A stretch of DNA of 64,000 nt, taken from assembly GCA_041665325.1 (NCBI GenBank), contig JBAYJB010000001.1, positions 162,817 to 226,816 of the forward strand, given 5' to 3'. How positions within the stretch are numbered: position 1 is the stretch's first letter; each line of letters opens with the position of its first letter. Below the pieces are notes generated by a model, which saw only the letters and a program-made list of their open reading frames with translations, was not told the DNA's origin and did no database searches. A program made the position numbers and the translations under genes. This stretch comes from Minisyncoccota bacterium. Lineage in GTDB: Bacteria > Patescibacteriota > Minisyncoccia > Phycocordibacterales > PALSA-1337. Below are positions 1-64,000 of this stretch, piece after piece.

Positions 1-281
1 CAGCGGCCGAGATCCTAGCCGGTGCTCTCCAGGAGCAGGGAGTAGCCAAGCTCGTCGGCGTCAAGACTTTTGGCAAGGGTTCGGTCCAGGAATTGGTGAA
101 GATCACCGAGGATACTTCGCTCAAGGTCACCATCGCCAGATGGCTGACCCCACAGGGCCACAACCTGTCCCACGATGGCCTCGTTCCCGACTATGAAGTC
201 AAGACGAGTGATGCCGACACCGCAGCCGGCAAGGATCCGGTCACGGACAAAGCCATCGAATTATTAAACGCTCAACCTTAA
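1..281 (+). CDS. C-terminal part of S41 carboxy-terminal processing peptidase (5' end lies outside the window)
   Basis: In-frame translation from nt 3 gives ...AAEILAGALQEQGVAKLVGVKTFGKGSVQELVKITEDTSLKV..., which has the TFGKGSVQ motif typical of CtpA/Prc-family S41 peptidases. The stop is at 279-281. Confidence 0.65.
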   Translation, partial: AAEILAGALQEQGVAKLVGVKTFGKGSVQELVKITEDTSLKVTIARWLTPQGHNLSHDGLVPDYEVKTSDADTAAGKDPVTDKAIELLNAQP

Positions 282-292
282 TATACACCACC

Positions 293-739
293 ATGCAGAT
301 CATCCTATTGAAAGACATCGCCAAGCTTGGCAAGAAGAACGATATCAAAGACGTTTCCAGCGGATACGCCCTCAACCTGCTCATCCCGCGGGGCGACGCC
401 GTCGCGGCCACCAAGCAGTCGCGCAAGCAGGTCGAAGTCCAAAAGATTAAAGCAGAAGGGGAGAGGAAGGTAGAGGATGAGCTCCAAGCCAAGAACATCG
501 AAGGTCTGAACAAGACTGTCCTAACCGTCAAAGGCAAAGCCAACGACAAAGGTCATCTCTTCGCCGGTCTGCACCAGAAGGAGATCGCCGCCGAACTATT
601 CAAGCAAACCCGTCTACAGATCAGTCCGGAATCGATCCAACTCGAACATCCGATCAAAGAAGTCGGCGAGCACACTATTTCCGTCGCCGCGGGAGGGAAG
701 TCAGCCAAGTTCAAGCTCGTTATTGAGGCAGTCAAATAA
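293..739 (+). CDS. rplI: 50S ribosomal protein L9
   Basis: 148 aa. N-terminus MQIILLKDIAKLGKKNDIKDVSSGYALNLLIPRG matches the L9 consensus (MQVILL.DV..LGK.GD...V..GYARNFLIP.G). Confidence 0.9.
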   Translation: MQIILLKDIAKLGKKNDIKDVSSGYALNLLIPRGDAVAATKQSRKQVEVQKIKAEGERKVEDELQAKNIEGLNKTVLTVKGKANDKGHLFAGLHQKEIAAELFKQTRLQISPESIQLEHPIKEVGEHTISVAAGGKSAKFKLVIEAVK

Positions 740-779
740 ATAGCCCTGCAAACAATACTAGCTCTGAAGAACATCTGCA

Positions 780-845
780 GGCGATTCCGAGCACGGAATC
801 GCCGAAGCCGAAGAAGGACCCCTGCAGGGGTCCTTCTGTTTCTGA
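780..845. terminator. Two adjacent GC-rich hairpins between convergent rplI (+) and rpmA (-); likely a bidirectional terminator
   Basis: GGCGATTCCG-agca-CGGAATCGCC (10-bp stem) followed by GAAGGACCCCTGCAGGGGTCCTTC (12-bp perfect palindrome) and then tgtttctg. Confidence 0.5.
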
Positions 846-873
846 AGAGTTAGTATTGCTTGTAGGGCGTAAT

Positions 874-1146
874 TTAGACTACATGCGCGATCTTCTTGCG
901 GAGGATGTCGTTGTTGAAGCCTGTCTTGCGCTTGGTGGAGAATTGGACTGTGCCGCCCTTCATGGCAAAGAGGGTATGATCCTTACCCATGCCGATATTG
1001 CGTCCCGGGAGGACTTCGGTGCCGCGCTGGCGGATGATGATCTGGCCTACCGTGACGGCTTGGCCGTGATTGACCTTGACCCCCAGATATTGAGGATTGG
1101 AATCTCGTCCGTTCTTGGTTGTACCGGCTGCTTTCTTATGGGCCAT
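874..1146 (-). CDS. rpmA: 50S ribosomal protein L27 (start at the internal Met MAHKKAAG; the ORF-track 5' extension to 1206 is probably not translated)
   Basis: [24 protein letters not shown]... matches the L27 signature (MAHKKGGGSTRNGRDS..LGVK). Confidence 0.9.
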
Positions 1147-1285
1147 AGTCCAAAGAGTGTAGCATAGGGGAGTAAAACGAGCAAGATTCGGGGCAATTCT
1201 GGCCAATTCCCGTAATATGGCTCTAAATATGGGTATTTGATGTCTGTTATATGGCTCTACAGAGCCATATTATGGTCATAGGGGG

Positions 1286-1314
1286 CTTGACTTACGAGCT
1301 TGAACCTGCTACAC
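1286..1314 (+). promoter_or_regulatory. Sigma70-like promoter (TTGACT-N17-TACACT) upstream of ORF 1369
   Basis: ggggcTTGACTtacgagcttgaacctgcTACACTagtc sits about 55 nt upstream of ATG 1369. Confidence 0.4.
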
Positions 1315-1368
1315 TAGTCTAGTAAGTGAGCTGAAGTAATCGTCATGATTTCCAGGCTCATTTTTTAA

Positions 1369-1833
1369 TTGACAATGATAGAAGTAGCCACTGGTGTGGC
1401 ATTCCTCATGTCTTCGCTCTACGGAGCCGGACACCAGAGTGCCGCAGTTGCCAACGTTGCCGCCGCTCCGACTACTGGGCAGGCGACAACCACCGAAGTT
1501 AGAACATCGGCCAGTTCCAAGGAAGTTGAGGCTTATGTGCGTAAGAACGCCAATGAGCCCCTCTTGATCGAGATCGCCCGCTGTGAATCGACCTTCCGTC
1601 AGTATGACGCGAGTGGTCAGGTCATCAGGGGTAAGGTCAACCGGAACGACGTAGGCGTGATGCAGATCAACGAGCATTATCACGCCGACGACGCACACAA
1701 GCTCGGATATGACATATACACTCTAGAGGGCAATTTGGCCTTTGCCGAATACCTCTATAGCAAGTACGGGAGCGATCCCTGGTCATCTTCAGCCAAGTGT
1801 TGGTCGAAGGGAGCTGAATTAGCTCAGAGATAA
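1369..1833 (+). CDS. Secreted or membrane-anchored protein with a lysozyme-like (Rpf/SLT-type transglycosylase) domain
   Basis: N-terminal hydrophobic segment. CES...GVMQIN motif (catalytic Glu in C-E-S, then G-x-M-Q-I), as in Rpf/transglycosylase-like domains. About 50 nt downstream is a hairpin CCTGCC..GGCAGG followed by a tttgtgttt T-run (about 1897-1945), a likely terminator. Confidence 0.45.
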   Translation: MTMIEVATGVAFLMSSLYGAGHQSAAVANVAAAPTTGQATTTEVRTSASSKEVEAYVRKNANEPLLIEIARCESTFRQYDASGQVIRGKVNRNDVGVMQINEHYHADDAHKLGYDIYTLEGNLAFAEYLYSKYGSDPWSSSAKCWSKGAELAQR

Positions 1834-2034
1834 GTCAGGGATAAACTAAGTAGGTAGAATTTCATTATCAAGTCGAAATATAAGGGCCTCATCCGAAACC
1901 TGCCTACCGGCAGGCAGGGGGTGGGGCCTTTGTGTTTGGCGCGGCGGGCGGCTTTATCGCAATATGCTATGTCGCACAATATACATTATAGACACCATCC
2001 TATATAGCTTAGAGCCACCATGGCCTTATATGCC

Positions 2035-2376
2035 TTATTGGACGAACGGTATGGTCGGCAGGTTCCTAGTCGAGCTGCTGATCTCATTGATGTTAGTGGG
2101 CTGTCCCTCCTTCATGGCCTCTAGATTGTCGATAGCCGGGGTCCAGATCAGATCGATGAAGATGCGCCAGGCATAGCTAGCCGGAACCTTGAGATAGCTG
2201 TCCCAGACCGTGATAGTGGTCGAAGCGACATACGAGACATTGTCCTTGTTGGTCGGCGTGTTGACCAGCTGGCGGAGATTGATGCCGAAATAGCTCAAGA
2301 CGAGCAGGCCAATGATGATGATCAGGATGATCTTGATGAGTCCCCTATCCCCTGCCGGACGATTTTTCATGTCCAT
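2035..2376 (-). CDS. Small hypothetical membrane-anchored protein
   Basis: 113-aa ORF with a poly-Ile/Leu TM segment (IKIILIIIIGLLVLSYFGI). It lies 15 nt downstream of the M23 peptidase gene on the same strand. Confidence 0.4.
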   Translation of the reverse strand: MDMKNRPAGDRGLIKIILIIIIGLLVLSYFGINLRQLVNTPTNKDNVSYVASTTITVWDSYLKVPASYAWRIFIDLIWTPAIDNLEAMKEGQPTNINEISSSTRNLPTIPFVQ

Positions 2377-2391
2377 ATTATAACCTCGATT

Positions 2392-3687
2392 CTACAGACC
2401 TGGCAAATAAGAAAGTGGATTGAGATAGGCCTTGATGGCGGCGATCGGGATGGTCGCGCCTTGGCAATTCCTGCTATTGGTGAAGAGCTTGATCTCCACA
2501 CCCTCCGTAGCGTAGACGCCGAAATGGAGGTGTGGACCGGTGCTAGCTCCAGTATTGCCGCTGTAACCGATGACAGCGCCAGTGGCGACGCTCTGGCCGA
2601 CACTCGCGGTCTGGAGCGATAGATGGGCGTAGAGAGTCGAGAGGCCGTTGGGGTGCGCGATCATGACCCATTTGCCGAACGAGGCGCATGTCCGATAGAG
2701 GTCGGTGTTGCCGGCGCCCACCACGATACCGGAGAGGGCCGCTCGGAGCGGCGTGCCGATCGAGGCCCGCAGATCGATGCCGTTGTGGCCGGCGCCTTTG
2801 TAGACCTGGGGATTGGCGGTGGCAAAAGGCGTGTTGCCGAAGTATTGCGTGACAAAAATGTTGTCGAGCGGCCAAGCTAGAACTGATGTGCCGACCCTCG
2901 GCAAGTTGAGCATGTTCACCGTGAGTTTGAGCTCCGACTCATATTGTGAGATCTCCTTCTCGAATGCGTCTTTGAGCTTCTGCTTATCCACCAGAAGCTT
3001 TTGATAAGCCGTTTCTGAATTCTTGGTCTGCTTGAGGAGGTCATTCTTCTCGGCCTGGGTAGCCAAGACCACCTTGCGCTGACTGTTCAACTGGCTCTGG
3101 AGTTTGACCAGTTCGGCCTTGGCCTTCTCTGTAGCTCTCTTATTGTCCTCCAGATCAGCTTTAGCGACCTGAAGAGCATTGATGCGGCTGCCGAGGTCGG
3201 CCTGCAACTCGACGAGCGCGTCTACAGCTTTCCAGGCGCCGGAGAACGAGCCGGTGGATAGAAGCACCTCCGGCAGAGACAGACGGCCGATCTGGCTGAT
3301 CTCCTTGAATGATTCTTTGACGAAGCGGGTGTCGTCGCTGATCTTGCCTTGAGTCGTGCCGATCTTGGAATTCAACTGCTGGATCTTCAGATTCTGGGTG
3401 TCGATCTTGTCTACTGTGACCGCGATGTCGGCCGCGAGCTTCTTCTGGGTGAGGTCGAGCGATCTGATGACACTGCTCAATGATGACTTCTGAGCATTGA
3501 GGGTGTTGAGCTCCGTCTGATAGCCGCGGATATCCTTCTCGAGCGAGAGGATATCGGCATTGCGCTGGTTGATCTTGGCCTCAAGGTCGGCTACGGAAGT
3601 CTGAGCATGCGTGGCGCGAGGCGCCAAGAATGAGATCAGCAGGAAAAATATTGCCGTTGCGACGAATTTATGGCGGTTGCGAACCAT
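2392..3687 (-). CDS. M23 family metallopeptidase with N-terminal signal peptide and long coiled-coil (EnvC-like murein hydrolase activator/peptidase)
   Basis: Signal peptide FLLISFLAPRATHAQ, then coiled-coil repeats. C-terminal M23 motifs HNGIDL, YSGNTGASTGPHLHF. Confidence 0.8.
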   Translation of the reverse strand: MVRNRHKFVATAIFFLLISFLAPRATHAQTSVADLEAKINQRNADILSLEKDIRGYQTELNTLNAQKSSLSSVIRSLDLTQKKLAADIAVTVDKIDTQNLKIQQLNSKIGTTQGKISDDTRFVKESFKEISQIGRLSLPEVLLSTGSFSGAWKAVDALVELQADLGSRINALQVAKADLEDNKRATEKAKAELVKLQSQLNSQRKVVLATQAEKNDLLKQTKNSETAYQKLLVDKQKLKDAFEKEISQYESELKLTVNMLNLPRVGTSVLAWPLDNIFVTQYFGNTPFATANPQVYKGAGHNGIDLRASIGTPLRAALSGIVVGAGNTDLYRTCASFGKWVMIAHPNGLSTLYAHLSLQTASVGQSVATGAVIGYSGNTGASTGPHLHFGVYATEGVEIKLFTNSRNCQGATIPIAAIKAYLNPLSYLPGL

Positions 3688-3691
3688 GGCA

Positions 3692-5032
3692 TCAGGCGAG
3701 CTTGTTCAGAGCGGCGTTGATCCTATTGATCGACTCTTCCCTGCCGATGATCTCGGCCGAAAGGAACGGGTCAGGCGAACGCTCCTGGCCGGTCAGAGCT
3801 ACACGCAGCGGCCAGAGCACATCTCCCTTGCCGCGCGCCTCGACATACGGCCAGAGTGCTTCTTTGATCTTGGGGGCCGTGAATGAGCTGTCATCGAGCT
3901 TCTTCAGGAAATTGAGACATTCGCGGAGACTGACAGCGGCCTTGGCGGGATCGGGGTCTTTCTTCCATGGGAGCATGGCGGCCTGATATTCACCGACTTG
4001 CCTCACGAAGTACAGCTCGCCACCCGGGTCGAACAGGCCCGCGACTTCGCCGAAAGTGGAGATCTTGTCCTTCAGGACCGGCAGAAGGCGCCGGAAGATC
4101 GGATGCTTAACCGATAGCCATTCCGGCAAGAATGGGATGGCGCGCTCGGTCAGAGCCTCGTCGGATAGCTTGAGGATGTACTGGCGGTTGAACCAGAGCA
4201 ATTTGCTCTCATCGAAGATGGCGCCGCCCTTCTGGACGCGCTCGAGCGAGAAGCCGCTGACGATCTCGTCGAACGACAGGAGCTCGCGGTCGTCGGCCGG
4301 ATGCCAGCCAAGGAGCACGAGATAGTTGACTACGGCTTCCGGCAGGAAGCCGCGATTGCGGTATTCGGTGATCGGGACGGCGCCCTTGCGCTTGGAGAGC
4401 TTGGAACGATCGGCAGAGAGGAGGAGCGGGATGTGCGCGTACTGGGGCACCGGGAATCCTAGGGCTTCATAGAGCAGGATGTGGCGCGGAGTGTTCGAGA
4501 TATGATCTTCGCCGCGGATGACGTGCGTCACTCCGGAGGTGGCGTCATCGACGACCACAGCCATATGGAAGACCGGCTCCGTCTCTGATTTGGCGATCAC
4601 GAAATCGCCGAGCTCGGTCGTGTCGAATTCTACTTTGCCGCGGATCATGTCGTCAAAGGAGACTTTCTTCTTGGGATTCTTGAAACGGATGACTTCCCCC
4701 CTTCTTGGCTCCTTATCGCCTTCCCGAGACTCCTCCTTGGAGACATACGCGTGACCGGAATCAATCAGTCTCTTGATCTGTTCACGGTATACGTCCGTCC
4801 TATCCGACTGTCGGTAGAACTCGTCATAGGTCAATCCTAGCCACTTCAGACTGTCGGTGATATTCTCCTCGTACTCCTTCTTGGAGCGATCCTTGTCGGT
4901 GTCCTCTATGCGCAGAATGAACTTACCCTTGTTCTGACGTGCGAAGATATGGGAGAAGAGGGCTGTACGATAACTGCCGGCATGGAAGTAGCCGGTCGGC
5001 GACGGGGCAAAACGGGTGACGATCTGGCTCAT
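3692..5032 (-). CDS. gltX: Glutamyl-tRNA synthetase
   Basis: RFAPSPTGYFHAGSYRTALF (HIGH-type motif), KLSKRKG (KMSKS-type), and overall GluRS layout. 446 aa. Confidence 0.9.
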   Translation of the reverse strand: MSQIVTRFAPSPTGYFHAGSYRTALFSHIFARQNKGKFILRIEDTDKDRSKKEYEENITDSLKWLGLTYDEFYRQSDRTDVYREQIKRLIDSGHAYVSKEESREGDKEPRRGEVIRFKNPKKKVSFDDMIRGKVEFDTTELGDFVIAKSETEPVFHMAVVVDDATSGVTHVIRGEDHISNTPRHILLYEALGFPVPQYAHIPLLLSADRSKLSKRKGAVPITEYRNRGFLPEAVVNYLVLLGWHPADDRELLSFDEIVSGFSLERVQKGGAIFDESKLLWFNRQYILKLSDEALTERAIPFLPEWLSVKHPIFRRLLPVLKDKISTFGEVAGLFDPGGELYFVRQVGEYQAAMLPWKKDPDPAKAAVSLRECLNFLKKLDDSSFTAPKIKEALWPYVEARGKGDVLWPLRVALTGQERSPDPFLSAEIIGREESINRINAALNKLA

Positions 5033-5053
5033 AGAGACAGTATAACAGAAAAT

Positions 5054-5076
5054 CCGCGGGGACGAGAAAAGCCCCC
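5054..5076 (-). terminator. Rho-independent terminator downstream of ORF 5119..5628 (minus strand)
   Basis: Minus-strand reading GCCCCC-ttcc-GGGGGC followed by ttttctc. Confidence 0.45.
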
Positions 5077-5118
5077 GGAAGGGGGCCTTTCGCCATCGAG
5101 AGATGGAGTTCGGCAGGC

Positions 5119-5628
5119 TTAACCTTTGATGTTAGCGCCGGCGGAGAATGACGAGTGGAAGACACGCATGATGATGTTGTCCTTGGCATCCTTGAGCGGC
5201 AGATCATCCGAAGCGTTGAACTTCTGGTCGCCGTTGTCAGAGTGGAGCATAGCATAATATGTTCCGCCGTCGATCATCGGTTCCGTGAGAGTGACCTTGA
5301 CCGGGCTGATGCCGGCAGCGGCCCAAGCTGAGCCGATGATGGCTCCGGGCTGGCCGTTGCTATCCTTGTGGATGGCGACCCATCCGCCCTTGGCCAACTG
5401 GACCGAAGAGAGGTAGACGACATTGCCTGGATATTGATCGGACATGACAATACCATTTGCCCCCGGTTCGTTGCTCAAGGTATTGACCAGGTCAGGATTG
5501 GAGGTAGCAGGGGCCTTTGAAGGCTTGTTGCTAAAGACCATAACACCGATCACGATAAGGACGATGACGACGATGGCCGTGACTACCCACTGCCAAGTCT
5601 TGACGCCGCTCTGTGTATCTGGATTCAT
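5119..5628 (-). CDS. Hypothetical membrane-anchored secreted protein
   Basis: 169 aa. N-terminal TM WQWVVTAIVVIVLIVIGVMVF. No recognisable catalytic motif. Own terminator downstream. Confidence 0.5.
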   Translation of the reverse strand: MNPDTQSGVKTWQWVVTAIVVIVLIVIGVMVFSNKPSKAPATSNPDLVNTLSNEPGANGIVMSDQYPGNVVYLSSVQLAKGGWVAIHKDSNGQPGAIIGSAWAAAGISPVKVTLTEPMIDGGTYYAMLHSDNGDQKFNASDDLPLKDAKDNIIMRVFHSSFSAGANIKG

Positions 5629-5710
5629 ATGTTTTTAATAGATTACGCTTGTAAATACGACTTTGTTGTAAGTAGGTATTATATCAGCAGATAGGCCCTA
5701 TCGCAAGGTC

Positions 5711-6847
5711 CTACCTCTCATGCTCCAACGCGATATCGAGGATGGCGTCGGCGATAATGTCCGCACTGTCCAGGCGGGCGAAGGCGCGCGCCCGCTCCCT
5801 CATGGTCTCCTTGATGGCCGGCGAACCTTGGATGCGGTCGATCTCGGCCGTGAGGATGTGTGCATGGAGGTTGTCCTCTTCGATGACGGAGGCGGCGCCG
5901 GTGCCGGCATAGGTCAGCGCATTCCGGACCTGGTCATGGGAAACATTCGCCGACAACGGGATGATGATCGACGGCACACCCCAGGCCGCGATCTCGAAAA
6001 TCGTCGAACCGGCGCGTGAGATCACTACATCGGCGACGCCTGCGGCCATGCGGAGCGCCAACTCGTTCAGATAATCGAATGGGTGGTAGCGGTAGGCGTA
6101 CGGATGGTCCTTGAGCACCACATCCGCCGTCTGCTCGACCTCCTGGATGTTGGCGCGGCCAGTCTGATGGATGACTTGATAGCGGTTGAGCAGGTCCGGC
6201 AGAGCTTCGGCGATGATGTCGTTGATATTGGCCGAACCCTGCGAACCGCCCAAGATGAGCACGACCGGCGTGTTCTGTTCGAGCTGGAGGAATTCATGGG
6301 CGCCGTTACGGAGTGGTTGGGCGATCTCAGGCCGGATCGGATTGCCGGTCCGGGCGATCTTGTCCTGATTCTTAGCGCCGAAGTACTCCGCGGCCGTCGG
6401 ATAGGAGACGGCAATCTTGCGGGCGAACTTCCCTGCCCAGAGGTTGGCGCGGCCGGGATGCGAATCGGACTCGTGGATGACGACTGGGATACGCAGCAGC
6501 TTGGCGGCAAAGAGCGCCGGCACGCTGCCATAGCCGCCCTTGCTGAAGACCACATCAGGATACAGCGAATACATCTTCATGAGGCCGATGAGACAGCCGT
6601 AAGCTGTCTTGAAGAGATCGAGGAAATTGAGCAGGGAGAAATAACGGCGCATCTTGCCGGCAGGCACGGCCACGAACTTTATCTCATTGTCGAACAGAGC
6701 CCGCTTGTTGTATGGCGTCGGAGCCATGAAGATGAGTTCCGGCGAAAGGATGTGGCGCTCCCGGGCGCGCTTGATCAGAGCTTCGGCCACGGAGATGATG
6801 GGATAGAAATGGCCGCCCGTCACGCCGCCTGTGAACAATATCTTCAT
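5711..6847 (-). CDS. murG: UDP-N-acetylglucosamine--N-acetylmuramyl-(pentapeptide) pyrophosphoryl-undecaprenol N-acetylglucosamine transferase
   Basis: MKILFTGGVTGGHFYPIISVAEAL... G-loop, and GT28 C-terminal domain (GGSQGS). 378 aa. Confidence 0.9.
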   Translation of the reverse strand: MKILFTGGVTGGHFYPIISVAEALIKRARERHILSPELIFMAPTPYNKRALFDNEIKFVAVPAGKMRRYFSLLNFLDLFKTAYGCLIGLMKMYSLYPDVVFSKGGYGSVPALFAAKLLRIPVVIHESDSHPGRANLWAGKFARKIAVSYPTAAEYFGAKNQDKIARTGNPIRPEIAQPLRNGAHEFLQLEQNTPVVLILGGSQGSANINDIIAEALPDLLNRYQVIHQTGRANIQEVEQTADVVLKDHPYAYRYHPFDYLNELALRMAAGVADVVISRAGSTIFEIAAWGVPSIIIPLSANVSHDQVRNALTYAGTGAASVIEEDNLHAHILTAEIDRIQGSPAIKETMRERARAFARLDSADIIADAILDIALEHER

Positions 6848-6904
6848 AATGTGTCTAATTCTAGCTTGAAAAGGGGTTAAGGAGAAGTGGGTTAAATAGG
6901 CGTC

Positions 6905-8002
6905 CTACTTCTTGTACTTCGATATATTCGCCACTATCCCGGCAGAGGCAAGGGTAATGACGAGGGCCGTGCCTCCGTTCGACACGAAGAGGAGCGGCAA
7001 GCCGGAGACCGGCACAAGGCCGAGCATAGCGGCGATGTTCAGGAAGGATTCGCTAACCACCAGGATGGCGATGCCGGTCGCGACCGCGGCGCCAAAGGAA
7101 TCCTGCGCCCGAGTGCCCACACGGAAGGCGCTACCGACGAATAAGGCGTAAAAGGTCAGGAGTATCATGCTACCGAAAAAACCGAATTCCTCCGCCGCCA
7201 CGGCGTAGATCGAGTCATCAGTCGGCTGCGGCAGATAGCCGAACTTCTGGATGCTCTGACCGAAGCCGCGGCCAAAGAGCCCGCCCGAACCGATGGCGAT
7301 GAGCGACTGGTTGATCTGATAGCTCGAGCCTTGGGTGTTGGTGTTGCGATCGAAGAACACTTTGACGCGCTCCATGGCGTACGGACGCAGGAAGACGACG
7401 CTGACCACCAAGATCACACCGAAAAGCCCGGCGGTCATGATATAGCGGAGCGGTAGGCCGGCGATGAAGAGCATGGCGATACCGGTCGCCCCGATGATCA
7501 CCAGAGTATCAGTGTCAGACTGAATGAGCAGGAGGACGCCGAGGATCGACATGAGGACTATATAGGGCACCAGGCCAAAGCGAAAAGTCCTGATACGATC
7601 CCTGGCAAAATGTATCCAAGCAGACAGATAGATGATGAAACCGATCTTCAAAAGCTCCGACGGTTGGAAAGATAATAAGCCGAAGGAGAGCCAGCGGGAA
7701 GCACCGTTGTAGTGGAGGGTCAGACTAGGAATGAAAAGTAGGAGGTTCACCGCCACCGCCCCGAAAAATATGAAAAAGGCCAGTTTCCTCCAGTTCGTAT
7801 ATTTGATCTTCGAGATGACGAAGAATAGAACGCCGCCAAGAATGAGAGAGATCATCTGCTTCAGGGCGATCGTTCCAAAGTTCGCGCCATTCTGCGTGAG
7901 CAGCCCGAGCGAAGCGGACAAGAAGATGACGAAGCCGGCAATCGCCAGAGCCCCCGTAGTCAACAGAAAGAAACGATCTATCTTGGCGCGAGAATTCATC
8001 AC
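6905..8002 (-). CDS. ftsW: SEDS-family peptidoglycan glycosyltransferase FtsW/RodA
   Basis: 365 aa, about 10 TM helices, typical FtsW/RodA pattern. 4-nt overlap with scpB, and murG is directly downstream. Confidence 0.8.
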   Translation of the reverse strand: MMNSRAKIDRFFLLTTGALAIAGFVIFLSASLGLLTQNGANFGTIALKQMISLILGGVLFFVISKIKYTNWRKLAFFIFFGAVAVNLLLFIPSLTLHYNGASRWLSFGLLSFQPSELLKIGFIIYLSAWIHFARDRIRTFRFGLVPYIVLMSILGVLLLIQSDTDTLVIIGATGIAMLFIAGLPLRYIMTAGLFGVILVVSVVFLRPYAMERVKVFFDRNTNTQGSSYQINQSLIAIGSGGLFGRGFGQSIQKFGYLPQPTDDSIYAVAAEEFGFFGSMILLTFYALFVGSAFRVGTRAQDSFGAAVATGIAILVVSESFLNIAAMLGLVPVSGLPLLFVSNGGTALVITLASAGIVANISKYKK

Positions 8003-8586
8003 TTCCCTATTGTAGCATCAGCCGCGACAGGTGCGGTGGGTGCGGCAGACTCCTCGGTGGCATTGCTCTGCTTGAAGCCCTCGATCTCATTCCTGATCTG
8101 CTCATATTCCGGCAATTCGATGATCTTCGAGACTCCCAGATGGGAAAGTAAGTCTAGAGTGGGCTTGTATAGGTAGCTCCGAGCGTCTGCGGGGTTGTCG
8201 ACACGCTCTACCAGGCCGCGGATGAGCAGAGCCCGCAGGATGAACTGTGAATTGACTCCACGGATGTAGTCTATCTCGGCTCGTGAGATCGGTCCTTGAT
8301 ACAAAACAATTGAAAGTGTTTCTAACCCGGCCTTACCAAGATCTCGTGTCAATTCGTCTTTTGTAAGCTTCTCAATCAACGGCGATAATTCCTTGGCTGT
8401 ACCCAACATGACATCGTCGTCGGTCTGGACTAGTGTCACCCCCCTGCCCTTCAGAGAATTATCGAGCTCGATCAAGCCCGCCCTGATCGACTTCACATCG
8501 ACGTCCAAGAGCGCAGCCAACTTCTTGATGCCGACCGGCTCGGCTTTCCAGAACAGGACGGCTTCTATCTTCTTGGCGAGTTCCAT
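7999..8586 (-). CDS. scpB: Segregation and condensation protein B
   Basis: EAVLFWKAEPVGIKKLAALL...LSIVLYQGPISRAEIDYIRGVNS winged-helix ScpB pattern. Follows scpA. Confidence 0.85.
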   Translation of the reverse strand: MELAKKIEAVLFWKAEPVGIKKLAALLDVDVKSIRAGLIELDNSLKGRGVTLVQTDDDVMLGTAKELSPLIEKLTKDELTRDLGKAGLETLSIVLYQGPISRAEIDYIRGVNSQFILRALLIRGLVERVDNPADARSYLYKPTLDLLSHLGVSKIIELPEYEQIRNEIEGFKQSNATEESAAPTAPVAADATIGK

Positions 8587-8605
8587 ATAGGTGGATTATA
8601 TCAGA

Positions 8606-9379
8606 TTAATATCTTGGCACGCCCACTTCCTTGGTCTGCATCTCGATATCGGAGAAATCGCGTTCCTGCGAGACTTGCAGGACGCCCTGTTTGACCAGCT
8701 CGAGCATAGCCAAGAAGCTCACGATCACGCTGATGCGCTCGCCTTTGTGTTCAGACGTGAATTGCCGGAAGCTCATCTTGAGCTGGCTGCCAATGCGCTC
8801 CGTCAGGTTGCCGATCATCTCTTCGAGACTAACGACCTTGCGGACGGTGACCTTGGACAGCGTCTCCTTCTTGGGCAGGCGGTTGACCAGATCCTTGAGA
8901 GTGTTCAGGGCCTTTTCCAGCGTGAATGCGGGATCAGGGGCGAATACCGGATGGACGGCCCTCGACTCCTGCTGGGAGAAGATCATATCGCCATCCCAGA
9001 GGGCTTGGACCTGCCGGCTGGCCTCCTTGATGCGCTTGTAGATCTTGAGGCGGATCTCCAGGTCATGGATATCGCCCTGCTCTTCTTCGGTCAGGTTCAA
9101 ATCTGGGAGCAGGGACTTGGACTTGATGAGGAGGAGCGTCGAAGCCACCAAGATGAAGTGCGCCGACTCCCCCATGGGCATTTCGACAAAATTCCTCACA
9201 TGCTCGATGAAGTCGTCGGTGACTTTCGATAGCGAGATATCGTTGACGAGGAGCTTGCGCTGTTCGATCAATTCGAGCAACAGATCCAACGGACCTTCAA
9301 ATGATGAGGTTTTGATGGTGAAGGGCATTGTTTCAGGCAGGTGTACGCTCAAGCTGTTCGATATGAGTCCTGTGATCAA
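8606..9379 (-). CDS. scpA: Segregation and condensation protein A (kleisin)
   Basis: FEGPLDLLLELIEQRKL...DISLSKVTDDF motif, a ScpA hallmark. 257 aa. Confidence 0.85.
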   Translation of the reverse strand: MITGLISNSLSVHLPETMPFTIKTSSFEGPLDLLLELIEQRKLLVNDISLSKVTDDFIEHVRNFVEMPMGESAHFILVASTLLLIKSKSLLPDLNLTEEEQGDIHDLEIRLKIYKRIKEASRQVQALWDGDMIFSQQESRAVHPVFAPDPAFTLEKALNTLKDLVNRLPKKETLSKVTVRKVVSLEEMIGNLTERIGSQLKMSFRQFTSEHKGERISVIVSFLAMLELVKQGVLQVSQERDFSDIEMQTKEVGVPRY

Positions 9380-9653
9380 TCAGCTCCTCCCGATACATCT
9401 GCATCTCGGCTTTGATAGGGCGGAGCTCTTCGCCAAATATATCTCTGACCTCCTCTCTCGTCGGCCTAGTCTCGATGAGTTCCTTAACCAGTCCCATCCG
9501 ATGATCGAACTCATTCAAGGCAACCCCGATATAATGCTCAACTCTGGCAGAAAATCTCTTTTCTGCTGCAGAGACAGCAGTATCGACAGCCTTGCTTACA
9601 GCCCTATCTACAGAAACATCTATATATTTTGAAATATTTGGTTCAATACGCAT
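9333..9653 (-). CDS. Hypothetical small helical protein (start assumed at internal Met MRIEPN; ORF-track start is 9704)
   Basis: ORF of 106-123 aa with an AT-rich 5' part. Overlaps the scpA start by 47 nt in another frame. No homology recognised. Confidence 0.3.
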   Translation of the reverse strand: MRIEPNISKYIDVSVDRAVSKAVDTAVSAAEKRFSARVEHYIGVALNEFDHRMGLVKELIETRPTREEVRDIFGEELRPIKAEMQMYREELIDHRTHIEQLERTPA

Positions 9654-9761
9654 TGGAATATTGTGATAGTAATAATACCACAATCTTAGCAATTGCAGGT
9701 TCAAGGAATCTTCAAGAAAGGTTAAAATCCTGATGAATTTTTGTTCAAATTCTAGTGAAGA

Positions 9762-10709
9762 TTACAAAACTCCTATTTTTTCCTTCACCTCACGTAATTT
9801 GGCCGCCGCCACTTTATTTGCTCTCTCTGCCCCGTCCCTTAATATCTCCAAAACCTTATTCTCATCCTTCGCCAGTTCAGCACGCCTCTCACGCATCGGT
9901 TTGACGAATGCATCGATGTCTTCGATCAATGCTTCTTTGAGAACTTTGTATTTGCCTTTGTTGGCATCATAAAGTGCCCTCAACTCGGCCTCGCTCTTAA
10001 ATAGTCTGTGAATATTGTAAACATTGGCCGGGCGCTCACCGCTTGAATCAGTCACTATTCCCATGACTTGTTTTGTGATCTCCTCGCGCGTGGCAAACAA
10101 CGGGATGGTGTTGTTGTAGCTCTTGGACATCTTCTGACCATCGATACCTGGCACGCTGGCAACATCCTCGAGGATGAGCGGCTCCGGCAACTTGAAAGTC
10201 ACCCCAAAGGCGTGATTGAACTTCTGGGCGATGTCGCGGGCATATTCGATATGTTGTTTCTGATCGTGACCGACCGGGACGACATCCGTTCCATACAGCA
10301 AGATATCCGCCGCCATCAAGACAGGATAGTTGAATGTGCCGACATTGATCTCCTTGCTCTTGGCCTCGGCGTCCTTGTACGCATGCGCGCGCATGAGGTA
10401 CGGCATGGTCACGATGGTATCGAAGATCCATGCAAGCTCGGTGTGGGCCGAGACATCGGACTGCTTGAATAGCACGGCCTTCTTAGAATCAATTCCAATC
10501 GCAAGATAATCAATAGCCAGATCTAACGACAGTCGTTTCATTTCTTCCTTATTCTGAATGAAATTGAGGCCGTGATAGTCGGCGATAAAGAAAAAACAAT
10601 CATAGTCGCCCTTATTCAAAAGCTCCACGAATTGCTTCATGGCGCCAAAATAGTTGCCGATATGAGGTCGGCCAGTCGGTTTGACGCCGGAGAGGAGGGT
10701 TTTGGTCAT
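9762..10709 (-). CDS. trpS: Tryptophanyl-tRNA synthetase
   Basis: GVKPTGRPHIGNYFGA (HIGH region), KMSKSYNNTI (KMSKS). 315 aa, class I TrpRS. Confidence 0.9.
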   Translation of the reverse strand: MTKTLLSGVKPTGRPHIGNYFGAMKQFVELLNKGDYDCFFFIADYHGLNFIQNKEEMKRLSLDLAIDYLAIGIDSKKAVLFKQSDVSAHTELAWIFDTIVTMPYLMRAHAYKDAEAKSKEINVGTFNYPVLMAADILLYGTDVVPVGHDQKQHIEYARDIAQKFNHAFGVTFKLPEPLILEDVASVPGIDGQKMSKSYNNTIPLFATREEITKQVMGIVTDSSGERPANVYNIHRLFKSEAELRALYDANKGKYKVLKEALIEDIDAFVKPMRERRAELAKDENKVLEILRDGAERANKVAAAKLREVKEKIGVL

Positions 10710-10749
10710 GAATAGAATAATAGCAAGAAATATGGGGTTTCTATAGAGG

Positions 10750-10778
10750 TTGACACTCGGTTTTTATTATATTATAAT
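10750..10778 (+). promoter_or_regulatory. Perfect-consensus sigma70 promoter (TTGACA-N17-TATAAT)
   Basis: ggTTGACActcggtttttattatatTATAATtg. Drives the hypothetical gene at 10826. Confidence 0.55.
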
Positions 10779-10825
10779 TGTGGACGAACCGGTGTGGAAG
10801 CACACCTCAACAAAAACAACCAGAA

Positions 10826-11248
10826 ATGGAGGCCCGGAAACGGGTTCAGTACATGCAAAAATCAAATATCGTTAAGGAGTTCGTTCGTGGTTCGGAAAAT
10901 ATCAACCGGATGCGCCAAGAAATCGCCACGGTGATCGGACCGCTCGTTTATTACACGAGTAAGTATTGCGAAAGGACTCCAAAGGAGTTCAGAATCGAAG
11001 GACATTACGGGACATGGGAAATCCACACATCGTTAGGTTTGAACTGGATTATTTGGTATCAGCGCCGGCAGGACGGCTTCTGGATCTTCAAATCGAACTT
11101 CCTGAAGGATGTCACATCCATCAAGGGATATAATGCCAAGGTCGTCCACGAAGATCTGGACCGCCTTATGGAGGGCCTGTTCGAAAGATATCCGGATCTG
11201 CGGAAATACCTCGAATTCATGTTCGAAGCCGCCAAGGTGACCTTCTGA
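10826..11248 (+). CDS. Hypothetical protein (start at MEARKR, or alternatively MQKSN at 10853)
   Basis: The ORF-track ORF 10778..11248 begins inside the promoter, so the first plausible ATG is 10826. Flanked by a consensus promoter and a terminator. No recognisable domain. Confidence 0.5.
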   Translation: MEARKRVQYMQKSNIVKEFVRGSENINRMRQEIATVIGPLVYYTSKYCERTPKEFRIEGHYGTWEIHTSLGLNWIIWYQRRQDGFWIFKSNFLKDVTSIKGYNAKVVHEDLDRLMEGLFERYPDLRKYLEFMFEAAKVTF

Positions 11249-11254
11249 CATTCA

Positions 11255-11300
11255 ACCCGCCCGCGCACAGAGAACCTGCTGCGGTGCGGGTTTTCTTTTT
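11255..11300 (+). terminator. Rho-independent terminator after ORF 10826..11248
   Basis: AACCCGCCCGCGCACAG...CTGCTGCGGTGCGGGTT imperfect long hairpin followed by TTTTCTTTTT. Confidence 0.45.
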
Positions 11301-12204
11301 ACACCCCCTCTCCTTTCAATTCATCAACAAGGCGCTGGGCATTCTTGGACAGTTTCTTGGGCATGACCACGTGAGTGACGATCAGGAGGTCGCCGCGCTT
11401 TTCGCGAGTGCCAAAACCGCCGCTCTCGTACGGCACGCCCCTTCCTTTGACGCGCAGGATCTCGCCGTGTGAAGTGCCGGCCGGGACCTTGAGCTCGATC
11501 TTGCCGTCTAGCGTCTCGACTTCTATAGTGCCTCCGCCAAGAGCCAGTGTGAGCTTGATCGGCAACTCCATGATGAGGTTGAGTCCTTCCTTGCGGAATA
11601 CCGGATGCTCCTCGACCCAGACACGCACGATGAGGTCGCCTGGACCGCCTTCGCCGGCTTCACCCTTCTCCGCGATGCGCAGGCCCTGCCCGCTCTCTAT
11701 GCCTGCCGGGATCTTCAGACTGAACTTCTCCTTGTATCCACCGACCGCGAGCTCGCGTTCCACGCCGAAGATAGAGTCCTTGAATGAGATCTTGAGGTCC
11801 ACCGTGACATTCCTGCCCTTCCTTGGACGCCTGCGGCCTCCGCCACCGAAGAACTCACCGAAGATGTCACCCAGGTCGAACTCTACCCCGCCTTGGCCGT
11901 TGGCACGCGTAAATTGCGAGAAGTCGAAGCCTGCAAAGTCATTCGGATTGAAGCCGCCGCCGAAGCCTCCAGCTCCCGGGTTGAACCCAGCCCCAGCCGA
12001 ACCGAAGGTATCATATTGCTTGCGCTTGTTGTCATCCGACAATGTCGAATAGGCCTCACTGGCTTCTTTGAACTTTTGGGCCGAAGCGGGGTCGTTCTTA
12101 TTCTTGTCCGGATGATGCTCGTGCGCCAGCTTGCGGAACGCTTTCTTGATGTCGTCCTTCGAGGCGCCCTTATCGACCCCCAGAGTTTTGTAGTAATCTT
12201 TCAT
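11299..12204 (-). CDS. dnaJ: DnaJ-family co-chaperone lacking the Cys-rich zinc-finger region (CbpA/type II-like)
   Basis: J domain DYYKTLGVDKGASKDDIKKAFRKLAHEHHPDKN with HPD motif. G/F-rich linker. C-terminal beta-sandwich domains. No CxxCxGxG repeats. Confidence 0.8.
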   Translation of the reverse strand: MKDYYKTLGVDKGASKDDIKKAFRKLAHEHHPDKNKNDPASAQKFKEASEAYSTLSDDNKRKQYDTFGSAGAGFNPGAGGFGGGFNPNDFAGFDFSQFTRANGQGGVEFDLGDIFGEFFGGGGRRRPRKGRNVTVDLKISFKDSIFGVERELAVGGYKEKFSLKIPAGIESGQGLRIAEKGEAGEGGPGDLIVRVWVEEHPVFRKEGLNLIMELPIKLTLALGGGTIEVETLDGKIELKVPAGTSHGEILRVKGRGVPYESGGFGTREKRGDLLIVTHVVMPKKLSKNAQRLVDELKGEGV

Positions 12205-12206
12205 TA

Positions 12207-12235
12207 TTGACTTTTATGATAGCATATGTTACTAT
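12207..12235 (+). promoter_or_regulatory. Sigma70-like promoter TTGACT-N17-TACTAT for ORF 12299
   Basis: taTTGACTtttatgatagcatatgtTACTATgtaac. An SD-like aagga sits 7 nt before ATG 12299. Confidence 0.45.
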
Positions 12236-12298
12236 GTAACTCAACCTATCTTAGGTCCTTCACATAACGTTACGCAACATCCAAACTAAGGAAACACC

Positions 12299-12793
12299 AT
12301 GGAACCTCGTTCCAACAGCGTGCTCGTCATCCAGACAAGCACTCCCATGACAGTCAAAGAGACACTCAGCCCGCTTACACGCAACACTCACTATGAGTTC
12401 TTCCAACGCTGGAGCAGTGAGGTCCAGGGGCGGATCCATCCCGAGACCCCGTTGCTCGTGCTGACTTCTCACACGGCGACGGTCAATCCGTTCGAGATCG
12501 CTCGAGAGGTCAAGAGCATCAACCGCTGGGCGGTCGTAGTCGCCTATACCGGCAACTACATCACCCCAGATCAGTTGAAAGGCTCCTACATCGACGCCCT
12601 GCTCTACAAGCTCGGCCTGAAAAAGGGCTTTGAAGTTCGTCTCATCGAGGCCTTCCTCACAGAGGCGTTGAACTGGAACGAACGGCACCTGGCCGGGCCC
12701 GACAGCTCGCGCGAGCGGCTCATCCGGATGATCAACGAAACCAATCGGGAGTCACCACTCTGGCCTCCCAATTTGGGTCGCCAGCAGTCCTGA
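12299..12793 (+). CDS. Hypothetical protein encoded between dnaJ and dnaK on the opposite strand
   Basis: 164 aa with promoter, RBS and downstream terminator. No recognisable domain. Confidence 0.5.
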   Translation: MEPRSNSVLVIQTSTPMTVKETLSPLTRNTHYEFFQRWSSEVQGRIHPETPLLVLTSHTATVNPFEIAREVKSINRWAVVVAYTGNYITPDQLKGSYIDALLYKLGLKKGFEVRLIEAFLTEALNWNERHLAGPDSSRERLIRMINETNRESPLWPPNLGRQQS

Positions 12794-12811
12794 CGGTTTC
12801 TTCTCAAGGGC

Positions 12812-12872
12812 CCTCGTCCGCTTCCCCGAACTTCGGTTCAGGGTGGCGGCGAGGGTCTTTTTTATTATCTGA
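12812..12872 (+). terminator. Rho-independent terminator after ORF 12299..12793
   Basis: CCCTCGTCCGC...GCGGCGAGGG hairpin followed by TCTTTTTTATT. Confidence 0.45.
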
Positions 12873-12882
12873 TTTTGATGTA

Positions 12883-14802
12883 CTACTTCTTTTCCTTGAA
12901 CTCCGCATCTTTGACATTGTCAGCACCTCCCTCCGGTCCTTTACCATCAGTCTTCCCCTGCCCCGCTGCAGCATCAGCCGGTGGCGTCTGATTCATATAC
13001 TGCCCGATCTTCTGGATCTCACCGGATAGAGCTTCGGTGGCTGTCTTGATGGCCGCCATGTCAGGCACAGCAGCATCTTTGGCGGCCTTGAGAGTGGCAA
13101 TCTTGTCCTCGATAGACTTCTTGAGGTCGGCCGGCACCTTGTCGCCGGCTTCCTTGAGTGCCTTCTCCGAAGTGTAGGCGAGTTGTTCGGCAATATTTTT
13201 GACCTCAATCATCTCTTTCTTCTGTTTGTCTTCGGCCTCATGCGTCGCGGCTTCGGCCTTCATCTTCTCGACCTCTTCCTTGGACAAACCGGAAGAAGCC
13301 GTGATCTTGATGGAGTTGGCCTTGCCTGTCGCCTTGTTCTTGGCGGTGACGCTCAAGATACCGTTAGCGTCGATGTCGAAAGTGACCTCGATTTGCGGCA
13401 TGCCGCGCGGTGACGGTGGGATGCCATCGAGGATGAAGCGGCCCAATGATTTATTATCAGCAGACAATGCCCTTTCGCCCTGAGTGATGTGGATCTCCAC
13501 CGACGACTGATTGTCAGACGCGGTCGAGAAGATCTGCGAACGCTGGGTCGGCACGGTCGTATTCTTGTCTATGAGCTTCGTAGCTACACCGCCCATAGTT
13601 TCGATGCCGAGCGAAAGCGGGATGACATCCAGAAGGAGCACATCTTTCACATCTCCTCCTAGGATGCCCCCTTGAATGGCGGCACCGACGGCCACGACCT
13701 CGTCCGGGTTGACGCCCATGTGCGGATCTCTGCCGAAGAACTTCTTGACAGCTTCCTGGAGGGCCGGCATGCGCGTCTGGCCGCCGACTAGGACGACCTC
13801 ATTGATCTCGCCGACCTTGAATGGCGAAGCGTCCATAGCGCGCTTGGTGATCAACATGGCACGATCGATGAACTCGGCGGTCATCTCCTCGAGCTTGGCG
13901 CGAGTGAGCGTGACTAGGAGGTGCTTCGGTCCGTCAGCGCCGGAAGTCACAAATGGGATATTGATCTCGGTCTGGGCCGCCGTCGAAAGCTCGATCTTGG
14001 CCTTCTCAGCTGATTCATCGAGACGCTGGAGAGCCAACGGATCGGCCTTGAGATCGATGCCGTTCTCCTTCTTGAATGTATCCGCAAGCCAAGCGACGAT
14101 CTTGGCGTCGATGTCGCGCCCGCCGAGGTGAGAGTCGCCGTCGGTGGATTTGACCTCGATAGAATTCTCACCGTCAGAGTTAGCGACTTCGAGCACGGAT
14201 ATGTCGAATGTACCGCCGCCGAAGTCGAAGACTGCGATCTTCTCATTCTTCTTCTTGTTGAAGCCGTACGCGAGGGCCGCGGCCGTCGGCTCGTTGATGA
14301 TGCGCTTGACGTCGAGCCCGGCGATCTTGCCGGCGTCCTTGGTGGCCTGGCGCTGGCTATCGTTGAAGTAGGCCGGGACAGTGATGACCGCCTCGGTGAT
14401 CTTCTCGCCCAGGCGCGCTTCGGCATCGGTCTTGAGCTTGGTCAGGATCATGGCCGAAACCTCCTCGGGGCGCATCCATTTGCCGGACATGTTGACCTCT
14501 ATACCGCCGTTCGCGGCTTTGCGGACTTCGAAGGAGACATTCTTGATGTCTTTCTGCACGCTCTCCTCGTCAAAGGTATGGCCCATGAAGCGCTTGATCT
14601 GGAAGATCGTATTCTTGGGATTGGTCACAGCCTGGCGCTTGGCCAAGAGGCCGACCAGACGCTCGCCGGTCTTGGATTGGGCGACGATCGACGGGGTCGT
14701 GCGCGCGCCTTCGGCGTTCTCCAGGACCCTGGGACTACCGGCTTCCATGACGGCTACCGCCGAGAAAGTCGTGCCGAGGTCTATTCCGATGATCTTAGAC
14801 AT
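12883..14802 (-). CDS. dnaK: Molecular chaperone DnaK (Hsp70)
   Basis: [32 protein letters not shown] and the other Hsp70 signatures. 639 aa. Confidence 0.95.
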
Positions 14803-14943
14803 ATATTTATATGTTAGTTTATTTTAATATTGACAAACCATGATTAAACATGTTATTCTAGCACTTAACCTTCCTATGCTTATTTCATTAGACATTCCAT
14901 GTCTATAGGTTGAAGCAATGCTGTTCCTTACACCTCACACGAT

Positions 14944-15249
14944 ATGAACTCACCCCTGTTCTACTGCATCTCGTTTGTTTTTTTCTGCCTGATCTTCCTC
15001 GAGGAATGCTGGGCCAGAATCAAGGATCGGGACATGGCCACTTGGATCATTCTCTCCCTGCTATGGGGAGTCTTCCTCACCCGCGAGAGCTTCTTCCCGT
15101 TCTTCTACCTGACCACACCCTTCGTGGCCGCAGCGCTGGGATTGTTCAGTGCAGAATTCCTGCAGATCCCGATCAATGTTTTCCTCGAATGGCACAACAA
15201 AGTCGGGAAAGAACATTTTCAATGGTGGTCCGGCGGCAGTTTGAACTGA
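14944..15249 (+). CDS. Small hypothetical membrane protein
   Basis: 101 aa with 3 predicted TM segments. Possible promoter TTGACA(14831)-N18-tattct upstream. Terminator hairpin immediately downstream. Confidence 0.4.
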   Translation: MNSPLFYCISFVFFCLIFLEECWARIKDRDMATWIILSLLWGVFLTRESFFPFFYLTTPFVAAALGLFSAEFLQIPINVFLEWHNKVGKEHFQWWSGGSLN

Positions 15250-15271
15250 CCGATCCACCTCGCTCTTACGC

Positions 15272-15303
15272 AAAGCCCGCGCTTCACAGCCGGGCTTTTT
15301 ATT
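15272..15303 (+). terminator. Rho-independent terminator
   Basis: AAAGCCCG-cgcttcacagc-CGGGCTTT followed by TTATTT. Confidence 0.4.
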
Positions 15304-15598
15304 TGGATGGTGCGCGCGTCGGTTGGCTAGAAAGTAAATATTCTAGGGAGAAATATGGCGAAGCGACAGGAGTAAAAGACGGGGCGTATTCGGTTTCGGT
15401 CTTGTTTTCGGGAGTAAGGGCTGGCAGGCATGCGACGCATTCGGATCGGAATGTCCGGATGACTGGTTCGGCCGAGACTAGGCGTCCCTTCACTTCCCCA
15501 TCTACGAGTGCAACAAAGAAAACCAGCTTGAATTGTCGGCCGGCCAGATCGGTGAAGACCTTTTCGACGAATCTGGAATTGACGTAGGGGGTGAGCAT
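15299..15598 (-). CDS. Hypothetical protein (low confidence)
   Basis: 99-aa ORF with no recognisable signals. It overlaps a + strand ORF in a GC-rich stretch. Confidence 0.2.
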   Translation of the reverse strand: MLTPYVNSRFVEKVFTDLAGRQFKLVFFVALVDGEVKGRLVSAEPVIRTFRSECVACLPALTPENKTETEYAPSFTPVASPYFSLEYLLSSQPTRAPSK

Positions 15599-15731
15599 TA
15601 GGGAGCCATTATAACAGGCCTGGGGATAAGTTCAAGTTTTGAGGTTGACATGATACGATTAATACGTTACTCTGTAATGAGCATTTTTCCAACCTAGTTC
15701 AAACCCCAGTTCAAAAAGGAGGAACCTTACC

Positions 15732-15881
15732 ATGACTGTTATGGGACATGCCATATTGCTTCTGTTGGATTCCATAAGGAAAATGAAGTTCATCCAGATC
15801 ACACTGTCGGTGATGATGTTGGTGCTTATGGGCATCCTGATCCCCCTCACTTATGTAGTCGGATCGACACGGAAGCCATGA
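15732..15881 (+). CDS. 49-aa hydrophobic peptide with canonical Shine-Dalgarno (not in the ORF track because it is under 60 aa)
   Basis: AAAGGAGG at 15714-15722, 9 nt before ATG 15732. Translation is MTVMGHAILLLLDSIRKMKFIQITLSVMMLVLMGILIPLTYVVGSTRKP. Terminator hairpin directly downstream. Confidence 0.35.
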   Translation: MTVMGHAILLLLDSIRKMKFIQITLSVMMLVLMGILIPLTYVVGSTRKP

Positions 15882-15901
15882 TTCACCGACTGTTCTCGAG
15901 C

Positions 15902-15933
15902 GCCGCGACACTGCATCGCGGCCTCTTTTTTTA
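15902..15933 (+). terminator. Rho-independent terminator (GCCGCGA-cactgca-TCGCGGC + CTCTTTTTTT) overlapping the grpE stop
   Basis: Perfect 7-bp stem followed by a T8 run on the + strand, and preceded by an A-run on the other strand. Confidence 0.5.
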
Positions 15934-16476
15934 TTTCTTATACTCCCCCACTCTCACCTTAGGCGGCCTCAAGGCTTTACCATTAAGTGAATAGCCCTTT
16001 TGTGTTACTGAGATGATCTGATGATGTTGTTTCTCGTCTACGACCGGCACGTATTCTGCAGCCTCATCGCGGTTCGGATCAAAGGCTTGGCCTGTTGGGT
16101 CGATCTCCTCGAGGCCGGCATCATTCAAGGCCTTCTTGAGCTGGCTCGCAATATACTCAACACCCTGGCGCCAATTCTTGTCTACTTTCTCCCATGCTTC
16201 CTTGTTGCCCATGGCTAGATCGAAGCTCTCAAGGACCGGGATGAGGCCTTCGATGAGGCGCTCGTTGGCAAACTTGGTGAACTCCGCCCGATCGGCGTCG
16301 TCGCGCTTACGGGCATTGATGAGGTCGGCCTTGGCTCTCTGCCAGCCGGTCAGGTACTCCATCTTCTCCGTCTCGGCCTGCTTGAGCTTTTCGCGGAGCT
16401 TCTTCACAGCTTCCGCGGCATTCTCCTCGGCTACGACAGAATCGTCTAGCATGTCATCATTGGCGTTCTTATTCAT
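15931..16476 (-). CDS. grpE: Nucleotide exchange factor GrpE
   Basis: 181 aa. Coiled-coil N-terminus (KLREKLKQAETEKMEYLTGWQRAKADLINARKR) and C-terminal beta domain typical of GrpE. Confidence 0.9.
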   Translation of the reverse strand: MNKNANDDMLDDSVVAEENAAEAVKKLREKLKQAETEKMEYLTGWQRAKADLINARKRDDADRAEFTKFANERLIEGLIPVLESFDLAMGNKEAWEKVDKNWRQGVEYIASQLKKALNDAGLEEIDPTGQAFDPNRDEAAEYVPVVDEKQHHQIISVTQKGYSLNGKALRPPKVRVGEYKK

Positions 16477-16509
16477 GAATCAAAGTATACGTATGCGATG
16501 CGGTTTTGG

Positions 16510-16560
16510 CAAACAAAAAAGCCCCCGCAAGAGGTCCAATAGGGACTTTCTTGTGGGAGC
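16510..16560 (-). terminator. Rho-independent terminator downstream of ORF 16573..17001
   Basis: Minus-strand imperfect hairpin CCCACAAGAAAGTCCCTATTGGACCTCTTGCGGG followed by GGCTTTTTTGTTTG. Confidence 0.35.
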
Positions 16561-16572
16561 GGTGATGATTGT

Positions 16573-17001
16573 TTATTGTTTAAGATCGTAGGCCAGGAGC
16601 ATTTTCTGTTGCATTTGTGTAAGTGCGTACACAACCCATTCCTCCCAAAACCCATCCTCACCCTTGTTGTATTCACGAACAATCATGTGAGTGGGATAAA
16701 TTCCGTCATTTTTCTTGACGCACAATTTGAAGCCATGAATAAGGGACTGCCCTTTCGAAAATGTAACAGGTCTAAGACCAAGCTCCATTCCCCATAGCAA
16801 GTAATCACGACCCATGATGGAATGAAAAATATTATTTTCATCTTGATAGGCCTCATTCCCACTTAGAATATCTAGGCCCTCATCAATCTTAAGCTTAACT
16901 GAGACTTGGCTCCCAAACATGAAATCCAAGTTGCCCACAAATCGTTTCGAGTATGACAAACGATCTAGTGTCAGTCGAGCAATTTTGTTTATCGTATTCA
17001 T
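16573..17001 (-). CDS. Hypothetical protein in a visibly AT-rich segment
   Basis: 142 aa with no recognisable motif. Local GC is clearly lower than the flanks by eye. Own terminator. Confidence 0.45.
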   Translation of the reverse strand: MNTINKIARLTLDRLSYSKRFVGNLDFMFGSQVSVKLKIDEGLDILSGNEAYQDENNIFHSIMGRDYLLWGMELGLRPVTFSKGQSLIHGFKLCVKKNDGIYPTHMIVREYNKGEDGFWEEWVVYALTQMQQKMLLAYDLKQ

Positions 17002-17187
17002 TTTTCAAGGTGCGCAGTTTTACGTTCCACGCGAACGAGATGATTTGTTTCCGACTGGCATTCTTGGAGATTCTCCATTCTCCATATATCTCAAGGAATG
17101 AGACCTGACTTGACTTGACTTTTTAAACTTTAGCATTATTTGGACTATCTGTCAATACTACCCATTACAGCTATATAGGGCCGTATA

Positions 17188-17216
17188 CAAAAAACCCCCT
17201 TGCAGGGGCTTTTTGA
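17188..17216. terminator. Bidirectional rho-independent terminator downstream of rpsI
   Basis: aaaaaaCCCCCTTGCAGGGGGcttttt, a hairpin flanked by an A-run and a T-run. Confidence 0.5.
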
Positions 17217-17245
17217 TTCTGAGAGATGAATGTGAGTTCCAACTA

Positions 17246-17656
17246 TTAACGTTTTGACCACTGCGGAGACTTGCGAGCTTTCTTGCGGCCGAACTTGCGG
17301 CGTTCTTTAGCGCGGGCATCGCGCTTGAGGAAACCGGCTTTCTTGAGTTTGCCACGGAGCTCTATATCATAGACGAGGAGAGCGCGAGAGATGCCGTGAC
17401 GGAGCGCTTCAGCCTGGGAATTGATGCCACCACCGGAAAGTTTGGCAGAGACGAGGAATTTCTCGGCAGCCTTGGCCTCTTTGTGAGCGGACTCGGCCGA
17501 GATCTGCATCTCTCGCACCGGGAAATAAGCGGCCAACGTCTTGCCGTTGATCTCATAACCCATCTCCTTGGCCGGATAGAGGCGCACGCGAGCCACAGAG
17601 GTCTTGCGGCGGCCGACGGCTTCGAAATATTTGCCTGTCTTGGTAGCGATAGTCAT
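17246..17656 (-). CDS. rpsI: 30S ribosomal protein S9
   Basis: C-terminal GGGINSQAEALRHGISRAL...KKARKSPQWSKR matches the S9 signature (GGG.SGQAGAIRHGI.RAL). 136 aa. Confidence 0.9.
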   Translation of the reverse strand: MTIATKTGKYFEAVGRRKTSVARVRLYPAKEMGYEINGKTLAAYFPVREMQISAESAHKEAKAAEKFLVSAKLSGGGINSQAEALRHGISRALLVYDIELRGKLKKAGFLKRDARAKERRKFGRKKARKSPQWSKR

Positions 17657-17660
17657 GGGT

Positions 17661-18005
17661 TTATTCTTTGATGGTGAGGTTCTTCATGCGGATAGAACGA
17701 AGCTTGTTCGACGGAAGCATGCCGTAGATGGCGCGCTCGATGACTTCTCTCATGCCGCTCCTTGCGATGAGGTGGCCGAGGGTCTCCTTGTTGAGGCCGC
17801 CGCGATGGCCGGTGTAGGTCACATAGACATCCTTGAGCTTCTTTCTGGATGAGACATCAGCTTTCCCGACATTGATGACCTCTACCTTGTCTTCCAGGAC
17901 ATTGTTCCTAGTGAAGGCCGGGCTATGCTTGCCCGTGAGGAAAGCCGCTGCCTGGGAAGCTACGCGTCCGATCTTCTTGCCTTGTGCATCGATGGTGTGT
18001 TTCAT
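17661..18005 (-). CDS. rplM: 50S ribosomal protein L13 (start at internal MKHTIDAQ)
   Basis: KHTIDAQGKKIGRVASQAAAFLTGKH matches the L13 N-terminus. Directly followed by rpsI, as in the conserved rplM-rpsI operon. Confidence 0.9.
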   Translation of the reverse strand: MKHTIDAQGKKIGRVASQAAAFLTGKHSPAFTRNNVLEDKVEVINVGKADVSSRKKLKDVYVTYTGHRGGLNKETLGHLIARSGMREVIERAIYGMLPSNKLRSIRMKNLTIKE

Positions 18006-18012
18006 AATATAT

Positions 18013-18363
18013 TTAAACGAATTCAATCAGAGACATCGGGCTGCCGTCAAGGTCGCGGTTCGGCAGGCGCACGATGCGGATGTAGCCACCCTTGCGGTCC
18101 TTGTACTTCGGGGCGATGACATCGAAGAGCTTCTTGGTTTCGACCGGGCTGACGATCTTGGCATTGACCAGACGGCGCGAAGCGATCGTACCAATCTTGG
18201 CCCTAGTCACAAGCTTCTCCACATACGGGCGCAATTCTTTGGCTTTGGCGGTAGTCGTGCGGATGCGGCTATCACGGATCAGATTGCGAGCCAAAGAACG
18301 CATGAGAGCGATGCGTTGAGTCTTTTCTCTGCCAAATTTACGTACTGAAGAATGGTGTCTCAT
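18013..18363 (-). CDS. rplQ: 50S ribosomal protein L17
   Basis: MRHHSSVRKFGREKTQRIALMRSLARNLI is typical of L17. It is the last gene of the alpha operon. Confidence 0.9.
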   Translation of the reverse strand: MRHHSSVRKFGREKTQRIALMRSLARNLIRDSRIRTTTAKAKELRPYVEKLVTRAKIGTIASRRLVNAKIVSPVETKKLFDVIAPKYKDRKGGYIRIVRLPNRDLDGSPMSLIEFV

Positions 18364-18385
18364 GGTGGCGTCCTAACGGATGTTA

Positions 18386-19363
18386 TTATTTGAGCGTGAT
18401 GCCATGCTGGGCGAGTAATTTCTTGATCTCCTGCATACCCTTGGCGCCGAGGCCGTCGACATCCATGATGTCCGACTCCTTCTTCCTGGCCAAGCCGCCA
18501 AGAGTGCGAATATTGCCATTGGTCAGAGCCTTGACGGTGCGAGAAGACAGATCGAGCGCATCGATGCGGGTCTTCAAGAGTTCCGTGTCCACATCCTTGC
18601 CGAGCCGTTCACCGGAAGCGGGGACGCTCTCCTTCTCTGATCCTTCGTCAGAGGCGGCCTTGACCGGCTCCTCCTCAACGAATCCGACGATGGCTTTGAG
18701 CTGATGGATCATCAGAGCGATGGACTTCTCCATGGCTTCGCGCGGCGTGATAGTGCCGTCGGTCTCGATCGAGAGGCGCAGGCGGTTGAAATCGGTACGG
18801 TCGCCGACGCGCATATTCTCAACTTCGTAGTTAGTCCTCCTAATCGGGGTGAAGGTGGCATCGAGAGTGATCTGACCGATCTCTACCCTCTCCTTCTGGA
18901 GAGTCTCTTTTGGAACATACCCGAGACCCTTCTCAACTACCATCTCGATATCGAGCTCGGCCGCCTTATCGGAAATGGTGGCAATGTGAAGGTCAGGGTT
19001 GAGGATCTCGGCCTGGCCGGGAGCTTCGATATCCTTGGCCGTGATAGACTTGGCTCCTTTGATCTTGAGACGGAGAGTCTGTGGCTCATCGGTGGCGAGG
19101 CGGATGCGAAGCTTCTTCAGATTGAGCAAAATGGCGATGACATCTTCCTTGACGCCCTGAATAGCCGAAAACTCATGATCGGCACCGACGATCTTGACCC
19201 TGGTCACAGCCGCGCCCGGGAGAGACGACAGGATGATGCGGCGCAGGGAGTTGCCAAGGGTATGGCCGTAGCCCGGATAGAGACCGTCGATCTCATATAC
19301 GCCGGCCGTCGCGTCTTCGCTCACGATCTTCGGCTTGGAAGGAAGGATGATGTCGTAGGTCAT
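18386..19363 (-). CDS. rpoA: DNA-directed RNA polymerase alpha subunit (start at [10 protein letters not shown]; the ORF-track 5' extension to 19564 is not coding)
   Basis: N-terminal domain ([23 protein letters not shown]) and C-terminal alpha-CTD ([17 protein letters not shown]). ATG confirmed at 19361-19363 (cat on the + strand). Confidence 0.9.
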   Translation of the reverse strand: [325 protein letters not shown]

Positions 19364-19418
19364 ATGATTTTTATTAGATAAAATAAGAGAATAATTATAC
19401 ATTAAAACACGAAAAAGT

Positions 19419-20024
19419 CTAGCGCGTGTAGAACTCCAACACCGAACGGACATCGAACAAAAGGTCGTTCGTGTCGGCATCCGGGGCGCCAACCACCTTG
19501 ATCTCCCTCTTCTCGCCATCGACAGCGAGCCAGGCCGGTGATTTGGTGTTCTTGAGCTCCTCATCCAGCTTGGCGAACAGCGCCTTCTTCTTGCTGCCTT
19601 CGCGGATGCTGACCATATCGCCGAGCTGAACCTCGTAGGACGGGATGGTCACCTTCTGGTTATTGACCATAATGTGCCCGTGCGAGACCATCTGCCTCGC
19701 AGCCGAACGCGACAGGGCGAAACCGGCACGGACGACCACGTTGTCGAGGCGTCCTTCCAGGATATGGATCAGATTCTTGCCATTGTCGCCGGTCGTGCGC
19801 AGAGCTTGCTTGACATACTTGGTGAACTGACCGCTCGAAACGCCGTAGCTGTATCGAGCCTTCTGCTTCTCGAGCATCTGACGGCCGTATTCACTCTTCT
19901 GACCGCGACGCTTGGTGGTCTTGACCTTGCGCTGGGCGCGCATGGCGTACTTCTGGGTCTGCGTCTTACGGAAGACGGGGACTCCGAGATAACGCGCTTT
20001 TTTGTAACGTGGTCCGATTTGCAT
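19419..20024 (-). CDS. rpsD: 30S ribosomal protein S4
   Basis: MQIGPRYKKARYLGVPVF...S4 domain RLDNVVVRAGFALSRSAARQMVSHGHIMVNNQKV. 201 aa. Confidence 0.9.
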   Translation of the reverse strand: MQIGPRYKKARYLGVPVFRKTQTQKYAMRAQRKVKTTKRRGQKSEYGRQMLEKQKARYSYGVSSGQFTKYVKQALRTTGDNGKNLIHILEGRLDNVVVRAGFALSRSAARQMVSHGHIMVNNQKVTIPSYEVQLGDMVSIREGSKKKALFAKLDEELKNTKSPAWLAVDGEKREIKVVGAPDADTNDLLFDVRSVLEFYTR

Positions 20025-20033
20025 GATGGTATA

Positions 20034-20462
20034 TTATACGCGGCGAGGCTTCTTGGGCTTCGGTCCGTTGAACGGCACCGGCGTGACGTCTTTGATCGAG
20101 CTGATAGTAAAACCCTTACTCACGAATCCACGGATAGCTGATTCGCGGCCGGAACCGACCCCTTTGACGACGACATCGATCTCTTTGAGCCCGATATTGA
20201 CGGCTTTCAGGGCGAGAGTCTCGCCGACCTTGGCGGCAGCAAAAGGAGTGCCCTTCTTGGCACCCCGGAAACCTGACTGGCCGCTCGAACCCCACATGAG
20301 AGCGTTGCCCTTCTTGTCGGTCAAAAGCAGCTTGGTGTTATTGTAGGTCGACTGGACATAGAGGATGCCAGCTTCGACGCGCTTCTTGGAAGACGCCGAA
20401 ACAACCTTGGCATCGGCCTTAGCTTCCCCTCCTTGAGTTGTGACGATTCTTTTCTTTCCCAT
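20034..20462 (-). CDS. rpsK: 30S ribosomal protein S11
   Basis: GILYVQSTYNNTKLLLTD..GNALMWGSSG...RGAKKGTPFAA matches S11. Confidence 0.9.
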   Translation of the reverse strand: MGKKRIVTTQGGEAKADAKVVSASSKKRVEAGILYVQSTYNNTKLLLTDKKGNALMWGSSGQSGFRGAKKGTPFAAAKVGETLALKAVNIGLKEIDVVVKGVGSGRESAIRGFVSKGFTISSIKDVTPVPFNGPKPKKPRRV

Positions 20463-20470
20463 GTTATTGA

Positions 20471-20851
20471 TTATGTCTTCTCTTCCTTACGACGACCGGA
20501 TCCCATAGTCTTCCTGACATTACCGCGGACTGTGCGAGAATTGGTCTTGGTGCGTTGGCCGCGCGCCGGCAGGTGGCGAGCATGCCTCGAACCGCGGTAA
20601 GCCTTGATATCCTTGAGGCGCTTGACGTTCGCGGCTACCTCGCGCTTGAGGTCGCCCTCGATCTTGAAGCTCTCGATGAGCTTCCTGACAGCATTCTCCT
20701 GCTCAACAGTGAGATCCTTGGGTTTGACCATGCCGTCGACTTTCGTCTCCAAAAGGACCTTCTGCGCGCGGGAGCGGCCGACGCCATAAATGGCAGTGAG
20801 GGCAATATACATCCTCTTGTTCTCCGGCAATGTTATTCCTAAAATACGCAT
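20471..20851 (-). CDS. rpsM: 30S ribosomal protein S13
   Basis: MRILGITLPENKRMYIALTAIYGVGRSRAQ matches S13. Confidence 0.9.
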   Translation of the reverse strand: MRILGITLPENKRMYIALTAIYGVGRSRAQKVLLETKVDGMVKPKDLTVEQENAVRKLIESFKIEGDLKREVAANVKRLKDIKAYRGSRHARHLPARGQRTKTNSRTVRGNVRKTMGSGRRKEEKT

Positions 20852-20855
20852 ATGA

Positions 20856-20972
20856 TTATCCTTGGCGCTGCTTATGACGCGGGTTAGCCTTGCAAACTAC
20901 GAAAACATATCCCCGCCTGCGGACGACGGTGCACTTGGGACATATGCGCTTGACGGAGGCTTTGACCTTCAT
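20856..20972 (-). CDS. rpmJ: 50S ribosomal protein L36 (38 aa; absent from the ORF track)
   Basis: Minus-strand translation gives [38 protein letters not shown] (CxxC...C...H zinc ribbon). It sits between infA and rpsM, as in the canonical operon. Confidence 0.8.
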
Positions 20973-20973
20973 A

Positions 20974-21198
20974 TTATAAACGTTTGGTGATACGCGCCCG
21001 TCCCCCGTATGGATCTTGTGTGAGTTCCACGCGGTCTCCGACTAATACACGGATCCGATTCATCCTCATCTTGCCTGCCAGATAGGCCAATAAGACCGTA
21101 TCGGTGCCGTCCAGAGCTACCCTGAACAACGTATCAGGCAAAGCCTCGGTGACAGTGCCAACGGCAAGGCTATTTTTTGGTTGAGGAGCTGTATCCAT
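20974..21198 (-). CDS. infA: Translation initiation factor IF-1
   Basis: 74 aa. [61 protein letters not shown] is highly typical of the IF-1 S1-like fold. Confidence 0.9.
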
Positions 21199-21259
21199 GC
21201 GTATAAACGCGTCGTGTGATATTAGCAGATAAGGCCCTGCGGAGTCAATAGAGCGGCTA

Positions 21260-22624
21260 TTATTGATCGCTTACGACTATAGAAATGCGCGCCGGATCAG
21301 TCGGCACGAACCTGGCCCATGAAGGAAATAGCGCCCCGGAGCTCTTGACGACATCGATGACTGACCTGTATGAATCTAGGACAGCTCCCGTGTCAGCGAG
21401 TGAAAGGCCGGCCAACTTGCCCTTGAGCTCGTCGGTCGGTACCGTCCCGATCAAGCGGAGATCACCCTTCATCCTAGCAATCAGAGTGTTGGCCTTGGCT
21501 CCGGAGAAGCTGCTCGGCTTGGCGATCGAGAAGGACAACTCCTCTAGTCCGGCCGGTTCGTACGGCAAGCCTCTGAAGGTCGCCACCTTCTCCGGGCCGG
21601 CGAGCTTCCTCACCAGTTCTTCCTTCTTGAAGAGGATACTGTAGAGCGTGCCATTCACCGTGAGGGTAGCCGCGGTGGCGTCGGAGCCACCGATCACCGA
21701 AGGCGAGAAAGTGACATCATAACCCGAGTCGTACATGATATAGCCGGCCGGCACTGCGGCCTTGGCCTGGACGAGCAGACGAGCGACAAGGTCAGCTTGG
21801 AGCGCCGCTGTGGTCGATGCCTGGAGAGTTGGATTGATGATCTTCTTGACCCCGCTGAAACCGCCAGTCAGATCGGTGGCCAATCTACCATAGAGAGCGT
21901 CGTATCGCGCGGTCCCCTTGTACGCGACGATCTTCATATCGCCGATGGCCTCCCTCATAGACAAGTTGTAGTCCGCGCCCGCGGCATCGGCTTGGACCGT
22001 GACGACGAGTTTGCCTGGGACCGTCACCCCTTTCGACACGGTGTATCCAGGGACGACGATAGAACCGGGCAGACGATAGATCAGTCCAGAATCTCCGGAT
22101 AGACGAGTGCCGGCGATCAGCCGTTGTGCCGTGGCCGAATAAAAATTGTACAAGGTGACCTTGCCGGATGATTTGGTGGAAACGAGCGGCCCATTCGTGG
22201 CCGGAACTGTGGCCTTGGCTTCTCCGACGAACTTGGCGATCTCATACTTCAGGTAATTGGGCGTGGAAGTCGATGTCGCCAAGACGGGAGTATCGATCTT
22301 CACGGGCACCGCGATCGGCACGACAGTGAATGTGGCGCGCGAGAAATAAACCGACGAAACATAGCCGACGCCGACAAGAAGCATCAGGACGGCGAGCGCG
22401 ATCAGGGCGAACCGGCCTTTCCTTCCCCATACCCTCTTGTTCTTGAGTACCGGCGGTGGCGGCGTGACACGATGGATGCGATGGATCGGCACTTCATGGC
22501 CTGTCTCCATCTTGCCCGTCGTAGAATTCTTGCGCTCAAACTCCATAGGGGCCACCTTGGCAAGAGAAATATCCCTGATGGAACGCCGGTCATTCACTTT
22601 GATATCTTCTATTCTCCGCGGCAT
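21260..22624 (-). CDS. Hypothetical bitopic membrane protein (about 65-aa cytoplasmic N-terminus, 1 TM, about 360-aa extracytoplasmic domain)
   Basis: TM FALIALAVLMLLVGVGYVSSVYF, and a large Ala/Thr/Gly-rich ectodomain. It lies directly downstream of the actin-fold-like gene on the same strand. Confidence 0.5.
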   Translation of the reverse strand: MPRRIEDIKVNDRRSIRDISLAKVAPMEFERKNSTTGKMETGHEVPIHRIHRVTPPPPVLKNKRVWGRKGRFALIALAVLMLLVGVGYVSSVYFSRATFTVVPIAVPVKIDTPVLATSTSTPNYLKYEIAKFVGEAKATVPATNGPLVSTKSSGKVTLYNFYSATAQRLIAGTRLSGDSGLIYRLPGSIVVPGYTVSKGVTVPGKLVVTVQADAAGADYNLSMREAIGDMKIVAYKGTARYDALYGRLATDLTGGFSGVKKIINPTLQASTTAALQADLVARLLVQAKAAVPAGYIMYDSGYDVTFSPSVIGGSDATAATLTVNGTLYSILFKKEELVRKLAGPEKVATFRGLPYEPAGLEELSFSIAKPSSFSGAKANTLIARMKGDLRLIGTVPTDELKGKLAGLSLADTGAVLDSYRSVIDVVKSSGALFPSWARFVPTDPARISIVVSDQ

Positions 22625-22650
22625 ATTTATTACATGATATCACAAAAGCC

Positions 22651-23823
22651 TCAAATAGGACGGCTGGATAAGTTGAAGATAGCCAGCGCGTACATACCGA
22701 CGATGCGCAAATGATCCGCCGAATCCTCGAACACCACATGCGGAGCGACCTCGTCGACCGTGAGGAGCTCGATCCTGGAACCAGGATGGCTAGCGCGGAA
22801 GGTGTCGACAAAGAATTTCTCGTGGGAGTGGGCGGCGATGATAGTACTTGGCGGCAATGGTTGGGAGATCCTGCTGTCCTTGAAGAGTTTGGTCATCTCA
22901 TCGCCCCAATTCTTGCCCAGCTCATTCATGACAGGTGTGATGGAACGAGCGTGATCCTCATCCAGATTATCTGCTTCGTAGAGCGAGATCAGAGAATCAG
23001 CCGCTTGGAGATCGGTCTTGGTCACCCTGGAAAGCCTTCGAACAAGGCCGTTAGCGCCCGTGGGGTATGAACAGAAGAAGACACACGAACCTCGATCGAC
23101 CACCACGACATCGGTGATCTCCCCGTGGATGTGGACGAGCGTATAGGCCTCGCGCGTCGGCATGATCGTGCGTAGACTGACATATTGGAGGAGGAGCGAA
23201 GAATGGAACAAGACTCGGCCGGAACGCACCGCTTGTTTCAGGGCATCCTTGAAGCGCTTCGTGGAGTCGAACCCTCCGACGGTCGCGGCATATGATATCT
23301 CGAGCTCGCGGGCGGCCTTGCCGACCCACGACGATAGTGAATAGCCGTTCAATCTGACCGCGAAGATCTTCTCTTCGATGACTTCGAGCGAGGTGCCGTC
23401 CTTGGGCATGAGCGAGCCCCTCTCCTTGGCCAAGATCGCCTCCATCTTGTCCTCGGTGATAGCCGTATCCTTATCGAATGACAGGGACAGCGTCCTAGCT
23501 TGCGAGACTACCCAAGGAGAAGACAGAACATAGTGTGCCTCGGCGATCTCCTGAGGCATCTCCAGATACGCCTCTTCCGAGCGGAAGTCATGGAGCCGGC
23601 GAAGGTTGGCATCCAGCGTCTCGGTCAAGGCCTTCATGGTCACTTTGATGAAATAGACGGTACCGACCTGCGGTTTGTACGGAACGATCCGGCTATCAGA
23701 GAAGAGGATGCTCGGCGGCAGACCGGGGCGGAACCAGAATAGAGAGCCCCGCACGACGGAGCTCTGGACTTCGAGGAGCAGGACGACTTTTCCCGTGGTT
23801 TTTCGGGAGAAAAACATGGTCAA
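22651..23823 (-). CDS. Hypothetical protein with degenerate actin-like ATPase (PilM/FtsA-type) motifs
   Basis: N-terminal VVLLLEVQSSVVRGSLF resembles the phosphate-1 motif (DxGxxxx[KR]). VVVVDRGSCVFFCSY resembles the phosphate-2 motif (DxGxxT) of PilM/FtsA. The assignment is tentative. Confidence 0.3.
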   Translation of the reverse strand: MTMFFSRKTTGKVVLLLEVQSSVVRGSLFWFRPGLPPSILFSDSRIVPYKPQVGTVYFIKVTMKALTETLDANLRRLHDFRSEEAYLEMPQEIAEAHYVLSSPWVVSQARTLSLSFDKDTAITEDKMEAILAKERGSLMPKDGTSLEVIEEKIFAVRLNGYSLSSWVGKAARELEISYAATVGGFDSTKRFKDALKQAVRSGRVLFHSSLLLQYVSLRTIMPTREAYTLVHIHGEITDVVVVDRGSCVFFCSYPTGANGLVRRLSRVTKTDLQAADSLISLYEADNLDEDHARSITPVMNELGKNWGDEMTKLFKDSRISQPLPPSTIIAAHSHEKFFVDTFRASHPGSRIELLTVDEVAPHVVFEDSADHLRIVGMYALAIFNLSSRPI

Positions 23824-23836
23824 ATTATAACACAGA

Positions 23837-25621
23837 TCAACCGAGCACGGCTTTGATGCGGCGGATACCCTGGGCTACCGCCTCTTCCTTGGCGATCTTG
23901 AAGCGCCACTTCCCCTCCGGACCGGCCAATTCCTTGGTGCTCATGACATGCGGGCCGCCGCAGAATTCCTTGGAGTAAGCGGAGTTGAGGTCGTTGCCGA
24001 TGAAGTAGACCGAGATCATGTCGCCGTATTTCTCATCGAACGAGTGCCGGGCGTTGGTCTTCTCGGCCTCGGAGCGCGGCAATTCTATCTTGTTGACCGG
24101 CAAACCGGCCTGGATCTTCTCATTCACGATATCCTCCACGCGCTTCTTCTCCTCGGCAGTCAGCTTGGCGCCGTGGGCGAAGTCGAAGCGTAGACGTTCG
24201 ACGGTGATATTCGAGCCTTTCTGGGACACTTCTCCGCCCAGCACGTCATGAAGAGCTTGATGAAGGAGGTGTGTGGCTGTGTGATAGCGGATGATCATCT
24301 CGTCGCTCGCGTCCGCCAGGCCGCCTTTGAACTTCTGTGCGGCGCCAGCGCGGGAGAGCTGTTGGTGCACCTTAAACTTCTCCTCAAAATCCTTGATGTC
24401 AACCTTGATCCCCTTCTCTCTGGCTAGTTCAATGGTGAGTTCTAATGGAAAACCATAGCTTGAGAAAAGAGTGAAGGCGTCAACGCCCTTTTCGAATTCT
24501 TTCAGGCCCTGGATGAGAGCTTCGGCGAATTTACCAGCTTCTTCTACTAATGTTTTCTTTATAAGGTCTGATTTTGGGGCAAGTTCCGGATATGAATCAT
24601 TGTAGATGACACCCACAGCATCGGCGAATCTGGATATCTTGTCCGTATCGAGCTTCTTATCGGAGGTCTTCATGATAGCGCGGCGGATCAGGCGCCGGAG
24701 GATGTAGCCGCGGTCCGTGTTCGAGGGCGTGACTCCGTCAGCGATCAGGAACACAGCCGCACGCAGATGGTCGGCTATCACTCTTTGGTTACCGACGAGA
24801 TTTGACCAATTTTTCGTCAAATCCATGACTAGAGCAAAAAGGTCAGTATCGAAAATATTGTTCACACCCTGAAGCACTGCACTCAAGCGTTCTAGTCCCG
24901 CGCCAGTATCGACGTTGTTCTGCTTCAGCTTGCCGATGATCTTGCCTTCTTTCTTCTCATACTGCATGAAAACATTGTTCCAGACTTCGACAACCTTCTG
25001 TTCTTCATCGGCCTTGAGATATTCCTCTTTTGTCATATCACCTAGTCCATTCTCCGTGAGATCATAGAACATCTCCGTATCTGGACCACAAGGACCATCA
25101 TCACCCGCTTCCCACCAGTTTGGTTCCTTCTTGCCGTTCCATGTCAAAAAGTAGATTCTATTCTCTGGAATATATTTTTTCCATATATCAAAAGCTTCAG
25201 TATCTTTGGGCGCGTCGCCATTACCTCCAAAGACCGACACATACAACCGCTTCGGATCCAATCCCAACCCCTCTTTCTTATCGGTTAGGAATTCATAGCT
25301 CCACTTGATAGCATCTTCCTTGAAATAGTCGCCAAGCGACCAATTGCCGAGCATCTCAAAGAAAGTCCCATGAGTCGAGTCACCCACATCATCTATATCA
25401 ATAGTTCGCAGGCACTTCTGAGCACTTACCAATCTATTGCCCAGGGGATGCTTTTCACCAAGCAAATATGGGATGAGTGGCTGCATGCCCGCTGTATTGA
25501 AGAGTGTCGAGTTGGTCACACCTTTTTCGTCAGGGGTGACCAGCGAAGCCGATGGGATGATCGCATGGCCGCGTTTCGCAAAGAAGGACAGGAATCGGCG
25601 GCGGATTTCAGAGGAGGTCAT
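23837..25621 (-). CDS. alaS: Alanyl-tRNA synthetase, short form lacking the C-terminal C-Ala (DHHA1-like) domain
   Basis: Class II AlaRS catalytic core (FFEMLGNWSLGDYFK, GPCGPDTEMFYD). Editing-domain metal ligands HTATHLLH...CGGPH are present. The protein ends about 270 aa short of canonical AlaRS. Confidence 0.85.
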   Translation of the reverse strand: MTSSEIRRRFLSFFAKRGHAIIPSASLVTPDEKGVTNSTLFNTAGMQPLIPYLLGEKHPLGNRLVSAQKCLRTIDIDDVGDSTHGTFFEMLGNWSLGDYFKEDAIKWSYEFLTDKKEGLGLDPKRLYVSVFGGNGDAPKDTEAFDIWKKYIPENRIYFLTWNGKKEPNWWEAGDDGPCGPDTEMFYDLTENGLGDMTKEEYLKADEEQKVVEVWNNVFMQYEKKEGKIIGKLKQNNVDTGAGLERLSAVLQGVNNIFDTDLFALVMDLTKNWSNLVGNQRVIADHLRAAVFLIADGVTPSNTDRGYILRRLIRRAIMKTSDKKLDTDKISRFADAVGVIYNDSYPELAPKSDLIKKTLVEEAGKFAEALIQGLKEFEKGVDAFTLFSSYGFPLELTIELAREKGIKVDIKDFEEKFKVHQQLSRAGAAQKFKGGLADASDEMIIRYHTATHLLHQALHDVLGGEVSQKGSNITVERLRFDFAHGAKLTAEEKKRVEDIVNEKIQAGLPVNKIELPRSEAEKTNARHSFDEKYGDMISVYFIGNDLNSAYSKEFCGGPHVMSTKELAGPEGKWRFKIAKEEAVAQGIRRIKAVLG

Positions 25622-25649
25622 GATTGGGAAAGTTTAGCACAAGATCAGG

Positions 25650-27464
25650 TCATTTTTTAGCTGTCTTCAGCCACCTCCGATACTTCGCATCCATATCCTC
25701 GAAACTTTTGCTGTTATCAGCGATCTTCAGCTTACCGTGGACCATAGTGATGCGCCCGTTTAGATCAACGGGTTTTGAATGGATCGGCACTTTCTTAAGC
25801 CGTTCGATCCTTGCCTTAGCTTCAGTCAGAATGTCCTTGGTCGATCTTGTGACATTCCTGATGAATGCTTCCGGACTCAAAACCTTCCCCGTCGCCATTT
25901 TGATATTCCTCCCTGTCGGATAGAGCGAGCCATATGACCAGGCCTTGGCTATTTCCTTGCCAACCCTAGAATTGTCCACTATATACCCATATTTTTTGAA
26001 GAAATATTCACGCCACTGATGGACGCCGAGCTCAGCCAGACCGTACCCATGATAGTAAGCAGAAGTCTCCCATGAATAGATATGTGGAATGTTGAGCAAT
26101 CTGATCGAGTCCTCTGAATAATCAAAATATTTCTTATAGACTCTCTTGGCTATCTCCAACACCTTCTTGGCAGTGAGCGCTTTGCACTCATATATCTCCT
26201 TCTCGTACATGACGACGGCGATTATGTTCATCAAGCCAAGTGGACGCAGGGTCTCGAGCGCACGAACCTTACGTTCGAAGAGCTCGAAGGGATATACCCT
26301 GTCCTCAGAGTCCTTGGCGTAGCGCATGCACCATTCGATGCTCGAGGAGATCGTATCCATGAACATGCTCTGCGTCTCGGCCCAGGAGACACTACCTGGC
26401 GGATATTCAGTATTGATACAGACTTCTCTTTGCTTCGAATTCAATCTATCCGCCGCATGGCCGCCTTCGTGGAAAACCGTATGGATACCCTGTACGCCGG
26501 AGCCCATCTGGTCAGCGATGGCATTCGAGGAAAAATTCGCTGCAGCTGGCACCCTTTTGCCACTTTTGAAATGAACAAGATCAGGATAATGGCAAAAGCC
26601 GTTGTTGTATTTACCTTTCCTGTCGAGGAGGTCTAGCGTCACCTTACCTCCGGCAAATCCCACGCCAAGCGCAGCAAATGACCGTCCCCAATATGAGAGC
26701 ACATTTTCGAATCGGAAATACGGATCCTCCTCTTTGGTGAAGCTGCCTGCCATCATGTAAGCAAAGTTCCAAGGCTTGCGTAGGCTGTGCTTGGACTTCT
26801 CAATCTTGCGGATATCCGCAAAAGCGTATTTTGTCCTCTTGTATATCTTATCAAATACCGAGAAGAGCTCCCTCTTGGTCATACCCTCGTCGATGTAGGC
26901 TTTGTAAGCGTAGAAGTCCTCGTATCCGGCCTCGCGAGCAAACTGGTTACGTAATTTGACCGTCTCAACATAGTCTTCGAGCGTGGCGACGGGCAACTTC
27001 TCCATGGCCTCGAAACAGGCCTTGCGGATCTTCTCGTCTGGGTGTGTGCGCAGAAGAGTGCGCATCTTATTTACCGATGCCTCCATGAACTTCTTGGTCT
27101 TCGGATCGATGTAGCCCTCCGGACGCGAGGTACGCTGCTTCATCATCTTGGCTTCCAGATCATTGATCTTCTCCTTGATAGGCAAAGTGCTCGTCGGCGC
27201 CTGGTACAAGCTGAAGAAATGGTCCCAAATCTTGAGGCGCTCTCTGATTGCACCCCTCGTTGCTCCGATCTCTTTTACAACTTTATCTTTGAGCTTTGGG
27301 TCAGAACGGAAAGCGTCTCGAGCGGCTTGCGCCTTGTTCATCTTGGCATCGACGCTGTGATCGCCCATGTACGAGAGCCAGAAAGCATCCTCGTAGGCTT
27401 TGTGAAGCTTGAGATAAGTCTTGTTCAGGTATACAAGTAGATCCACAGCTGATCTGTTATTCAT
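25650..27464 (-). CDS. M3 family oligoendopeptidase (PepF-like; start assumed at internal MNNRS; the ORF-track start is 27542)
   Basis: HEGGHA zinc-binding HExxH followed by a downstream Glu, and overall M3B architecture. About 600 aa. Confidence 0.75.
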
Positions 27465-27557
27465 ATAGCCATGGTACATGCAAAGACAGATTTTGACAAA
27501 ATAAAAATCCGCCCCCATCATCGATGGAAAAGCGGACTGCATGCAGATGAAAAACTC

Positions 27558-27821
27558 TCATAGGTGACCAAATATCCCAATGAGAGATATACTCATCATC
27601 AAACATCCCAACATGAGACATGTCAGCGCGTGGTAAAGCTCGCGCTGCTTGATAAATGGATAAATGACATAAGCCGCGCCGCCAATGCCCACAACGATCC
27701 ACGCGGCTGTTGAATCATAGGGATTCCCAGGGTGACGATAATTGTGCCAAGAAACGACAACCAGGACTATGCTGCCAAGCAATTGCAAAACTGCGGACCA
27801 TGCGCAAAGTTTATTTTTCAT
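27558..27821 (-). CDS. Small hypothetical membrane protein
   Basis: 87 aa with 3 TM helices. Confidence 0.35.
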   Translation of the reverse strand: MKNKLCAWSAVLQLLGSIVLVVVSWHNYRHPGNPYDSTAAWIVVGIGGAAYVIYPFIKQRELYHALTCLMLGCLMMSISLIGIFGHL

Positions 27822-27946
27822 AAGCTGAAGTTCAGTTTGAAGACGCGGCGGAATGCCGTGTCTTTTTTCCTAAACTCCAACCTTACAGACAAGCTTGACT
27901 GGTAATACCATACTGCACATTATGAGATGTTGTCAATGCAAGGTAA

Positions 27947-28540
27947 TCAAATATATTTCTTCAAAATCTCAAAGTCTGCCTTGAGCGTGCCACGCATGCC
28001 GCCATTGTAGAGCGCCGCGGCCGGGTGATAGAGAGTGACGATCGCGATGGGCCCGTAAGATGCCTTGGCCTGGAATTCCCGTCCATGGAGTTTACTGATT
28101 GGCGCCAATTCTTGGCCGAGACCAAAATGATTCATGACATAGCCCATCGAGTGACGCCCAAGCGTAGCAATGACTTTCGGCTGGATGATGTCGATCTGTC
28201 TATTCAGGAATGGCGCGTACATCTCAATTTCCTCCGGCGTCGGGTCGCGGTTCTCCGGCGGGCGATCTTTAACGATGTTGGCGATGTAGACATCCTCCCT
28301 CTTCAAACCGATTGATCCCACTAGCTCGGTCAAGAATTTACCGGCCGCTCCGCAAAAGGGTTTTCCGGTCAGAGCTTCATTCTTGCCTGGGGCTTCCCCG
28401 ACGAACATGATGTAGGTGTCTAAATCCCCTTCCCCCACAACAGGAAGATAATGATTGCTCGTGCGATATCCAAATAGCGGCGACTTCTTGAAGGCGAGAA
28501 GCTCGTCGCTGATCTGCTTCATCTGGTCGGATTTACTCAA
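27947..28540 (-). CDS. Uracil-DNA glycosylase, family 4
   Basis: GEAPG motif (FVGEAPGKNEALTGKPFCGAAGKFL) and the C-terminal HPAA/HPS motif region (LYHPAAALYNG). 197 aa. Confidence 0.8.
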   Translation of the reverse strand: MSKSDQMKQISDELLAFKKSPLFGYRTSNHYLPVVGEGDLDTYIMFVGEAPGKNEALTGKPFCGAAGKFLTELVGSIGLKREDVYIANIVKDRPPENRDPTPEEIEMYAPFLNRQIDIIQPKVIATLGRHSMGYVMNHFGLGQELAPISKLHGREFQAKASYGPIAIVTLYHPAAALYNGGMRGTLKADFEILKKYI

Positions 28541-28551
28541 GGGCGTGATGC

Positions 28552-28920
28552 TTATTTGCCAGCGCGATGCCTCTTCTTGATCTCCTTGTATTTCTTCGAG
28601 CCCAGTTGTCCATCAACCGAACCCACGGGATATTTCTTGGCTGCCAGAGCGAGCTTTTGCCGGATGATCTCTTTGATATCGCAATCCAACAGGATAGACA
28701 TCTCCACGCAATAGATCAGGATATCCGCCAACTCTTTCTTAATCTCTTCTTTGATCAACGGGTCCTTCTCGACTTCTTCATTGAAAAAATTGCTCCACTG
28801 AAAATGCTCTAGGAGCTCGGCGGCTTCGATCACGATCGACTTGGCCACATCGCCCGGCGGCTGGCTATCCCAGCGGCGTTCCTTCATGAAATCCAAAACC
28901 TCTTTCTTTATATCTTCCAT
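28552..28920 (-). CDS. MazG-like all-alpha nucleotide pyrophosphohydrolase
   Basis: 122 aa. EAAELLEHFQW...EEIKKELADILIYCVEM is a typical MazG/NTP-PPase EExxE..D metal-binding helix pattern. Confidence 0.55.
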   Translation of the reverse strand: MEDIKKEVLDFMKERRWDSQPPGDVAKSIVIEAAELLEHFQWSNFFNEEVEKDPLIKEEIKKELADILIYCVEMSILLDCDIKEIIRQKLALAAKKYPVGSVDGQLGSKKYKEIKKRHRAGK

Positions 28921-28931
28921 ATAGTTATCTT

Positions 28932-29813
28932 CTACTTCATCTGCTCTACCACCATCTGCGCTTCCGTCAGGACTTGCTCGGCTTGTTCTCCCCTCACCCC
29001 GATCTCCTTAAGGATGCCCGGCTGGCCGACGACATCGATGCAAGTGAGGATATTCCGCCCGATGATGTCCTGCTTCTGTTGTCTGGTGAGTGTCGAGAGA
29101 CAGGTCACCGGATGCAGGCCGTTGTCCTCGATGATCTCGTGGAGATTGCCCTTGTTGGGATAGTTCCATCCGATCATGTTGATATTGTTGCACTCGCCGT
29201 ACTTCACAGCCACATCAGTGAATTTGGTATTGGTGACTAGCCAGCGCCCTTTGGAAGAGAGCTTGCGCGGCTGGCCGCCGAAGTCGAAGACGGTCTCGGA
29301 GAGGTCGTCAAAGCGGGACTTCACATAGAGGACCACCTTGAGATCAGACTTGAGGCCGAATTCGTTGTGGAACTTGGCCTCGACCATCGAGAGCTCTTCA
29401 CCCTTCCAGGCGACCACATCCATCTCATGCTCCACGCATGTACCGAGGAGCATCTGGTCGGTCAGCGTCTCATACCCCCAAAGCCGGAAGATACGCGCCA
29501 CGAAACGCTCGAATGGAAATCCGTCCGGTCCGAGGTCGAAGAGGGCCCGGCGGACGGAGTATCTGATCGCCGTCTTGTGGTGGTGCTGTTCGCGCAAGAG
29601 GTCAAAAGCTTGGTTGTAGATGTCAGCCGTGGTCATACCATCGCGCATTCCTCCCACTACCTCGCCCACGATCGCCTCGATGACATCAGGCTTGGTGCCG
29701 ACGCGCTTCAATGAATTGACCAATTTACTCTCGTCAAAGAGCTCCTTGGTGCCGTTGGATTTCAGGATGGAGATTGGGTTAGACATAGGGAGATTATACC
29801 CTGAAAAGACCAT
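28932..29813 (-). CDS. ATP-cone domain fused to a restriction-endonuclease-like (Mrr-cat type) domain
   Basis: N-terminus ILKSNGTKELFDESKLVNSLKRVG resembles the NrdR/NrdA ATP-cone. Central WGYETLTDQMLLGTCVEHEMDVVAWKGEELSMVEAKFHNE matches the PD-(D/E)xK Mrr-like core (D..E.K pattern). Confidence 0.55.
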   Translation of the reverse strand: MVFSGYNLPMSNPISILKSNGTKELFDESKLVNSLKRVGTKPDVIEAIVGEVVGGMRDGMTTADIYNQAFDLLREQHHHKTAIRYSVRRALFDLGPDGFPFERFVARIFRLWGYETLTDQMLLGTCVEHEMDVVAWKGEELSMVEAKFHNEFGLKSDLKVVLYVKSRFDDLSETVFDFGGQPRKLSSKGRWLVTNTKFTDVAVKYGECNNINMIGWNYPNKGNLHEIIEDNGLHPVTCLSTLTRQQKQDIIGRNILTCIDVVGQPGILKEIGVRGEQAEQVLTEAQMVVEQMK

Positions 29814-29825
29814 GAATGAGAATCA

Positions 29826-30893
29826 TCATTGGATAATCCCACCACCGAGACATTCATCGCCGCGATATATGACAAGCGATTGCCCCGGGGTCAAGGTATT
29901 CTGTGGGATGGCGAATTTTACGAAAATTTCGTCAAATCCACCACCCATGATGACGGAGACATCTTCGAGTGCCTGGCGGTAACGGCTGCGGGCTTGAAGC
30001 TTTTCGCCCGCCAGGGGCGGTGCGGAAACCCAACTGACCCTCCCCAAACTCACTTCCTGCCTGGAACTCTGCAAAACGCCCGCGCGTGACTCATTCGAAA
30101 CAGTCAGAGTATTGTTCCCGACATCCTTTGATACAACGAAGTATGGCGCATCATTCGGCGTCTTTTTGGTGACGGTGAATCCGTGTCGCTCGCCAATCGT
30201 AAAAAGCAATGCTCCGGGATGATTCCCGATGACTTCCCCAGACTCATTCAAGACATCCCCATTCCCTGTCTCGATATAATGCGAAAGGAACTCCTTCACA
30301 TCTAGTTTTCCAATAAAGCATAATCCCTGACTGTCTTTCTTCTCGGCGTTAGGCAGTTTGAATTTCTTCGCGAGAGCGCGCACCTCCGGCTTAGCCATGC
30401 CGCCAACCGGGAATAGGACGTGATCCAGATCGGCCTGCTTCAATGTCCACAAAAAATACGACTGATCCTTATTCGTGTCCTTGGAAACAAATAAACGCCC
30501 GTCTTTATTCTGCGCATAATGACCAGTGGCGATGAAATCAGCCCCCTGCCCTTCCGCCCATTTCCAAAAAGCACCGAACTTGACCTCACGGTTGCACATC
30601 ACATCGGGGTTCGGCGTGCGGCCAGCTGCGTATTCCGCGATCATATAGTCGATGACGCCTTCCTTATACTCCTTCTCCAGATTCAGGGTCATGAATGGAA
30701 TGCCGAGATGCGCCGCCGCACGCATAGCTTCCAGCCGCTCCTCCCGCCAGTTGCAGGCGATCCAATCGGGCTGCCAGACCTGGATGAAAACGCCAATGAC
30801 CTCGTAGCCGGCCCGCTTCAATAAAGCTGCCGAGACGGCGCTATCCACACCACCAGACATGCCCACCATGACTTTCTTGCCTTGACTTTTCAT
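29826..30893 (-). CDS. mnmA: tRNA-specific 2-thiouridylase MnmA (start at MKSQGKK)
   Basis: KVMVGMSGGVDSAVSAALL PP-loop, and Cys motifs CNREVKFGAF ... GLCFIG. 355 aa. Confidence 0.85.
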   Translation of the reverse strand: MKSQGKKVMVGMSGGVDSAVSAALLKRAGYEVIGVFIQVWQPDWIACNWREERLEAMRAAAHLGIPFMTLNLEKEYKEGVIDYMIAEYAAGRTPNPDVMCNREVKFGAFWKWAEGQGADFIATGHYAQNKDGRLFVSKDTNKDQSYFLWTLKQADLDHVLFPVGGMAKPEVRALAKKFKLPNAEKKDSQGLCFIGKLDVKEFLSHYIETGNGDVLNESGEVIGNHPGALLFTIGERHGFTVTKKTPNDAPYFVVSKDVGNNTLTVSNESRAGVLQSSRQEVSLGRVSWVSAPPLAGEKLQARSRYRQALEDVSVIMGGGFDEIFVKFAIPQNTLTPGQSLVIYRGDECLGGGIIQ

Positions 30894-30907
30894 ACCCGAA
30901 AGATAAC

Positions 30908-31018
30908 ATGAGTCCAAACGTTCCCCAAACTCTTATCATGGAAATCATCATCATTCCGGCGATCTGGCTGGTCATGGCTCTCCTGGTCAGCACCGAACCA
31001 GAGCCATCCACCAAGTAA
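30908..31018 (+). CDS. Possible 36-aa hydrophobic peptide (speculative)
   Basis: MSPNVPQTLIMEIIIIPAIWLVMALLVSTEPEPSTK, followed 8 nt later by a strong + strand terminator. Confidence 0.25.
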   Translation: MSPNVPQTLIMEIIIIPAIWLVMALLVSTEPEPSTK

Positions 31019-31026
31019 CCGCCAAG

Positions 31027-31059
31027 GCATGTGACGCGCGACCATTACCCCGGGTCGCG
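31027..31059 (+). terminator. Rho-independent terminator (GCGCGACC-attacccc-GGGTCGCGC + TTTTTTATT)
   Basis: 8-bp GC stem followed by T6. Confidence 0.55.
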
Positions 31060-31064
31060 CTTTT

Positions 31065-32012
31065 TTATTGTAGATATTTGACCCGATTGACATTATGCCC
31101 CTCTAGCGTCGTCGCGTAGTGAGTCACCCCATCCTTGTCGGAAAGATAATACCAGGAAGCCGTCTCTTTGGGATGGAGCGTGTCGATGATCGTCGCCAAT
31201 CCCGGACTGCCTATCGGCGTCGGCGGCAAACCACGGTTCTGGTACGAGTTGTAGGGCGATTTCATCTTGAGATCATCCAGCGTGAGCACCTTGGTCGACG
31301 TGCTCAAGGCATAGAAGAAGGTCGCGTCAGCTTGGAGTGCCATGCCGACAGACAAGCGTTTCCAGAGGATGCCGGCGATGACCTTGCGATCAGCGCTCGA
31401 CGAAGCCTCTTTCTCGACGATCGAAGCCATGATGATGATGTCGCGAAGCGTGCGATCAGAATCGTCGATGTCGGCCTGGATAGTCGCGATCTTGCGATCG
31501 AAGATCGCGCTCATATCAGCGACTGCTTGTTCTGGAGTAAGGTTGGCCGGCCAGAAATATGTATCAGGGAAAAGGAAGCCTTCTTTCGGCTTGGCAAGCA
31601 TAAGAAAAGCTTCTGTATCAAAGTTCGAGATCCTCTGTGAGATGATGGCCGCAATGTCTCGTGTCTCGCTTCCTTCGGGGATCGTGACCTTGACGATCGG
31701 GAATCCTCCATATCCCCTAGCTACGCGATGTGCAACGCTCACGGCTGACTCCGACGCGGCAAAGAGATATGTCCCCGCTTTTACACCGTTCTTGCCGCCA
31801 AAAAAGGCCACATAGGCCCTGAACAATAATTTGGAACGGACTAGGCCCGCCTCCTTGAGAGTGGTTGCAGTTCGACTCAAGCTGTATCCATTGCCGATCT
31901 GGACGATCTTTCCGGAAGGAAAATCGCTCGGCGCCGTAGAAGCTATGATCAGACCAAAAAGGATCACTAACAAAGAGGCGCCGCTGATTCGTAACCAATA
32001 TGGTATATGCAT
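31065..32012 (-). CDS. mltG: Endolytic murein transglycosylase MltG (YceG family)
   Basis: N-terminal TM, then the YceG domain with the conserved E in IVEKEASSSADRKVIAGILWKRL and the MALQADATFFYAL segment. 315 aa. Confidence 0.85.
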   Translation of the reverse strand: MHIPYWLRISGASLLVILFGLIIASTAPSDFPSGKIVQIGNGYSLSRTATTLKEAGLVRSKLLFRAYVAFFGGKNGVKAGTYLFAASESAVSVAHRVARGYGGFPIVKVTIPEGSETRDIAAIISQRISNFDTEAFLMLAKPKEGFLFPDTYFWPANLTPEQAVADMSAIFDRKIATIQADIDDSDRTLRDIIIMASIVEKEASSSADRKVIAGILWKRLSVGMALQADATFFYALSTSTKVLTLDDLKMKSPYNSYQNRGLPPTPIGSPGLATIIDTLHPKETASWYYLSDKDGVTHYATTLEGHNVNRVKYLQ

Positions 32013-32013
32013 A

Positions 32014-33285
32014 TTAGATCGGCAGATTGGTCGGCGCTTCGGATTTCTTGGAAGTGACGCGAGCTAGGCCAGGAGTCGAAGAGACCGAACCCGGGAAGTG
32101 GAAGATCGTCGCCAACTCCTCCGTGTTCAAGACCAGAGACGGCGATTTGTACGGCGGATAGAAAGCGGAGCGCCGGCGATAGGCCATGAGGACCTTACGA
32201 GACAGATAGTTGCGACGAAAATCCATGAAATCCTGCCAAGGATAGTCAAATTGAGCCATCCACTTACTGCCGTTCGGCCGGAAGCCGTTCAGATGCTCGG
32301 TATTGAATTGCTTCATGCTGGAAATGAGACCACCGAGGCCGAATGGTGTGTCGAAGGCGCTCCTCTTGGCTAGATAGACAGCCCGGACGCACACATCGAA
32401 TGGCAGCTTGGTCACGCTGCGCTCGATGGCTTTGACTATATCCCGCTCACCCTCGGAGAAAGTAGGCAGGATCGGGAACCCCGCCTCGCTCACCTGCCGC
32501 GAAGCCTTGGTCTTGGGATCGCGGAGCAAGATCTTGTTGACCTCTGCTTCGGCCTCATCCTTCCATCGATCTGTCTTCTTCCAGAGATGTCCGGCCTTCC
32601 TCTGCTCCTTCACATGGGCCCGGATGATGAACTGGAACCAAGCCTGTTCGTTCGGCCGCAGACTGCCCAACCACTCGATGACATGGGTCAGCGGGTCGAC
32701 CTTGAACTCCTCCTTGGGGTCCCGATCGAGCCCGTAGTCTACATAAGTTTTGATCGGATACGGGTCGGGTTTATTGAACTTGAACTCCGCGGCCCAGATC
32801 TTGATCTCCTTTGGGTCAAAATGAACGGAATTGGCATAATCCGCGCGCTCGGTGATCTCGATACCCGGATACTGTGAATAGAGAGCCGACATGAGATTGC
32901 TCTTGCGGCGATCCTCCGTCCAGATCAAGAATTTGACCTGGCCTTCAACGGAGATGAGCTCAAACGAATACCACGGCCTCGTCTCACCCCTCCAGAACTT
33001 GGCGTACGCACTGCCATCGGCCGTATTGTGGATGGATTGGAAGACGGTCTCCATGGCCAGCGGCGACTTGAAGGTATCCTTAGGCAGTTTGAGCTCGAGG
33101 ATAGTGTATTTGATCCCGAGGAATTGTTTGAGCTGGACATATCTGATCCACACATGCCAGAAGATGAACCAGAGACAGATCGCCAGGAGGATCGGCGAGA
33201 GGAAGACGATATAATATTCGGCCGTCGGCAGGAGCGTAGAGCGGAAGCCGCTTCCGAATATATCGACGATGTCCGCAAAAGTCAT
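32014..33285 (-). CDS. Hypothetical membrane-anchored protein (423 aa)
   Basis: N-terminal TM IVFLSPILLAICLWFIFWHVWI, then a large soluble domain with no recognised motif. C-terminal EELATIFHFPG. There is a 1-nt gap to mltG and it lies downstream of the sigma-region-4 protein. Confidence 0.5.
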   Translation of the reverse strand: MTFADIVDIFGSGFRSTLLPTAEYYIVFLSPILLAICLWFIFWHVWIRYVQLKQFLGIKYTILELKLPKDTFKSPLAMETVFQSIHNTADGSAYAKFWRGETRPWYSFELISVEGQVKFLIWTEDRRKSNLMSALYSQYPGIEITERADYANSVHFDPKEIKIWAAEFKFNKPDPYPIKTYVDYGLDRDPKEEFKVDPLTHVIEWLGSLRPNEQAWFQFIIRAHVKEQRKAGHLWKKTDRWKDEAEAEVNKILLRDPKTKASRQVSEAGFPILPTFSEGERDIVKAIERSVTKLPFDVCVRAVYLAKRSAFDTPFGLGGLISSMKQFNTEHLNGFRPNGSKWMAQFDYPWQDFMDFRRNYLSRKVLMAYRRRSAFYPPYKSPSLVLNTEELATIFHFPGSVSSTPGLARVTSKKSEAPTNLPI

Positions 33286-33339
33286 GCGGTTATTATAGCA
33301 GAATATGGCGAGGGTAATAACCCTCGCCTGTTCGTAATG

Positions 33340-34377
33340 TTAGGCGACCACCGTGTACTTTCCCTGATTGTCGCGCTTGAAATATTTAGGATTCTGGAGG
33401 TTGACGGCGATGGTATTCTCCTTGACATAGCGCTCTTTCATGACCTTCGAGAGCACGTCTTCCTTGGTCATAGCGCCACCCTTCACGAGAATATTCTTGA
33501 TGACGTCACGCACGACGCCGGGTGAATAGCCCCATTCGGCTAGTGCATAGAGGCCGCGGCCAACCAGGACGAAGCGCTTGTCCTTGATGAGCTCGTTGTG
33601 GGTGGTGGCAACATGGGCCTTCTTATCGAAAAGCTTCTCGATCTGCTTGGCCACATCGCGGAAGTGGATCGGCGAACCATGCTTCCTGATGACTAGGAAG
33701 GCATAGTCGCGCACACCCTTGGTGTGGATATTGGAAGAGTGGGTGGCACCCCAGTCGCCAAGAGCATTCTTGCCAATCTTCTTGGAGATAAGGAGCCAAC
33801 GGCGCATGATCTCTTGGTTCTTGTATTTCTCGGAAACTTCCTCGAGGTGCTGGAGGAGGCGGTTGACCATCTCCGACTCCGGCAGAAGGTCGTCAGCGGA
33901 GAGATTGGCGTAGAGCTTATGCAAAGCATCCTCCACCTTTTTGGCTAGCTCCTCGTTGGCGTGCCAACGGTGGCGGAAGTTGTTGTCTTCCTTACGCTTC
34001 GTGAATGGTTCGCCGATCGTGAGGAGGAAATGGATATGGTTCTGGTAGCTCTTGTCCTTGGAGATATGGCCGAGGAAATCTTCCTCGACGACCATGCCGC
34101 CCAATGTGTGGAGTAGATCCTCGATCTCGACGAAAGCCGCCTTCTCGGCCTTGTATTCGTCGGACTTGCGGATGATGCCAAGGGCGTAGTTCTCGATCTG
34201 ACGGACGCGTTCCCTGGTGATGCCGTATTTCCTGCCGATACTATCGAGAGTCATGTGCTTCTCGTCCTTGCCGAGGCCATAACGGAATATGATGATCTCG
34301 CAGGCCCGGTCAGGCAGGCATGAGAGCAGGCGCTTGATGACCTGCTTGGGCTTGAATGAAATGGTAGGGGTAGGCAT
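33340..34377 (-). CDS. Sigma-70 region 4 (HTH) domain protein with a large C-terminal extension
   Basis: ACEIIIFRYGLGKDEKHMTLDSIGRKYGITRERVRQIENYALGII is a classical sigma70 region 4.2 HTH. The remaining roughly 270 aa are unassigned. Confidence 0.55.
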   Translation of the reverse strand: MPTPTISFKPKQVIKRLLSCLPDRACEIIIFRYGLGKDEKHMTLDSIGRKYGITRERVRQIENYALGIIRKSDEYKAEKAAFVEIEDLLHTLGGMVVEEDFLGHISKDKSYQNHIHFLLTIGEPFTKRKEDNNFRHRWHANEELAKKVEDALHKLYANLSADDLLPESEMVNRLLQHLEEVSEKYKNQEIMRRWLLISKKIGKNALGDWGATHSSNIHTKGVRDYAFLVIRKHGSPIHFRDVAKQIEKLFDKKAHVATTHNELIKDKRFVLVGRGLYALAEWGYSPGVVRDVIKNILVKGGAMTKEDVLSKVMKERYVKENTIAVNLQNPKYFKRDNQGKYTVVA

Positions 34378-34432
34378 GTAGGTGTGCGATCTGTTGTTCC
34401 TATGTTATATCACCAGCTTGTAATAAAGTCAA

Positions 34433-37400
34433 CTATGTGGCCACAATATTCACCAATTTGTCCGGGACCACGATCGTGCGCCGTATTTCCTTTGCTTCTA
34501 GCCATTTTTTGGCTTCTGGTAGATCTCTGGCCATCTTTTCAAGATCCTCCTTCCCTGTTCCTGTTGGTGCCATGAATGAGCCGCGGACCTTGCCGTTGAC
34601 CTGGAGCATGATCTTGACTTCGCTCTCGATCAGCATGTCAGGATCACACTTAGGCCATTCGGAAGTGTGAATAGATTTTTTATTTCCCATGCTCGACCAC
34701 AACTCCTCGGCGACGTGCGGCGCGAACGGGGCGAGGAGCTTGAGATATGATTCGAGGGCTGTTCTCGATACCGATTCGCTCTTCTCCAGCTCATTCAGAC
34801 AGATCATAAGCGTGCTGATCGCCGTGTTGAACTTCAATCCTTGGATATCATCGGTCACTTTCTTGATAGTCCTGTGAATTATAGTTGGAACGGCTGTATC
34901 CCCGGTAGTCCTATCGGCGAACTTCCAAACGCGCTCGATGAAGCGGCGCGATCCGACCATGCTGGCGGTGCTCCAGGCGATCTGCTGGTCGAACGGGCCC
35001 ATGAACATCTCGTAGAGGCGCAGGGTGTCGGCTCCGTAAGTCGCGATGATGTCGTCCGGGTTGATGACATTGCCGAAGCGCTTGGACATCTTCCTGCCAT
35101 CCTCGCCCATGATCAGACCGACGCTCTGGAGCTTGGTGAACGGCTCTATATAGGAGACGGCCCCGATGTCGTAGAGGAACTTATGCCAGAAGCGGGCATA
35201 GATGAGGTGGCGCGTGGCGTGCTCTGCCCCGCCAACATAGAGATCGACCGGCGACCAATGCTTCTCTTTCGCCGGGTCGACAAGCTGCTTCTTGTTATTC
35301 GGATCTTCGTAGCGCAGATAGTACCAGCTCGAACCGGCCCACTGCGGCATGGTGTTGGTTTCGCGCTTCCCTTTGCCGCCGCATTGAGGACACTTGACGT
35401 TGACCCACTTGTCGATAGCGGCAAGCGGTGATTCCCCTGTCCCGGTAGGCTCATAAGACTTCACTTTGGGCAGTTTGACCGGCAGATCCTTCTCGGGCAC
35501 GGCTACTACGCCGCACTTGTCGCAATGAATGACCGGTATCGGCTCGCCCCAATAGCGTTGGCGGGAGAAGACCCAGTCGCGAAGCTTGTAGCGAGTGACC
35601 CAGCGACCACTAACGAACGTGGTTATATCCCTCATGACTGATGAGGACTCCTTATTATCGAACATATCGGAATTCATCAATCGCCCATCACCAACATAAG
35701 CGCTGGCCTTAAATCTAATCTTGTCGCTTGTCTTGTCGTATCCTAATTCGATCGCCAAACCAATGGCCTGCTGGATGAATCTAAGCCAGTGATGATTGCC
35801 ATCTCCATTCCACGATCTTATGCCATCGTCGAGCTCGTCTGCAGATAGCCAGACTAGGTCAAACTTCTCGTGAGCCTCATGCTTCACATCTTTAGAGTCG
35901 GATTTTTTAAGGATCACGAGCAGACATGTGGCATCAGCTACTCGGTTGAGATGCTTCAGTGAATGGTAATAATGGGCTCGAGCTTTTTCTACTACTTCCA
36001 CTTTCTCAAAATCGTACAAACCGCTTTCCTCTGTTATCTCCCTCAAAATCCCCTCTTGAAGATCTTCACCCTTGTTCAACCCACCGGCAAAAAGCCCGAC
36101 CTTCCCATCCTCGCGCTTGTAAGCAGCATATTTCTGCTTCACCGGATCAAATACGACCCCACATCCTCCACCTCTTTCTTCTTCGTTCTCACGCTTGGTT
36201 CCAAACTCAGGAACAATCACTTGCCTTATTTGCAATCCGTACTTCTTAGCAAAAGCTAAGTCGCGCTCGTCATGTGCCGGCACTGCCATGACCGCACCGG
36301 TGCCGTAGTCGGCAAGGACATAGTCGGCGATCCAGACCGGCACCTCTTCTTTGTTTGCCGGATTGACGGCCCAGACACCTTTGAGTTCGACACCGGTCTT
36401 CTCCTTGGACAGATCGGTGCGCTCGATCTGAGTAGCGATCAGGGCTTGCGCCATGTACTGCTCGACTTCCTGCTTATTCTCGAGCCGCGGTAATAGTTCC
36501 TTGACCCAAGGATGTTCCGGAGCCAAGACCATGTAAGTCACCCCGAACAACGTGTCCGGGCGGGTGGTGAAAACTTTGACATTTGGAGTCACGCTCTCGA
36601 GCACAGCCGGTTCTTGCAGAGCACAGAAATGTTCTTTGGCCGCAGAGGTCTCGGTGAGAGCGCCGGAAAGCTCCTTGGTAAGCTGTTTGAGCCATGGTAT
36701 GCGCTTTTCCTCCTTGATGTCCGAAAGCACGGCGACACGCCCTTGGGCGAGCTTATTGATCAATTTGTAATCGAAATCCCAATCAAAATTTTTGTGGTAG
36801 ACGCGCGGCTTAGAGTTCTTATTGAAACCTGGTGGCATAGCCGCAGCTACTAGCACCAACCCGGATATCGGACGGTTGAGCTTCATGAGCGCCTTCATAG
36901 CAACGATCGCTCCGAGACTGTGTCCGATTACGACGGTATATTCGTCTAACTTACAATTCTTGAGCACATATTCGACTTGTTCGGACTCCTTTGGATCAGT
37001 CGAGTTTGGCAATTCAGGAGTCTCAACTTCATGGCCGCGCTGTTGTAGTTCGGCCTTGAGCCAGGGGATGAAATTATTCTTGGCACTGCCGGTATAGCCA
37101 TGGAGGATGACGAACCGCGACTTGTGGTTTTTGAGGACTAGGCGGAAATCGATCTCTGCTCCCTCGCTCCTGCCGATCCAATTACGCTGGGCTTCCTTGA
37201 TCGATTCAGGCCAGTTGAGAAGAGGTTTTATTTCTTGTTTTTTGGCTCCGGTAAAGAGATCCCACAGATAAGTCATATCCTCGTAATTCGTAAAATCCCT
37301 GACTTCGTCGCGAGAAAGCCAGACATGTTCATGGAGAGATTTCTCCTCCTCATTTGTCTCTTCCCGCTCGTCGTTCAGAAGCTCGACATAAACGCCGGTA

Positions 37401-38353
37401 AAATGTGCGAATCGATTATGCTTCTTCACTTTCTGAAAAAACTTTGAGTCGACTCTACCGAATTCTCTGATGAATCTTACGTTCTTATAGCCGGTCTCCT
37501 CTCGAATCTCCCTCGCGGCCGTATCGGCCAACGATTCTCCTTCTTCCCTACCACCGATCACGAAACCTTGCCAGTGCGTTGCCTTCCAACGAGCGCAAAG
37601 ATATTTATCTTCATGCCAATGTTTGATGATCACCACTGCCGCATCGCGTTCAGAGATCGGATCATCGGGCCGAAAAGCATCTTCACCAATGGCCCTAGTC
37701 ACGAGCGGTATGCCGCCACTCGCATCCAGATCCGTGAGCAACCGATCCGCATAGTCCGTGATCTTCAGGACCCACTGGCGCATCGGCTTCTTCTCGACCG
37801 GCGTGCCGCAACGCTCACAACGTCCGTCCTCGACGTCTTCGTTGGCCAGACCGGTCTTGCATGAAGGACACCAATTGATCGGCTCATACGATTCGTAGGC
37901 CAGGCCTTTCTTGAATAACTGCAAGAATATCCATTGCGTCCACTTGTAGAACTTGGGATCAGTCGTATTGACCTCGCGCGACCAGTCGTAGTCCAGACCG
38001 ATCAACTCGAGCTGCTGTTTGAATCTTTTGACGTTCTTGGCTACCGACACCATCGGATTGGTCTTCATCTTGATGGCGTAGTTCTCCGCCGGCAGGCCGA
38101 AGGCATCGAAACCCATGGGGTGGAGGATGTCGAGGCCTTGCATGCGCTTCATGCGCGAGACGATGTCAGTGGCGATATAGCCCTTGGGATGGCCAACGTG
38201 TAGGCCATCACCGGAAGGATACGGGAACATATCGAGGACATAATATTTGCCCTGACCGGTCTTCTCGCTGGCGCGGTAGAGCTTGGAAGAGGTCCACTTC
38301 TTCTGCCATTTCTTCTCGATCTTGGCGGGGTCGTAGACGGGGCGCTTTTTCAT
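34433..38353 (-). CDS. leuS: Leucyl-tRNA synthetase carrying three inserted hydrolase modules (Nudix, alpha/beta-hydrolase, Nudix)
   Basis: LeuRS core: [16 protein letters not shown] (HIGH), [35 protein letters not shown] (CP1 start), [36 protein letters not shown] (KMSKS). Inserted modules: [23 protein letters not shown] and [23 protein letters not shown] (Nudix boxes), and [13 protein letters not shown] (serine hydrolase nucleophile elbow). Total 1306 aa, against about 820-860 aa for canonical bacterial LeuRS. Confidence 0.9.
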   Translation of the reverse strand: [1306 protein letters not shown]

Positions 38354-38376
38354 GCGTCCATCATAACATTTCTATT

Positions 38377-39474
38377 TTATATCTTAAACTCAATCACATC
38401 CCCGTCCTGCACGATGTATTCTTTCCCTTCCGTTCTGACTAGGCCCTTCTCACGGGCGGCGGCGTATGAGCCGATATCAAGAAGCTCCTGCCAGCCGATC
38501 ACTTCGGCTCGCACGAACTTGTCCTTGAAATCGGTGTGGATGGCCGTACCCGCAAGCGGCGCTGTCCAGCCATTCTGAATAGTCCAGCCTCGCGTCTCGT
38601 CTTCGCCGGTGGTGAAATATGTGATCAAACCAAGCATCTTATAACTAGAAACAATCAAATTATTGATCCCGTCATCCTTAGCACCCATCCCCTCTCTCAT
38701 TTCTTTCTTCTCGGCGTCATCCATATCCTTGAGGTCTTGCTCGAAGCCGGCATCTACGGCAACCCATGAAGCATTGTTGGCTTTCATAAATTCCATGAGC
38801 TTGTTCCAGCGCTCGTCTCTCAATTCGTCCAAATTCGTCCCGCCGGACTTCTTATTCAAAACATAAAGTATCTTCTTGGCAGTCAACAGACAAAGCTGTT
38901 TCATCATCGGTGCCTCGAACTCATCCGGCACAACGGTCGAAGCCAGCTTGCCGCCATCGAGCGCAGGTTTGATCCTCTCCAGAAGCCCCATTTCGGTCTT
39001 GGCTTCCTTCTTGCCGGCCTTCACTTCCCTGCCCAGGGTATTGATCCTCTTATTCACAGTCTCCAGATCAGCAAAGATCAATTCGAGGTTGATGACTTCG
39101 ATATCCTTGACCGGATCGATCTTGCCATCCACGTGGATGATATCCGCGTCCTCGAAGATGCGCACTACTTCCGCGATGGCATCAGTCTCGCGAATGTTCG
39201 ACAAGAATTTGTTCCCCAGACCTTCGCCGTCAGATGCGCCCTTCACAAGTCCGGCGATGTCCACGAATGAGACGGCCGCCGGCACAGTCTTGGCGGACTT
39301 GGAAAACGCGGAGAGTTTCCACAAGCGTTCGTCAGGCACGGCTACGACGCCAACCGACGGATCGATGGTGGCGAAGGGATAGTTGGCCACAAGCACGCTC
39401 TTCCTGGTGAGCGCGTTGAAGAGCGTCGATTTGCCGACGTTCGGGAGGCCGACGATGCCGATGGAGAGGGACAT
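38377..39474 (-). CDS. ychF: Ribosome-binding ATPase YchF (Obg-family GTPase/ATPase)
   Basis: IGIVGLPNVGKSTLFNALT G1 motif, and the C-terminal TGS domain (GWTIQNGWTAPLAGTAIHTDF). 365 aa. Confidence 0.9.
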   Translation of the reverse strand: MSLSIGIVGLPNVGKSTLFNALTRKSVLVANYPFATIDPSVGVVAVPDERLWKLSAFSKSAKTVPAAVSFVDIAGLVKGASDGEGLGNKFLSNIRETDAIAEVVRIFEDADIIHVDGKIDPVKDIEVINLELIFADLETVNKRINTLGREVKAGKKEAKTEMGLLERIKPALDGGKLASTVVPDEFEAPMMKQLCLLTAKKILYVLNKKSGGTNLDELRDERWNKLMEFMKANNASWVAVDAGFEQDLKDMDDAEKKEMREGMGAKDDGINNLIVSSYKMLGLITYFTTGEDETRGWTIQNGWTAPLAGTAIHTDFKDKFVRAEVIGWQELLDIGSYAAAREKGLVRTEGKEYIVQDGDVIEFKI

Positions 39475-39697
39475 GATGTGTAGATTAGCAGATTTACATT
39501 AGAAGTCGAATAAAATCATCGTTGCTGCATTTTCGGCGCCAGGGAAATCCTCTTTTTTCGATCGGCTCTTTTCAAAATCTTGCGGGCGAAAGGTTCATCT
39601 TCCAATCACCTTGTTTTGAGCCGTTAATATTGGCCAGTCTTGCGCAAGCAAGATTTTTGATTTACGTAGGTAGGAAGACGAGAACAGCCGCCCTTCT

Positions 39698-41074
39698 TTA
39701 CCCCACCTGCCCCGCCCCTTTTTCATATTGCACCAGTGGCAATTCATTCCAGCCCTTCATCACCGCGGTGATGAACTTCCAAGAAGCCAAGATCTCCTTG
39801 GTCGAGGAGAAGAGTGTCTGGTCACCTATAAAGGCGTCGTGAAGCAAGCGCTCATAATCATTTGGGATGTCCTGCCAGACAGTAGACGCCTGATCAGCGT
39901 ATTTGAACTTGAGCGTCTTGGGCTCGATCCGGAACTCATACCCCGGCGTCTTGACGAAGAACTTGATCTTGATGCCCTCGTCCGGCTGGATGCGGAAAGT
40001 CAGGATATTCTGCTCGTTCTCATTTTTACCACCCTTGAAGTAGACATCGATCTCGGTCTTGGACTCGGCCAATGCCTTGCCGGATTCGAGATAGATCGGC
40101 ACCTTCTTCCAGCGCGACGAATTGACGAAGGCCTTGAGGCGGAAGTAAGTCTCGGTCACGGACTTGGCCGGCACGCCCGGCTCGGATGTGTAACCCTTGT
40201 ATTGCCCCCTGATAGCACGGACCTTGGCAGCCTCATTGGAAACTATCAGTTTGGAGAGTACCTTGGTGCGCTCCTCGCGGATGAGGGGAGCCGTGAATGA
40301 CTTGGGGCGATCCATAGCCACCGCCGCGAGCATCATGAGCATGTGGTTCTGACCGACATCCTTGAGGGCGCCCAGCGGGTCGTAGCTATCGCCTCGCTCG
40401 CCGACGCCGCCGGCCTCGAAGAGCTTGATATGGATCTTGTCGATGAATTCTCGGCGCCAGATCGGCTCGAAGAGCGAGTTGCTGAAACGGAAAGCCAGAA
40501 TATTCTGCAATGACTCCTTGGCCAGGTAGTGGTCGATGCGGAAGATCTGCTCTTCCCTGAAGAGCTTGCCGAGGAGCTTGTCGAGGGCTTTGGCATTCTC
40601 GAGATCGCGGCCAAAGGGCTTCTCGATCAGGATGCGCGTCCAGCCGGTCTCATCGGCGCAGGGCTTGGTCAGGCCGGAGCCGGAGAGATTGCCCAAGATG
40701 CCCTCATAGAGAGACGGCGGCACCGACAGATGGAAGAGCTTGTTGGAACATTGGCCCCAACGGGCATCGATCTCCTTGATATGCGCCGCCAGGCGGTCAT
40801 AAGCCCCCTTCTCATCGAATAACCCCTGCTCGTACGAGATGTGGTCGAGGAAATGCTTGATGTCCTCCTCCTTGAATTCGCCCGGACGAACATTGAGGCG
40901 GCCCCTGATGAGGTCGCGAAATTCTTCCCGCGAAAAGGGGCGACGGGAAAAGCCGATGATATTGAAACGGGCCGGCAGGAGCTTCTTGCTATACAGGCTC
41001 AAGAGGGCCGGCAGGAGCTTGCGGGCGGCGAGATCGCCCGTGACGCCGAAGATGACGAAGATGGTCGGATACAT
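39698..41074 (-). CDS. zwf: Glucose-6-phosphate 1-dehydrogenase
   Basis: IFGVTGDLAARKLLPAL NADP-binding fold, and the RIDHYLAKE substrate-binding signature. 458 aa. Confidence 0.85.
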   Translation of the reverse strand: MYPTIFVIFGVTGDLAARKLLPALLSLYSKKLLPARFNIIGFSRRPFSREEFRDLIRGRLNVRPGEFKEEDIKHFLDHISYEQGLFDEKGAYDRLAAHIKEIDARWGQCSNKLFHLSVPPSLYEGILGNLSGSGLTKPCADETGWTRILIEKPFGRDLENAKALDKLLGKLFREEQIFRIDHYLAKESLQNILAFRFSNSLFEPIWRREFIDKIHIKLFEAGGVGERGDSYDPLGALKDVGQNHMLMMLAAVAMDRPKSFTAPLIREERTKVLSKLIVSNEAAKVRAIRGQYKGYTSEPGVPAKSVTETYFRLKAFVNSSRWKKVPIYLESGKALAESKTEIDVYFKGGKNENEQNILTFRIQPDEGIKIKFFVKTPGYEFRIEPKTLKFKYADQASTVWQDIPNDYERLLHDAFIGDQTLFSSTKEILASWKFITAVMKGWNELPLVQYEKGAGQVG

Positions 41075-41093
41075 TGTTGGTTATTGTACTACA

Positions 41094-41219
41094 TCAGAAG
41101 TCCTCCCCCCACTCCACCCAGACAGGATATATAGTACCGGCCACAAAGACGCATGGCAGGATGATGATAGCCAGGAGGCCCCAGATGACGAACTTGATGG
41201 CTTTGAAGAAGAAGTCCAT
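41094..41219 (-). CDS. Possible 41-aa membrane peptide upstream of zwf (speculative)
   Basis: MDFFFKAIKFVIWGLLAIIILPCVFVAGTIYPVWVEWGEDF. A promoter-like TTGCTT-N17-ATACGAT lies upstream, and there are 19 nt to the zwf ATG. Confidence 0.25.
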   Translation of the reverse strand: MDFFFKAIKFVIWGLLAIIILPCVFVAGTIYPVWVEWGEDF

Positions 41220-41280
41220 AGAAGCGATATCGTATCGCAGAATGGCGACGATAAGCAAGCGAAGTCGATAACGGATATAT

Positions 41281-41315
41281 AAAAAGGCCCGGGAGGTTTG
41301 CACCACCCGGGACCT
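41281..41315 (-). terminator. Rho-independent terminator downstream of ORF 41335..41883
   Basis: Minus-strand CCCGGG-tggtgcaaacct-CCCGGG followed by CCTTTTTATATAT. Confidence 0.4.
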
Positions 41316-41334
41316 GGAAAGATCGTCGCGTCGC

Positions 41335-41883
41335 TTAGCTCGACAAGAGCCGGTAGAGGAAGAAGGGCATGAATTTCATGGCCGCTTCCCTGCTCCACCA
41401 TTTTCCCCACGAGCGCGTGCGAGTCTGCCTTGAATCCGCGCAGAACCAATACTCCAGAGGGACCTTGTTCACTGCGCGGGAATAGGTGACCTCGATGTCC
41501 GCACCGACTTCGCGGATCGTCGCCGTCAGATCCCTCATACAACGCCGGAGATGGGGCTTCGCCGCCACGACGATGATCCTGTTCACGCCTTGACGTATGG
41601 CCCACCTCACGGCACCCCGTGCCACCTGTAAGGTGGTTGGAGTGTGTCGGGAAGATTCGCTCAGATATTCCACAGGAATATCGAGCTGACCAATCGACTC
41701 GATGCGCACATTTGCTTGAGTGAAGACCGGCAGGAGCCTATGATCAGGCTGACCGAGATGTCTAGACGCATCACGAGCGATCTCGGCAATGAACATGTTG
41801 GGAGGGATGGTTGAGGGCGTGCCGAAAGCAAACGCCACTACACCACTGACAAGCGGAGCTACTTTAGCTGATTGAGTTTTCAA
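41335..41883 (-). CDS. DUF218 (YdcF/SanA/ElyC-family) domain protein
   Basis: RIIVVAAKPHLRRC resembles the DUF218 core (VIVTSAYHMPRA). N-terminal hydrophobic segment. Confidence 0.45.
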   Translation of the reverse strand: MKTQSAKVAPLVSGVVAFAFGTPSTIPPNMFIAEIARDASRHLGQPDHRLLPVFTQANVRIESIGQLDIPVEYLSESSRHTPTTLQVARGAVRWAIRQGVNRIIVVAAKPHLRRCMRDLTATIREVGADIEVTYSRAVNKVPLEYWFCADSRQTRTRSWGKWWSREAAMKFMPFFLYRLLSS

Positions 41884-41985
41884 ATATCACCTATGGGTTG
41901 AATTTTCGTCTTAAAATAGTTTGGATTGCCAGAAATGAATATACCACACTTGATAGTATATGTAAATAGTTATTGCCTTATGCTC

Positions 41986-42062
41986 TGGTGCACCCTGCAG
42001 GGCTCGAACCTGCGACCTCGCCCGTGTGAAGGGCGCGCTCTAGCCAACTGAGCTAAGGGTGC
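41986..42062 (-). tRNA. tRNA-Val (anticodon CAC), CCA encoded
   Basis: GCACCCT-TA-GCTC-AGTTGGCTA-GAGC-G-CGCCC-TTCACAC-GGGCG-AGGTC-GCAGG-TTCGAGC-CCTGC-AGGGTGC-A-CCA. Cloverleaf with all stems Watson-Crick paired. Confidence 0.8.
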
Positions 42063-42093
42063 ATGAATCTAAAAAAATTTGGGAATTTTCAAA

Positions 42094-42167
42094 TGGTCGG
42101 GCTGCCGGGAATCGAACCCGGACCGCATCCACCCCATGGATGTATACTACCACTATACTACAGCCCG
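42094..42167 (-). tRNA. tRNA-Pro (anticodon GGG), CCA encoded
   Basis: CGGGCTG-TA-GTAT-AGTGGTA-GTAT-A-CATCC-ATGGGGT-GGATG-CGGTC-CGGGT-TCGATTC-CCGGC-AGCCCGA-CCA. Confidence 0.75.
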
Positions 42168-42337
42168 ATCGGCGCGCCGGAGACAAAGCGGCCTGCGTAG
42201 CTTACTTTATTTTTGAGATTTCCTCAAATTGTGCTACATTATCACGGTTCGAGTAGGGCCTATACTCGCTTCGCTCGTTGAGGCCCGTCGCTCGGACGCT
42301 GTGAATGATGAGAACATCATTCACACGATCCTCGCTA

Positions 42338-42408
42338 GGGCCTATAGTAAAATGGTATTACGCGTCCATGGCATGGACGAAGCCCGGGTTCGATTCCCGG
42401 TAGGTCCA
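42338..42408 (+). tRNA. tRNA-Ala (anticodon GGC), no encoded CCA
   Basis: GGGCCTA-TA-GTAA-AATGGTA-TTAC-G-CGTCC-ATGGCAT-GGACG-AAGC-CCGGG-TTCGATT-CCCGG-TAGGTCC-A. The G3:U70 Ala identity pair is present. Confidence 0.75.
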
Positions 42409-42445
42409 CTCAAAGAAACATTATTTTCTATATTCCGAATAAATT

Positions 42446-43870
42446 TTAATTGCTTTTTAAGATAAATCGAATCGAGAATTCGTCGCTCTTTCTAAGTAAT
42501 TTTTCCCCTTGTAATTGTAATTCGGTTACATAATTTGATGAAGAAACCAAACCATCTTTGAAAACCTTAAATCCTAAAACATGGCACTTTGCCTCAGACA
42601 TTGATCGTTTTATTTTATTCTCTAGAGAAAAAGAAGCCATACCAAACGCATCAGTAGATAGACTTTTTATAAGTGAAGGCTGTTGGTGCAAACCCTGATA
42701 ACGCGGGTCTTCAGCCTGAATACAGAAAACATCGATCTTTGACGAAATAATCGCTCTTGAAAGCGAGTCGTTGACTTTTACAGTAATTTTGGAAGGATAG
42801 AGTTGGTTCATATCAGAAATTCCCCTACTCCTAAATCGCATGTCAGAATGATAAAGGTTCTCGTTGATAATATAAATTGAAAGAGGACCAAAAGCCGCTT
42901 TTCGGAAACCATCTTGATAAGTAAGCATTATATCCCTTAGATATTCTTCCGACAAAGAAACGACAGGAATTTTGGGAGAGATGTTGGAATTGTCAATGGC
43001 ATTTGGATAAACATAGTATTCGGGAATGGCAACTCCGTAAGTATGTGCAACCTCATGTGAAAGAGTTTGTACTAGTAATGAATAAAAACCAGAATTAGGG
43101 CTTAGATCATTGCTCGAGTCAGCTAAATGAAGTGACTCATTTCCTAGAAATATTGTTGGTGGGGCACCTTGGACTGTATAGGCACTTGTGATTGCTCCAG
43201 GAATGCCATATACGACCAATGCACCAGGGGTGTAATATTGTGAGTCGGCAATTATATTTGCACATCCATTTACACAAGTATCTGGATTATATGTTTTTAG
43301 ACCAGCAAAAGAAAAAATTTTCTTCGTACCTGAATAAACAAAATTGATCCCATCAACAAAAGAAGAAAGGACTTGTGATAAATCCTTTCGAGTCTCTAGA
43401 TATTTATCAGGCATTACAAAAAGAATTTTCTCGGATTTTGTTTCTACAAAATCTGCAGTAATCCGTGTTCCTGAAACTTTATCTATACCATCTAAATCAA
43501 AAGAGCTCCCGTAAATAGGGATCACTCTATACTCGTATGTGACACCACGCTCCACATCATAATCAATAGCAAAATCACCTCCCGCATTAGAAACGGTTGG
43601 TATATTTTTAAAGGAAGAAAGACTATTACCTTCAACATTTGCTCGAGCGAGCGCATAACTTGAAGGCTTTGGAGTTACAGGATTCCACTCAATATATATC
43701 GCACTACCTAGACCGTTATTCTTAGCAGTAATAGTCAACTGTGCGGGCTGGCAAGATGTACCCCTACATTCATTCCCGTTTTTGTTAAAACTAAATGGCA
43801 GAAGACCTGAAAAAAGAAGAACAAAAAACAATAGGCCAGCCCCGATAACGTAAATATATTCTTTTTTCAT
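42446..43870 (-). CDS. Secreted putative zinc metallopeptidase (HExxH) with an N-terminal FN3-like region; encoded on a strongly AT-rich segment
   Basis: Signal/TM YIYVIGAGLLFFVLLFSGLL. HEVAH motif in LVQTLSHEVAHTYGV. The sequence composition is markedly AT-rich compared with the flanks by eye. It sits immediately 3' of tRNA-Ala. Confidence 0.5.
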   Translation of the reverse strand: MKKEYIYVIGAGLLFFVLLFSGLLPFSFNKNGNECRGTSCQPAQLTITAKNNGLGSAIYIEWNPVTPKPSSYALARANVEGNSLSSFKNIPTVSNAGGDFAIDYDVERGVTYEYRVIPIYGSSFDLDGIDKVSGTRITADFVETKSEKILFVMPDKYLETRKDLSQVLSSFVDGINFVYSGTKKIFSFAGLKTYNPDTCVNGCANIIADSQYYTPGALVVYGIPGAITSAYTVQGAPPTIFLGNESLHLADSSNDLSPNSGFYSLLVQTLSHEVAHTYGVAIPEYYVYPNAIDNSNISPKIPVVSLSEEYLRDIMLTYQDGFRKAAFGPLSIYIINENLYHSDMRFRSRGISDMNQLYPSKITVKVNDSLSRAIISSKIDVFCIQAEDPRYQGLHQQPSLIKSLSTDAFGMASFSLENKIKRSMSEAKCHVLGFKVFKDGLVSSSNYVTELQLQGEKLLRKSDEFSIRFILKSN

Positions 43871-43927
43871 ATAATGGCACTATTATACAACTCTTTAAAG
43901 CAAATGATATAATGACACCATAAAACA

Positions 43928-44515
43928 ATGATGACTGATTTCATCTTGGGAGCGACGGCCGCGGTCATAGCTTACGAGCTGTATTTATATCAGGGGGCTT
44001 CATCATCCATATCGATTTGGGGCGCGACTTTTGTCTTGATCTCATTGTCAGCGTTGTTGGGGGGTATCTATCACGGCGCACGGCATATCGCCGGAGAAAG
44101 ATTCAACCGCTACACATGGAAGGCAGTCCTCTACGCCTTAGCCGGAGCGAGCTTCCTGTTCCTGTGCGCCGCATCATTCACTGTTCCGGTTGCTACTGTG
44201 AAAATTGCTCTCATCATCTTCGCGGCCATCAAATTGCTCATCTCCATCGGAGCGATCTATTCTTCCGACAGATTCCGTATGGTGATGTATGACTATCTGA
44301 TCTCTATGGTGATAACGGCTGTGCTCTATAGCCTATTTATGCCGCCACATGCGACGCTCTGGTTCGCCACTGGGATGATCATGTCTCTCATCGCATCGGC
44401 GATCCAACTCCGGAAGATCGCCCCCAAGCGCTATCTCGATCACAATGACATATATCACCTTCTCCAAGCCCTGGCGCTCATCATGATGTACAAGGGCATC
44501 ATAGCCGCGCTCTGA
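43928..44515 (+). CDS. Hypothetical polytopic membrane protein (about 6 TM)
   Basis: 195 aa, hydrophobic throughout, with no recognised motif. Confidence 0.5.
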   Translation: MMTDFILGATAAVIAYELYLYQGASSSISIWGATFVLISLSALLGGIYHGARHIAGERFNRYTWKAVLYALAGASFLFLCAASFTVPVATVKIALIIFAAIKLLISIGAIYSSDRFRMVMYDYLISMVITAVLYSLFMPPHATLWFATGMIMSLIASAIQLRKIAPKRYLDHNDIYHLLQALALIMMYKGIIAAL

Positions 44516-44577
44516 AAACAAAAGGCCGCCTTCCCTCTTTTGAGAGTCGGCGGCGGAATGATAACTTCGGGTGTGAT

Positions 44578-45603
44578 CTAAGCCTTGATGAGCTTGGCTT
44601 CGATCTGCGCCGGAGTGGGCACTCTGACGTCCCACACTGAACCGAACATCTGGTGCAACTTGATGACCAGATAGCTGGCATCGCTCCAACGGTGCAGGAT
44701 GGCATGGACAGCCGACCACGCAAAGGCATGATGGCCGTTGTGAGCCCCCTCACCAAGAGTGATGAGCATGACGAACCAGTTATCCCTCGACTCATCCGGG
44801 CTCTTGAAGGTCTTCTTGCCCCAGATGTGGCAGATGCTATTGACCGACCACGTGTTGTGCTGGACAAAGAACAGGCTGATGAGCCCTCCCCACAGGAAAC
44901 CGCGCCAGACGCCCAACAGAGACGATTCGTGAATGAAACCGAGCAGTGCCGGCAGGATCCCGCTTAGGACCATCCACAATACGGTGTGCCGATCGACGAA
45001 GCAGATCACCTCGTCTTTGCGGAGCCGTTCGGTACAGCCATTCTCTATAACCTGGTTCCTTGAGAACAGCCAGACGAAATGGGCGTGCCAGAATCCCTTG
45101 AAGAGAGCCAGGGGGCTCGTACCGAACATCCAGGGAGAGTGCGGGTCACCTTCAGCATCGCTGCACTGATGATGCTTGCTGTGCTTCGAGCACCAAGCAA
45201 GCGGAGTGCCCTGATACGCAGCTGAGCCGCAGGCGCCCCAGAAGATCTTGAAGGCCTTGCTGGCCTTGAACGATTCGTGGGTGAAAAGCCTATGGAAAGC
45301 GATAGTGATGCCGAGCTCTCTGAATATGCAGGAAAGGAAGAGGAGCGATAAGTAGAACAGATCGACCCCCTCTCCCCAGATCTGCCATATCCCATAGATC
45401 ACAGCCAGGAATGGAAAAATAACAAGGGCGAGGACGAATCCCCGCCCGAATCGATCGAGTGGATGATCGATATGTTCTGCTTGTGGCAGAACTAGTTGCG
45501 GAGTATTCATGCGATGAAGGAGGAACTCGAAGGTATTTCGAGGAGCTCTGTGATCATCATAACATTGAAAATTGGATTTGCCCCGTTTGTGGCGGATCGG
45601 CAC
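44578..45603 (-). CDS. Acyl-CoA/acyl-lipid delta-9-type fatty acid desaturase (possible alternative start MNTPQ at 45510)
   Basis: Three His boxes in canonical order and spacing: HRLFTH, HSKHH, HNGHHAF. 4 TM segments. Stearoyl-CoA desaturase-like layout. Confidence 0.8.
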   Translation of the reverse strand: MPIRHKRGKSNFQCYDDHRAPRNTFEFLLHRMNTPQLVLPQAEHIDHPLDRFGRGFVLALVIFPFLAVIYGIWQIWGEGVDLFYLSLLFLSCIFRELGITIAFHRLFTHESFKASKAFKIFWGACGSAAYQGTPLAWCSKHSKHHQCSDAEGDPHSPWMFGTSPLALFKGFWHAHFVWLFSRNQVIENGCTERLRKDEVICFVDRHTVLWMVLSGILPALLGFIHESSLLGVWRGFLWGGLISLFFVQHNTWSVNSICHIWGKKTFKSPDESRDNWFVMLITLGEGAHNGHHAFAWSAVHAILHRWSDASYLVIKLHQMFGSVWDVRVPTPAQIEAKLIKA

Positions 45604-45628
45604 CGAAATATGCTATCGTAACGGACAT

Positions 45629-45699
45629 CGGGGCGTAGTATAGTGGTAGTATACACGCTTCGGGTGCGTGAGGTCCGAGTTCGATTCTCGGCGCCCCGA
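45629..45699 (+). tRNA. tRNA-Pro (anticodon CGG), no encoded CCA
   Basis: CGGGGCG-TA-GTAT-AGTGGTA-GTAT-A-CACGC-TTCGGGT-GCGTG-AGGT-CCGAG-TTCGATT-CTCGG-CGCCCCG-A. Confidence 0.75.
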
Positions 45700-45730
45700 C
45701 AAGTATGGTTTAGTCATTCGCTCCTCGCTA

Positions 45731-45801
45731 GGGCCCGTAGTAAAGTGGTATTACGCGGCATTCGCATTGCCGAAGCGGGAGTCCGATTCTCCCCGGGTCC
45801 A
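45731..45801 (+). tRNA. tRNA-Ala (anticodon CGC), no encoded CCA
   Basis: GGGCCCG-TA-GTAA-AGTGGTA-TTAC-G-CGGCA-TTCGCAT-TGCCG-AAGC-GGGAG-TCCGATT-CTCCC-CGGGTCC-A. G3:U70 present. Confidence 0.75.
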
Positions 45802-45811
45802 CAAAGTAAAA

Positions 45812-45845
45812 GGCCGGACTTTGTGGGTCCGGCCTCGAGGGGATT
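45812..45845 (-). terminator. Rho-independent terminator for the small gene 45845..46096
   Basis: Minus-strand GGCCGGAC-ccacaaa-GTCCGGCC followed by TTTTACTTTG. Confidence 0.4.
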
Positions 45846-46096
45846 CAGGCTACATGCAGCTCTTTCTCAAGCTGACTCTTGAAGGCTTTAGCTTGGTCCA
45901 TGGCCTTGGCCGATTCCGAGAATTCGACCAGGAGACATTCAAGGACCATCAATTTCTCCCTGTCTTCGATCATATGAAGATCTTGCAGGGACTTTGCCAA
46001 ATTTTCCTCAAGAGTGCCTAGAACTTGCTCTAGGAACTTCATCCTAGATTCCAGATGAGAAAGCCTCTGGATTAAAAGCTTCTTTCTAAGGTTCAT
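45845..46096 (-). CDS. Small hypothetical coiled-coil protein (83 aa) between tRNA genes
   Basis: Predicted helical, lower GC than its surroundings, and an own terminator. Confidence 0.4.
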   Translation of the reverse strand: MNLRKKLLIQRLSHLESRMKFLEQVLGTLEENLAKSLQDLHMIEDREKLMVLECLLVEFSESAKAMDQAKAFKSQLEKELHVA

Positions 46097-46173
46097 ATGA
46101 AGATATTATACTACCTTATAACCTATTTGTCAAGGAGCTGAAAACCTCATTTTGCTGTATCCTTTGTGACACT

Positions 46174-46246
46174 GGGCCTGTAGCTCACCTGGTAGAGCGC
46201 CTCATTTGCAATGAGGAGGTAAGCGGTTCGAGTCCGCTCAGGTCCA
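46174..46246 (+). tRNA. tRNA-Ala (anticodon UGC), no encoded CCA
   Basis: GGGCCTG-TA-GCTC-ACCTGGTA-GAGC-G-CCTCA-TTTGCAA-TGAGG-AGGTA-AGCGG-TTCGAGT-CCGCT-CAGGTCC-A. G3:U70 present. Confidence 0.8.
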
Positions 46247-46247
46247 C

Positions 46248-46285
46248 ATACAAAAAAAAGCGCGACCGTGGTGGCCGCGCTGAAC
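46248..46285 (-). terminator. Rho-independent terminator for ORF 46301..46924
   Basis: Minus-strand AGCGCGGCC-accac-GGTCGCGCT followed by T9. Confidence 0.45.
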
Positions 46286-46300
46286 TGAAAAGAGAAGGAA

Positions 46301-46924
46301 CTAGCGATCGTTGGTGATCCGCCGATAGGCAGGCAATTCGAATTTGACCGGCTTCGCGGGCAGTGATCGCCAGGGAGAAGCCTGCGCTGGGATCCCCGAC
46401 ACCTCCGACGACGGAGCTGAATCCCCCACCATTGCCATCTCCACCAGCGGGCGTTCCGAATCCGGGTCTTCCGGCGGAACTACCGACGGATGAGGCACAC
46501 TGGGCCATTTTTCGTAATCAATACTGCCCAGAATGTCCTGGAGCTGTTTGGCTGTGGGATCACATGATTCACACACCTGCTGTCCCCTGACCTTTCTGCC
46601 TGACTTGGCCAAGGCCGAGAGTAGATGACGCTTTGGGTCCATCGGGCACTTGAACCAATTCCGGCCGAGGCGTGGAACTTGCCACGGCTCAAGGATGATG
46701 TTGTATCGGAGACAAACCCTCCAGAAACCGCCGCAAGATAGGACGAGCAATATCCAACCTGATCGTTCCCCATAGAGGCGAAGGATGAACCACGCGAACA
46801 GAAAAGCGACGACGAGAAGGCAGGAGGTGAAATCACGGAGATCATATTCCTTGAAACCGAGGTAACGCGTCGAGGCATTGATCGCCCACGCCTTGTAAGG
46901 CGCAGATATTTGCGAGAATCTCAT
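46301..46924 (-). CDS. Hypothetical membrane protein with a CPxD...CxxC zinc-ribbon-like motif
   Basis: Two TM helices, then FKCPMDPKRH...CESCDP. 207 aa. An overlapping alternative-frame ORF (46480..46878) is attributed to GC-richness. Confidence 0.4.
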   Translation of the reverse strand: MRFSQISAPYKAWAINASTRYLGFKEYDLRDFTSCLLVVAFLFAWFILRLYGERSGWILLVLSCGGFWRVCLRYNIILEPWQVPRLGRNWFKCPMDPKRHLLSALAKSGRKVRGQQVCESCDPTAKQLQDILGSIDYEKWPSVPHPSVVPPEDPDSERPLVEMAMVGDSAPSSEVSGIPAQASPWRSLPAKPVKFELPAYRRITNDR

Positions 46925-47006
46925 TTTTGAAAGATCTAAAGATCGTTGATGGTTGAAGTTGTTCCGTCTTGAAAACGGATTTCATACATTATATCACGAT
47001 GCCCTG

Positions 47007-47987
47007 TTAGTCAATCGCCAAGCGGATGATATGGTCTATGAATTCGTGCAGGTCGCTCCCCACGGCGCGCAGAGCCTTGGGCAGGAGGGATTCTTCGGTC
47101 AGACCGGGCAAGGTGTTGGTCTCCAGGACATATATGCCGCGGCGTGGATGGATGATGAAGTCCGTGCGTGAATAGTGCTTGAGCCCTAGGAGGCGATGGA
47201 CATTCTTGGCCAGCTCCTCTAGCTCATGCTTGATCTCGGCACTGAAGGTAGCCGGCACGATCTCTTCCGACTCCCCTTGGTATTTGGCGGCATAATCAAA
47301 AAAAGGATTCTTGGTACGGATCTCGATGGGCGGTAGAGCATAGAGCTCCTGCCCGCGGAATCCTTCGATCACACCGCAGGTGGCTTCTACGCCGGGGATG
47401 AATTCTTCGATCAAGATCGAATGCCCATGTTTAGCGGCTTCTTCTAGTGCCTTGACCAGGTCGGCGTGAGTCCTCGCTACAGAGACCCCGACGGAAGAAC
47501 CGCTCCCGGCTGGCTTGACGATGGCCGGCATGACGAAGGTCCGGAATAGTTCCATGGCCGCGGCATCAGGATCAATATGGACATCTTCCGAAAAGACTTC
47601 TTTCCAGTACGGGGATCGCACGCCATGCTTCTCTAGAGCTTGCTTGGTCAGGATCTTATTCATGGCCACGGCCGAGGAGAGCGAGCCAGAACCGGTAAAC
47701 GGGATATCGTGAGCTTCGAGGATCGCTTGGATCTTGCCGTCTTCCCCATAAGCACCGTGTAGGGCGTTCAGAGCGATATCGAAATGGTGGTGGGCTTCAG
47801 CCGGCGAAAATTCCCGTCCGTCAATGTGCCATTTGCCGGCGAGATCGATGAGGACATCCCGGGCTTCATAAAGATGGTCGAGCTTCGAGCGCAGAGCAGA
47901 CAAGACAGCGGCGCCGCTCTTCAGGGATACCTCGTATTCGGCGCTTGGACCGCCGCGTAACACTCCTATCCGCTTCTTGTGGTACAT
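47007..47987 (-). CDS. ddl: D-alanine--D-alanine ligase
   Basis: KRIGVLRGGPSAEYEVSLKSG N-terminus, and the ATP-grasp core (EEFIPGVEATCGVIE). 326 aa. Confidence 0.9.
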   Translation of the reverse strand: MYHKKRIGVLRGGPSAEYEVSLKSGAAVLSALRSKLDHLYEARDVLIDLAGKWHIDGREFSPAEAHHHFDIALNALHGAYGEDGKIQAILEAHDIPFTGSGSLSSAVAMNKILTKQALEKHGVRSPYWKEVFSEDVHIDPDAAAMELFRTFVMPAIVKPAGSGSSVGVSVARTHADLVKALEEAAKHGHSILIEEFIPGVEATCGVIEGFRGQELYALPPIEIRTKNPFFDYAAKYQGESEEIVPATFSAEIKHELEELAKNVHRLLGLKHYSRTDFIIHPRRGIYVLETNTLPGLTEESLLPKALRAVGSDLHEFIDHIIRLAID

Positions 47988-48088
47988 ATGAAGATTATAG
48001 CAACAAGCGAGGACTTGAGACAGCTGGCTGGCTCGTAGTCCGAGCGCCGTTGCTAAATGAGCGAAGCGAATATAGCAACTATAACCGT

Positions 48089-49312
48089 CTAAATAAATCC
48101 TTTGTTACGGCGTTGGCGATGATAGGCGATGGCGAAGCGATGAGCTTCAGCGTTCAATGCAATGATCTCCTTGCGGTATTTTTTGATTATCTCAGGACTA
48201 CCGACGAGATCGGCGGCCTTATGATGTTCGTCTTTTGTCACTGCTACCACCGGGATCGTGATCCTCCTTGAGCTCAATACAGATTCTGCATGTTCTGCCG
48301 CAACCTTGTTGCCATCAACGATGATCAGATCCGGGTATGCCCATTCAGGATGGTTCAAGCGGCGCGAAAGAACTTCGGTTAGATTGTTGATGTCGTCATT
48401 AGAGTCCTTCGCCGCCTTAAATTTTCTATATTGGGAATTATCCAACTGCCCGTTGATCGAGACGACCATGACTCCGACCGTCTCCATGCCGCCGAGATGC
48501 GCGATATCGTAAGCCTCCATCCTAAATGAGCCGGAAGGCTTAAACTGCTGGATGTTCGCTCCATGCTTCAGCAGGGCCATGTCGTTGATATGATCGAGCG
48601 CATAGAGCAATCTTTTTATCTGATCAGCCTCCTCAAAGCGCAGTTCCTTGGCGGCGGCCTTCATCTGGATCTCTAGACGCCTTCTCAGTATCTTTTTCTT
48701 GCCTTCAAAGAAAAGGATCAGGTAGTGGATAGTCCTCAAGTACCGCTTGCGAGCCACCTCGTCACTATCATGCGGCGATCTTCCAAGCGCTCGATAGAAA
48801 GCGTCGTGACGGCTATCAAAGGATTTTTTGTCCTTGAATGGAAAGAGCCGGCGCAGGATCTTCAGGGCCTCTTTGATAAGGCCGGACTCTGGGTATGGGC
48901 CGAATGCCCGCTTCACCTTGTATGGCAGATCACCTTCCTTGACTGCCTGATCAAAATCACGCGCTCGAGCCAAGAATACGCGCGGCCACTTCTCGGCTGT
49001 GATGACCACGTACTGCGAGCTCTTGTCGTCGCGCTCGTCTACGTTGTAGTAGGGCTGATAACGCTTGATCAGTTCGCTCTCAAGGATGATGGCTTCGAGG
49101 ACTGAGTCAGTCGACTCGAAAGTGACGGACTTAGACCGCGTGACCATGTCTACTATCCGTGGCCCCCTGGTGACAATGAGGTCCGCCCCAAAATAGCTGC
49201 GCACACGCGAGCGCAGAGATGTGGCTCGACCGATGTAGAGCGGGCGCTTCTTAGCGTCGCGGAATATGTATATACCAGGCGCGTCTGGGAGAACAACCTT
49301 GAGCGATTTCAT
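48089..49312 (-). CDS. uvrC: Excinuclease ABC subunit C, compact form (GIY-YIG + UVR + RNase H-like endonuclease; no C-terminal (HhH)2)
   Basis: PGIYIFRDAKKRPLYIGRATSLRSRV (GIY-YIG). EAIILESELIKRYQPYYN. UVR helix LRFEEADQIKRL. C-terminal EAYDIAHLGG...LIIVDGNKVAAEH...NAEAHRFAIAYHRQRR. The start is taken at MKSLK (4-nt overlap with tatD); the ORF-track start is 49327. Confidence 0.75.
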   Translation of the reverse strand: MKSLKVVLPDAPGIYIFRDAKKRPLYIGRATSLRSRVRSYFGADLIVTRGPRIVDMVTRSKSVTFESTDSVLEAIILESELIKRYQPYYNVDERDDKSSQYVVITAEKWPRVFLARARDFDQAVKEGDLPYKVKRAFGPYPESGLIKEALKILRRLFPFKDKKSFDSRHDAFYRALGRSPHDSDEVARKRYLRTIHYLILFFEGKKKILRRRLEIQMKAAAKELRFEEADQIKRLLYALDHINDMALLKHGANIQQFKPSGSFRMEAYDIAHLGGMETVGVMVVSINGQLDNSQYRKFKAAKDSNDDINNLTEVLSRRLNHPEWAYPDLIIVDGNKVAAEHAESVLSSRRITIPVVAVTKDEHHKAADLVGSPEIIKKYRKEIIALNAEAHRFAIAYHRQRRNKGFI

Positions 49313-50073
49313 AGCTCTATCTTCCACATTCTCCGAGCATTCGCAAGAAGCGCATCTTCTACCGTCGCTATAGGCAACCCCTTCACTCTGGCGATCTTCT
49401 CCACTACATGCGACACATAGGCCGGCTCATTGCGCTTGCCTCGGTACGGCACCGGCGTGACGAATGGGCAGTCGGTCTCGGCCTGGATCATGTCGAGCGG
49501 CACATACTCCACAAGCTCAAGGTATTGTTTGGCGAAAGTGATGACGCCGGTGAAGGAGATGGTAAACCCGAGATCAAGGAACATCTTGGCCTCCTCTATC
49601 GTACCGGCAAAGAAATGGGCGTTGCCCTTGACCTTGGCCTGGCTCCGGAGCATCTCCAGAGCGTCGCCATAAGCTTCACGGACATGGAGCATCAGCGGCT
49701 TGCCGGACTCGTTAGCTAGCTCGATCTGCGCCGCGAACGTCTCTTTTTGTCTGGCTTTGGTATCGGCTTCGAGCCGGAAATAATCGAGGCCGCACTCCCC
49801 GATACCGACGACTCTGGGGTTCTTCAGGAATTCCCTGTAGACCGCCGGATCAAAGGACTCGTCGCTGTGCGTCGGATGCAGACCAACGATGGCATATACC
49901 CCTTCTTCATATTGACCAACCATCTCGACGGCCTTTCGCGAGGTATCCGCCTGGGTCCCGACATTGATGACGGCTGTGTCCGCGGTAACGGCGCGTCGGA
50001 CCGCCTCATCGCGATCCGCGTCGAAAACGGCGAAATTCAAATGCGCATGGATGTCAATATAGCGGAAAGCCAA
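49309..50073 (-). CDS. tatD: TatD-family metal-dependent DNase
   Basis: YIDIHAHLNF (HxH), IGECGLDY, HVREA, and ETDCPF motifs. 254 aa. Confidence 0.85.
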   Translation of the reverse strand: MAFRYIDIHAHLNFAVFDADRDEAVRRAVTADTAVINVGTQADTSRKAVEMVGQYEEGVYAIVGLHPTHSDESFDPAVYREFLKNPRVVGIGECGLDYFRLEADTKARQKETFAAQIELANESGKPLMLHVREAYGDALEMLRSQAKVKGNAHFFAGTIEEAKMFLDLGFTISFTGVITFAKQYLELVEYVPLDMIQAETDCPFVTPVPYRGKRNEPAYVSHVVEKIARVKGLPIATVEDALLANARRMWKIEL

Positions 50074-50077
50074 GGAT

Positions 50078-51310
50078 TTAGATCTCGTTTATCGCGGTAC
50101 TGACCACGCGGAGAGTGGCGGAGGATGATTGCTGCGGATTCGTCCCGCTGTTGCATGCGACTGTGAAGTTGTATGTACCCACCACGGTCCCGCTATCAAG
50201 AGCAGCCGTAGTACCGCTCCAGGTGTCCGTACCGTCGCCGTTAGAAACATTATTGATGGGCATGGCCAGCCAGCCGGAACCGTCCCAATTCGTGCCTGAC
50301 TCTGGGGCGCAAGTATAATCGCTCGACATGGTGGCATTGAAAGACAGGAAGAATTGAGTGTTCTTGTTGAGGGTCGCGGTATTCTTGGTAGCCGTCGTGC
50401 CGCTCTTGGCGATCAGGAGATTGGTAGAACCGAGCGGTTGGAGGATAGTGACGACCGGACAAGAGATGCTGTTCGAGAAAGCGCCAATCGAATCCTTGAT
50501 AAGCACGTTCGGACCAGAACCGGTCGAAGAATAAGAGACGATCTTGGTGTTAGAACCAGCATAACCGGCGCCGTCCCAGTTGTATGTATATGGTCCAGTG
50601 CCGCTCGTCGGATTGGCCGTGAATGTCACCGCGGTATTCGGAGCTAAGTTGGTCGGCGGGTTCGGCACAGCCGTACAGTTGCCGGTGATCGGCTGGTTGG
50701 CGCAGTTGCCCAAGGGACAGAGCGTCACGCCGGTCGAACCGGCACCAGCGGTATTGAACTGGATCCAACCCATGACCGAACCACCCCAGGCATAACCGAC
50801 GAAGGCACCAGTCGTGGAATCCATAGTCACGCCGCCGTTGCCGCTCATATCGCTGGTCGCGTGATTGGTGCCGGACAGCTCGATCCAGCCATCCCAGCCA
50901 TCGCTCCTCGAAATCATCGAGGCACAAGTGCCGAAGACGGCACCGGCGCAAGCGCGCGCCCAGCCAGTGACCGCGCCGTTCGTAAGATTGACATTGGCGT
51001 TGCCACCAGCGGCCGGGAAGCTAGCCAAGCCGCCGAACTTGATCCAACCGAGATTGGATGACCACATATATCCGGTAATATTCCCGGAACCGTCAGCCAC
51101 AAGCTGATACGGTCCGCCCCCGGCACCCGCATCAGTCGAACTGGCCGATAGCCAGCCAGTGTTCGAAGACCAGGCCCAACCGCCGATGCCGCCGGGATTG
51201 ACAGCCGCGATGACGCTAGTTATCTGGGCGATGACCAGGAGGAAAACCAGGATGAGCACAATCGAGCCAAATTGAGAGAGAAGCTTCTTCACCTCTGTAT
51301 TGTAACGCAT
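50078..51310 (-). CDS. Hypothetical secreted/surface protein with Trp-rich G-W repeats
   Basis: N-terminal signal anchor. Repeats GWAWSSNTGWL / GYMWSSNLGWIKF / GYAWGGSVMGWIQF. Ser/Thr/Gly/Asn-rich and Cys-containing. Confidence 0.5.
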   Translation of the reverse strand: MRYNTEVKKLLSQFGSIVLILVFLLVIAQITSVIAAVNPGGIGGWAWSSNTGWLSASSTDAGAGGGPYQLVADGSGNITGYMWSSNLGWIKFGGLASFPAAGGNANVNLTNGAVTGWARACAGAVFGTCASMISRSDGWDGWIELSGTNHATSDMSGNGGVTMDSTTGAFVGYAWGGSVMGWIQFNTAGAGSTGVTLCPLGNCANQPITGNCTAVPNPPTNLAPNTAVTFTANPTSGTGPYTYNWDGAGYAGSNTKIVSYSSTGSGPNVLIKDSIGAFSNSISCPVVTILQPLGSTNLLIAKSGTTATKNTATLNKNTQFFLSFNATMSSDYTCAPESGTNWDGSGWLAMPINNVSNGDGTDTWSGTTAALDSGTVVGTYNFTVACNSGTNPQQSSSATLRVVSTAINEI

Positions 51311-51349
51311 ACTGTAGGAAACTGGGTGAATGTGTTGTGGATAAAACCG

Positions 51350-53866
51350 CTATTCAGGCCATCTTTCGACCATGAGGAGCTTCTTAGCCGGGATCGGCAT
51401 ATCAGCCCAGATCTCTTCCGTCACATAAGGCATGAATGGGTGGAGCGCCCGCAAGATCGTCTCGAAGCCACGCAGGAGGAATTGGACGCGAGACAACCGG
51501 GCCCGAGCGTCCTCCCCCGCCAGGATCGGCTTGCTCTCCTCGATGATCCTATCGGCAAATTCGTGCCAGGCGTAGTGGTAGAGCTTCTCGCCGACGAGAT
51601 AAAGCTTGTATTCGTCCATCTCCCTGGTCAACTCCGATGTCAGGATAGCGAGATCTTTGATGTGCGCGACATCGGCAGGTGACCAATCCTCGAATTTCGG
51701 ATCGTATGCGATGCTAGCTACTGGAACCTTGTCTTTGCCGCGATCGCCTCCGGCAGATGACAGCACGAAGCGCGCGACATTCCAGAGCTTGTTGGTGAAG
51801 AGCTTGTAAGCCTTGATCTTCTGCTCGTCTATCTTACTGTCATTGCCGGGGCCGACAGCCACGATGAGGGACATGCGCACGGCATCGGCACCATACTTGG
51901 CGATCATATCGAGCGGATCGAGATTGTTGCCGAGCGACTTGCTGATCTTGCGACCTTTGGCATCGCGGACCAGGCCGTGGATATAGACGGTCTTGAATGG
52001 CACTTCGCCCAAAAGATAAGTGCTCATGAGGATCATGCGCGCCACCCAGAAGAAGAGGATGTCGGCACCGGTCTCGAGGATCGTAGTCGGATGATACTGG
52101 CGGTTCCTCTTGAATTCTTTCTCATCCGGCCAGCCGAGCGTTGAAAAAGTCCAGAGGCCGGAAGAGAACCAGGTGTCGAGCGTGTCCTCGTCTTGGATCC
52201 AACCAAAACCTTTATCTTCAGGGGGTGTTATCCCAACATAGATTTCCGCAGGACGAAGATTACGTTGAATTCGATTTTTTTGAATCCAATCTTCATCAAC
52301 ATAACCTCTTTGCTTCAAAATATTAATATATTGTCTTGTCAGTTGCATCTCATCTTCCTTGTTCGTTAGCCAAGAAACTTTTTCGTTGTCATTAAGGAGA
52401 AAATCTGTCGAAAAATTATCAAACTCTCTGCGATTCATTAGATTTAATTTTTTGTACAAAATATCCTCCTTAAAATGAATGGCTTCCATATCACTACCAA
52501 CTTCTGTCTTATACCACACCGGGATGCGGTGCCCATACCAGATCTGGCGCGAAATGCACCAATCGCGGAGATTTTCGATCCAGTGGACATAGACCTTCTC
52601 GAAGCGGTCAGGGATAATCTTGACGCCGACTGGAGAAGAGACTGCTTCTTTCATCAACTCCTTCAAAGTGACCATTTTCCGGTCACTTGGCGGAAGTGAC
52701 GCACCCTCCGTAGCCGCGCGGCGCTCAAAAGGTTTATTCACCGCCACGAACCATTGGAGTTTGGGCAATGGTTCGACGATGCCACCCGTACGCTGGGCAA
52801 GACTGATATTATGTTCGATATCTTCTGACTTCTCCAAGAGACCTTCCTGCTTGAGCCATGCGACAACTGCTTCGCGGGCCTCTACTGTCTTCTTGTCTTT
52901 GACTCCCTCCATGCCGGTCGTCATTTTGGCATATTCATTGATAACTTGTTTGAGCGGAAGGCTGTGCCGTTGAGCCATCTCCCAATCAGCGATGCTGTGA
53001 GCCGGGGTCACTCCGAGCGCGCCCGTACCGAATGCCGGGTCTACCGATTGATCAGCGACCACCTTGAGCGCAATCGGCTCACCGGCAAAAACAGCCTTGA
53101 ATTCCTGGCCGATGAACTGCTTGTACCTCTCATCATCCGGATGCACGGCGATGGCGGTGTCGCCGAGCTTCGTTTCCGGCCGAGTCGTGGAGATAGAGAT
53201 CGGAATGTCTTTGGAATACTTGAATGTGTATAGAGTGGTCTTCCGAGCCTCATACTCGATCTCATCATCAGATATAGTCGTCTGTCCCTTGGGGTCCCAA
53301 TTGACCACACGATAACCGCGGTAGATCAGTCCGTCGTCATACATCTTCTTGAAAGCCGTGCGTACAGCAAGGTTTCTCTCTTCATCGAGAGTGAAAGCTT
53401 CGCGCGACCAATCGAGCGAGGCGCCAAGCTTGCGAATCTGGGTGATGATTGCGTCATGAGTGGTCACGACATGCGCATCGATGCGACGGAGTAATTCTTC
53501 ACGGCCGAGGTCGTGGCGCGACTTACCATCCTTCTTCTGGATATCCTTCTCCACCACGGCCTGGGTGGCGATAGCGGCATGATCGGTGCCGGGGATCCAG
53601 AGCGTGCGTTTCCCCTTCATGCGGGCATAACGGACCATGATATCCTCGATGGCGAGCATCAAAGCCGAGCCCATATGCAGGACGCCAGTCACGTTGGGCG
53701 GAGGTAAGACCATCGAGAAGGACTCGCCCTTCTGATGACGCTCCGGCAACTTATCAGGATCGAAGAATCCGCTCTCCTCCCAGAGCTTGTATATACGGTC
53801 TTCTGTCGCCGTCGGATCGAATGGCTTCAGGAATTTCGCGGGGACATGGGCAGGCTTATCATTCAT
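51350..53866 (-). CDS. valS: Valyl-tRNA synthetase (with an approximately 65-75-aa AT-rich insertion)
   Basis: PPNVTGVLHMGSAL (HIGH), WCISRQIWYGHRIPVWY, DTLDTWFSSGLWTFSTLGWP, KISKSLGN (KMSKS). The insertion between WYKTEVG and FGWIQDEDTLDTWF is encoded by the AT-rich stretch at about 52250-52480. Confidence 0.9.
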   Translation of the reverse strand: MNDKPAHVPAKFLKPFDPTATEDRIYKLWEESGFFDPDKLPERHQKGESFSMVLPPPNVTGVLHMGSALMLAIEDIMVRYARMKGKRTLWIPGTDHAAIATQAVVEKDIQKKDGKSRHDLGREELLRRIDAHVVTTHDAIITQIRKLGASLDWSREAFTLDEERNLAVRTAFKKMYDDGLIYRGYRVVNWDPKGQTTISDDEIEYEARKTTLYTFKYSKDIPISISTTRPETKLGDTAIAVHPDDERYKQFIGQEFKAVFAGEPIALKVVADQSVDPAFGTGALGVTPAHSIADWEMAQRHSLPLKQVINEYAKMTTGMEGVKDKKTVEAREAVVAWLKQEGLLEKSEDIEHNISLAQRTGGIVEPLPKLQWFVAVNKPFERRAATEGASLPPSDRKMVTLKELMKEAVSSPVGVKIIPDRFEKVYVHWIENLRDWCISRQIWYGHRIPVWYKTEVGSDMEAIHFKEDILYKKLNLMNRREFDNFSTDFLLNDNEKVSWLTNKEDEMQLTRQYINILKQRGYVDEDWIQKNRIQRNLRPAEIYVGITPPEDKGFGWIQDEDTLDTWFSSGLWTFSTLGWPDEKEFKRNRQYHPTTILETGADILFFWVARMILMSTYLLGEVPFKTVYIHGLVRDAKGRKISKSLGNNLDPLDMIAKYGADAVRMSLIVAVGPGNDSKIDEQKIKAYKLFTNKLWNVARFVLSSAGGDRGKDKVPVASIAYDPKFEDWSPADVAHIKDLAILTSELTREMDEYKLYLVGEKLYHYAWHEFADRIIEESKPILAGEDARARLSRVQFLLRGFETILRALHPFMPYVTEEIWADMPIPAKKLLMVERWPE

Positions 53867-53938
53867 GCTGAAAATAGTAACAGAAAAAGCGGTTCTTTGG
53901 TAATCAAAGGACCGCTCGTTCTCGAACGCTCGCCGGAT

Positions 53939-54331
53939 TTACATGCAGGGACTGTAATACGAGCAATTGCGGTTGGAACCGTAGCCGTAGCCGCCAGCCG
54001 GGAAATATCGGACCGTCGGCACATAATAGTTGTAGAAATATCCGTTCGGATAGACGACCTGGACTGTCGGGATGGTGCGAGGCGACGGAGCTGGCGGATA
54101 ATTATTGTAGCCGCCATAGTTGTAGCCGCCTCCATAACCGCCATAGTTGTAGCCGCCATTCCTGTAGTTTCCGCCATAGGAATAGCCGCCGTTGTAACCG
54201 CCGTTGTTATTGTTGCCATAGCCACCGCTCCACTGGGCTGAAGCATGACCCGGTGCAAGGGCGAGAATGAATGCAAATACAGCCAGAGCGATGCCGGCTG
54301 AAATAACGTTGTTTTTTAAGGTTTTCTTCAT
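53939..54331 (-). CDS. Secreted Gly/Tyr/Asn-rich low-complexity protein
   Basis: Signal peptide MKKTLKNNVISAGIALAVFAFILALAPGHASA, then GGYGNNNNGGYNGGYSYGGNYRNGGYNYGGYGGGYNYGGYNNY repeats. Confidence 0.5.
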   Translation of the reverse strand: MKKTLKNNVISAGIALAVFAFILALAPGHASAQWSGGYGNNNNGGYNGGYSYGGNYRNGGYNYGGYGGGYNYGGYNNYPPAPSPRTIPTVQVVYPNGYFYNYYVPTVRYFPAGGYGYGSNRNCSYYSPCM

Positions 54332-54423
54332 GTGGATATGATATAAATGTTAAGCGACCGATCGGCAGTGTTATCTACCGACACTACAATAATTAAACTG
54401 ATTAGTCAAGCTTAAATCATCTT

Positions 54424-55638
54424 ATGATCATCCTCGGCATCGAAACTTCCTGTGACGAGACTGCCCTCGCCCTCATCGAAACGCAAGGCGAAGGCTCCGC
54501 GCGCGAGTACCGCGTGATCGCGTCGCTCATCCTTTCGCAGGCGGAATTGCACAGCGCATACGGCGGTGTCTATCCGACGCTAGCCAAGAGAGAGCACGGC
54601 AAAAATATCGTGCCGCTTTTGCATAGATTGTTCGAACAAGCCGGACTACCACGCCGCTCTCCGTCAGTCGGACAGGATTCGCCGGCACAAGGACTATCGG
54701 AGACGCTTGACTCTTTCCGCACCGAAGTCGGATCACAAAATCCTGAACTGTTCGAATCATTCGCCCAGGCGGAGTTCTTGGAGCAAGCCCCGGCAATCGA
54801 TCTCATCGCTGTGACCGAGGGACCGGGACTGGAACCGGCCCTCTGGGTCGGGATCAACTGCGCCCGGATGCTCGCGGCTCTGTGGGGTACGCCACTTCTG
54901 CCGGTCAACCACATGGAGGGGCATATCATCGGTTCCCTGCTCCCGTCCGACCTCGTGGACGGAGCTTGGCAGAAGCTCTACGAGTTGCCTTTGCCTGCCG
55001 TCGCCCTCCTCGCAAGCGGCGGCCATACCGAATTGGTCAGGATAGATTCACTCGCTCACTATGAGATCGTTGGCGAGACCCGGGACGATGCCGTCGGCGA
55101 GGCTTTCGACAAGGCCGCACGCCTCCTCGGCCTCCCCTATCCCGGCGGACCGCGCTTGGCGGAGCTGTCGGCACAAGCCGCCACCGCAGGGATCATCTCG
55201 CCGGTCAAACTCCCCCGGCCGATGCTCGGGAGCGATGATCTAGACTTTTCCTTTTCAGGCCTAAAGACGGCCGTGCTGTATGCCGTGAGAGACGCCGACA
55301 AAACTCCCGATGGCCAATTACCCGATGATTTCAAAAAAGGCCTGGCTCGCGAATTCGAGCAGGCGGTCGTGGAGACGCTGGACACCAAGCTCCGCTCGGC
55401 CATCGAAAAGATCGGTGCACGATCGATCGTGATCGGCGGCGGTGTAAGCGCGAACTTAGCACTAAGAGAGAGATTCGGAGAGACCGCGCGCGAACATGGC
55501 ATCCCGATATTCCTACCGTCGCGACATATCGCCGGTGACAACGCCTTGATGATCGCGCTCTCCGGCGCCATCGGGTTCACCACCCCTCGAACAGAAAAGC
55601 TCCGCGCCCAGGGTACCAAAAGACTTGGCGAAGAGTGA
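54424..55638 (+). CDS. tsaD: tRNA N6-adenosine threonylcarbamoyltransferase TsaD, with an internal insertion of about 50 aa
   Basis: IILGIETSCDETALAL, VAVTEGPGLEPALWVGIN, VNHMEGHI (His pair), GGGVSAN. 404 aa against about 340 typical. Confidence 0.85.
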   Translation: MIILGIETSCDETALALIETQGEGSAREYRVIASLILSQAELHSAYGGVYPTLAKREHGKNIVPLLHRLFEQAGLPRRSPSVGQDSPAQGLSETLDSFRTEVGSQNPELFESFAQAEFLEQAPAIDLIAVTEGPGLEPALWVGINCARMLAALWGTPLLPVNHMEGHIIGSLLPSDLVDGAWQKLYELPLPAVALLASGGHTELVRIDSLAHYEIVGETRDDAVGEAFDKAARLLGLPYPGGPRLAELSAQAATAGIISPVKLPRPMLGSDDLDFSFSGLKTAVLYAVRDADKTPDGQLPDDFKKGLAREFEQAVVETLDTKLRSAIEKIGARSIVIGGGVSANLALRERFGETAREHGIPIFLPSRHIAGDNALMIALSGAIGFTTPRTEKLRAQGTKRLGEE

Positions 55639-55654
55639 TCCAGGACCCGCGCAG

Positions 55655-55921
55655 CTACTTGCGGATGATAACCTTGAGAAAAGAAATAGCGGCGAACAGC
55701 ACCACCGTGATGAAGAGCGCGAGGTACCCCCAGACACCCAACCCCCGGCCCATCCCAAAGAGCGCGTCATAGACAAAACCCATGATCACCAGCTCGACAT
55801 AGAACGGGAAGGACCAAGCCGAGAGGAGCGCAATCGGCAGAGCGACATACCAATAGCCGAACAGCGTCAAGATCAGGAGGAAGATATCGAGCAAGACCCT
55901 CAATGTCGGATTCTCATTCAT
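55655..55921 (-). CDS. Small hypothetical membrane protein
   Basis: 88 aa with 3 TM helices. Directly upstream of mreC on the same strand. Confidence 0.4.
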   Translation of the reverse strand: MNENPTLRVLLDIFLLILTLFGYWYVALPIALLSAWSFPFYVELVIMGFVYDALFGMGRGLGVWGYLALFITVVLFAAISFLKVIIRK

Positions 55922-55922
55922 G

Positions 55923-56729
55923 TCACTTCTTGAGCTTGGCGGCCGGTCGCGCGTCGACCATGACCCAACGCAAGCTGTAGATATTCACCTGCGGCGTGAA
56001 GATGATCGTGTCGAAAGGATCGGCCGGATCCGTAGCCAGAGAGACGATCACACCGAGCGGTCCATTGCTCAAGGAAGGATCATTGACCGCATCCCCGACG
56101 AGGAGCGCTGTGCCGTGCGGCACATCTGCCCGGTATTGTCCCCCGCCCTGACCTACCGCCGTAGCTGGGACATGGTTCGCGCCGATCAGGACGTTATACC
56201 TCTCTCCCGGCGAGGAATATAGAGCTATTTTCGAGGTTTGGCTTAGGACCTCGACGGCGCGACCGATGAGGATATTGCCAGGCGCGTAGACACGGGTGGT
56301 AGTCGAGATCCCGTCATCGGCGCCGAGGTCGATGATGAGCTCGTCATAAGGCATGAATGGCGGGCGGGCCAAAACAGCCGCCAACTTAAACGGTGTGGTC
56401 GAGGCGCGATAGAACATCGCCTTGAGCTCTTGGTTCTCGACGAGGATCGCGCCGATGGTCGAACTAGCAATATTCTGCTTGAGACTGTCCAGCTGGAATT
56501 TGAGCTCCTCGTTATCCTTGAGCAGTTCCGCGGGCGACCTCAAGGCGCCGCTTTGAATGGAAAAAGACATCCGCCAGAAGGGCCGCGCGACCGCAGTCAT
56601 GAGACTCGGGAAGGTGTGAGGCGCTCGCCAACTGATGAACAGTACGATGAGCACGACGATGATAGAAATCGTCCAGAACACTCTCGACCGACGCCTGGCC
56701 GGTGAGCTATGAGGAAGAAGGTAAGTCAT
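55923..56729 (-). CDS. mreC: Rod shape-determining protein MreC
   Basis: N-terminal TM, coiled coil (LLKDNEELKFQLDSLKQ), and C-terminal beta domains. Immediately downstream of mreB. Confidence 0.7.
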   Translation of the reverse strand: MTYLLPHSSPARRRSRVFWTISIIVVLIVLFISWRAPHTFPSLMTAVARPFWRMSFSIQSGALRSPAELLKDNEELKFQLDSLKQNIASSTIGAILVENQELKAMFYRASTTPFKLAAVLARPPFMPYDELIIDLGADDGISTTTRVYAPGNILIGRAVEVLSQTSKIALYSSPGERYNVLIGANHVPATAVGQGGGQYRADVPHGTALLVGDAVNDPSLSNGPLGVIVSLATDPADPFDTIIFTPQVNIYSLRWVMVDARPAAKLKK

Positions 56730-57774
56730 CTTCGCTTTCGATGAGGATCGACCGGTAGCGTTCGAGGTCTTCGAGGATGATGCCGGCCCCGCGGGCGATG
56801 GCGGTCAGCGGATCTTCGGCGATCGAGACGGGCAGTTTGAGCGTTTCGGCCAAGAGGATATGAAGGCCTTTGATGAGTGCACCGCCACCGACCAGATATA
56901 TGCCGCGGCGCATGATATCGGAAAGGATCTCGGGAGGTGTGGTCTCGAGGACTTCCTTGGTGGCTTCGACCAAAGTGTCGATCGACTGCCCCATGGCCTC
57001 GCGGATGTCAGAGTCGGTGATCACTACTTCACGCGGCAAGCCGGTGATGAGGTCACGGCCGCGGATAGTGGTCTCGAGAGATTCGTCCAAGACGACAGAG
57101 CCGACGCTCATCTTGACCTGTTCGGCCGTGGTCTCGCCGATCAAGATCTTGAATTCGTTGCGGATATAGGAAATGATGTCGTTGTTGAAGCGGTCGCCGG
57201 CGATCTTGAGATTCTTGGAACGGACGATGCCACCGAGCGAGATCACGGCGATGTCGGTCGTACCGCCGCCGATGTCGATGATCATAGAACCGACCGGATC
57301 GTGGACCGGCAGGCGGATGCCGATCGCCCCAGCCATCGGCTGTTCTACTATATAGACCTCGCGGGCGCCGGCGTTCTTGGTGGCGTCGCGGACGGCGCGC
57401 ACCTCGACGTTGGTCACACCCGAAGGTACGCCGACCACTACGCGCGGACCTAGTAGTCTGTGGGGCATGTATTCGCCGGCACGGCGCATGAGGTATGAGA
57501 GCATCTCTTCGGTGACCTCGAAGTCAGAGATCACCCCGTCGACGAGCGGGCGCACGGCCGTGATATGAGCCGGCGTACGGCCGAGCATCTCCTTGGCGGC
57601 GGCACCAACAGCCACGACTTGACCGGTCTTCTCATTCACGGCTACGACCGAAGGCTCGTTGACGACGATGCCCTTGCCGCGCACATATACGAGAGTGTTA
57701 GCGGTACCGAGATCGATGCCGATATCGTTGGAGAAACGACTAAAAAGCCTGTCTTTGTGATCCTTGAAACTCAT
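56707..57774 (-). CDS. mreB: Rod shape-determining protein MreB
   Basis: IGIDLGTANTLVYV, DIGGGTTDIAV, and the actin-fold motifs. 355 aa. Confidence 0.9.
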   Translation of the reverse strand: MSFKDHKDRLFSRFSNDIGIDLGTANTLVYVRGKGIVVNEPSVVAVNEKTGQVVAVGAAAKEMLGRTPAHITAVRPLVDGVISDFEVTEEMLSYLMRRAGEYMPHRLLGPRVVVGVPSGVTNVEVRAVRDATKNAGAREVYIVEQPMAGAIGIRLPVHDPVGSMIIDIGGGTTDIAVISLGGIVRSKNLKIAGDRFNNDIISYIRNEFKILIGETTAEQVKMSVGSVVLDESLETTIRGRDLITGLPREVVITDSDIREAMGQSIDTLVEATKEVLETTPPEILSDIMRRGIYLVGGGALIKGLHILLAETLKLPVSIAEDPLTAIARGAGIILEDLERYRSILIESEDDLPSSS

Positions 57775-57840
57775 TGCTTGGAGCTTACCACAACTAGAAA
57801 TATGCGAGTAATTGACAGATTGTTTTCTCTATGACCATCT

Positions 57841-58470
57841 TTAACTCTTTTTACTAGGCACAAGGATTACTGATTGCCAAAACGCATCAATGAATTTATT
57901 TTTATCTACGTGCTTAGCCTGTATTGGCGGCAATCCTGGATCGTGAAGAATAAAATTGTCTTCATCCTGACCATAAAGAAGAACGAAGTGAGCATTACTG
58001 CCGTCCCTATCATTAAGACTGTCTGCATTAACAAGGGCAATAACGAATATTTTTTCATTCAAAAGCTTTTCAATCTCACTTCTTGAAATCTCCCGGCATT
58101 CAAAAATATTATGAGTCAAAAGATAGGCCGCATCATTACGTTCCCGTGAAAAGTCAGGAGAGGCCATTCTTTTTTGCTGAGCAAACCACCCCGGAGCATT
58201 TTTCCAAAGCTCTATTAAATAATCTTCTCCTTTTTCAGAAAATTCTTTGTAGTCTAGTTTGCTTACCAATCTAACACCTGGAATTCGTTCGTTAATAGCA
58301 ACAGCCCCTGCTGGCATCCATGAATATAAACCTTCTTGAAAATGGGTCATCTTGTTGACTTCATCCCAGCTTGTATCTTTATTATAGACAAAATCAAGGA
58401 CCATCTTCACACACGCCTGTAGGCAGTGATTATCATCTGACCAATTTGATTGAAACTTTAGTTTTTCCAC
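57841..58470 (-). CDS. Papain-fold cysteine peptidase, C39-like domain protein (AT-rich gene)
   Basis: The Q...C...H...D order fits C39-like peptidases: FQSNW...NHCLQACVKMVL (Gln, Cys), NAHFVLLYG (His), ILHDPG (Asp). No signal peptide. Visibly AT-rich. 3-nt gap after proS. Confidence 0.45.
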   Translation of the reverse strand: MEKLKFQSNWSDDNHCLQACVKMVLDFVYNKDTSWDEVNKMTHFQEGLYSWMPAGAVAINERIPGVRLVSKLDYKEFSEKGEDYLIELWKNAPGWFAQQKRMASPDFSRERNDAAYLLTHNIFECREISRSEIEKLLNEKIFVIALVNADSLNDRDGSNAHFVLLYGQDEDNFILHDPGLPPIQAKHVDKNKFIDAFWQSVILVPSKKS

Positions 58471-58472
58471 TT

Positions 58473-59708
58473 TTACAAACTCGCAATCTTCACCATCTCC
58501 ACCTTCCCCATCAGCCGGTCCTTGGCTTCCACCTCATCATTCTTCAGAGTCTTCTCACTCACGACCAGGCGCCTTGGGATGCCGATCAGATCCGCATCTC
58601 CGAATTTCTCGCCGGCGCCGGCGTCGCGGTCATCGTATAGGACTTCCACGCCTTTTTTAACCAATCTTTCGTACAATCCGTCAGCAGCAGCTTTCACAGT
58701 ACCCTTCTCATCAAAAAGCGCGATGAGATGCACCGCGAACGGCGAGACCGCTTCCGGCCAGACCAACCCGCGCTCATCAGCATGCACCTCGACGATCGTG
58801 CCCATGACACGACCGGGACCGATACCATATGAGCCCATGACCACCGGCTTCGACTTCCCTTCAGCGTCCTTATAATTCAACCCGAATGCATCCGAGAAAC
58901 GCGTACCAAGCGAGAAGATGTTTCCAACCTCAACAGCTTTCTTTTCGACGAGGTCGCTCTTATTGATTCCCAAATCTTTCAAGACCTCTTCATTTAAAAC
59001 TTCTCTATTGATAGCGAGTTTCTTGCCTTCGTGTACGAAAATCGTGTCTTCGCCGGCCTCGAGCACAGTCTGGAACTCATGTGAATATTTCGAGAATGAT
59101 CCGCCGCTAGCAAAAGTCACATAAGTCTGTGCGCCCAGACCGAGACGGTCAAAAATCCGAACATATGCCTGCTTGGCGCGCTCGTAGAATTCGCCGTGAG
59201 ATTTTTCATCGACGTTAAACGAATATAGGTCCTTCATGAGGAACTCGCGGCCGCGCAGGATGCCGGACTTGGCGCGCTCTTCATTCCGGAACTTGGTCTG
59301 GAATTGATAGATAGCCGATGGCAGATCGCGGAACGAGCGCACGTGATCCTTCATAAGCTTAGTCAGCGGCTCTTCGTGCGTGAAGCTTAGGCCCACATCG
59401 GCGCCGCCCTTCAACTTAGTCTTGAACCAGTTGTCTACAACCTCGTCGCTCCAGCGGCCGGTCGTCTCCCAGGTCTTCTTGTCCTGCAGCGCCGTGAGGT
59501 GCACTTCCTGCCCGCCGATAGCGTCCATCTCCTCGCGGATAACGCCGATGATCTTGTTCATAACACGCAGGCCGAGCGGCAGGAATGAGTACACGCCAGC
59601 CATCTCCTTGTTGATATATCCGGCGCGGATGAGGAGTTGGGCGTTCTTGGCGACCTCGTCCTTGGGCGCTTCGCGACGAGTCTTGGTGAATAGGTGTGAT
59701 TGGCGCAT
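58473..59708 (-). CDS. proS: Prolyl-tRNA synthetase, minimal bacterial-type without INS editing domain
   Basis: Class II motifs (REFLMKDLYSF, GSYGIGPGR). Aligns to the E. coli ProRS catalytic and anticodon-binding regions with the INS domain absent. 411 aa. Confidence 0.85.
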   Translation of the reverse strand: MRQSHLFTKTRREAPKDEVAKNAQLLIRAGYINKEMAGVYSFLPLGLRVMNKIIGVIREEMDAIGGQEVHLTALQDKKTWETTGRWSDEVVDNWFKTKLKGGADVGLSFTHEEPLTKLMKDHVRSFRDLPSAIYQFQTKFRNEERAKSGILRGREFLMKDLYSFNVDEKSHGEFYERAKQAYVRIFDRLGLGAQTYVTFASGGSFSKYSHEFQTVLEAGEDTIFVHEGKKLAINREVLNEEVLKDLGINKSDLVEKKAVEVGNIFSLGTRFSDAFGLNYKDAEGKSKPVVMGSYGIGPGRVMGTIVEVHADERGLVWPEAVSPFAVHLIALFDEKGTVKAAADGLYERLVKKGVEVLYDDRDAGAGEKFGDADLIGIPRRLVVSEKTLKNDEVEAKDRLMGKVEMVKIASL

Positions 59709-59837
59709 GGGGTTTGTTGGGTAAATAATAGCTCAAAATCGCGGCTTTGTAATGGTCTTGACTGCAATCGTAGAATGTGTGAGAGTATAAATAGTTAGTC
59801 TTTCACCCTCGTACGTCTCAACCCCCCAACTCGTTCT

Positions 59838-60203
59838 ATGAAAACTAGTTCAAGCCCAACATTCTTCCGGGCTATCCTTGCCCTGTTCCTCGTGCTGTTC
59901 TACCCCATCCAATGCTTCCGTTGGGTGCGCCGGTGTTGTGATCTTGGCCGCATCGAAGGTGTCGGATTCTTATCCTTGGGAGTGATCGGCGCCGTGATGA
60001 TCGCCATCATGGCCCTAAGCGCATCCATGCCTTCGACCGCCGACGGTGCTCACGGATTGCGCTACGCAGTATGCGGGCTAGCGCTATTTATCTACATCCT
60101 GATCGGGTACTTTGCGTTCAACCTGATGAATAGCCTCAAGGAAGAAGGCGTGCAACTGTCAGAACAGTCGCCACAGATCGCCGGCCAAGCAAAATCGTTC
60201 TGA
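59838..60203 (+). CDS. Hypothetical membrane protein
   Basis: 121 aa with 3 TM helices. Strong terminator downstream. Confidence 0.45.
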   Translation: MKTSSSPTFFRAILALFLVLFYPIQCFRWVRRCCDLGRIEGVGFLSLGVIGAVMIAIMALSASMPSTADGAHGLRYAVCGLALFIYILIGYFAFNLMNSLKEEGVQLSEQSPQIAGQAKSF

Positions 60204-60239
60204 TCGCCGCAACGTCCAGTCCTGCACATTGCCCATTTC

Positions 60240-60271
60240 GCCCCCACTCACCTGTGGGGGCTTGTTTTTTG
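60240..60271 (+). terminator. Rho-independent terminator (CCCCCAC-tcacct-GTGGGGG + CTTGTTTTTTG)
   Basis: 7-bp perfect stem followed by a T-run. Confidence 0.55.
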
Positions 60272-60287
60272 TATCAACAAGGGAAAA

Positions 60288-61385
60288 TCAGCTGATCAGC
60301 TTCGCTATATCTTTCCAAGTCACCGCCACCATGAGGATCATGAGCAGGGCAAATCCGACGAGATTAGCGGAGTTGGCGAACCGAGCCGGGATGCGGCGGC
60401 GGAAAGCTCCTTCGATGAGCACGAAGAGGATGCGGCCACCGTCCAAGGCCGGGAATGGGATCAGGTTGACCACGCCCAGGTTGATCGAGATGATAGCCGT
60501 GATCATGAGCAGGTATGTAAATCCGAGCTCGGCGGCATTGCCCACGATGCCGGCGATACCGATCGGGCCGGCCACATCGGAGAAGTTCGGCGCGCCGCGG
60601 AAGATATTGGCGAGGAATGTATAGAGTCCGATGACTGTCTCCTTGATCATGACCAGGGTGTAATGGAGACTTTCCGAGACCGCGCTCCAGATCGGCAGGC
60701 GTAGGTCGGCGATATTATCCATAGAGATACCGATGGCGTATCGGCCCTGGACGAAGCCCGCTAGTGGGACAATCTCGGCGGTCCCCAATACGTCGCCGCG
60801 AAGATAGTGCACTGTGACGGAACCGCCATCGCCGGCATTGACCGCCGCTTGGACTTCCTCGACGGATTGGCGCTGTCCGGTTGCGATGGAGCCGACCGAC
60901 TCGATGACATCGCCCTCCTTGAGACCGGCTTTCTCGGCCGGAGATGCCGGCAGGACATATGTGATCATGATCCTTTGGTTCTGGAACCGGGCGGCATACT
61001 TCTCAAAACCGTCGACTGAAGCCGTGACTCCGGTGCCGAAGACACATGCATAGATGAGCCAGGCGAACAGGAAATTCATGAGCACTCCGGAGGCCAGCAC
61101 AATCACCTGCTGCCAGCGCGGCTTGTTCACGAAGCTCCGCAAAGCATCTGGGCCACTTGTCGCCTCTTCATCTGGATTCTCCCCGTGGATCCTGACAAAC
61201 CCGCCGAATGGAATCCAGTTGATGCCGTATTCTGTCTCCCCTCTGCGCCAAGCGATAAGCTTCGGTCCGAAACCGATCTTGAAGGCATCCACTCTGATGC
61301 CGCAGGCCCGGGCAGTCAAAAAATGCCCAAGCTCATGGACAAAGATCAGGACCGCGAGGACAATGATGAATATAACGACGGTCAT
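60288..61385 (-). CDS. rseP: RseP-like site-2 protease (M50 family zinc metalloprotease with PDZ)
   Basis: HELGHFLTARACG (HExxH in TM1). PDZ region. C-terminal LDGG motif (NLIPFPALDGGRILFV). Confidence 0.85.
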   Translation of the reverse strand: MTVVIFIIVLAVLIFVHELGHFLTARACGIRVDAFKIGFGPKLIAWRRGETEYGINWIPFGGFVRIHGENPDEEATSGPDALRSFVNKPRWQQVIVLASGVLMNFLFAWLIYACVFGTGVTASVDGFEKYAARFQNQRIMITYVLPASPAEKAGLKEGDVIESVGSIATGQRQSVEEVQAAVNAGDGGSVTVHYLRGDVLGTAEIVPLAGFVQGRYAIGISMDNIADLRLPIWSAVSESLHYTLVMIKETVIGLYTFLANIFRGAPNFSDVAGPIGIAGIVGNAAELGFTYLLMITAIISINLGVVNLIPFPALDGGRILFVLIEGAFRRRIPARFANSANLVGFALLMILMVAVTWKDIAKLIS

Positions 61386-61960
61386 CAGTTCAAGATCTCT
61401 TTCTCCTTCTTGGCGTAAGCATCTTCGAATTTCTTGTTGGCGTCGTCGACGAGCTTCTGGACGTCTTTCTGCAGGCGGAAGATCTCATCCTTCCCATAAC
61501 CACCGGCCTTCTCCTTGGCATTGAGATCTTTGACGACATGGTCGCGATATCCGCGAATCTGCTTCTTGGCTTCTTCTAGCTTGTCCTTGGCCACCTTGGC
61601 GAAGTCTTTGCGTTTGTCGGAAGTGAGCTCGGGGAAATTGACCCTGACACCCTGATCGTCGACGGATACAGAGACGCCGATATTTGCGATATTGATGGCC
61701 TTCTCGATCTCTTTGACCTGAGCTTTGTCCCAAGGTGAGATCCGGAGGGTCCGAGCTCCCTCGATCATGATGCTGGCCACTTCCTTGAGCGGCGTCGGAA
61801 CACCGTAGACCTCGACACGTACGGCATCGAGGACGATCGGCGAGGCCTGACCGGTACGGATCTGCTGGAGCTCCTTCTTGAGCCACTCTTCGGCGCCGGC
61901 AACCTGCTTCTTGAACGGATTAAAGTCGTAAGCCATATATGTCTGTATTATAGCACTCAA
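61385..61960 (-). CDS. frr: Ribosome recycling factor
   Basis: RTGQASPIVLDAVRVEVYGVPTPLKEVASI... is the typical RRF signature. 1-nt overlap with rseP. Confidence 0.9.
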   Translation of the reverse strand: MSAIIQTYMAYDFNPFKKQVAGAEEWLKKELQQIRTGQASPIVLDAVRVEVYGVPTPLKEVASIMIEGARTLRISPWDKAQVKEIEKAINIANIGVSVSVDDQGVRVNFPELTSDKRKDFAKVAKDKLEEAKKQIRGYRDHVVKDLNAKEKAGGYGKDEIFRLQKDVQKLVDDANKKFEDAYAKKEKEILN

Positions 61961-62640
61961 ACATTCAAAGCAACATATTCGAGGAGCATCTTGAGCGAGG
62001 GGGCACGATCGTTCATATATGTCCGGGCGTTTGCGACTGCTTCGAGTGATCTGACGTGCTCTTTCACTCCCCCTGCGTGGATGACCTCTTCGAGCGCGTT
62101 CATGAAGTTCAGTGCGTCTTGTTTTGGTCTTTTTTCCTTGGCGATCTCATCCATGAGCGATTTTACGTATTCCAATCTATCCTTCTTGGTGGATTTGACA
62201 AATTTTTCGGCAGATCCGAGAAGTGCGGGATCTGATACAGCGCGCCCGGCGCTTTCACCGATGAATGAGAGGCGCGACTTCACGGTCGGCAGGAGTAAGT
62301 GCGCGGACGGGATGATTAGAAAGAAGTGAGAATCGACGGGAGCCTCTTCGAGCAATTTGAGCAGGGCGTTTTGTGCCTCGACGGTGATCCCATTCATCGT
62401 CAAGATAAATATCTTCTTGCCCGACTCATTCACTGGCCGTGTTTCCGCTAATGATTTGACTTCCCTCGCCTCATCGATGGTCATCGTCTCATAACGGCGA
62501 TCGAAGAAGTCAGGGTTGCCGTGTGTTTTGATCTTGTGAGTTTTCTCGAGAATAGAAACGAGCTCGGCCTTGGCAACGTCATTGCCGACGAGACAATAGG
62601 CGTGGTGAGAGAGGGTTTTGAGGGAGACGGAGAGGGGCAT
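61957..62640 (-). CDS. holB: DNA polymerase III delta-prime-like clamp-loader subunit
   Basis: HAYCLVGN (Walker-A-like degenerate). IFILTMNGITVEAQNALLKLLEEAP. LLPTVKSR (SRC motif region). 227 aa. Confidence 0.65.
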   Translation of the reverse strand: MPLSVSLKTLSHHAYCLVGNDVAKAELVSILEKTHKIKTHGNPDFFDRRYETMTIDEAREVKSLAETRPVNESGKKIFILTMNGITVEAQNALLKLLEEAPVDSHFFLIIPSAHLLLPTVKSRLSFIGESAGRAVSDPALLGSAEKFVKSTKKDRLEYVKSLMDEIAKEKRPKQDALNFMNALEEVIHAGGVKEHVRSLEAVANARTYMNDRAPSLKMLLEYVALNV

Positions 62641-62811
62641 GGGTCAATTGTACATTTAATCTCCATAAAAGATAAAGGCCAATACAAATTGTCAATCCAC
62701 TGGGGTGTTTAGAACCTACTTGGTTGACAAATCCGTGAAGTCGCATAAGGTGGAATCAGACTTATAGTCCCCGCATCAAGCGGGCTCACAACAGAATAGG
62801 AACCACCCATC

Positions 62812-64000
62812 ATGATAACCAGATACTCAGACACGACGATAGTGAAAAGCGCGAGCCTGGACGAGAAATACAAACGCTGGCAAACGGTCGAATTGGCCGT
62901 CATCCAAGCCAGGGAAAATCTCGGTCAAATCCCCAAGGACACGCACCACGATATCAATGCCATCTTGAATGACAGACCCATCGACGGCAAGTGGATCGAC
63001 GAGCGCGAGAAGATCGTCAAGCACGACCTCAACGCCTTCATCGAGGAGCGGATGCGGCATCTGCCCGTCGAGCTCCAGGCATACTGGCACAAAGGCATGA
63101 CCTCATACGACACCGAAGAAGCTGCCTTCGCCATGATGCTCTCGGAAGCCTGTCTCCAGATCTCCATGGCGACCTCCGGCCTGCTCAGAGAGATCCGTAA
63201 TCTCTCCATCAAGTACCGGTACACCCCCATGAATGGACGCACTCACGGCCAAGAAGCGGAGATGCAATCCTTCGGGAAAAGGTGCCTTACCTGGTACTGC
63301 GACCTGAGAGCTGCGCAAGCGACACTCAGACAACAGATGGACAACCTCAAGTACTCCAAGCTCTCCGGCGCCATCGGCACCAACAGCGGCGTGAGCCCTG
63401 AGGTCGAGGAGGAAGCTCTGAAGCTTCTCGGGCTGCTGCCGTGGATCGGCGCCACCCAGATCATGCCCCGCGTGCTCTACGCGCCGATCGCAGACGCCTT
63501 GGCCAACCAAGTGCTGGTCGTCGAAAAGATCGCGCTCGATATCCGTCTCATGTCGCGCAGCGGCCACCCTCTCTGCCATGAGCCATTTGGCAAATTGCAG
63601 AAGGGTTCGTCCGCCATGCCCCACAAGAAGAACAACATCGGGTGCGAGAATACGGCCGGGATGGCCACGATGGCGGCGAAGTATGCCGAGGGCATCCGTC
63701 AGAATATCGTCACTTGGGAGGAGCGCGCCATCGAGCAATCCTGCGTCGAACGCGTCTTCTGGCCTGATCTTTTCCACGTGACGATCAAGGCCCTGAAAAC
63801 CATGACGTCCATAGTTGGCGGCATGAAGGTCTACCCCGACAATATGATGATCGAGATCATCGAATCACGCGGCACATATGCCTCTAACGCCGCCAAGGAA
63901 TTCCTGACGGAACACGGCCTCCAGGTCGGATTGTCCCGTGAGGAATGCTATCGCATCGTCCAGCTGGCCTGCGCCAATGCCTTCCAGCCGAGCGAGATAG
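62812..64000 (+). CDS. purB: Adenylosuccinate lyase, 5' portion (gene continues beyond the window)
   Basis: MITRYSDTTIVKSASLDEKYKRWQTVELAVIQA... matches the PurB N-terminus. The fumarate-lyase signature GSSAMPHKKNN is present. No stop within the window. Confidence 0.8.
   Translation, partial: MITRYSDTTIVKSASLDEKYKRWQTVELAVIQARENLGQIPKDTHHDINAILNDRPIDGKWIDEREKIVKHDLNAFIEERMRHLPVELQAYWHKGMTSYDTEEAAFAMMLSEACLQISMATSGLLREIRNLSIKYRYTPMNGRTHGQEAEMQSFGKRCLTWYCDLRAAQATLRQQMDNLKYSKLSGAIGTNSGVSPEVEEEALKLLGLLPWIGATQIMPRVLYAPIADALANQVLVVEKIALDIRLMSRSGHPLCHEPFGKLQKGSSAMPHKKNNIGCENTAGMATMAAKYAEGIRQNIVTWEERAIEQSCVERVFWPDLFHVTIKALKTMTSIVGGMKVYPDNMMIEIIESRGTYASNAAKEFLTEHGLQVGLSREECYRIVQLACANAFQPSEI

Follow-up and report, generated by a model that had tools for sequence, protein, structure and literature searches.

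Gene content and layout

The window (the whole 64,000-nucleotide stretch of DNA analysed) holds, at this locus, four co-oriented minus-strand ORFs separated by gaps of 11, 11 and 12 nt in the ORF listing. [quoted passage not shown] An earlier note on this DNA had described such a closely spaced array, and the ORF listing agrees with it exactly. Its four domain assignments also hold, the nuclease matching PF03477 and AF1548/1Y88, the MazG-like protein PF12643, the glycosylase PF03167/TIGR00758 and MnmA NF001138.

Table 1. Genes, domains and sites of the locus, in window coordinates
Feature	Position	Strand	Remarks
mnmA (tRNA 2-thiouridine(34) synthase)	29826..30917	-	363 aa; immediately upstream of the nuclease gene
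ATP-cone + AF1548-type PD-(D/E)xK nuclease + HhH-like C-terminal domain	28932..29813	-	ORF of 293 aa
MazG-like all-alpha NTP pyrophosphatase (DCTPP1/RS21-C6-like)	28552..28920	-	122 aa
Family-4 uracil-DNA glycosylase (UDG4)	27947..28540	-	197 aa, TTG start
ATP-cone domain, residues 15-90 of the nuclease protein	29544..29771	-	PF03477
PD-(D/E)xK nuclease core, residues ~98-215	29169..29522	-	E102, E130, D132, E145, K147, R167, D170, N195
C-terminal helical, HhH-like domain of the nuclease, residues ~235-289	28947..29111	-	
Promoter-like site TTCTCA-18-TATAAT	29793..29822	-	overlaps mnmA end, just upstream of the M10 ATG

The true start of the nuclease is probably M10 (ATG at 29786), giving a protein of 284 aa, since its homologues are 281-283 aa long, window residues 1-9 are unaligned and residues 1-11 have a pLDDT below 50. 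A start at M10 would widen the gap to mnmA to 39 nt. The promoter-like site agrees with the consensus at 10 of 12 positions, which is a consensus match and not evidence of function. The start of the glycosylase is also uncertain, its TTG having an alternative ATG at residue 7 (28522). The minus strand shows no terminator-like site from one of the four genes to the next, which makes co-transcription of all four plausible; the nuclease gene is probably co-transcribed with its neighbours.

MnmA is called by NF001138, which scores 390 bits (cut-off 284), with matches to three Pfam MnmA domains as well. The MazG-like protein matches PF12643 at 43.8 bits (cut-off 27; E = 3.2e-11), and in the PDB it lies close to the 4qgp pyrophosphatase (E = 8.6e-12) and DCTPP1 (2.7e-8), with dimeric dUTPases reaching only E ~ 2e-3. 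It shares its profile and acidic motifs with DCTPP1/RS21-C6-like enzymes: E32xxE35 (ExxE) and E63xxD66 (ExxD) are present, and their motif pattern suggests equivalence to the DCTPP1 metal ligands. Candidate substrates are dCTP, dUTP and modified dNTPs.

The glycosylase is assigned to family 4 by PF03167 (E = 7e-32) and TIGR00758 (191.4 bits against a cut-off of 125.3), and is close to the Sulfolobus tokodaii enzyme 4ZBX (E = 4.5e-49), with which it shares the GEAPG (residues 48-52) and HPA (172-174) motifs. In family-4 enzymes four cysteines ligate a [4Fe-4S] cluster, according to Hinks et al. 2002 as cited in PMC5295032. When the window enzyme is aligned to the S. tokodaii protein, the four cysteine columns read F, S, D and Y, and 55 orthologues mostly have L/F, S, D and Y there; D and Y are invariant, and the occasional departures fall in the first two columns. 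By profile and motifs, then, the protein reads as a family-4 glycosylase whose sequence lacks all four cluster ligands, and we found no description of clusterless family-4 enzymes in the literature.

An ATP-cone joined to an intact nuclease core

The N-terminal part of the central protein matches the ATP-cone profile from position 2 to 84 of 88, at 41 bits (cut-off 25.8; E = 2.9e-10). It forms a four-helix cone with a beta-hairpin lid, in which the residues that contact adenine and phosphate are conserved. These ligand residues are NrdR-like when mapped through a family-profile alignment to NrdR, an alignment that is weak alone (E = 0.017); a single-sequence phmmer search of the cone against the PDB matched only designed helical repeats, and NrdR was reached only with the family profile. 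The likeness to NrdR does not extend to the rest of the protein. NrdR, of about 150 aa, has an N-terminal Zn-ribbon followed by a cone and delivers its output through a repressor module, whereas here the cone is itself N-terminal, there is no Zn-ribbon, and the output domain is a nuclease whose active site is intact; the NCBIfam NrdR model gives no match to the protein.

Residues 103-289 match the crystal structure of AF1548 from Archaeoglobus fulgidus (PDB 1Y88) at E = 1.9e-29, C-terminal domain included. Two Pfam models fall just below their thresholds, Mrr_cat at 19.4 bits (cut-off 21; E = 1.1e-3) and AF1548-like_C at 20.9 bits (cut-off 23.9). Since AF1548 comes from structural genomics and has no assigned function, the match provides a fold and no function; AF1548 also differs from the window protein in its length of 199 aa and in having no ATP-cone. 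The alignment places D132, E145 and K147 on D38, E51 and K53 of AF1548, which are its predicted catalytic residues (PMC1821046).

Loss of the catalytic D/E/K triad was one of the outcomes that, according to the earlier note, would count against its proposal, and all three of these residues are present and invariant within an E-D-ExK active site. Across 150 representatives sharing 31-46% identity with the window protein, each of the eight core residues listed in Table 1 reaches at least 99% conservation, and none of them varies in A1, A2 and A3. In its architecture the protein joins a cone whose ligand contacts are intact to a nuclease core whose active site is intact. We detected no RNA-binding domain in it, and its closest structural relatives are mostly DNA nucleases. 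In the ligand-gated PD-(D/E)xK effector nucleases Can2, Card1 and VC1899 (CARF nucleases), and in NucS/EndoMS, the sensor is a CARF domain or the NucS N-terminal domain, where this protein has an ATP-cone.

Family breadth and the conserved gene block

The fusion belongs to a large, widespread family that is catalogued but uncharacterised, and of which the window gene is a new member. The family comprises 1,481 clusters at 50% identity, 540 of them at E <= 1e-30, and at least 5,858 protein clusters at 90% identity. Nearly all of the top 150 clusters are about 265-300 aa long and match the profile from end to end, and are therefore the same fusion. The source labels span Patescibacteria, Bacteroidota and a single Nitrososphaera sp. 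record, and include Taylorbacteria, Nealsonbacteria, Daviesbacteria, Crocinitomicaceae, Cyclobacteriaceae and Flavisolibacter. A search of the literature gave no biochemical characterisation of the fusion or of any other member of the family.

A relative of the nuclease is found in at least 565 Patescibacteria species genomes, and the 80 closest of these share one fixed block, YceG-MnmA-nuclease-UDG4-...-AlaRS. Median identity among close relatives is 60.1% for the nuclease, 59.4% for MnmA, 62.9% for AlaRS and 62.8% for UDG4, the 80 loci having been picked by nuclease similarity, which biases the nuclease value upward relative to its neighbours. In its level of conservation the nuclease stands close to AlaRS and MnmA, and in this Paceibacteria-type genome it is a core gene, probably inherited vertically, that sits in a block of housekeeping genes.

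Conservation of the gene order, on which the earlier note had staked its proposal, is found for part of the array: MnmA, nuclease and UDG4 keep their order in relatives, whereas the MazG-like gene occupies the nuclease-UDG4 slot in no more than 3-4 of 70 close relatives, the loci with it there being that of the window itself, L011, L066 and, in part, L007. It is linked in none of 77 non-redundant distant loci, a single copy in that set lying four genes off and on the other strand. The slot between the nuclease and UDG4 holds genes for NUDIX, HD/YfbR-like 5'-deoxynucleotidase, HAD and MazG-like proteins, together with three recurrent unannotated families for which Pfam and PDB sequence searches returned nothing significant (our guess is that they are nucleoside 2-deoxyribosyltransferase-like). 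The slot is variable, with many small nucleotide-hygiene genes that can stand in for one another; the MazG-like gene is one of these and only an occasional neighbour of the nuclease. A three-gene functional or uracil-avoidance module, as had been suggested, is not upheld by these data, given the rarity of the MazG-like gene and the restriction of the UDG4 link to the Patescibacteria block. We read the locus neither as a system of defence nor as a set of three genes that must occur together.

Candidate roles of the nuclease

The sequence data show the domain architecture, the intact active-site and ligand residues, the breadth of the family and the synteny; how nucleotides might gate the nuclease, what it cuts and what it does in the cell are inferred. 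On balance, we cautiously favour the view that the central protein is a housekeeping nuclease under the control of adenine nucleotides, with nucleic-acid turnover feeding salvage as its most likely task and DNA repair as a possible one. By analogy with NrdR and ribonucleotide reductases, ATP, dATP or ADP/AMP would occupy the cone and change the oligomeric or conformational state of the protein. It is plausible that this change would switch cleavage on or off, tying the cutting of nucleic acid to the nucleotide or energy pool, with the C-terminal HhH-like domain as the putative nucleic-acid-binding part.

The salvage theme comes from the distant loci. A beta-CASP/RMMBL nuclease lies at positions +1 to +3 in 17 of the 77; an archaeal-type AMP/thymidine phosphorylase, in most cases together with a ribose-phosphate diphosphokinase, is found in 11, and Usp is encoded upstream of the nuclease in 10. 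In Flavobacteria-like relatives the nuclease shares an operon with Usp, the beta-CASP/RMMBL protein, which resembles the RNA-specific aCPSF1, an AMP-phosphorylase-like enzyme and Prs, a context that points to nucleotide-pool-gated nucleic-acid turnover or salvage. At a further locus (L087) it follows an R15P-isomerase-like (IF-2B) protein, RuBisCO and a protein that passes the AMP-phosphorylase equivalog cut-off (595 against 535); R15P isomerase, RuBisCO and AMP phosphorylase make up a route of nucleotide salvage known from archaea and CPR (PMC5113843). Neither of the recurrent contexts is seen in about half of the distant loci. Genes for methyltransferases, toxin-antitoxin pairs or mobile elements do not recur near the nuclease in the distant loci, and no nrd/RNR genes stand beside it in the close or distant loci examined. 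Set against a role in turnover and salvage is the fact that these neighbourhoods belong to other phyla; in the lineage of the window the steadiest neighbours are MnmA and UDG4 and not salvage enzymes.

A more specific version of this role can be offered tentatively. The family may represent the first ATP-cone-regulated nuclease, a sensor of the energy or nucleotide pool that licenses the degradation of cellular or scavenged nucleic acid for salvage through the AMP-phosphorylase/pentose-bisphosphate route and Prs. It would then serve as a core function in the genome-reduced Patescibacteria, which are said to be unable to make nucleotides de novo, and in Flavobacteria-like bacteria would belong to an operon for energy stress that is linked to Usp.

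We are more doubtful that the nuclease is a partner of UDG4 in base-excision or uracil repair, incising at or near abasic sites or other lesions. In such a scheme the cone would limit incision to times of dNTP availability, with the MazG-like enzyme and its equivalents cleaning the dNTP pool. Of 53 close relatives, 30 have UDG4 no more than 150 nt downstream of the nuclease, the median gap being 64 nt, and 8 of the 77 distant loci have it nearby; at one locus (L081) a DNA_binding_1 (MGMT-like) gene also stands between the two. The C-terminal domain looks HhH-like, and HhH modules are typical of base-excision repair enzymes. The association is nevertheless confined to one Patescibacteria syntenic block in which MnmA and AlaRS are equally constant, so that it may be mere inherited gene order. 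Moreover, UDG4 is absent from the flank in 21 of 70 close relatives, unrelated genes are often inserted between it and the nuclease, and no UDG was found near the nuclease in any of the distant loci with a beta-CASP neighbour. We also considered that UDG4 might be anchored to the downstream M3-peptidase/AlaRS genes, and dropped the idea because its median gap to the nuclease is far shorter than that to the next backbone gene (568 nt). UDG4 is a frequent neighbour of the nuclease within this lineage; on the favoured reading it and the MazG-like protein each work independently in DNA/dNTP house-cleaning.

An action on RNA or tRNA that is functionally coupled to MnmA, such as breaking down tRNA or rRNA at low ATP, seems unlikely. 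MnmA is the most persistent neighbour of all, being upstream of the nuclease in 65 of the 68 close relatives in which that side is visible (within 150 nt in 40-44) and likewise in 17 of the 77 distant loci; it is kept in distant CPR loci despite differing genes further upstream, as in the TrmD-MnmA arrangement of L081. The pairing of the nuclease with the aCPSF1-like protein and NMP enzymes in Flavobacteria-like operons points the same way. The MnmA adjacency is, however, limited to Patescibacteria and may be plain synteny, and neither the domain content of the protein nor its mostly DNA-cleaving structural relatives speak for RNA as the target.

It is very improbable that the nuclease is an Mrr-like effector of nucleotide-sensing defence or abortive infection, released when a phage perturbs the ATP/dATP pool. 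The sub-threshold Mrr_cat similarity might suggest such a role, and MazG-like enzymes do occur in conflict systems. Defence genes, however, are typically patchy and fast-evolving, whereas this one, with relatives in at least 565 species genomes, holds a fixed housekeeping position in the closest 80 of them at an identity like that of AlaRS and MnmA. PADLOC-DB gave no match for the nuclease or UDG at E <= 0.01, and for the MazG-like protein only a spurious 13.7-bit TniQ hit; among 2.9 million viral contigs no relatives were found with the patterns used. These absent matches, together with the fixed synteny and core-level conservation, make a defence role unlikely and tell against the nucleotide-sensing defence system that the earlier note had entertained. 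Nor does the protein conform to type IV Mrr enzymes, as its similarity to Mrr_cat is weak, its N-terminus is an ATP-cone, the Pfam scan found no Mrr_N, its synteny is of the housekeeping kind and its distribution is not patchy. It likewise differs from Can2, Card1 and VC1899 in its housekeeping distribution and in having no CRISPR or CBASS context.

There is very little likelihood of a purely regulatory, NrdR-like role without catalysis, in which the nuclease fold and HhH domain would do no more than bind DNA and the protein would control transcription of neighbouring nucleotide genes in response to ATP/dATP: the cone does have NrdR-like ligand residues, nucleotide-metabolism genes recur nearby and PD-(D/E)xK folds have been recruited elsewhere for DNA binding, but conservation of E102, E130, D132, E145 and K147 at such low overall identity is what would be expected of an active enzyme and not of a binding module that has degenerated.

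The locus carries two cautions for annotation, in that fusions of a sensor to a PD-(D/E)xK domain are not defence genes by default and inherited synteny is not the same as a functional module. To our knowledge, the only mechanisms worked out for ATP-cones are those by which they regulate ribonucleotide reductases and NrdR. In this family a sensor with NrdR-like ligand contacts sits on an intact nuclease, across thousands of lineages. If nucleotide gating is real, it would represent a new output for the ATP-cone and would tie nucleic-acid cleavage directly to nucleotide or energy status; if true, the coupling of cone and nuclease would also bear on how symbiotic CPR bacteria acquire their nucleotides.

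The ATP-cone nuclease and its locus

The ORF listing places four minus-strand genes exactly where the earlier note had put them, separated from mnmA to the UDG gene by 12, 11 and 11 nt, and profile searches confirmed each domain assignment made there; MnmA, for example, scores 390 bits against equivalog NF001138 (cut-off 284). No terminator-like hairpin was found between the four genes on the minus strand. Since nuclease homologues are 281-283 aa long, residues 1-9 of the window ORF lie outside their alignments and residues 1-11 are disordered in the AlphaFold model, translation is likely to start at M10 (ATG at 29786), which extends the gap to mnmA to 39 nt. A promoter-like site ends about 7 nt before this probable start codon and, if used, would yield a nearly leaderless nuclease mRNA transcribed independently of mnmA. 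The annotated UDG start, a TTG, is doubtful, and an in-frame ATG lies six codons further on.

Coordinates of features in the window, the nuclease and related loci (L001-L080, closest relatives; L081 and higher, distant relatives)
Feature	Position	Strand	Length	Basis or remark
MnmA	29826-30917	minus	363 aa	ORF listing
ATP-cone/nuclease	28932-29813	minus	293 aa	ORF listing
MazG-like	28552-28920	minus	122 aa	ORF listing
UDG	27947-28540	minus	197 aa	ORF listing
Promoter-like TTCTCA-18-TATAAT	29793-29822	minus		just upstream of M10; consensus match only
Cone, beta-hairpin and four helices	nuclease residues 15-98			AlphaFold model
Alpha/beta nuclease core	nuclease residues 101-215			AlphaFold model
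C-terminal helical domain	nuclease residues 224-292			AlphaFold model
M32/M3-like protein	25650-27542	minus	630 aa
Protein upstream of YceG	32014-33285	minus	423 aa
tRNA clusters with intervening segment	41986-46247
tRNA cluster Val-Pro-Ala	41986-42409
tRNA cluster Pro-Ala-Ala	45629-46247
GC drop between tRNA clusters	42001-44000			GC 0.40
Variable-slot examples	L007:6855-8077, L017:6851-8325, L025:6880-8191, L035:5243-7343, L039:7008-8207, L042:4229-5262, L045:1646-3053, L052:6895-9494, L060:6866-8361
Type B operon	L134:5131-13966			also L145, L166, L127, L086, L102, L122
Salvage trio and nuclease	L087:1266-5867			contig labelled Nitrososphaera sp.
ORF between MnmA and nuclease	L081:5584-5994		~85-160 aa	also L155, L139, L154

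Elsewhere in the window, two tRNA clusters bracket a low-GC segment encoding a 474-aa protein without a Pfam match, a DUF6962 protein and a fatty-acid desaturase, which may be an acquired island.

The ATP-cone of the nuclease exceeds its Pfam cut-off (PF03477, E=2.9e-10), Mrr_cat and AF1548-like_C score slightly below theirs, and a match to AF1548, whose structure is solved (1Y88), spans residues 103-289 (E=1.9e-29). In the AlphaFold model, built with 22 homologues (pLDDT 82.9, pTM 0.71), the core and C-terminal domain together resemble AF1548 (structural score 17.7), the core resembles NucS (10.4), Can2 (10.0), VC1899 (9.2) and Card1 (8.0), and the cone resembles NrdR (8.6) and the RNR ATP-cones (7.4-8.6); to the C-terminal domain we assign the matches to RAD51-paralogue chain 8faz_B, NusA and Pol X (6.4-6.9). 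The active site is intact: the catalytic triad on which the nuclease claim of the earlier note hung (D132, E145 and K147) is invariant in close relatives, as are E102 and E130, and all five residues are at least 99% conserved among 150 cluster representatives with 31-46% identity to the window protein. The triad aligns with D38, E51 and K53, the predicted catalytic residues of AF1548 (PMC1821046).

The nuclease-family profile matches E. coli NrdR at E=0.017, which is weak on its own. The adenine-nucleotide contacts of NrdR, V51, K53, S54, E59, F61, K65, L66, S105, I108 and Y131 (bioRxiv 10.1101/2025.03.28.645925), correspond in the nuclease to I16, K18, S19, E24, F26, K30, L31, T62, I65 and Y85, respectively, and most of these cone residues are highly conserved across the family. 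We count the NrdR-like ligand contacts as established, and the cone looks competent for nucleotide binding.

Distribution and gene neighbourhoods

The ATP-cone/nuclease fusion is neither rare nor local, and its wide distribution is established. When 1.84 billion representatives were searched with a profile, 1,481 clusters (50% identity) matched, 540 of them at E<=1e-30, and nearly all of the top 150 are ~265-300 aa long with an end-to-end match; a word-indexed search at the 90% identity level gave 5,858 clusters or more. The bacterial source names include Taylorbacteria, Nealsonbacteria, Daviesbacteria, Crocinitomicaceae, Cyclobacteriaceae, Flavisolibacter and Bacteroidia, one record bears the label Nitrososphaera sp., and the annotations read 'ATP cone domain-containing protein', 'AF1548-like', 'restriction endonuclease' and 'Holliday junction resolvase-like'. 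Scanning one genome per species placed relatives in at least 565 genomes, the best 80 of which are all Patescibacteria-type MAGs.

The 80 closest loci, whose nucleases are 52-69% identical to the window protein, share the backbone hyp423-YceG-MnmA-nuclease-(variable)-UDG4-(M3 peptidase)-AlaRS, so that the MnmA-nuclease-UDG4 order is indeed conserved. MnmA lies upstream of the nuclease in 65 of 68 visible cases (<=150 nt in 44/72; median gap 58 nt) and UDG4 downstream within the flank in 49 of 70 (<=150 nt in 30/53; median gap 64 nt). The proposed conserved trio of nuclease, MazG-like protein and UDG did not hold, as a MazG-like gene occupies the variable slot between nuclease and UDG4 only in the window, L011 and L066, with a fragment in L007. 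Where UDG4 is non-adjacent, the slot holds NUDIX hydrolases, an HD/YfbR-like 5'-deoxynucleotidase or HAD phosphatases; other occupants are an NTP_transf_6 protein, an ASCH protein, a HicAB-like pair (recognised by eye) and three recurrent unannotated families of ~145, ~160 and ~175-190 aa (N-termini 'MKIYVLGSSHFMKEMV', '..TIVICSSASFYKQV..' and '..HYRYWTPAD..SGPISTGG'), for which no Pfam or PDB sequence match was found. Because the slot contents change among small genes, the MazG-like protein is no fixed partner but one of several exchangeable genes at a hot spot rich in nucleotide-hygiene enzymes. It matches PF12643 (E=3.2e-11), A. fulgidus pyrophosphatase 4QGP (8.6e-12) and DCTPP1/RS21-C6 (2.7e-8), as against only ~2e-3 for dimeric dUTPases, and carries both ExxE and ExxD acidic motifs.

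By profile the UDG is clearly family 4 (PF03167, E=7e-32; TIGR00758, 191 bits vs 125); its best solved relative is the S. tokodaii UDG (4.5e-49), and the catalytic GEAPG and HPA motifs are retained. All four [4Fe-4S] cysteines are replaced, by F, S, D and Y in the window protein and by L/F, S, D and Y in 55 orthologues from the close loci, where a few sequences deviate at the first two positions. The UDG thus appears to be a clusterless family-4 variant typical of the whole lineage, analogous to clusterless MutY (PMC11722440); no description of such a UDG was found in the literature.

Two further proteins of the block can be recorded here: the 630-aa protein has only a weak M32 match, its L081 orthologue being annotated Peptidase_M3 (oligoendopeptidase F-like), and the 423-aa protein, without a Pfam family, is 43-72% identical in 51 relatives within the same syntenic block.

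Distant loci were gathered by looking up several members and scanning metagenome contigs with a diverse alignment; after near-duplicate removal 77 remained, whose neighbours were clustered and the clusters annotated. Two contexts recur, and roughly half of the loci show neither. Type A is Patescibacteria-like, [YceG]-MnmA-nuclease-[MgtC]-[UDG]-[M3]-AlaRS, with MnmA in 17 of the 77 loci, MgtC and AlaRS in 10 each and UDG in 8. Type B is Flavobacteria-like, [phosphofructokinase]-[D-lactate-dehydrogenase-like]-Usp-nuclease-(84 aa)-beta-CASP/RMMBL nuclease-archaeal-type AMP/thymidine phosphorylase-ribose-phosphate diphosphokinase, followed by a 217-aa and then a 97-aa protein, and often lies near P-type ATPases and PEP synthase (beta-CASP nuclease, 17/77; phosphorylase, 11/77; P-type ATPase, 11/77; Usp, 10/77). 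In our reading the type B operon may be an energy-stress or dormancy gene set. UDG is never present in type B loci, and a MazG-like gene occurs once among the distant loci, four genes away on the opposite strand. On L087 the nuclease directly follows genes for an IF-2B-like protein of the ribose-1,5-bisphosphate isomerase family, RuBisCO large subunit and AMP phosphorylase (595 vs an equivalog cut-off of 535), together the complete trio of the archaeal/CPR nucleotide-salvage pathway (PMC5113843, PMC6389311).

In distant Patescibacteria loci with an ORF between MnmA and nuclease, MgtC is commonly 3' of the nuclease; the L081 ORF has a precomputed PF27154 ORF11_beta match that is absent from our own Pfam scan.

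Functional readings of the nuclease

Median identities to the window proteins are 60.1% (nuclease), 59.4% (MnmA), 62.9% (AlaRS) and 62.8% (UDG4), with the caveat that the loci were ranked by nuclease similarity. The nuclease keeps a fixed place in the chromosome and is constrained like a housekeeping gene, contrary to the behaviour of defence genes; its vertical, core-gene behaviour in Paceibacteria is established, as is the recurrence beside it of genes for nucleic-acid degradation or nucleotide processing. From its architecture, active site, ligand contacts, distribution, core-gene behaviour and neighbours, we infer a housekeeping nuclease whose activity the cone would gate in response to adenine nucleotides. 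The cone would act as in NrdR and RNR, where the nucleotide switches the oligomeric state, and the nuclease most probably turns over nucleic acids to supply nucleotide salvage.

The main rival, base-excision repair alongside UDG4, fits the local synteny, the HhH-like C-terminal domain and the similarity to NucS, but leaves the type B operons unexplained. A tie to RNA or tRNA through the upstream MnmA is less likely. So too is the defence role raised in the earlier note, given the fixed position and housekeeping-level identity, the lack of any match among PADLOC models and a search of viral contigs in which the patterns applied picked up no relative. A non-catalytic, NrdR-like regulator is likewise less likely for a protein with these catalytic residues.

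The nuclease adds a further member to a family that is catalogued but uncharacterised, and our literature search turned up no experiments with the fusion protein. The family is a good biochemical target, since no nuclease driven by an ATP-cone is known to have been characterised. Patescibacteria (CPR genomes) generally lack de novo nucleotide synthesis, and a role in turnover and salvage, if true, would be especially useful to them.

Follow-up and report, generated by a model that had tools for sequence, protein, structure and literature searches.

The AT-rich gene at positions 42446..43870 of the window (the whole 64-kb stretch of DNA that was analysed) is very probably part of a horizontally acquired cassette, composed of a promoter and a coding sequence, whose product would be a membrane-tethered or secreted zinc endopeptidase of the metzincin fold. 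The earlier note on this DNA had read the gene as horizontally acquired cargo, and that reading is now borne out by the strongly deviating GC content, by seven empty sites in related species, and by the absence of the gene from 29 related loci. Most CPR/Patescibacteria are uncultured epibionts whose genomes are tiny, and to our knowledge both their gene gain and their display of host-exploiting proteins at the cell surface are poorly known. A search of the literature on horizontal gene transfer and metallopeptidases in CPR returned nothing specific.

Composition of the AT-rich gene

The segment had been described, by eye, as strikingly AT-rich compared with its flanks, and measurement agrees. 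The GC content of ORF 42446..43870 is 0.371 (0.362 for the segment 42410..43927), as against 0.535 ± 0.030 for the other 1425-nt windows of the 64 kb, the lowest of which reaches 0.446. With a z-score of −5.4 it is the strongest compositional outlier within the 64-kb window, and a comparison of GC content and codon usage on which the case for foreign origin could have failed therefore leaves that case intact. The other ORFs of the window average 53% GC and the AT-rich ORF 37%. By codon position, its GC content is 0.455/0.385/0.272, compared with means of 0.567/0.400/0.672 for the 47 other window ORFs (standard deviation at the third position, GC3, 0.082), so that it is the synonymous sites, and not the amino-acid composition, that account for the deficit. 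A low GC content imposed by the amino-acid composition of the product was thus ruled out, since GC2 of the ORF is normal. A GC scan shows sharp edges on both sides of the island, near 42410 and near 43950. The window holds another AT-rich single-gene island, at 57841-58470, between mreB and proS and far from any tRNA.

An insertion within a tRNA array

The gene had been placed next to a tRNA cluster, and its stop codon does lie 36 nt from the 3′ end of tRNA-Ala(GGC) (42338..42409, plus strand; ARAGORN, Rfam 63 bits), but it is actually located inside a six-tRNA array, with tRNA-Pro(GGG) and tRNA-Val(CAC) to the left of tRNA-Ala(GGC) and three more tRNAs (45629-46247) to the right of the insertion. 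An Rfam scan of 41800-46400 revealed nothing above threshold besides these six. The nearest tRNA on the right, tRNA-Pro(CGG) (45629..45700, plus strand), is the tRNA that ancestrally followed tRNA-Ala(GGC) and is 100% identical to the copy found in three relatives (L008, L012, and L024).

Comparison with relatives revealed that this pair is split by a three-gene insertion of 3,219 nt (42410..45628). In seven related Patescibacteria species (L008, L012, L013, L016, L017, L022, and L024), tRNA-Ala(GGC) directly precedes tRNA-Pro(CGG) with a spacer of 1-51 nt, and the uninterrupted pair is the empty site. None of the three genes of the insertion was detected by tblastn in 29 syntenic loci gathered via G6PD (G6PD identity 52-76%, and 64-76% in 28 of the 29), so that the orthologue at the same locus which might have spoken against acquisition is lacking throughout the clade examined. 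The junctions between the neighbouring membrane-protein gene, the AT-rich gene, tRNA-Ala, and tRNA-Pro are common to three independent assemblies (ENA, JGI, and Logan; 98%-identical strain), which rules out an assembly chimera, and the AT-rich gene and its flanks are equally conserved between two strains, at 97.5-100% identity.

The description of the locus as a single-gene island holds for the compositional island, which is one gene, but not for the insertion, which relative to the relatives comprises three genes over 3.2 kb. Only the peptidase gene is AT-rich. The other two are native-like in composition and encode a DUF6962 multi-pass membrane protein (43928..44515, plus strand; Pfam 2e-33, GC3 0.66) and a fatty-acid desaturase (44578..45603, minus strand; Pfam FA_desaturase 1.4e-13, GC3 0.71), the latter starting at either 45603 (GTG) or 45510 (ATG) according to the ORF tables. 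For the DUF6962 protein, a strain variant was the sole match in 5.8 billion clusters at E ≤ 1e-10, and GTDB representatives yielded no match. Both genes are lineage-specific and were probably inserted separately from the AT-rich gene; because they share its slot but are of native composition, one or several insertion events may be involved.

Signs of an integrating element were sought across the locus. Apart from the genes for the peptidase, the DUF6962 protein, and the desaturase, 42410..45628 holds no integrase or phage-like gene, and recombinase features were absent from every other ORF of at least 60 aa. A repeat search of 41900-44600 revealed no direct repeat of the tRNA-Ala 3′ end, nor was one present at either far boundary; the sole tRNA-derived repeat in this interval is an 11-nt copy of the tRNA-Ala 5′ end, located upstream. 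These ORF and repeat searches had the same outcome as the inspection recorded in the earlier note, which had likewise come upon neither an integrase nor a repeat of the tRNA 3′ end. No inverted repeats were found around the window island, and no transposase or invertase was found in any of the genomic contexts described below. A phage origin was rejected, as neither PHROG families, nor IMG/VR, nor phage records searched by tblastn gave any match.

Homologues, genomic contexts, and the promoter unit

Close homologues number only four among 5.8 billion protein clusters, and the gene occurs in three unrelated contexts. The first is the locus of the window and of L001. The second, L004, has the gene (36-38% GC, with flanks of 55-60%) following an MNT/HepT pair and preceding a T2SSE ATPase, and the third, represented by L005 and L037, belongs to a genome of 35.6% GC, where the gene lies 225 nt from the 3′ end of tRNA-Gly(CCC). 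The gene is thus an AT-rich island in two high-GC genomes and matches its surroundings in the low-GC genome; the nearest remote homologue, P0006, is also on a low-GC contig.

Homology between contexts is limited to the coding sequence and about 40 nt of promoter, a compact unit of about 1.47 kb. The predicted promoter region moving with the gene (43871..43912, minus strand) is delimited by DNA homology to L005, which extends up to window position 43912. It contains a TATAAT box on the minus strand (43882-43887), 11 nt ahead of the ATG, so the leader would be very short or absent, with transcription predicted to begin about 5 nt ahead of the start codon; the corresponding spacing in L004 is TATAAT-N9-ATG, and a 19-nt core, GTTGTATAAT(A/G)GTGCCATT, is shared. 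Judged from these sequence features, the region would work as a promoter.

The closest copy in the low-GC genome has 74% protein identity and a dS of about 0.77, which means that the transfers were not recent or that the true donors have yet to be sampled. A dN/dS of 0.18-0.19 between lineages shows purifying selection on the gene. Lineage-specific AT-to-GC and GC-to-AT substitutions stand at 79:40 and 104:58 in the two high-GC hosts and are balanced, at 46:39, in the low-GC genome, an amelioration signal of marginal significance (Fisher p 0.04-0.08) obtained by parsimony at high divergence. All known copies retain a GC3 of 0.23-0.33 despite a dS of 0.8-1.2 between copies.

The encoded protein

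The minus-strand coding sequence (GC 0.37, GC3 0.27) specifies a 474-aa predicted membrane-anchored extracellular metzincin-like zinc peptidase with an N-terminal hydrophobic segment plus LVQTLSHEVAHTYGV. The signal anchor, FN3-like N-terminal region, and HEVAH motif reported in the earlier note, which had given no strand, recur among its predicted features. The predicted order of domains, all encoded on the minus strand, begins with the hydrophobic segment (aa 6-26, 43793..43855), which follows K2 and K3 and whose Kyte-Doolittle hydropathy (15-aa) peaks at 2.71, at residue 6. It is followed by an FN3-like beta-sandwich (aa ~43-140, 43451..43744), the catalytic domain of metzincin fold (aa ~145-357, 42800..43438), and a C-terminal transthyretin-like or CarboxypepD_reg-like beta-sandwich (aa ~360-474, 42449..42793). 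A signal-like N-terminal segment is present in 29 of 35 family members, and the segment probably serves as a signal anchor or signal peptide, so that the remainder of the protein would be extracellular.

AF2 modelling from a 5-sequence alignment gave a pLDDT of only 35 and became usable after the addition of 30 remote homologues obtained by exhaustive HMM search, the enlarged alignment yielding a model with pLDDT 86 and pTM 0.84. Its catalytic domain has the metzincin fold, with a five-stranded sheet, a backing helix, an active-site helix, and a C-terminal helix. The active-site helix (261-277) carries the HExxH motif and stops just before G279, which occupies the position, three residues after the second histidine, where metzincins have Gly or Asn. 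The M60-like fold suggested earlier did not survive the structure and HMM searches, which point instead to a metzincin of the adamalysin/pappalysin type. An M60-like or other gluzincin fold, in which a Glu on a separate downstream helix joins HExxH as ligand, was discarded, as the top fold matches are metzincins with no M60 or enhancin structure among them; the sole glycopeptidase match, Amuc_1438, has a TM-score of about 0.24, and no family member matches Pfam M60. Viral structures in BFVD match the beta-sandwich domains only.

Column counts in the 35-member alignment (A2) define the zinc-binding motif as H272-E273-V-A-H276-T-Y-G279-V-A-I-P283-E284-Y-Y286 (43013..43057, minus strand). H272, E273, and H276 are conserved in 35/35 members and G279 in 30/35. 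In the same alignment, a candidate Met-turn methionine, M315 (42926..42928, minus strand; context D313-x-M315), is conserved in 34/35 members and D313 in 33/35, forming a D-(P/I)-M motif 39 residues after H276, a spacing that fits the known metzincin range. In the classical motif HExxHxxGxxH/D (consensus from PMC12237041), a third zinc ligand, His or Asp, follows three residues after the glycine; in this family the equivalent position, 282, holds I, V, S, F, or G, and position 284 is acidic in all 35 members (E in 29, D in 6). By this reading of the alignment, H272 and H276 would bind zinc with E273 as general base, M315 would form the Met-turn below the metal site, and the third ligand would probably be the invariantly acidic residue 284. 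The family may be one in which Glu/Asp two residues past the canonical position acts as the third zinc ligand.

Among known peptidases, the adamalysin/reprolysin (MEROPS M12B) and pappalysin (M43) metzincins are closest, with atrolysin C, ADAM8/17, ulilysin, and mirolysin as representatives. However, the window protein is only 12-16% identical to them, has I/V/S/F/G in place of the third ligand and an invariant acidic residue five after the glycine, lacks disintegrin and Cys-rich modules as well as a recognisable prodomain, and is instead flanked by the FN3-like and transthyretin-like domains. It matches no Pfam or NCBIfam model even at E ≤ 10, Pfam Reprolysin_3/4/5 (M12B) included, and a PHROGs scan gave no match either; weak matches to Reprolysin_5 and Reprolysin_3 were obtained with 16/35 family members, remote relatives of the window protein (best 7.8e-6). 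The top PDB profile matches are serralysins (M10B; E about 0.005), aligning HElGHtyGlgvPEyY with HEIGHTLGLSHPGDY, and HMMER puts I282 at the third-His position. The similarity is weak and does not reach beyond the motif, and unlike serralysins the window protein has neither the third His nor RTX repeats.

A precedent for a shifted motif is offered by the igalysins (MEROPS M64; IgAse of Thomasclavelia ramosa, PDB 3P1V/4DF9), a metzincin family with a shifted zinc motif and an acidic third ligand, HExxHxxxGxxD (PMC12237041), for whose iga gene horizontal transfer has also been suspected from GC content (PMC12237041). The likeness extends to one family member weakly matching Pfam Peptidase_M64 (0.0045) and to 3p1v being retrieved by the PDB profile search with E = 0.5. 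The window protein is a member of a new, uncatalogued metzincin-clan family, which has about 48 cluster representatives in a set of 1.84 billion proteins and to which a word-indexed protein search with the 35-sequence profile added almost nothing. This uncatalogued branch with its shifted zinc motif would be a sensible choice for structural and enzymological study.

Origin of the segment

Horizontal acquisition of the promoter-plus-CDS cassette would have brought it into a Paceibacteria-type Patescibacteria (CPR) genome of ~53% GC, most likely from another bacterium of this broad group with a low GC content (~35%). It would have landed inside the tRNA array, 36 nt from the tRNA-Ala(GGC) 3′ end, and because no recombinase is present, integration may have proceeded by recombination following DNA uptake. 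The host- or matrix-directed role suggested in the earlier note stays conjectural; the enzyme might act on extracellular proteins, either of the host-cell surface or of the environment, and could in this way serve an epibiotic bacterium with little biosynthetic capacity.

Spread and tRNA-proximal landing could instead have been driven by an element, the gene being part of a minimal non-autonomous cassette with terminal inverted repeats or of an invertible, phase-variable segment, which we consider unlikely. The copy in the low-GC genome suggests it: in L005, the 1,616-nt gene segment is located between the two arms of a perfect 30-nt inverted repeat, GCGGATTTCTTTTTTGATTATGGCGGATTC (positions 1-30 and 1647-1676), the segment is never connected to its flanks in roughly 10 sample assemblies, and L037, a 30-kb contig of the same site, begins exactly with this 30-mer. 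In two of the three contexts a tRNA 3′ end is close by, at a distance of 36-225 nt, and the same compact promoter and CDS make up the cassette in every context. However, terminal inverted repeats were found for the L005 copy only, the 30-nt repeat being absent from the window (allowing ≤3 mismatches), L004, and L001, and every context is devoid of transposase and invertase genes. The repeat is moreover seen only at contig ends, where it may be an assembly-graph ‘lollipop’ or a larger inverted duplication, and contig coverage is 14 vs 7. A broader proposal, likewise unlikely, is that a recombinase-free promoter-plus-CDS cassette circulates in Patescibacteria, landing by tRNA 3′ ends and bearing perfect inverted repeats of at least 30 nt in its compositional ‘home’ genome, and that, separately, its product defines a metzincin family with a shifted third ligand. 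If so, the repeats could mark either a minimal cargo element of a new kind, moved in trans, or a surface-protease locus that is invertible and phase-variable.

The proximity to a tRNA 3′ end had also prompted the suggestion of a classical integration site, which is upheld as regards adjacency and the empty sites in relatives and not as regards an integrase or attL/attR direct repeats. A tRNA-targeting integrative element, phage or genomic island, that decayed through loss of its integrase and att sites is accordingly quite unlikely. The locus does share with tRNA-associated genomic islands its foreign composition, the tRNA directly 5′ of the segment, and the empty sites in relatives, and the L005/L037 context is tRNA-proximal too. 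It differs from them in having no integrase, no att repeat, and no element backbone, the unit being a single promoter-plus-CDS cassette; nor did 42410..45628 contain a phage-like gene or the phage resources a match. Furthermore, the contexts share no flanking remnant beyond the CDS and promoter, no tRNA occurs in the 7 kb upstream of the L004 copy, and the AT-rich island between mreB and proS is far from tRNAs.

Vertical inheritance of a native gene, with a low GC kept by selection or local mutational bias (e.g., through expression level or mRNA structure), would fit the low GC3 of all the diverged copies, the purifying selection, and the flank-like conservation in two strains, but is hardly credible and already largely refuted by the absence of the gene from 29/29 related loci, seven of them intact empty sites, by the three unrelated contexts, by a composition that matches the surroundings in low-GC genomes, and by the AT-to-GC biased substitutions in high-GC hosts.

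With horizontal acquisition as the preferred reading, the locus presents a clean, polarised gene gain, combining an empty site in seven species, foreign composition, and a readable direction of amelioration, and the gained, predicted extracellular protease suggests that low-GC relatives serve high-GC lineages as a gene pool. It is clearly a well-documented instance of known processes, a fairly ordinary transfer of a mildly unusual enzyme, and current understanding stands. The remaining lead is the pair of inverted repeats flanking the copy in the low-GC genome.

Composition and genomic setting of the AT-rich gene

The AT-rich gene (42446..43870, minus strand, 474 aa) has a GC content of 37.1%, and the segment containing it (42410..43927) one of 36.2%, against a window mean of 53.1%. 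All other windows of 1425 nt have a mean GC of 53.5 ± 3.0% and none falls below 44.6%, which places the gene at z = -5.4. Its GC by codon position (0.455/0.385/0.272) compares with means of 0.567/0.400/0.672 (GC3 sd 0.082) in the remaining 47 long ORFs; as second positions are normal and third positions extreme, the anomaly lies in codon usage rather than in amino-acid content. Both GC-window and codon-position analysis thus mark the gene as a strong outlier, in agreement with the earlier note, which had described it as strikingly AT-rich, below 40% GC.

ARAGORN and Rfam agree on six tRNA genes in the window, namely tRNA-Val(CAC) (41986-42062) and tRNA-Pro(GGG) (42094-42167) on the minus strand, and tRNA-Ala(GGC) (42338-42409), tRNA-Pro(CGG) (45629-45700), tRNA-Ala(CGC) (45731-45802) and tRNA-Ala(TGC) (46174-46247) on the plus strand. 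The AT-rich gene is convergent with tRNA-Ala(GGC), its stop codon lying 36 nt from the tRNA 3′ end. Next to it is a DUF6962 membrane protein gene (43928..44515, plus strand, GC3 0.66), whose product matches only the strain variant at E ≤ 1e-10 among 5.8 billion protein clusters, and beyond this a fatty-acid desaturase gene (44578..45603, minus strand, GC3 0.71), an unusual function in a CPR genome. Both of these neighbors are lineage-specific insertions with native-like codon usage.

An empty site in related species

Syntenic loci (n = 29) were retrieved from GTDB species representatives via the flanking G6PD gene, the product of which is 52-76% identical to that of the window over all loci and 64-76% in 28 of them. 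Every locus is patescibacterial, under labels such as Paceibacteria, Taylorbacteria and Parcubacteria, and tblastn detected the AT-rich gene, the DUF6962 gene or the desaturase gene in none of the 29. The closest relatives (L008, L012 and L013) share with the window the tRNA order upstream of G6PD, namely Ala(CGC), Pro(CGG), Ala(GGC), Pro(GGG), Val(CAC). Just 1-51 nt separate tRNA-Ala(GGC) from the tRNA-Pro(CGG) after it in seven species, and the tRNA-Pro(CGG) sequence of L008, L012 and L024 is that of the window. The same pair is split in the window by 3,219 nt (42410..45628) carrying three genes, and a documented insertion into a conserved tRNA array thus emerges. The insertion exceeds the AT-rich part in size, so that the proposed single-gene island stands for composition but not for the extent of the insertion; the desaturase and DUF6962 genes probably arrived separately or came from a donor of similar composition.

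The same array has another slot, between tRNA-Ala(TGC) and tRNA-Ala(CGC), which holds 0.3-7.3 kb of unrelated cargo that differs among species (L008, 1267-8590; L012, 2412-3673; window, 45803-46173), including in L008 a 1,112-aa DUF2341/EF-hand protein and three other ORFs. Given this variable cargo the array behaves as a variable region, and it appears to be generally tolerant of insertions in the clade.

The arrangement around the AT-rich gene recurs in three independent assemblies of a 98%-identical strain (L001, ENA; L002, JGI; L003, Logan), and the junctions are therefore real. Window and strain share ~96% identity over 14 kb, and the AT-rich island is, like its flanks, 97.5-100% identical between them, which makes it older than the strain split.

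An uncatalogued metzincin-like family

Pfam and NCBIfam gave no match to the window protein even at E ≤ 10. Searched exhaustively by HMMER with a 5-sequence profile, 1.84 billion cluster representatives yielded 48 proteins at E ≤ 1e-3, 19 of them at E ≤ 1e-10. Pfam applied to family members returned 16 weak Reprolysin_5 and 7 Reprolysin_3 matches, along with accessory domains such as CarboxypepD_reg, Big_1, TSP3, CBM60 and fn3. A PDB profile search ranked serralysins best (E ~0.005), followed by adamalysins, archaemetzincin and MMPs. AlphaFold, for which a shallow alignment was unusable, gave with a deeper one a model of pLDDT 86 and pTM 0.84, comprising a hydrophobic signal anchor (aa 6-26), an FN3-like domain (aa ~43-140), a metzincin catalytic domain (aa ~145-357) and a transthyretin-like domain (aa ~360-474). 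The earlier suggestion of an M60-like fold is accordingly corrected to metzincin.

In an alignment of 35 sequences, H272, E273 and H276 are invariant, and G279 (30/35), P283 (29/35), Y286 (34/35), D293 (32/35), P299 (34/35), D313 (33/35) and M315 (34/35) are strongly represented; position 284 is acidic throughout (E in 29, D in 6). The consensus motif of metzincins, HExxHxxG/NxxH/D, precedes a Met-turn, and the igalysins (M64) are a known deviant with HExxHxxxGxxD (PMC12237041). The present family instead carries HExxHxxGxxxP(E/D)xY, with a hydrophobic residue where the third ligand canonically lies and an always acidic one two positions later. We infer residue 284 to be a candidate third zinc ligand and M315 a candidate Met-turn methionine. 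Since the predicted fold and HExxHxxG are present, while the canonical third ligand is missing and every existing family HMM fails to recognize the protein, it represents an uncatalogued family of the metzincin clan, which we place outside M12B, M43, M10 and M64. Signal-like N-terminal segments in 29 of the 35 members, of which that of P0004 is a typical cleavable signal, indicate from predicted topology that the family is extracellular. The window protein should work like a secreted metzincin; its candidate substrates are host surface, environmental or own-cell surface proteins.

Homologues, origin and mechanism

Only four homologues were found in the 5.8 billion protein clusters: P0001 (98% identical), a strain variant; P0002 (74%), labelled as from a Patescibacteria MAG; P0003 (70%); and P0004 (69%), which bears an extra N-terminal Ig-like extension. 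At L004, the P0004 gene is preceded by genes for a response regulator and an MNT/HepT toxin-antitoxin pair and followed by one for a T2SSE ATPase, with no tRNA nearby; with 36-38% GC between flanks of 55-60%, it too is an AT-rich island, in another high-GC genome. P0002 was seen solely on ~1.6-kb contigs of 35% GC (L005-L007), standing alone in ~10 sample assemblies. Its genome is itself of low GC, as indicated by L037, a 30-kb contig of that aquifer linked to it by a shared 30-mer (35.6% GC; enolase, pyruvate kinase and other housekeeping genes), so that here the composition of the gene matches that of its surroundings. The nearest remote homologue, P0006 (30% identical), is also in a 36%-GC contig. 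Between contexts, DNA homology is limited to the CDS and ~40 nt upstream, a stretch in which a TATAAT box precedes the ATG by 9-12 nt.

The gene shows a dN/dS of 0.18-0.19 at dS 0.77-1.2 between lineages, from which it follows that it is functional and that the transfers are not very recent. Lineage-unique substitutions favor AT-to-GC changes in both high-GC hosts (79:40 and 104:58) and are balanced in the low-GC genome (46:39), a pattern that fits ongoing amelioration at marginal significance (Fisher p 0.04-0.08). Clade GC spans 35% (L026, GC3 0.24) to 57%, and compositionally suitable donors therefore exist among relatives.

With its foreign composition, tRNA neighbor and empty site in relatives, the locus is a genomic phenomenon of a well-known kind, and the proposed horizontally acquired cargo is supported. 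We consider it likely that horizontal transfer has carried a cassette of promoter and CDS for an extracellular metzincin-like peptidase out of low-GC Patescibacteria and into two or more lineages of high GC, the landing site in the window's lineage being an insertion-tolerant tRNA array. Natural competence occurs in some Patescibacteria, and integration could plausibly have occurred by recombination after DNA uptake.

It is improbable that the cassette has terminal inverted repeats or that the segment is invertible. The one observation pointing to it is a perfect 30-nt inverted repeat, GCGGATTTCTTTTTTGATTATGGCGGATTC, at 1-30 and 1647-1676 of L005 (a Logan contig), bounding the 1,616-nt segment with P0002. 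L037 starts exactly with this 30-mer (1-30), 225 nt from the 3′ end of a tRNA-Gly(CCC); its coverage is 14, that of the segment 7. An invertible segment, a TIR element, a large inverted duplication and an artefact of the assembly graph could each account for the pattern. Somewhat less probable still is a decayed integrase-type island. Composition, tRNA-adjacent position and empty site are shared with integrative islands, but the locus is without their defining machinery: searches for an integrase, a transposase, att repeats and phage signals were all negative, as the earlier note had reported for integrase and tRNA direct repeat. The note's view of tRNA 3′ ends as classical integration sites is supported as far as the insertion adjoins tRNA-Ala(GGC), integration by that route being putative. 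A native gene whose low GC is held by selection is very unlikely beside the empty site.

Other features of the locus

tRNA-Ala(GGC) occurs in the clade as two types, a 72-nt form with a short D-arm (window, 42338-42409; L016, 8626-8697; L022, 7792-7863), resembling the window's tRNA-Ala(CGC) and tRNA-Pro genes, and a canonical 74-nt form in the closest G6PD relatives (L008, 8854-8927; L012; L013); their distribution is not in step with G6PD similarity. The window copy is 77% complementary over 65 nt to the oppositely oriented tRNA-Pro(GGG) gene, and the two tRNA sequences are therefore ~77% alike. The 170-nt gap between these genes contains a 26-nt imperfect hairpin (42285-42340) just before tRNA-Ala(GGC), and an 11-nt copy of the 5′ end of this tRNA (TAGGGCCTATA) lies 82 nt upstream of it (42254-42264).

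Between tRNA-Val and G6PD, a 183-aa ORF (41335..41883, minus strand; no Pfam match) within a variable block (41307-41903) shares ~72% nucleotide and 64% protein identity with L001, the flanks on both sides being ~99% identical. Either the allele has been replaced within sharp limits or the gene is hypervariable; an allelic replacement would show that recombination is active at this locus, in line with integration after DNA uptake.

A further AT-rich island of one gene, with sharp boundaries (57841-58470, minus strand; GC ~0.38, GC3 0.31), is set between mreB (56707-57774) and prolyl-tRNA synthetase (58473-59708). Its 187-209-aa product gives a weak Peptidase_C39 match (3.9e-5), making this another foreign-looking peptidase-like gene, with no tRNA near.

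Follow-up and report, generated by a model that had tools for sequence, protein, structure and literature searches.

The only structurally characterised members of the membrane desaturase group discussed here are the mammalian stearoyl-CoA desaturase 1 (SCD1) enzymes (PDB 4ymk, 6wf2 and 4zyo), in which four transmembrane helices form two hairpins, accompanied by a cytosolic helical cap. Bacterial counterparts comprise proteins of around 300 amino acids, named acyl-CoA or delta-9 desaturases, from Actinomycetota and Planctomycetota, as well as cyanobacterial DesC, a ferredoxin-dependent delta-9 desaturase that acts on acyl lipids. The Actinomycetota, Planctomycetota and cyanobacteria carrying this family synthesise their own fatty acids, while CPR bacteria are reported to do otherwise. 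Indeed, CPR bacteria are described as being without membrane-lipid synthesis, yet they contain ordinary fatty-acid lipids (PMC7242380, PMC10939385). For Patescibacteria, the mechanisms of lipid uptake and breakdown are described as unidentified (PMC11665869), and our literature search returned no paper on desaturases in CPR, Patescibacteria or Parcubacteria.

The window (the whole analysed stretch of 64,000 nucleotides, from a contig of at least 305 kb) carries housekeeping genes along with many ORFs that have no Pfam match. It also encodes a desaturase, of which the gene and its conserved elements are located as follows.

44578..45510, minus strand: desaturase CDS, 310 aa, SCD1/DesC-type membrane di-iron acyl desaturase, most likely the true gene
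45511..45603, minus strand: 31-codon upstream extension from a GTG codon; homologues start at the ATG
45277..45294, minus strand: histidine box 1, HRLFTH (H73, H78), aligned with HRLWSH of mouse SCD1
45169..45183, minus strand: histidine box 2, HSKHH (H110, H113, H114), aligned with HRAHH of SCD1
44827..44841, minus strand: element NSICH (N224, H228), part of transmembrane helix 4, aligned with NSAAH of SCD1
44728..44742, minus strand: histidine box 3, HNGHH (H257, H260, H261), aligned with HNYHH of SCD1

The 341-aa ORF reported in the preliminary description is present at 44578..45603 on the minus strand if translation begins at GTG, but this start codon did not hold up. Homologues of 287–364 aa align from the ATG at 45510 onward, an identical database protein (P0001) begins at the same codon, as does the gene called in another strain, and 310 aa is also the gene-caller result in three assemblies. 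The CDS therefore most likely spans 44578..45510, with a true start that, judging from these alignments, is probably the ATG rather than GTG 45603. The segment 45511..45603 is probably a non-coding 5′ region or promoter. It is 100% identical between both strains, as are the 130 nt upstream of the desaturase, so that the strain comparison cannot separate the two starts.

The three histidine boxes had been recognised in canonical order, and this order stands, in agreement with the superfamily pattern HX3-4H, HX2-3HH, HX2-3HH (HRLFTH at residue 73, HSKHH at 110 and HNGHH at 257 in the 310-aa numbering). A fourth conserved element, NSICH at residue 224, was overlooked at that stage. Across 92 homologues, no substitution occurs at H78, H110, H113, H114, N224, S225, H228, H257, H260 or H261, and at least 90% of these sequences retain H73. 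The nine histidines and one asparagine thus present equal what we take to be the di-iron ligand set of SCD1, and the distances between H73 and H110 (37 residues) and between H228 and H257 (29 residues) agree with the spacings in the same enzyme. The second residue of box 2 deviates: it is Ser here (HSKHH), while of the 137 retrieved sequences 105 carry Arg. Further proteins from this clade likewise do without the Arg (HHMHH, HTVHH, HALHH, HDVHH). Also conserved are the Gln of an AxQG motif upstream of box 2 (Q100) and the Thr-Trp pair before NSxxH (T220, W221). These residues presumably line the kink at C9–C10 in SCD1 structures, which we treat as a lead only.

Profile, sequence and fold comparisons converge on the stearoyl-CoA-desaturase/DesC type, in support of the family assignment made from the motifs. 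The Pfam profile PF00487 (FA_desaturase), which had been proposed for an HMM scan, scores 51.7 bits against a cut-off of 29.7 (E 1.4e-13; residues 85–295 of the 341-aa ORF). With phmmer, the best matches in the PDB are SCD1 entries 4ymk (E 1.6e-20) and 4zyo (E 4.5e-19), with all four ligand motifs aligned. A failure of the histidine boxes to align with di-iron ligands had been named as the observation that would speak against a desaturase; instead, they align residue for residue with SCD1. The AlphaFold (AF2) model (pLDDT 92.5, pTM 0.89) contains four long helices (20–44, 51–77, 176–195 and 198–229), which correspond to the four hydrophobic segments noted earlier and which we read as four transmembrane helices, arranged in the model as two hairpins with a cytosolic helical cap, as in SCD1. 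Foldseek retrieves SCD1 entries alone at E ≤ 1e-10 (E of about 1e-10 to 1e-11; TM 0.70–0.75 over some 290 residues) and no further PDB fold below E 0.06. A hydroxylase or ketolase scaffold was rejected, as no such fold occurs among the PDB sequence or fold matches. Nonetheless, the protein differs from SCD1 in its identity of only 23–24%, its shorter N-terminus, the sequence of box 2 and the lack of a cytochrome b5 or b5 reductase partner within the window. The phospholipid delta-9 desaturases of the Pseudomonas DesA family share the superfamily and match partially; with 49.2 bits against a 400-bit cut-off for NCBIfam NF049918, the protein is no member of that family.

We conclude that this is a real membrane desaturase, and the family to which it belongs is that of the bacterial acyl-CoA/delta-9 desaturases of around 300 aa. 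It shares with its Actinomycetota and Planctomycetota representatives 35–46% full-length identity, an equal length, the motifs and the C-terminal GEGxHNxHH...S(A)xHG region. Unlike them, it groups with CPR sequences and metagenomic sequences lacking a label in a distinct clade (P0001, 2, 3, 4, 6, 7, 8, 15, 21 and 122; bootstrap 100/100). A second clade (P0009, 10, 12 and 127) is equally well resolved (100/100), and both are joined together with P0070 at 71/100. All labelled clade members are CPR bacteria (Nomurabacteria, Parcubacteria, Paceibacterota), including CP129473.1, a single record of 691,769 bp, so by its phylogenetic position the desaturase belongs to a lineage found in CPR genomes. 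P0001, the database protein of identical sequence (310 aa), is annotated as a fatty acid desaturase and stems from a Candidatus Paceibacterota MAG, with which the reduced genome assumed in the preliminary description is consistent. Similarly, close relatives of the Ddl protein from this locus are labelled Taylorbacteria, Parcubacteria or Patescibacteria. The window is accordingly assigned to a Paceibacterota (CPR) bacterium, an ultra-small organism that depends on a host.

A genome-contig search with the single desaturase protein yielded 26 pattern matches, none of which was confirmed. Searches of genome contigs with a 13-sequence alignment and of metagenome contigs with a 5-sequence alignment each returned at least 600 rows. 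Among the matches listed in either search, relatives share at most 42% identity; those on genome contigs are mostly from Planctomycetota, Actinomycetota and Acidobacteriota, whereas no taxon is given for the metagenome loci. The distribution of the desaturase in CPR bacteria appears patchy and its locus varies between lineages; synteny is kept in at least two other genome pairs (L003/L005 and L007/L008).

Based on these similarities, we consider it probable that the protein is a functional four-helix di-iron acyl-chain desaturase of the SCD1/DesC 'first' delta-9 type that edits scavenged lipids. By analogy with the family, two electrons from a soluble carrier would reduce the di-iron centre held by the nine His and one Asn. 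O2, on which the enzyme would depend as a property of its family, would then be activated and two hydrogens would be taken from a saturated C16/C18 acyl chain in a kinked tunnel, with a cis-monoene and water as products. Since CPR bacteria are reported to be without membrane-lipid synthesis, the substrate is most likely formed by acyl chains scavenged from other cells. Desaturation could take place directly on glycerolipids, the acyl-lipid mode of cyanobacterial DesC; alternatively, the chains could first be activated to a thioester. Given oxygen, the cell could in this way adjust the fluidity of a membrane obtained second-hand.

The gene content of the window is in line with the earlier remark that no fatty-acid synthesis genes are visible, as a Pfam scan of approximately 55 ORFs from it revealed no fab or acc genes. 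Pls and FadD genes are likewise missing from the window. Enzymes of the SCD1/DesC type receive electrons from cytochrome b5 and its reductase, or from ferredoxin or flavodoxin with a reductase, yet neither a ferredoxin, flavodoxin, cytochrome b5 or reductase nor an acyl-CoA synthetase was detected in these 64 kb. One of the related genomes (L011) carries a cytochrome b5 ORF that has no counterpart in the window or at the other loci. At two other loci (L007 and L008), the desaturase gene is followed by small secreted c-type cytochromes; these were rejected as electron donors, because they would reside outside the cell, on the face of the membrane opposite to where the SCD1 analogy places the di-iron site.

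A classical acyl-CoA desaturase would draw on an endogenous or partly endogenous pool, either of FadD-activated fatty acids or from a fatty acid synthase encoded elsewhere in the genome, instead of editing intact lipids in place. This is the strongest competing explanation, albeit distinctly less probable than the editing of scavenged lipids. NCBI names close relatives 'acyl-CoA desaturase', but these names are homology transfers, and although the closest template by structure works on acyl-CoA, the bacterial family of around 300 aa also includes acyl-lipid enzymes such as cyanobacterial DesC. Our inspection covered 64 kb of the contig of at least 305 kb, which leaves room for synthesis genes elsewhere; against this stand the missing acyl-CoA synthetase in the window and the general lack of lipid synthesis in CPR genomes (PMC7242380, PMC11665869).

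It is rather unlikely that the same fold serves another chemistry or target, such as desaturation at another position, hydroxylation, or action on a non-fatty-acyl lipid (an alkyl or ether chain, a sphingoid base or another isoprenoid-free lipid). The low identity to SCD1 would allow for this, as would the nearest relatives, which are uncharacterised metagenomic proteins of at most 50% identity, and the long branches that set the clade apart from the Actinomycetota and Planctomycetota sequences. Likewise, the ceramidase-like neighbour described below could point to amide-linked lipids. The sequence and fold searches, on the other hand, return SCD1 alone, JGI labels relatives as stearoyl-CoA delta-9 desaturase (by homology), and the conservation of Q100, T220 and W221 would fit a kink at C9–C10, with the reservation already made.

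The genomic setting of the gene is a tRNA cluster, of which the components and the intervening genes are the following.

41986..42167, minus strand: tRNA-Val(cac) and tRNA-Pro(ggg), rest of the conserved six-tRNA cluster (ARAGORN, Rfam)
42338..42409, plus strand: tRNA-Ala(ggc), one border of the insert (ARAGORN, Rfam)
42410..45628, no strand: 3.2-kb insert, bounded by tRNA-Ala(ggc) and tRNA-Pro(cgg); three related genomes lack it
42446..43870, minus strand: ORF of 474 aa and foreign composition, completing the three genes of the insert; hydrophobic segment at the N-terminus, HEVAH motif
43928..44515, plus strand: DUF6962 seven-helix membrane protein, 195 aa, part of the insert, candidate CREST-like lipid hydrolase
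44516..44577, no strand: spacer of 62 nt separating the genes for the desaturase and DUF6962, which are convergent; read from the sequence
45629..45700, plus strand: tRNA-Pro(cgg), other border of the insert, divergent from the desaturase (ARAGORN; Rfam 62.2 bits)
45731..45802, plus strand: tRNA-Ala(cgc) (ARAGORN, Rfam)
46174..46247, plus strand: tRNA-Ala(tgc) (ARAGORN, Rfam)

The tRNA-Pro and tRNA-Ala genes that had been said to follow the desaturase are real, but they are located upstream of this minus-strand gene: a gap of 118 nt separates tRNA-Pro(cgg) and tRNA-Ala(cgc) from its start, and their transcription runs in the divergent direction. The six-tRNA cluster between ddl and G6PD is conserved in three related genomes (L009, L010 and L011), of which the first two match the tRNA set including Val(cac) and Pro(ggg). 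All three conserve the UvrC-Ddl...G6PD flanks, with UvrC, Ddl, G6PD and YchF matching at 65–87% identity (tblastn), while tblastn detects no desaturase, DUF6962 or 474-aa ORF in them. The distance between tRNA-Pro(cgg) and tRNA-Ala(ggc) is 363, 33 and 2 nt in these relatives versus 3.2 kb here, where the three missing genes fill the interval. As the relatives keep the tRNA cluster without the insert, the accessory status suspected from the window is supported, and more strongly than could be read from the window itself. The desaturase gene may have arrived in this insert, or at least now sits in it; loss from the three relatives may have occurred instead of gain here. No recombinase or integrase is encoded in the 41.9–47 kb region and no att-like direct repeats surround the insert, the only repeats found being tRNA paralogues.

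In composition, the genes of the insert diverge. The 474-aa ORF has a GC content of 0.371 and a GC3 of 0.272, compared to window gene means of 0.54 and 0.67. It is present in both strains and has no Pfam, NCBIfam, PDB or PHROG match; two further ORFs around the insert (207 and 83 aa) have no PHROG, PDB or Pfam match. In the PHROG scan, the desaturase matches one family of unknown function and the other four ORFs tested match none. With a GC3 of 0.71 against the mean of 0.67, a recent foreign origin of the desaturase was rejected. The DUF6962 gene (0.66) is native in composition as well, so that recent foreign acquisition clearly fits the 474-aa ORF alone. Within the 62-nt spacer between the two convergent genes, a T-run comes after a GC-rich hairpin (GCCGCC...GGCGGC). 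A consensus terminator scan did not list this element, but it may terminate both genes.

A second strain (L092; 96.3% nucleotide identity, same gene order) differs from the window desaturase by 17 synonymous and four non-synonymous changes. The resulting dN/dS of 0.064 is comparable to that of YchF in the same strain pair (0.061), and none of the four non-synonymous changes touches a ligand residue. The desaturase is kept under strong purifying selection. This bears on the notion of a passenger in a variable tRNA hot-spot that has no important role for the cell, or of an enzyme that mainly consumes O2 and thereby shields an oxygen-sensitive fermenter. The gene lies in an insert that is missing in three relatives and has a clearly alien gene for a neighbour, no partner genes are found nearby, and the distribution in CPR bacteria is seemingly patchy with a locus that differs by lineage. 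Yet a dN/dS as low as that of a housekeeping GTPase, the intact set of ligands, the native codon composition and the synteny kept in L003/L005 and L007/L008 make such a passenger role improbable. Finally, although this desaturase family is common in Actinomycetota and Planctomycetota, a chimeric assembly or mis-binned gene from, e.g., an actinobacterium or planctomycete is hardly conceivable, as the gene lies within a 305-kb contig among CPR-type housekeeping genes, its GC and GC3 match the host, its closest relatives are themselves from CPR bacteria, and mis-assembly is effectively refuted by the same junctions in an independent ENA assembly (LeuRS to TatD) and a Logan contig, making three assemblies in all.

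The convergent neighbour in the insert may add a second lipid-related activity. CREST proteins (ACER3, AdipoR/PAQR, Myomaker/TMEM8 and SID-1) hold a metal with a His in helix 2, an Asp and an HxxxH motif in helix 7. The DUF6962 model has a seven-helix fold that is closest to ACER3, Myomaker, AdipoR and SID-1, with alkaline ceramidase and AdipoR as best matches, and the protein conserves D4, H49 in helix 2, and H172, D174 and H177 at the start of helix 7. On this basis, it is a candidate CREST-like (ceramidase/PAQR-like) metal-dependent lipid hydrolase. It differs from the described members in its length of only 195 aa and in the spacing of the helix-7 motif (H-x4-H; HNDxYH), and the Foldseek E-values are not significant, with GPCR-like folds scoring nearly as high. 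Neither phmmer nor a 69-sequence profile matches it to a PDB sequence, no second Pfam family appears at E ≤ 1, and a word-index homology search returns its own cluster only. DUF6962 adjoins none of the approximately 170 other desaturase loci examined; the pairing is therefore observed in a single lineage.

The DUF6962 protein may supply or recycle acyl chains for the desaturase. An intact desaturase next to a ceramidase-like protein suggests that this bacterium edits lipids taken from other cells. A more far-reaching and doubtful proposal is that both genes constitute a small mobile 'lipid-editing' cassette of Patescibacteria, in which the hydrolase would free or exchange acyl chains, or make the lysolipids reportedly enriched in CPR cells, and the CPR-specific, O2-dependent desaturase would adjust their saturation. 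If this were true, a bacterium without fatty-acid synthesis would customise a membrane built from the lipids of others, the pair would be among the first concrete molecular handles on the processing of acquired lipids in CPR bacteria, and obligate O2 use would be implied for lineages that are usually described as fermentative.

Within its well-known family the enzyme is unremarkable, and GenBank already carries the corresponding annotation; what makes it of interest is thus the biological setting, not any new biochemistry. It is a known kind of enzyme, of which a new member is found in an uncommon biological context. If SCD-type desaturases form a well-supported clade in CPR bacteria, at least some of these episymbionts would actively modify the lipids they acquire, for which they would need O2 and a reductant. 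Purifying selection, synteny in several lineages and insertion in a tRNA cluster beside a ceramidase-like protein are the points behind this view. The desaturase and the DUF6962 protein thus provide two clonable candidates for lipid processing in CPR bacteria.

The minus-strand open reading frame at 44578..45603 (GTG start, 341 aa) matches the Pfam profile PF00487 FA_desaturase at 51.7 bits (E = 1.4e-13; cut-off 29.7), which bears out the family assignment of the preliminary description, and all three histidine boxes reported there (HRLFTH, HSKHH and HNGHH) are found. A fourth element, NSICH, sits between boxes 2 and 3. The proposed GTG start at 45603 is not favoured: the internal ATG at 45510 is the start in all homologues (287-364 aa), in P0001, a database protein of 310 aa with identical sequence, and in the gene as called in a second strain, so the coding sequence is most likely 44578..45510. 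P0001 is annotated as 'MAG: fatty acid desaturase [Candidatus Paceibacterota bacterium]' and is carried on a 305-kb contig. The two tRNA genes thought to follow the desaturase lie upstream of it. The features are listed below (window gene mean: GC 0.542, GC3 0.667).

42410-45628, insert of 3,219 nt between tRNA-Pro(cgg) and tRNA-Ala(ggc), with the desaturase, DUF6962 and 474-aa ORF
42446-43870, minus strand, 474-aa ORF (GC 0.371, GC3 0.272)
43928-44515, plus strand, DUF6962 (GC 0.514, GC3 0.658)
44578-45510, minus strand, desaturase (GC 0.553, GC3 0.707)
45629-45700, tRNA-Pro(cgg), divergent from the desaturase, 118 nt upstream of its start
45731-45802, tRNA-Ala(cgc), upstream of the desaturase, transcribed divergently

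The two strains have 100% identity over the 130 nt 5' of the desaturase ATG (45511-45640, reaching into the beginning of tRNA-Pro), against differences of 0.4-4.6% in the genes around it; this stretch may represent a conserved divergent promoter region.

When all PDB sequences are searched with phmmer, the only significant matches are mouse and human stearoyl-CoA desaturase 1 (SCD1; 4ymk, E = 1.6e-20; 4zyo, E = 4.5e-19). The alignment pairs HRLFTH with HRLWSH, HSKHH with HRAHH, NSICH with NSAAH and HNGHH with HNYHH, four motifs that we take to hold the nine histidines and the water-bridging asparagine of the di-iron site. The ligand spacings (H73-H110, 37 residues; H228-H257, 29 residues) equal those of SCD1. 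Across 92 aligned homologues, no variation occurs at H78, H110, H113, H114, N224, H228, H257, H260 or H261, and H73 is conserved in at least 90%. His120, His125 and His269 are among the di-iron-site residues named in the literature (PMC9825965). The AlphaFold2 model built from the 92-homologue alignment (pLDDT 92.5, pTM 0.89) has helices at 20-44, 51-77, 176-195 and 198-229, which we read as four transmembrane helices. Foldseek against the PDB retrieves only SCD1 entries at E ~1e-10 to 1e-11 (TM 0.70-0.75, ~290 columns), the first match after these having an E-value of 0.06. The protein has the ligand set and fold of SCD1; it belongs to the SCD1/DesC-type membrane desaturases and is already annotated accordingly. 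A hydroxylase or ketolase relative, the alternative raised earlier, is rejected because the histidine boxes align with SCD1 and the significant PDB matches are SCD1 only; the Pseudomonas DesA equivalog is rejected as well (49 bits versus 400 required).

Mis-assembly of the locus is excluded, since an independent ENA assembly of the second strain (L092; 14.8 kb, 96.3% nucleotide identity, LeuRS to TatD) repeats the gene order and a Logan contig spans the three central genes. The leucyl-tRNA synthetase (34433-38353, minus strand, 1306 aa) carries three insertions around its editing domain: a NUDIX domain at aa ~250-353, an alpha/beta-hydrolase domain at aa 414-528 and another NUDIX domain at aa ~745-845; the second NUDIX (35595-36242) is missing from L092 through a clean in-frame 191-codon indel. 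Beside it, 33340-34377 (minus strand) encodes a 345-aa protein with Sigma70 region 4 and HARE-HTH domains.

The locus was compared with three related genomes (L009, L010 and L011; identity of Ddl 70-75%, UvrC 68-75%, G6PD 65-75% and YchF 87%). All three keep the UvrC-Ddl...G6PD backbone. The tRNA cluster between ddl and G6PD (window 41986-46247; L009 3734-6159; L010 18263-19610; L011 11226-12324) comprises six tRNAs identical in set, order and orientation in the window, L009 and L010 (Ala-tgc, Ala-cgc, Pro-cgg, Ala-ggc, Pro-ggg, Val-cac), despite flanking-protein identity of only about 70-75%; that of L011 is rearranged, with five tRNAs. The desaturase, DUF6962 and 474-aa ORF are absent from all three relatives, where tRNA-Pro(cgg) and tRNA-Ala(ggc) lie 363, 33 and 2 nt apart versus 3,219 nt in the window, which supports the earlier view of an accessory gene in a variable region. 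Small ORFs between the tRNAs differ from genome to genome, which suggests a hot-spot where insertions recur. Large ORFs with Sigma70/DnaA_C domains occur near or inside the matching Ddl-G6PD region of L009 and L010. No integrase or att-like repeats were found flanking the insert.

By composition, only the 474-aa ORF is plainly foreign, the other two insert genes having a native look; foreignness of the desaturase itself is not borne out (GC3 0.707 versus a mean of 0.667). Most simply, the desaturase and DUF6962 would have been acquired first, the donor being similar in composition and possibly itself a CPR bacterium since the desaturase falls in a CPR clade, and the low-GC gene would have been added later. 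The less parsimonious alternative is loss from the three relatives rather than gain in the window. The 474-aa ORF begins with a hydrophobic segment in its N-terminal part, contains the motif HEVAH, has no match in Pfam, NCBIfam, PDB or PHROG, and is found in both strains (dN/dS 0.44).

The closest desaturase homologue (50% identity) belongs to Ca. Nomurabacteria. Metagenomic sequences follow at 44-49%; clustered with them at 90% are a protein from Ca. Parcubacteria and, encoded on CP129473.1 (a record of 691,769 bp), WKZ26686.1, named 'acyl-CoA desaturase [Ca. Paceibacterota]'; among the matches listed, Actinomycetota and Planctomycetota desaturases rank after these (~40-46%). In a bootstrapped neighbour-joining tree of 54 sequences, the window protein falls in a ten-sequence clade (bootstrap 100/100). 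A second CPR clade (P0009, 10, 12 and 127) is equally robust (100/100), and both join with P0070 at 71/100. All labelled members are CPR; as several others carry no label, we infer that the clades are CPR-specific. Gene context varies between lineages and is kept within each: MgsA-desaturase-SpoIIM-P-type ATPase in loci L003 and L005, and PEP carboxylase-aminotransferase-desaturase-small cytochrome c in L007 and L008, whose contigs are probably CPR. The ~90-aa proteins directly downstream of the latter desaturases, which are of the same clade (L007 11063-11344; L008 11043-11303), combine a signal peptide with the haem-c motif CxxCH and would be small secreted cytochromes c. Some 4 kb from the Nomurabacteria homologue lie genes for a diacylglycerol kinase of prokaryotic type and for a protein with a cupredoxin domain (L002 5565-6395), a hint at lipid handling and an oxic lifestyle. 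Between the two strains, the desaturase shows 17 synonymous and four non-synonymous differences, none of the latter at ligands, and its dN/dS (0.064) is close to the 0.061 of YchF, a housekeeping GTPase. The gene is intact and under purifying selection in a CPR genome.

DUF6962 and the desaturase converge, and the 62 nt between them contain a GC-rich hairpin and a T-run. Its family counts 759 representative clusters (E <= 1e-3), the nearest non-self member at 41% identity, with G45, H49 and H177 invariant and T3, D4, H172, N173, D174 and Q160 nearly so. The AlphaFold2 model (seven helices, pLDDT 96.7) gives top TM-scores to ACER3 (0.71) and AdipoR1 (0.70), at Foldseek E-values that are not significant, and PDB sequence and profile searches found no link to CREST-type proteins. 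On this model, a CREST-like metal-dependent lipid hydrolase is plausible, at roughly even chances. Because DUF6962 stands beside another desaturase at none of the ~170 loci examined, evidence for functional coupling comes from the window lineage only. A two-gene lipid-editing cassette seems unlikely.

By family inference, the reduced di-iron centre would activate O2 and dehydrogenate a saturated acyl chain by two hydrogens, with electrons from ferredoxin or flavodoxin, as in bacteria, or from cytochrome b5 (PMC9825965). Pfam scans of ~55 window ORFs, many of which gave no match, returned G6PD, chaperones, aminoacyl-tRNA synthetases and genes of the divisome and of peptidoglycan; they include no ferredoxin, flavodoxin or cytochrome b5 and, as first noticed, no fab/acc genes, nor any for phospholipid synthesis. 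L011, a Paceibacterota genome lacking the desaturase at this locus, does encode a cytochrome b5-domain protein anchored in the membrane (20684-20984), which has no counterpart in the window. NADPH could come from G6PD, ~3.5 kb away, which belongs to the conserved backbone and not to the insert. The nearest labelled relatives of the neighbouring Ddl are Taylorbacteria, Parcubacteria and Patescibacteria. Since CPR bacteria reportedly contain normal fatty-acid lipids without synthesising membrane lipids themselves (PMC7242380, PMC10939385), the substrate would probably be scavenged acyl chains, desaturated perhaps on glycerolipids in situ or following activation. According to a recent perspective, how Patescibacteria take up and break down lipids is still to be identified (PMC11665869), and no discussion of CPR desaturases was found in the literature searched. 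What is less ordinary is not the enzyme but where it occurs: CPR genomes, from organisms believed not to synthesise lipids, harbour a robust clade of desaturases.
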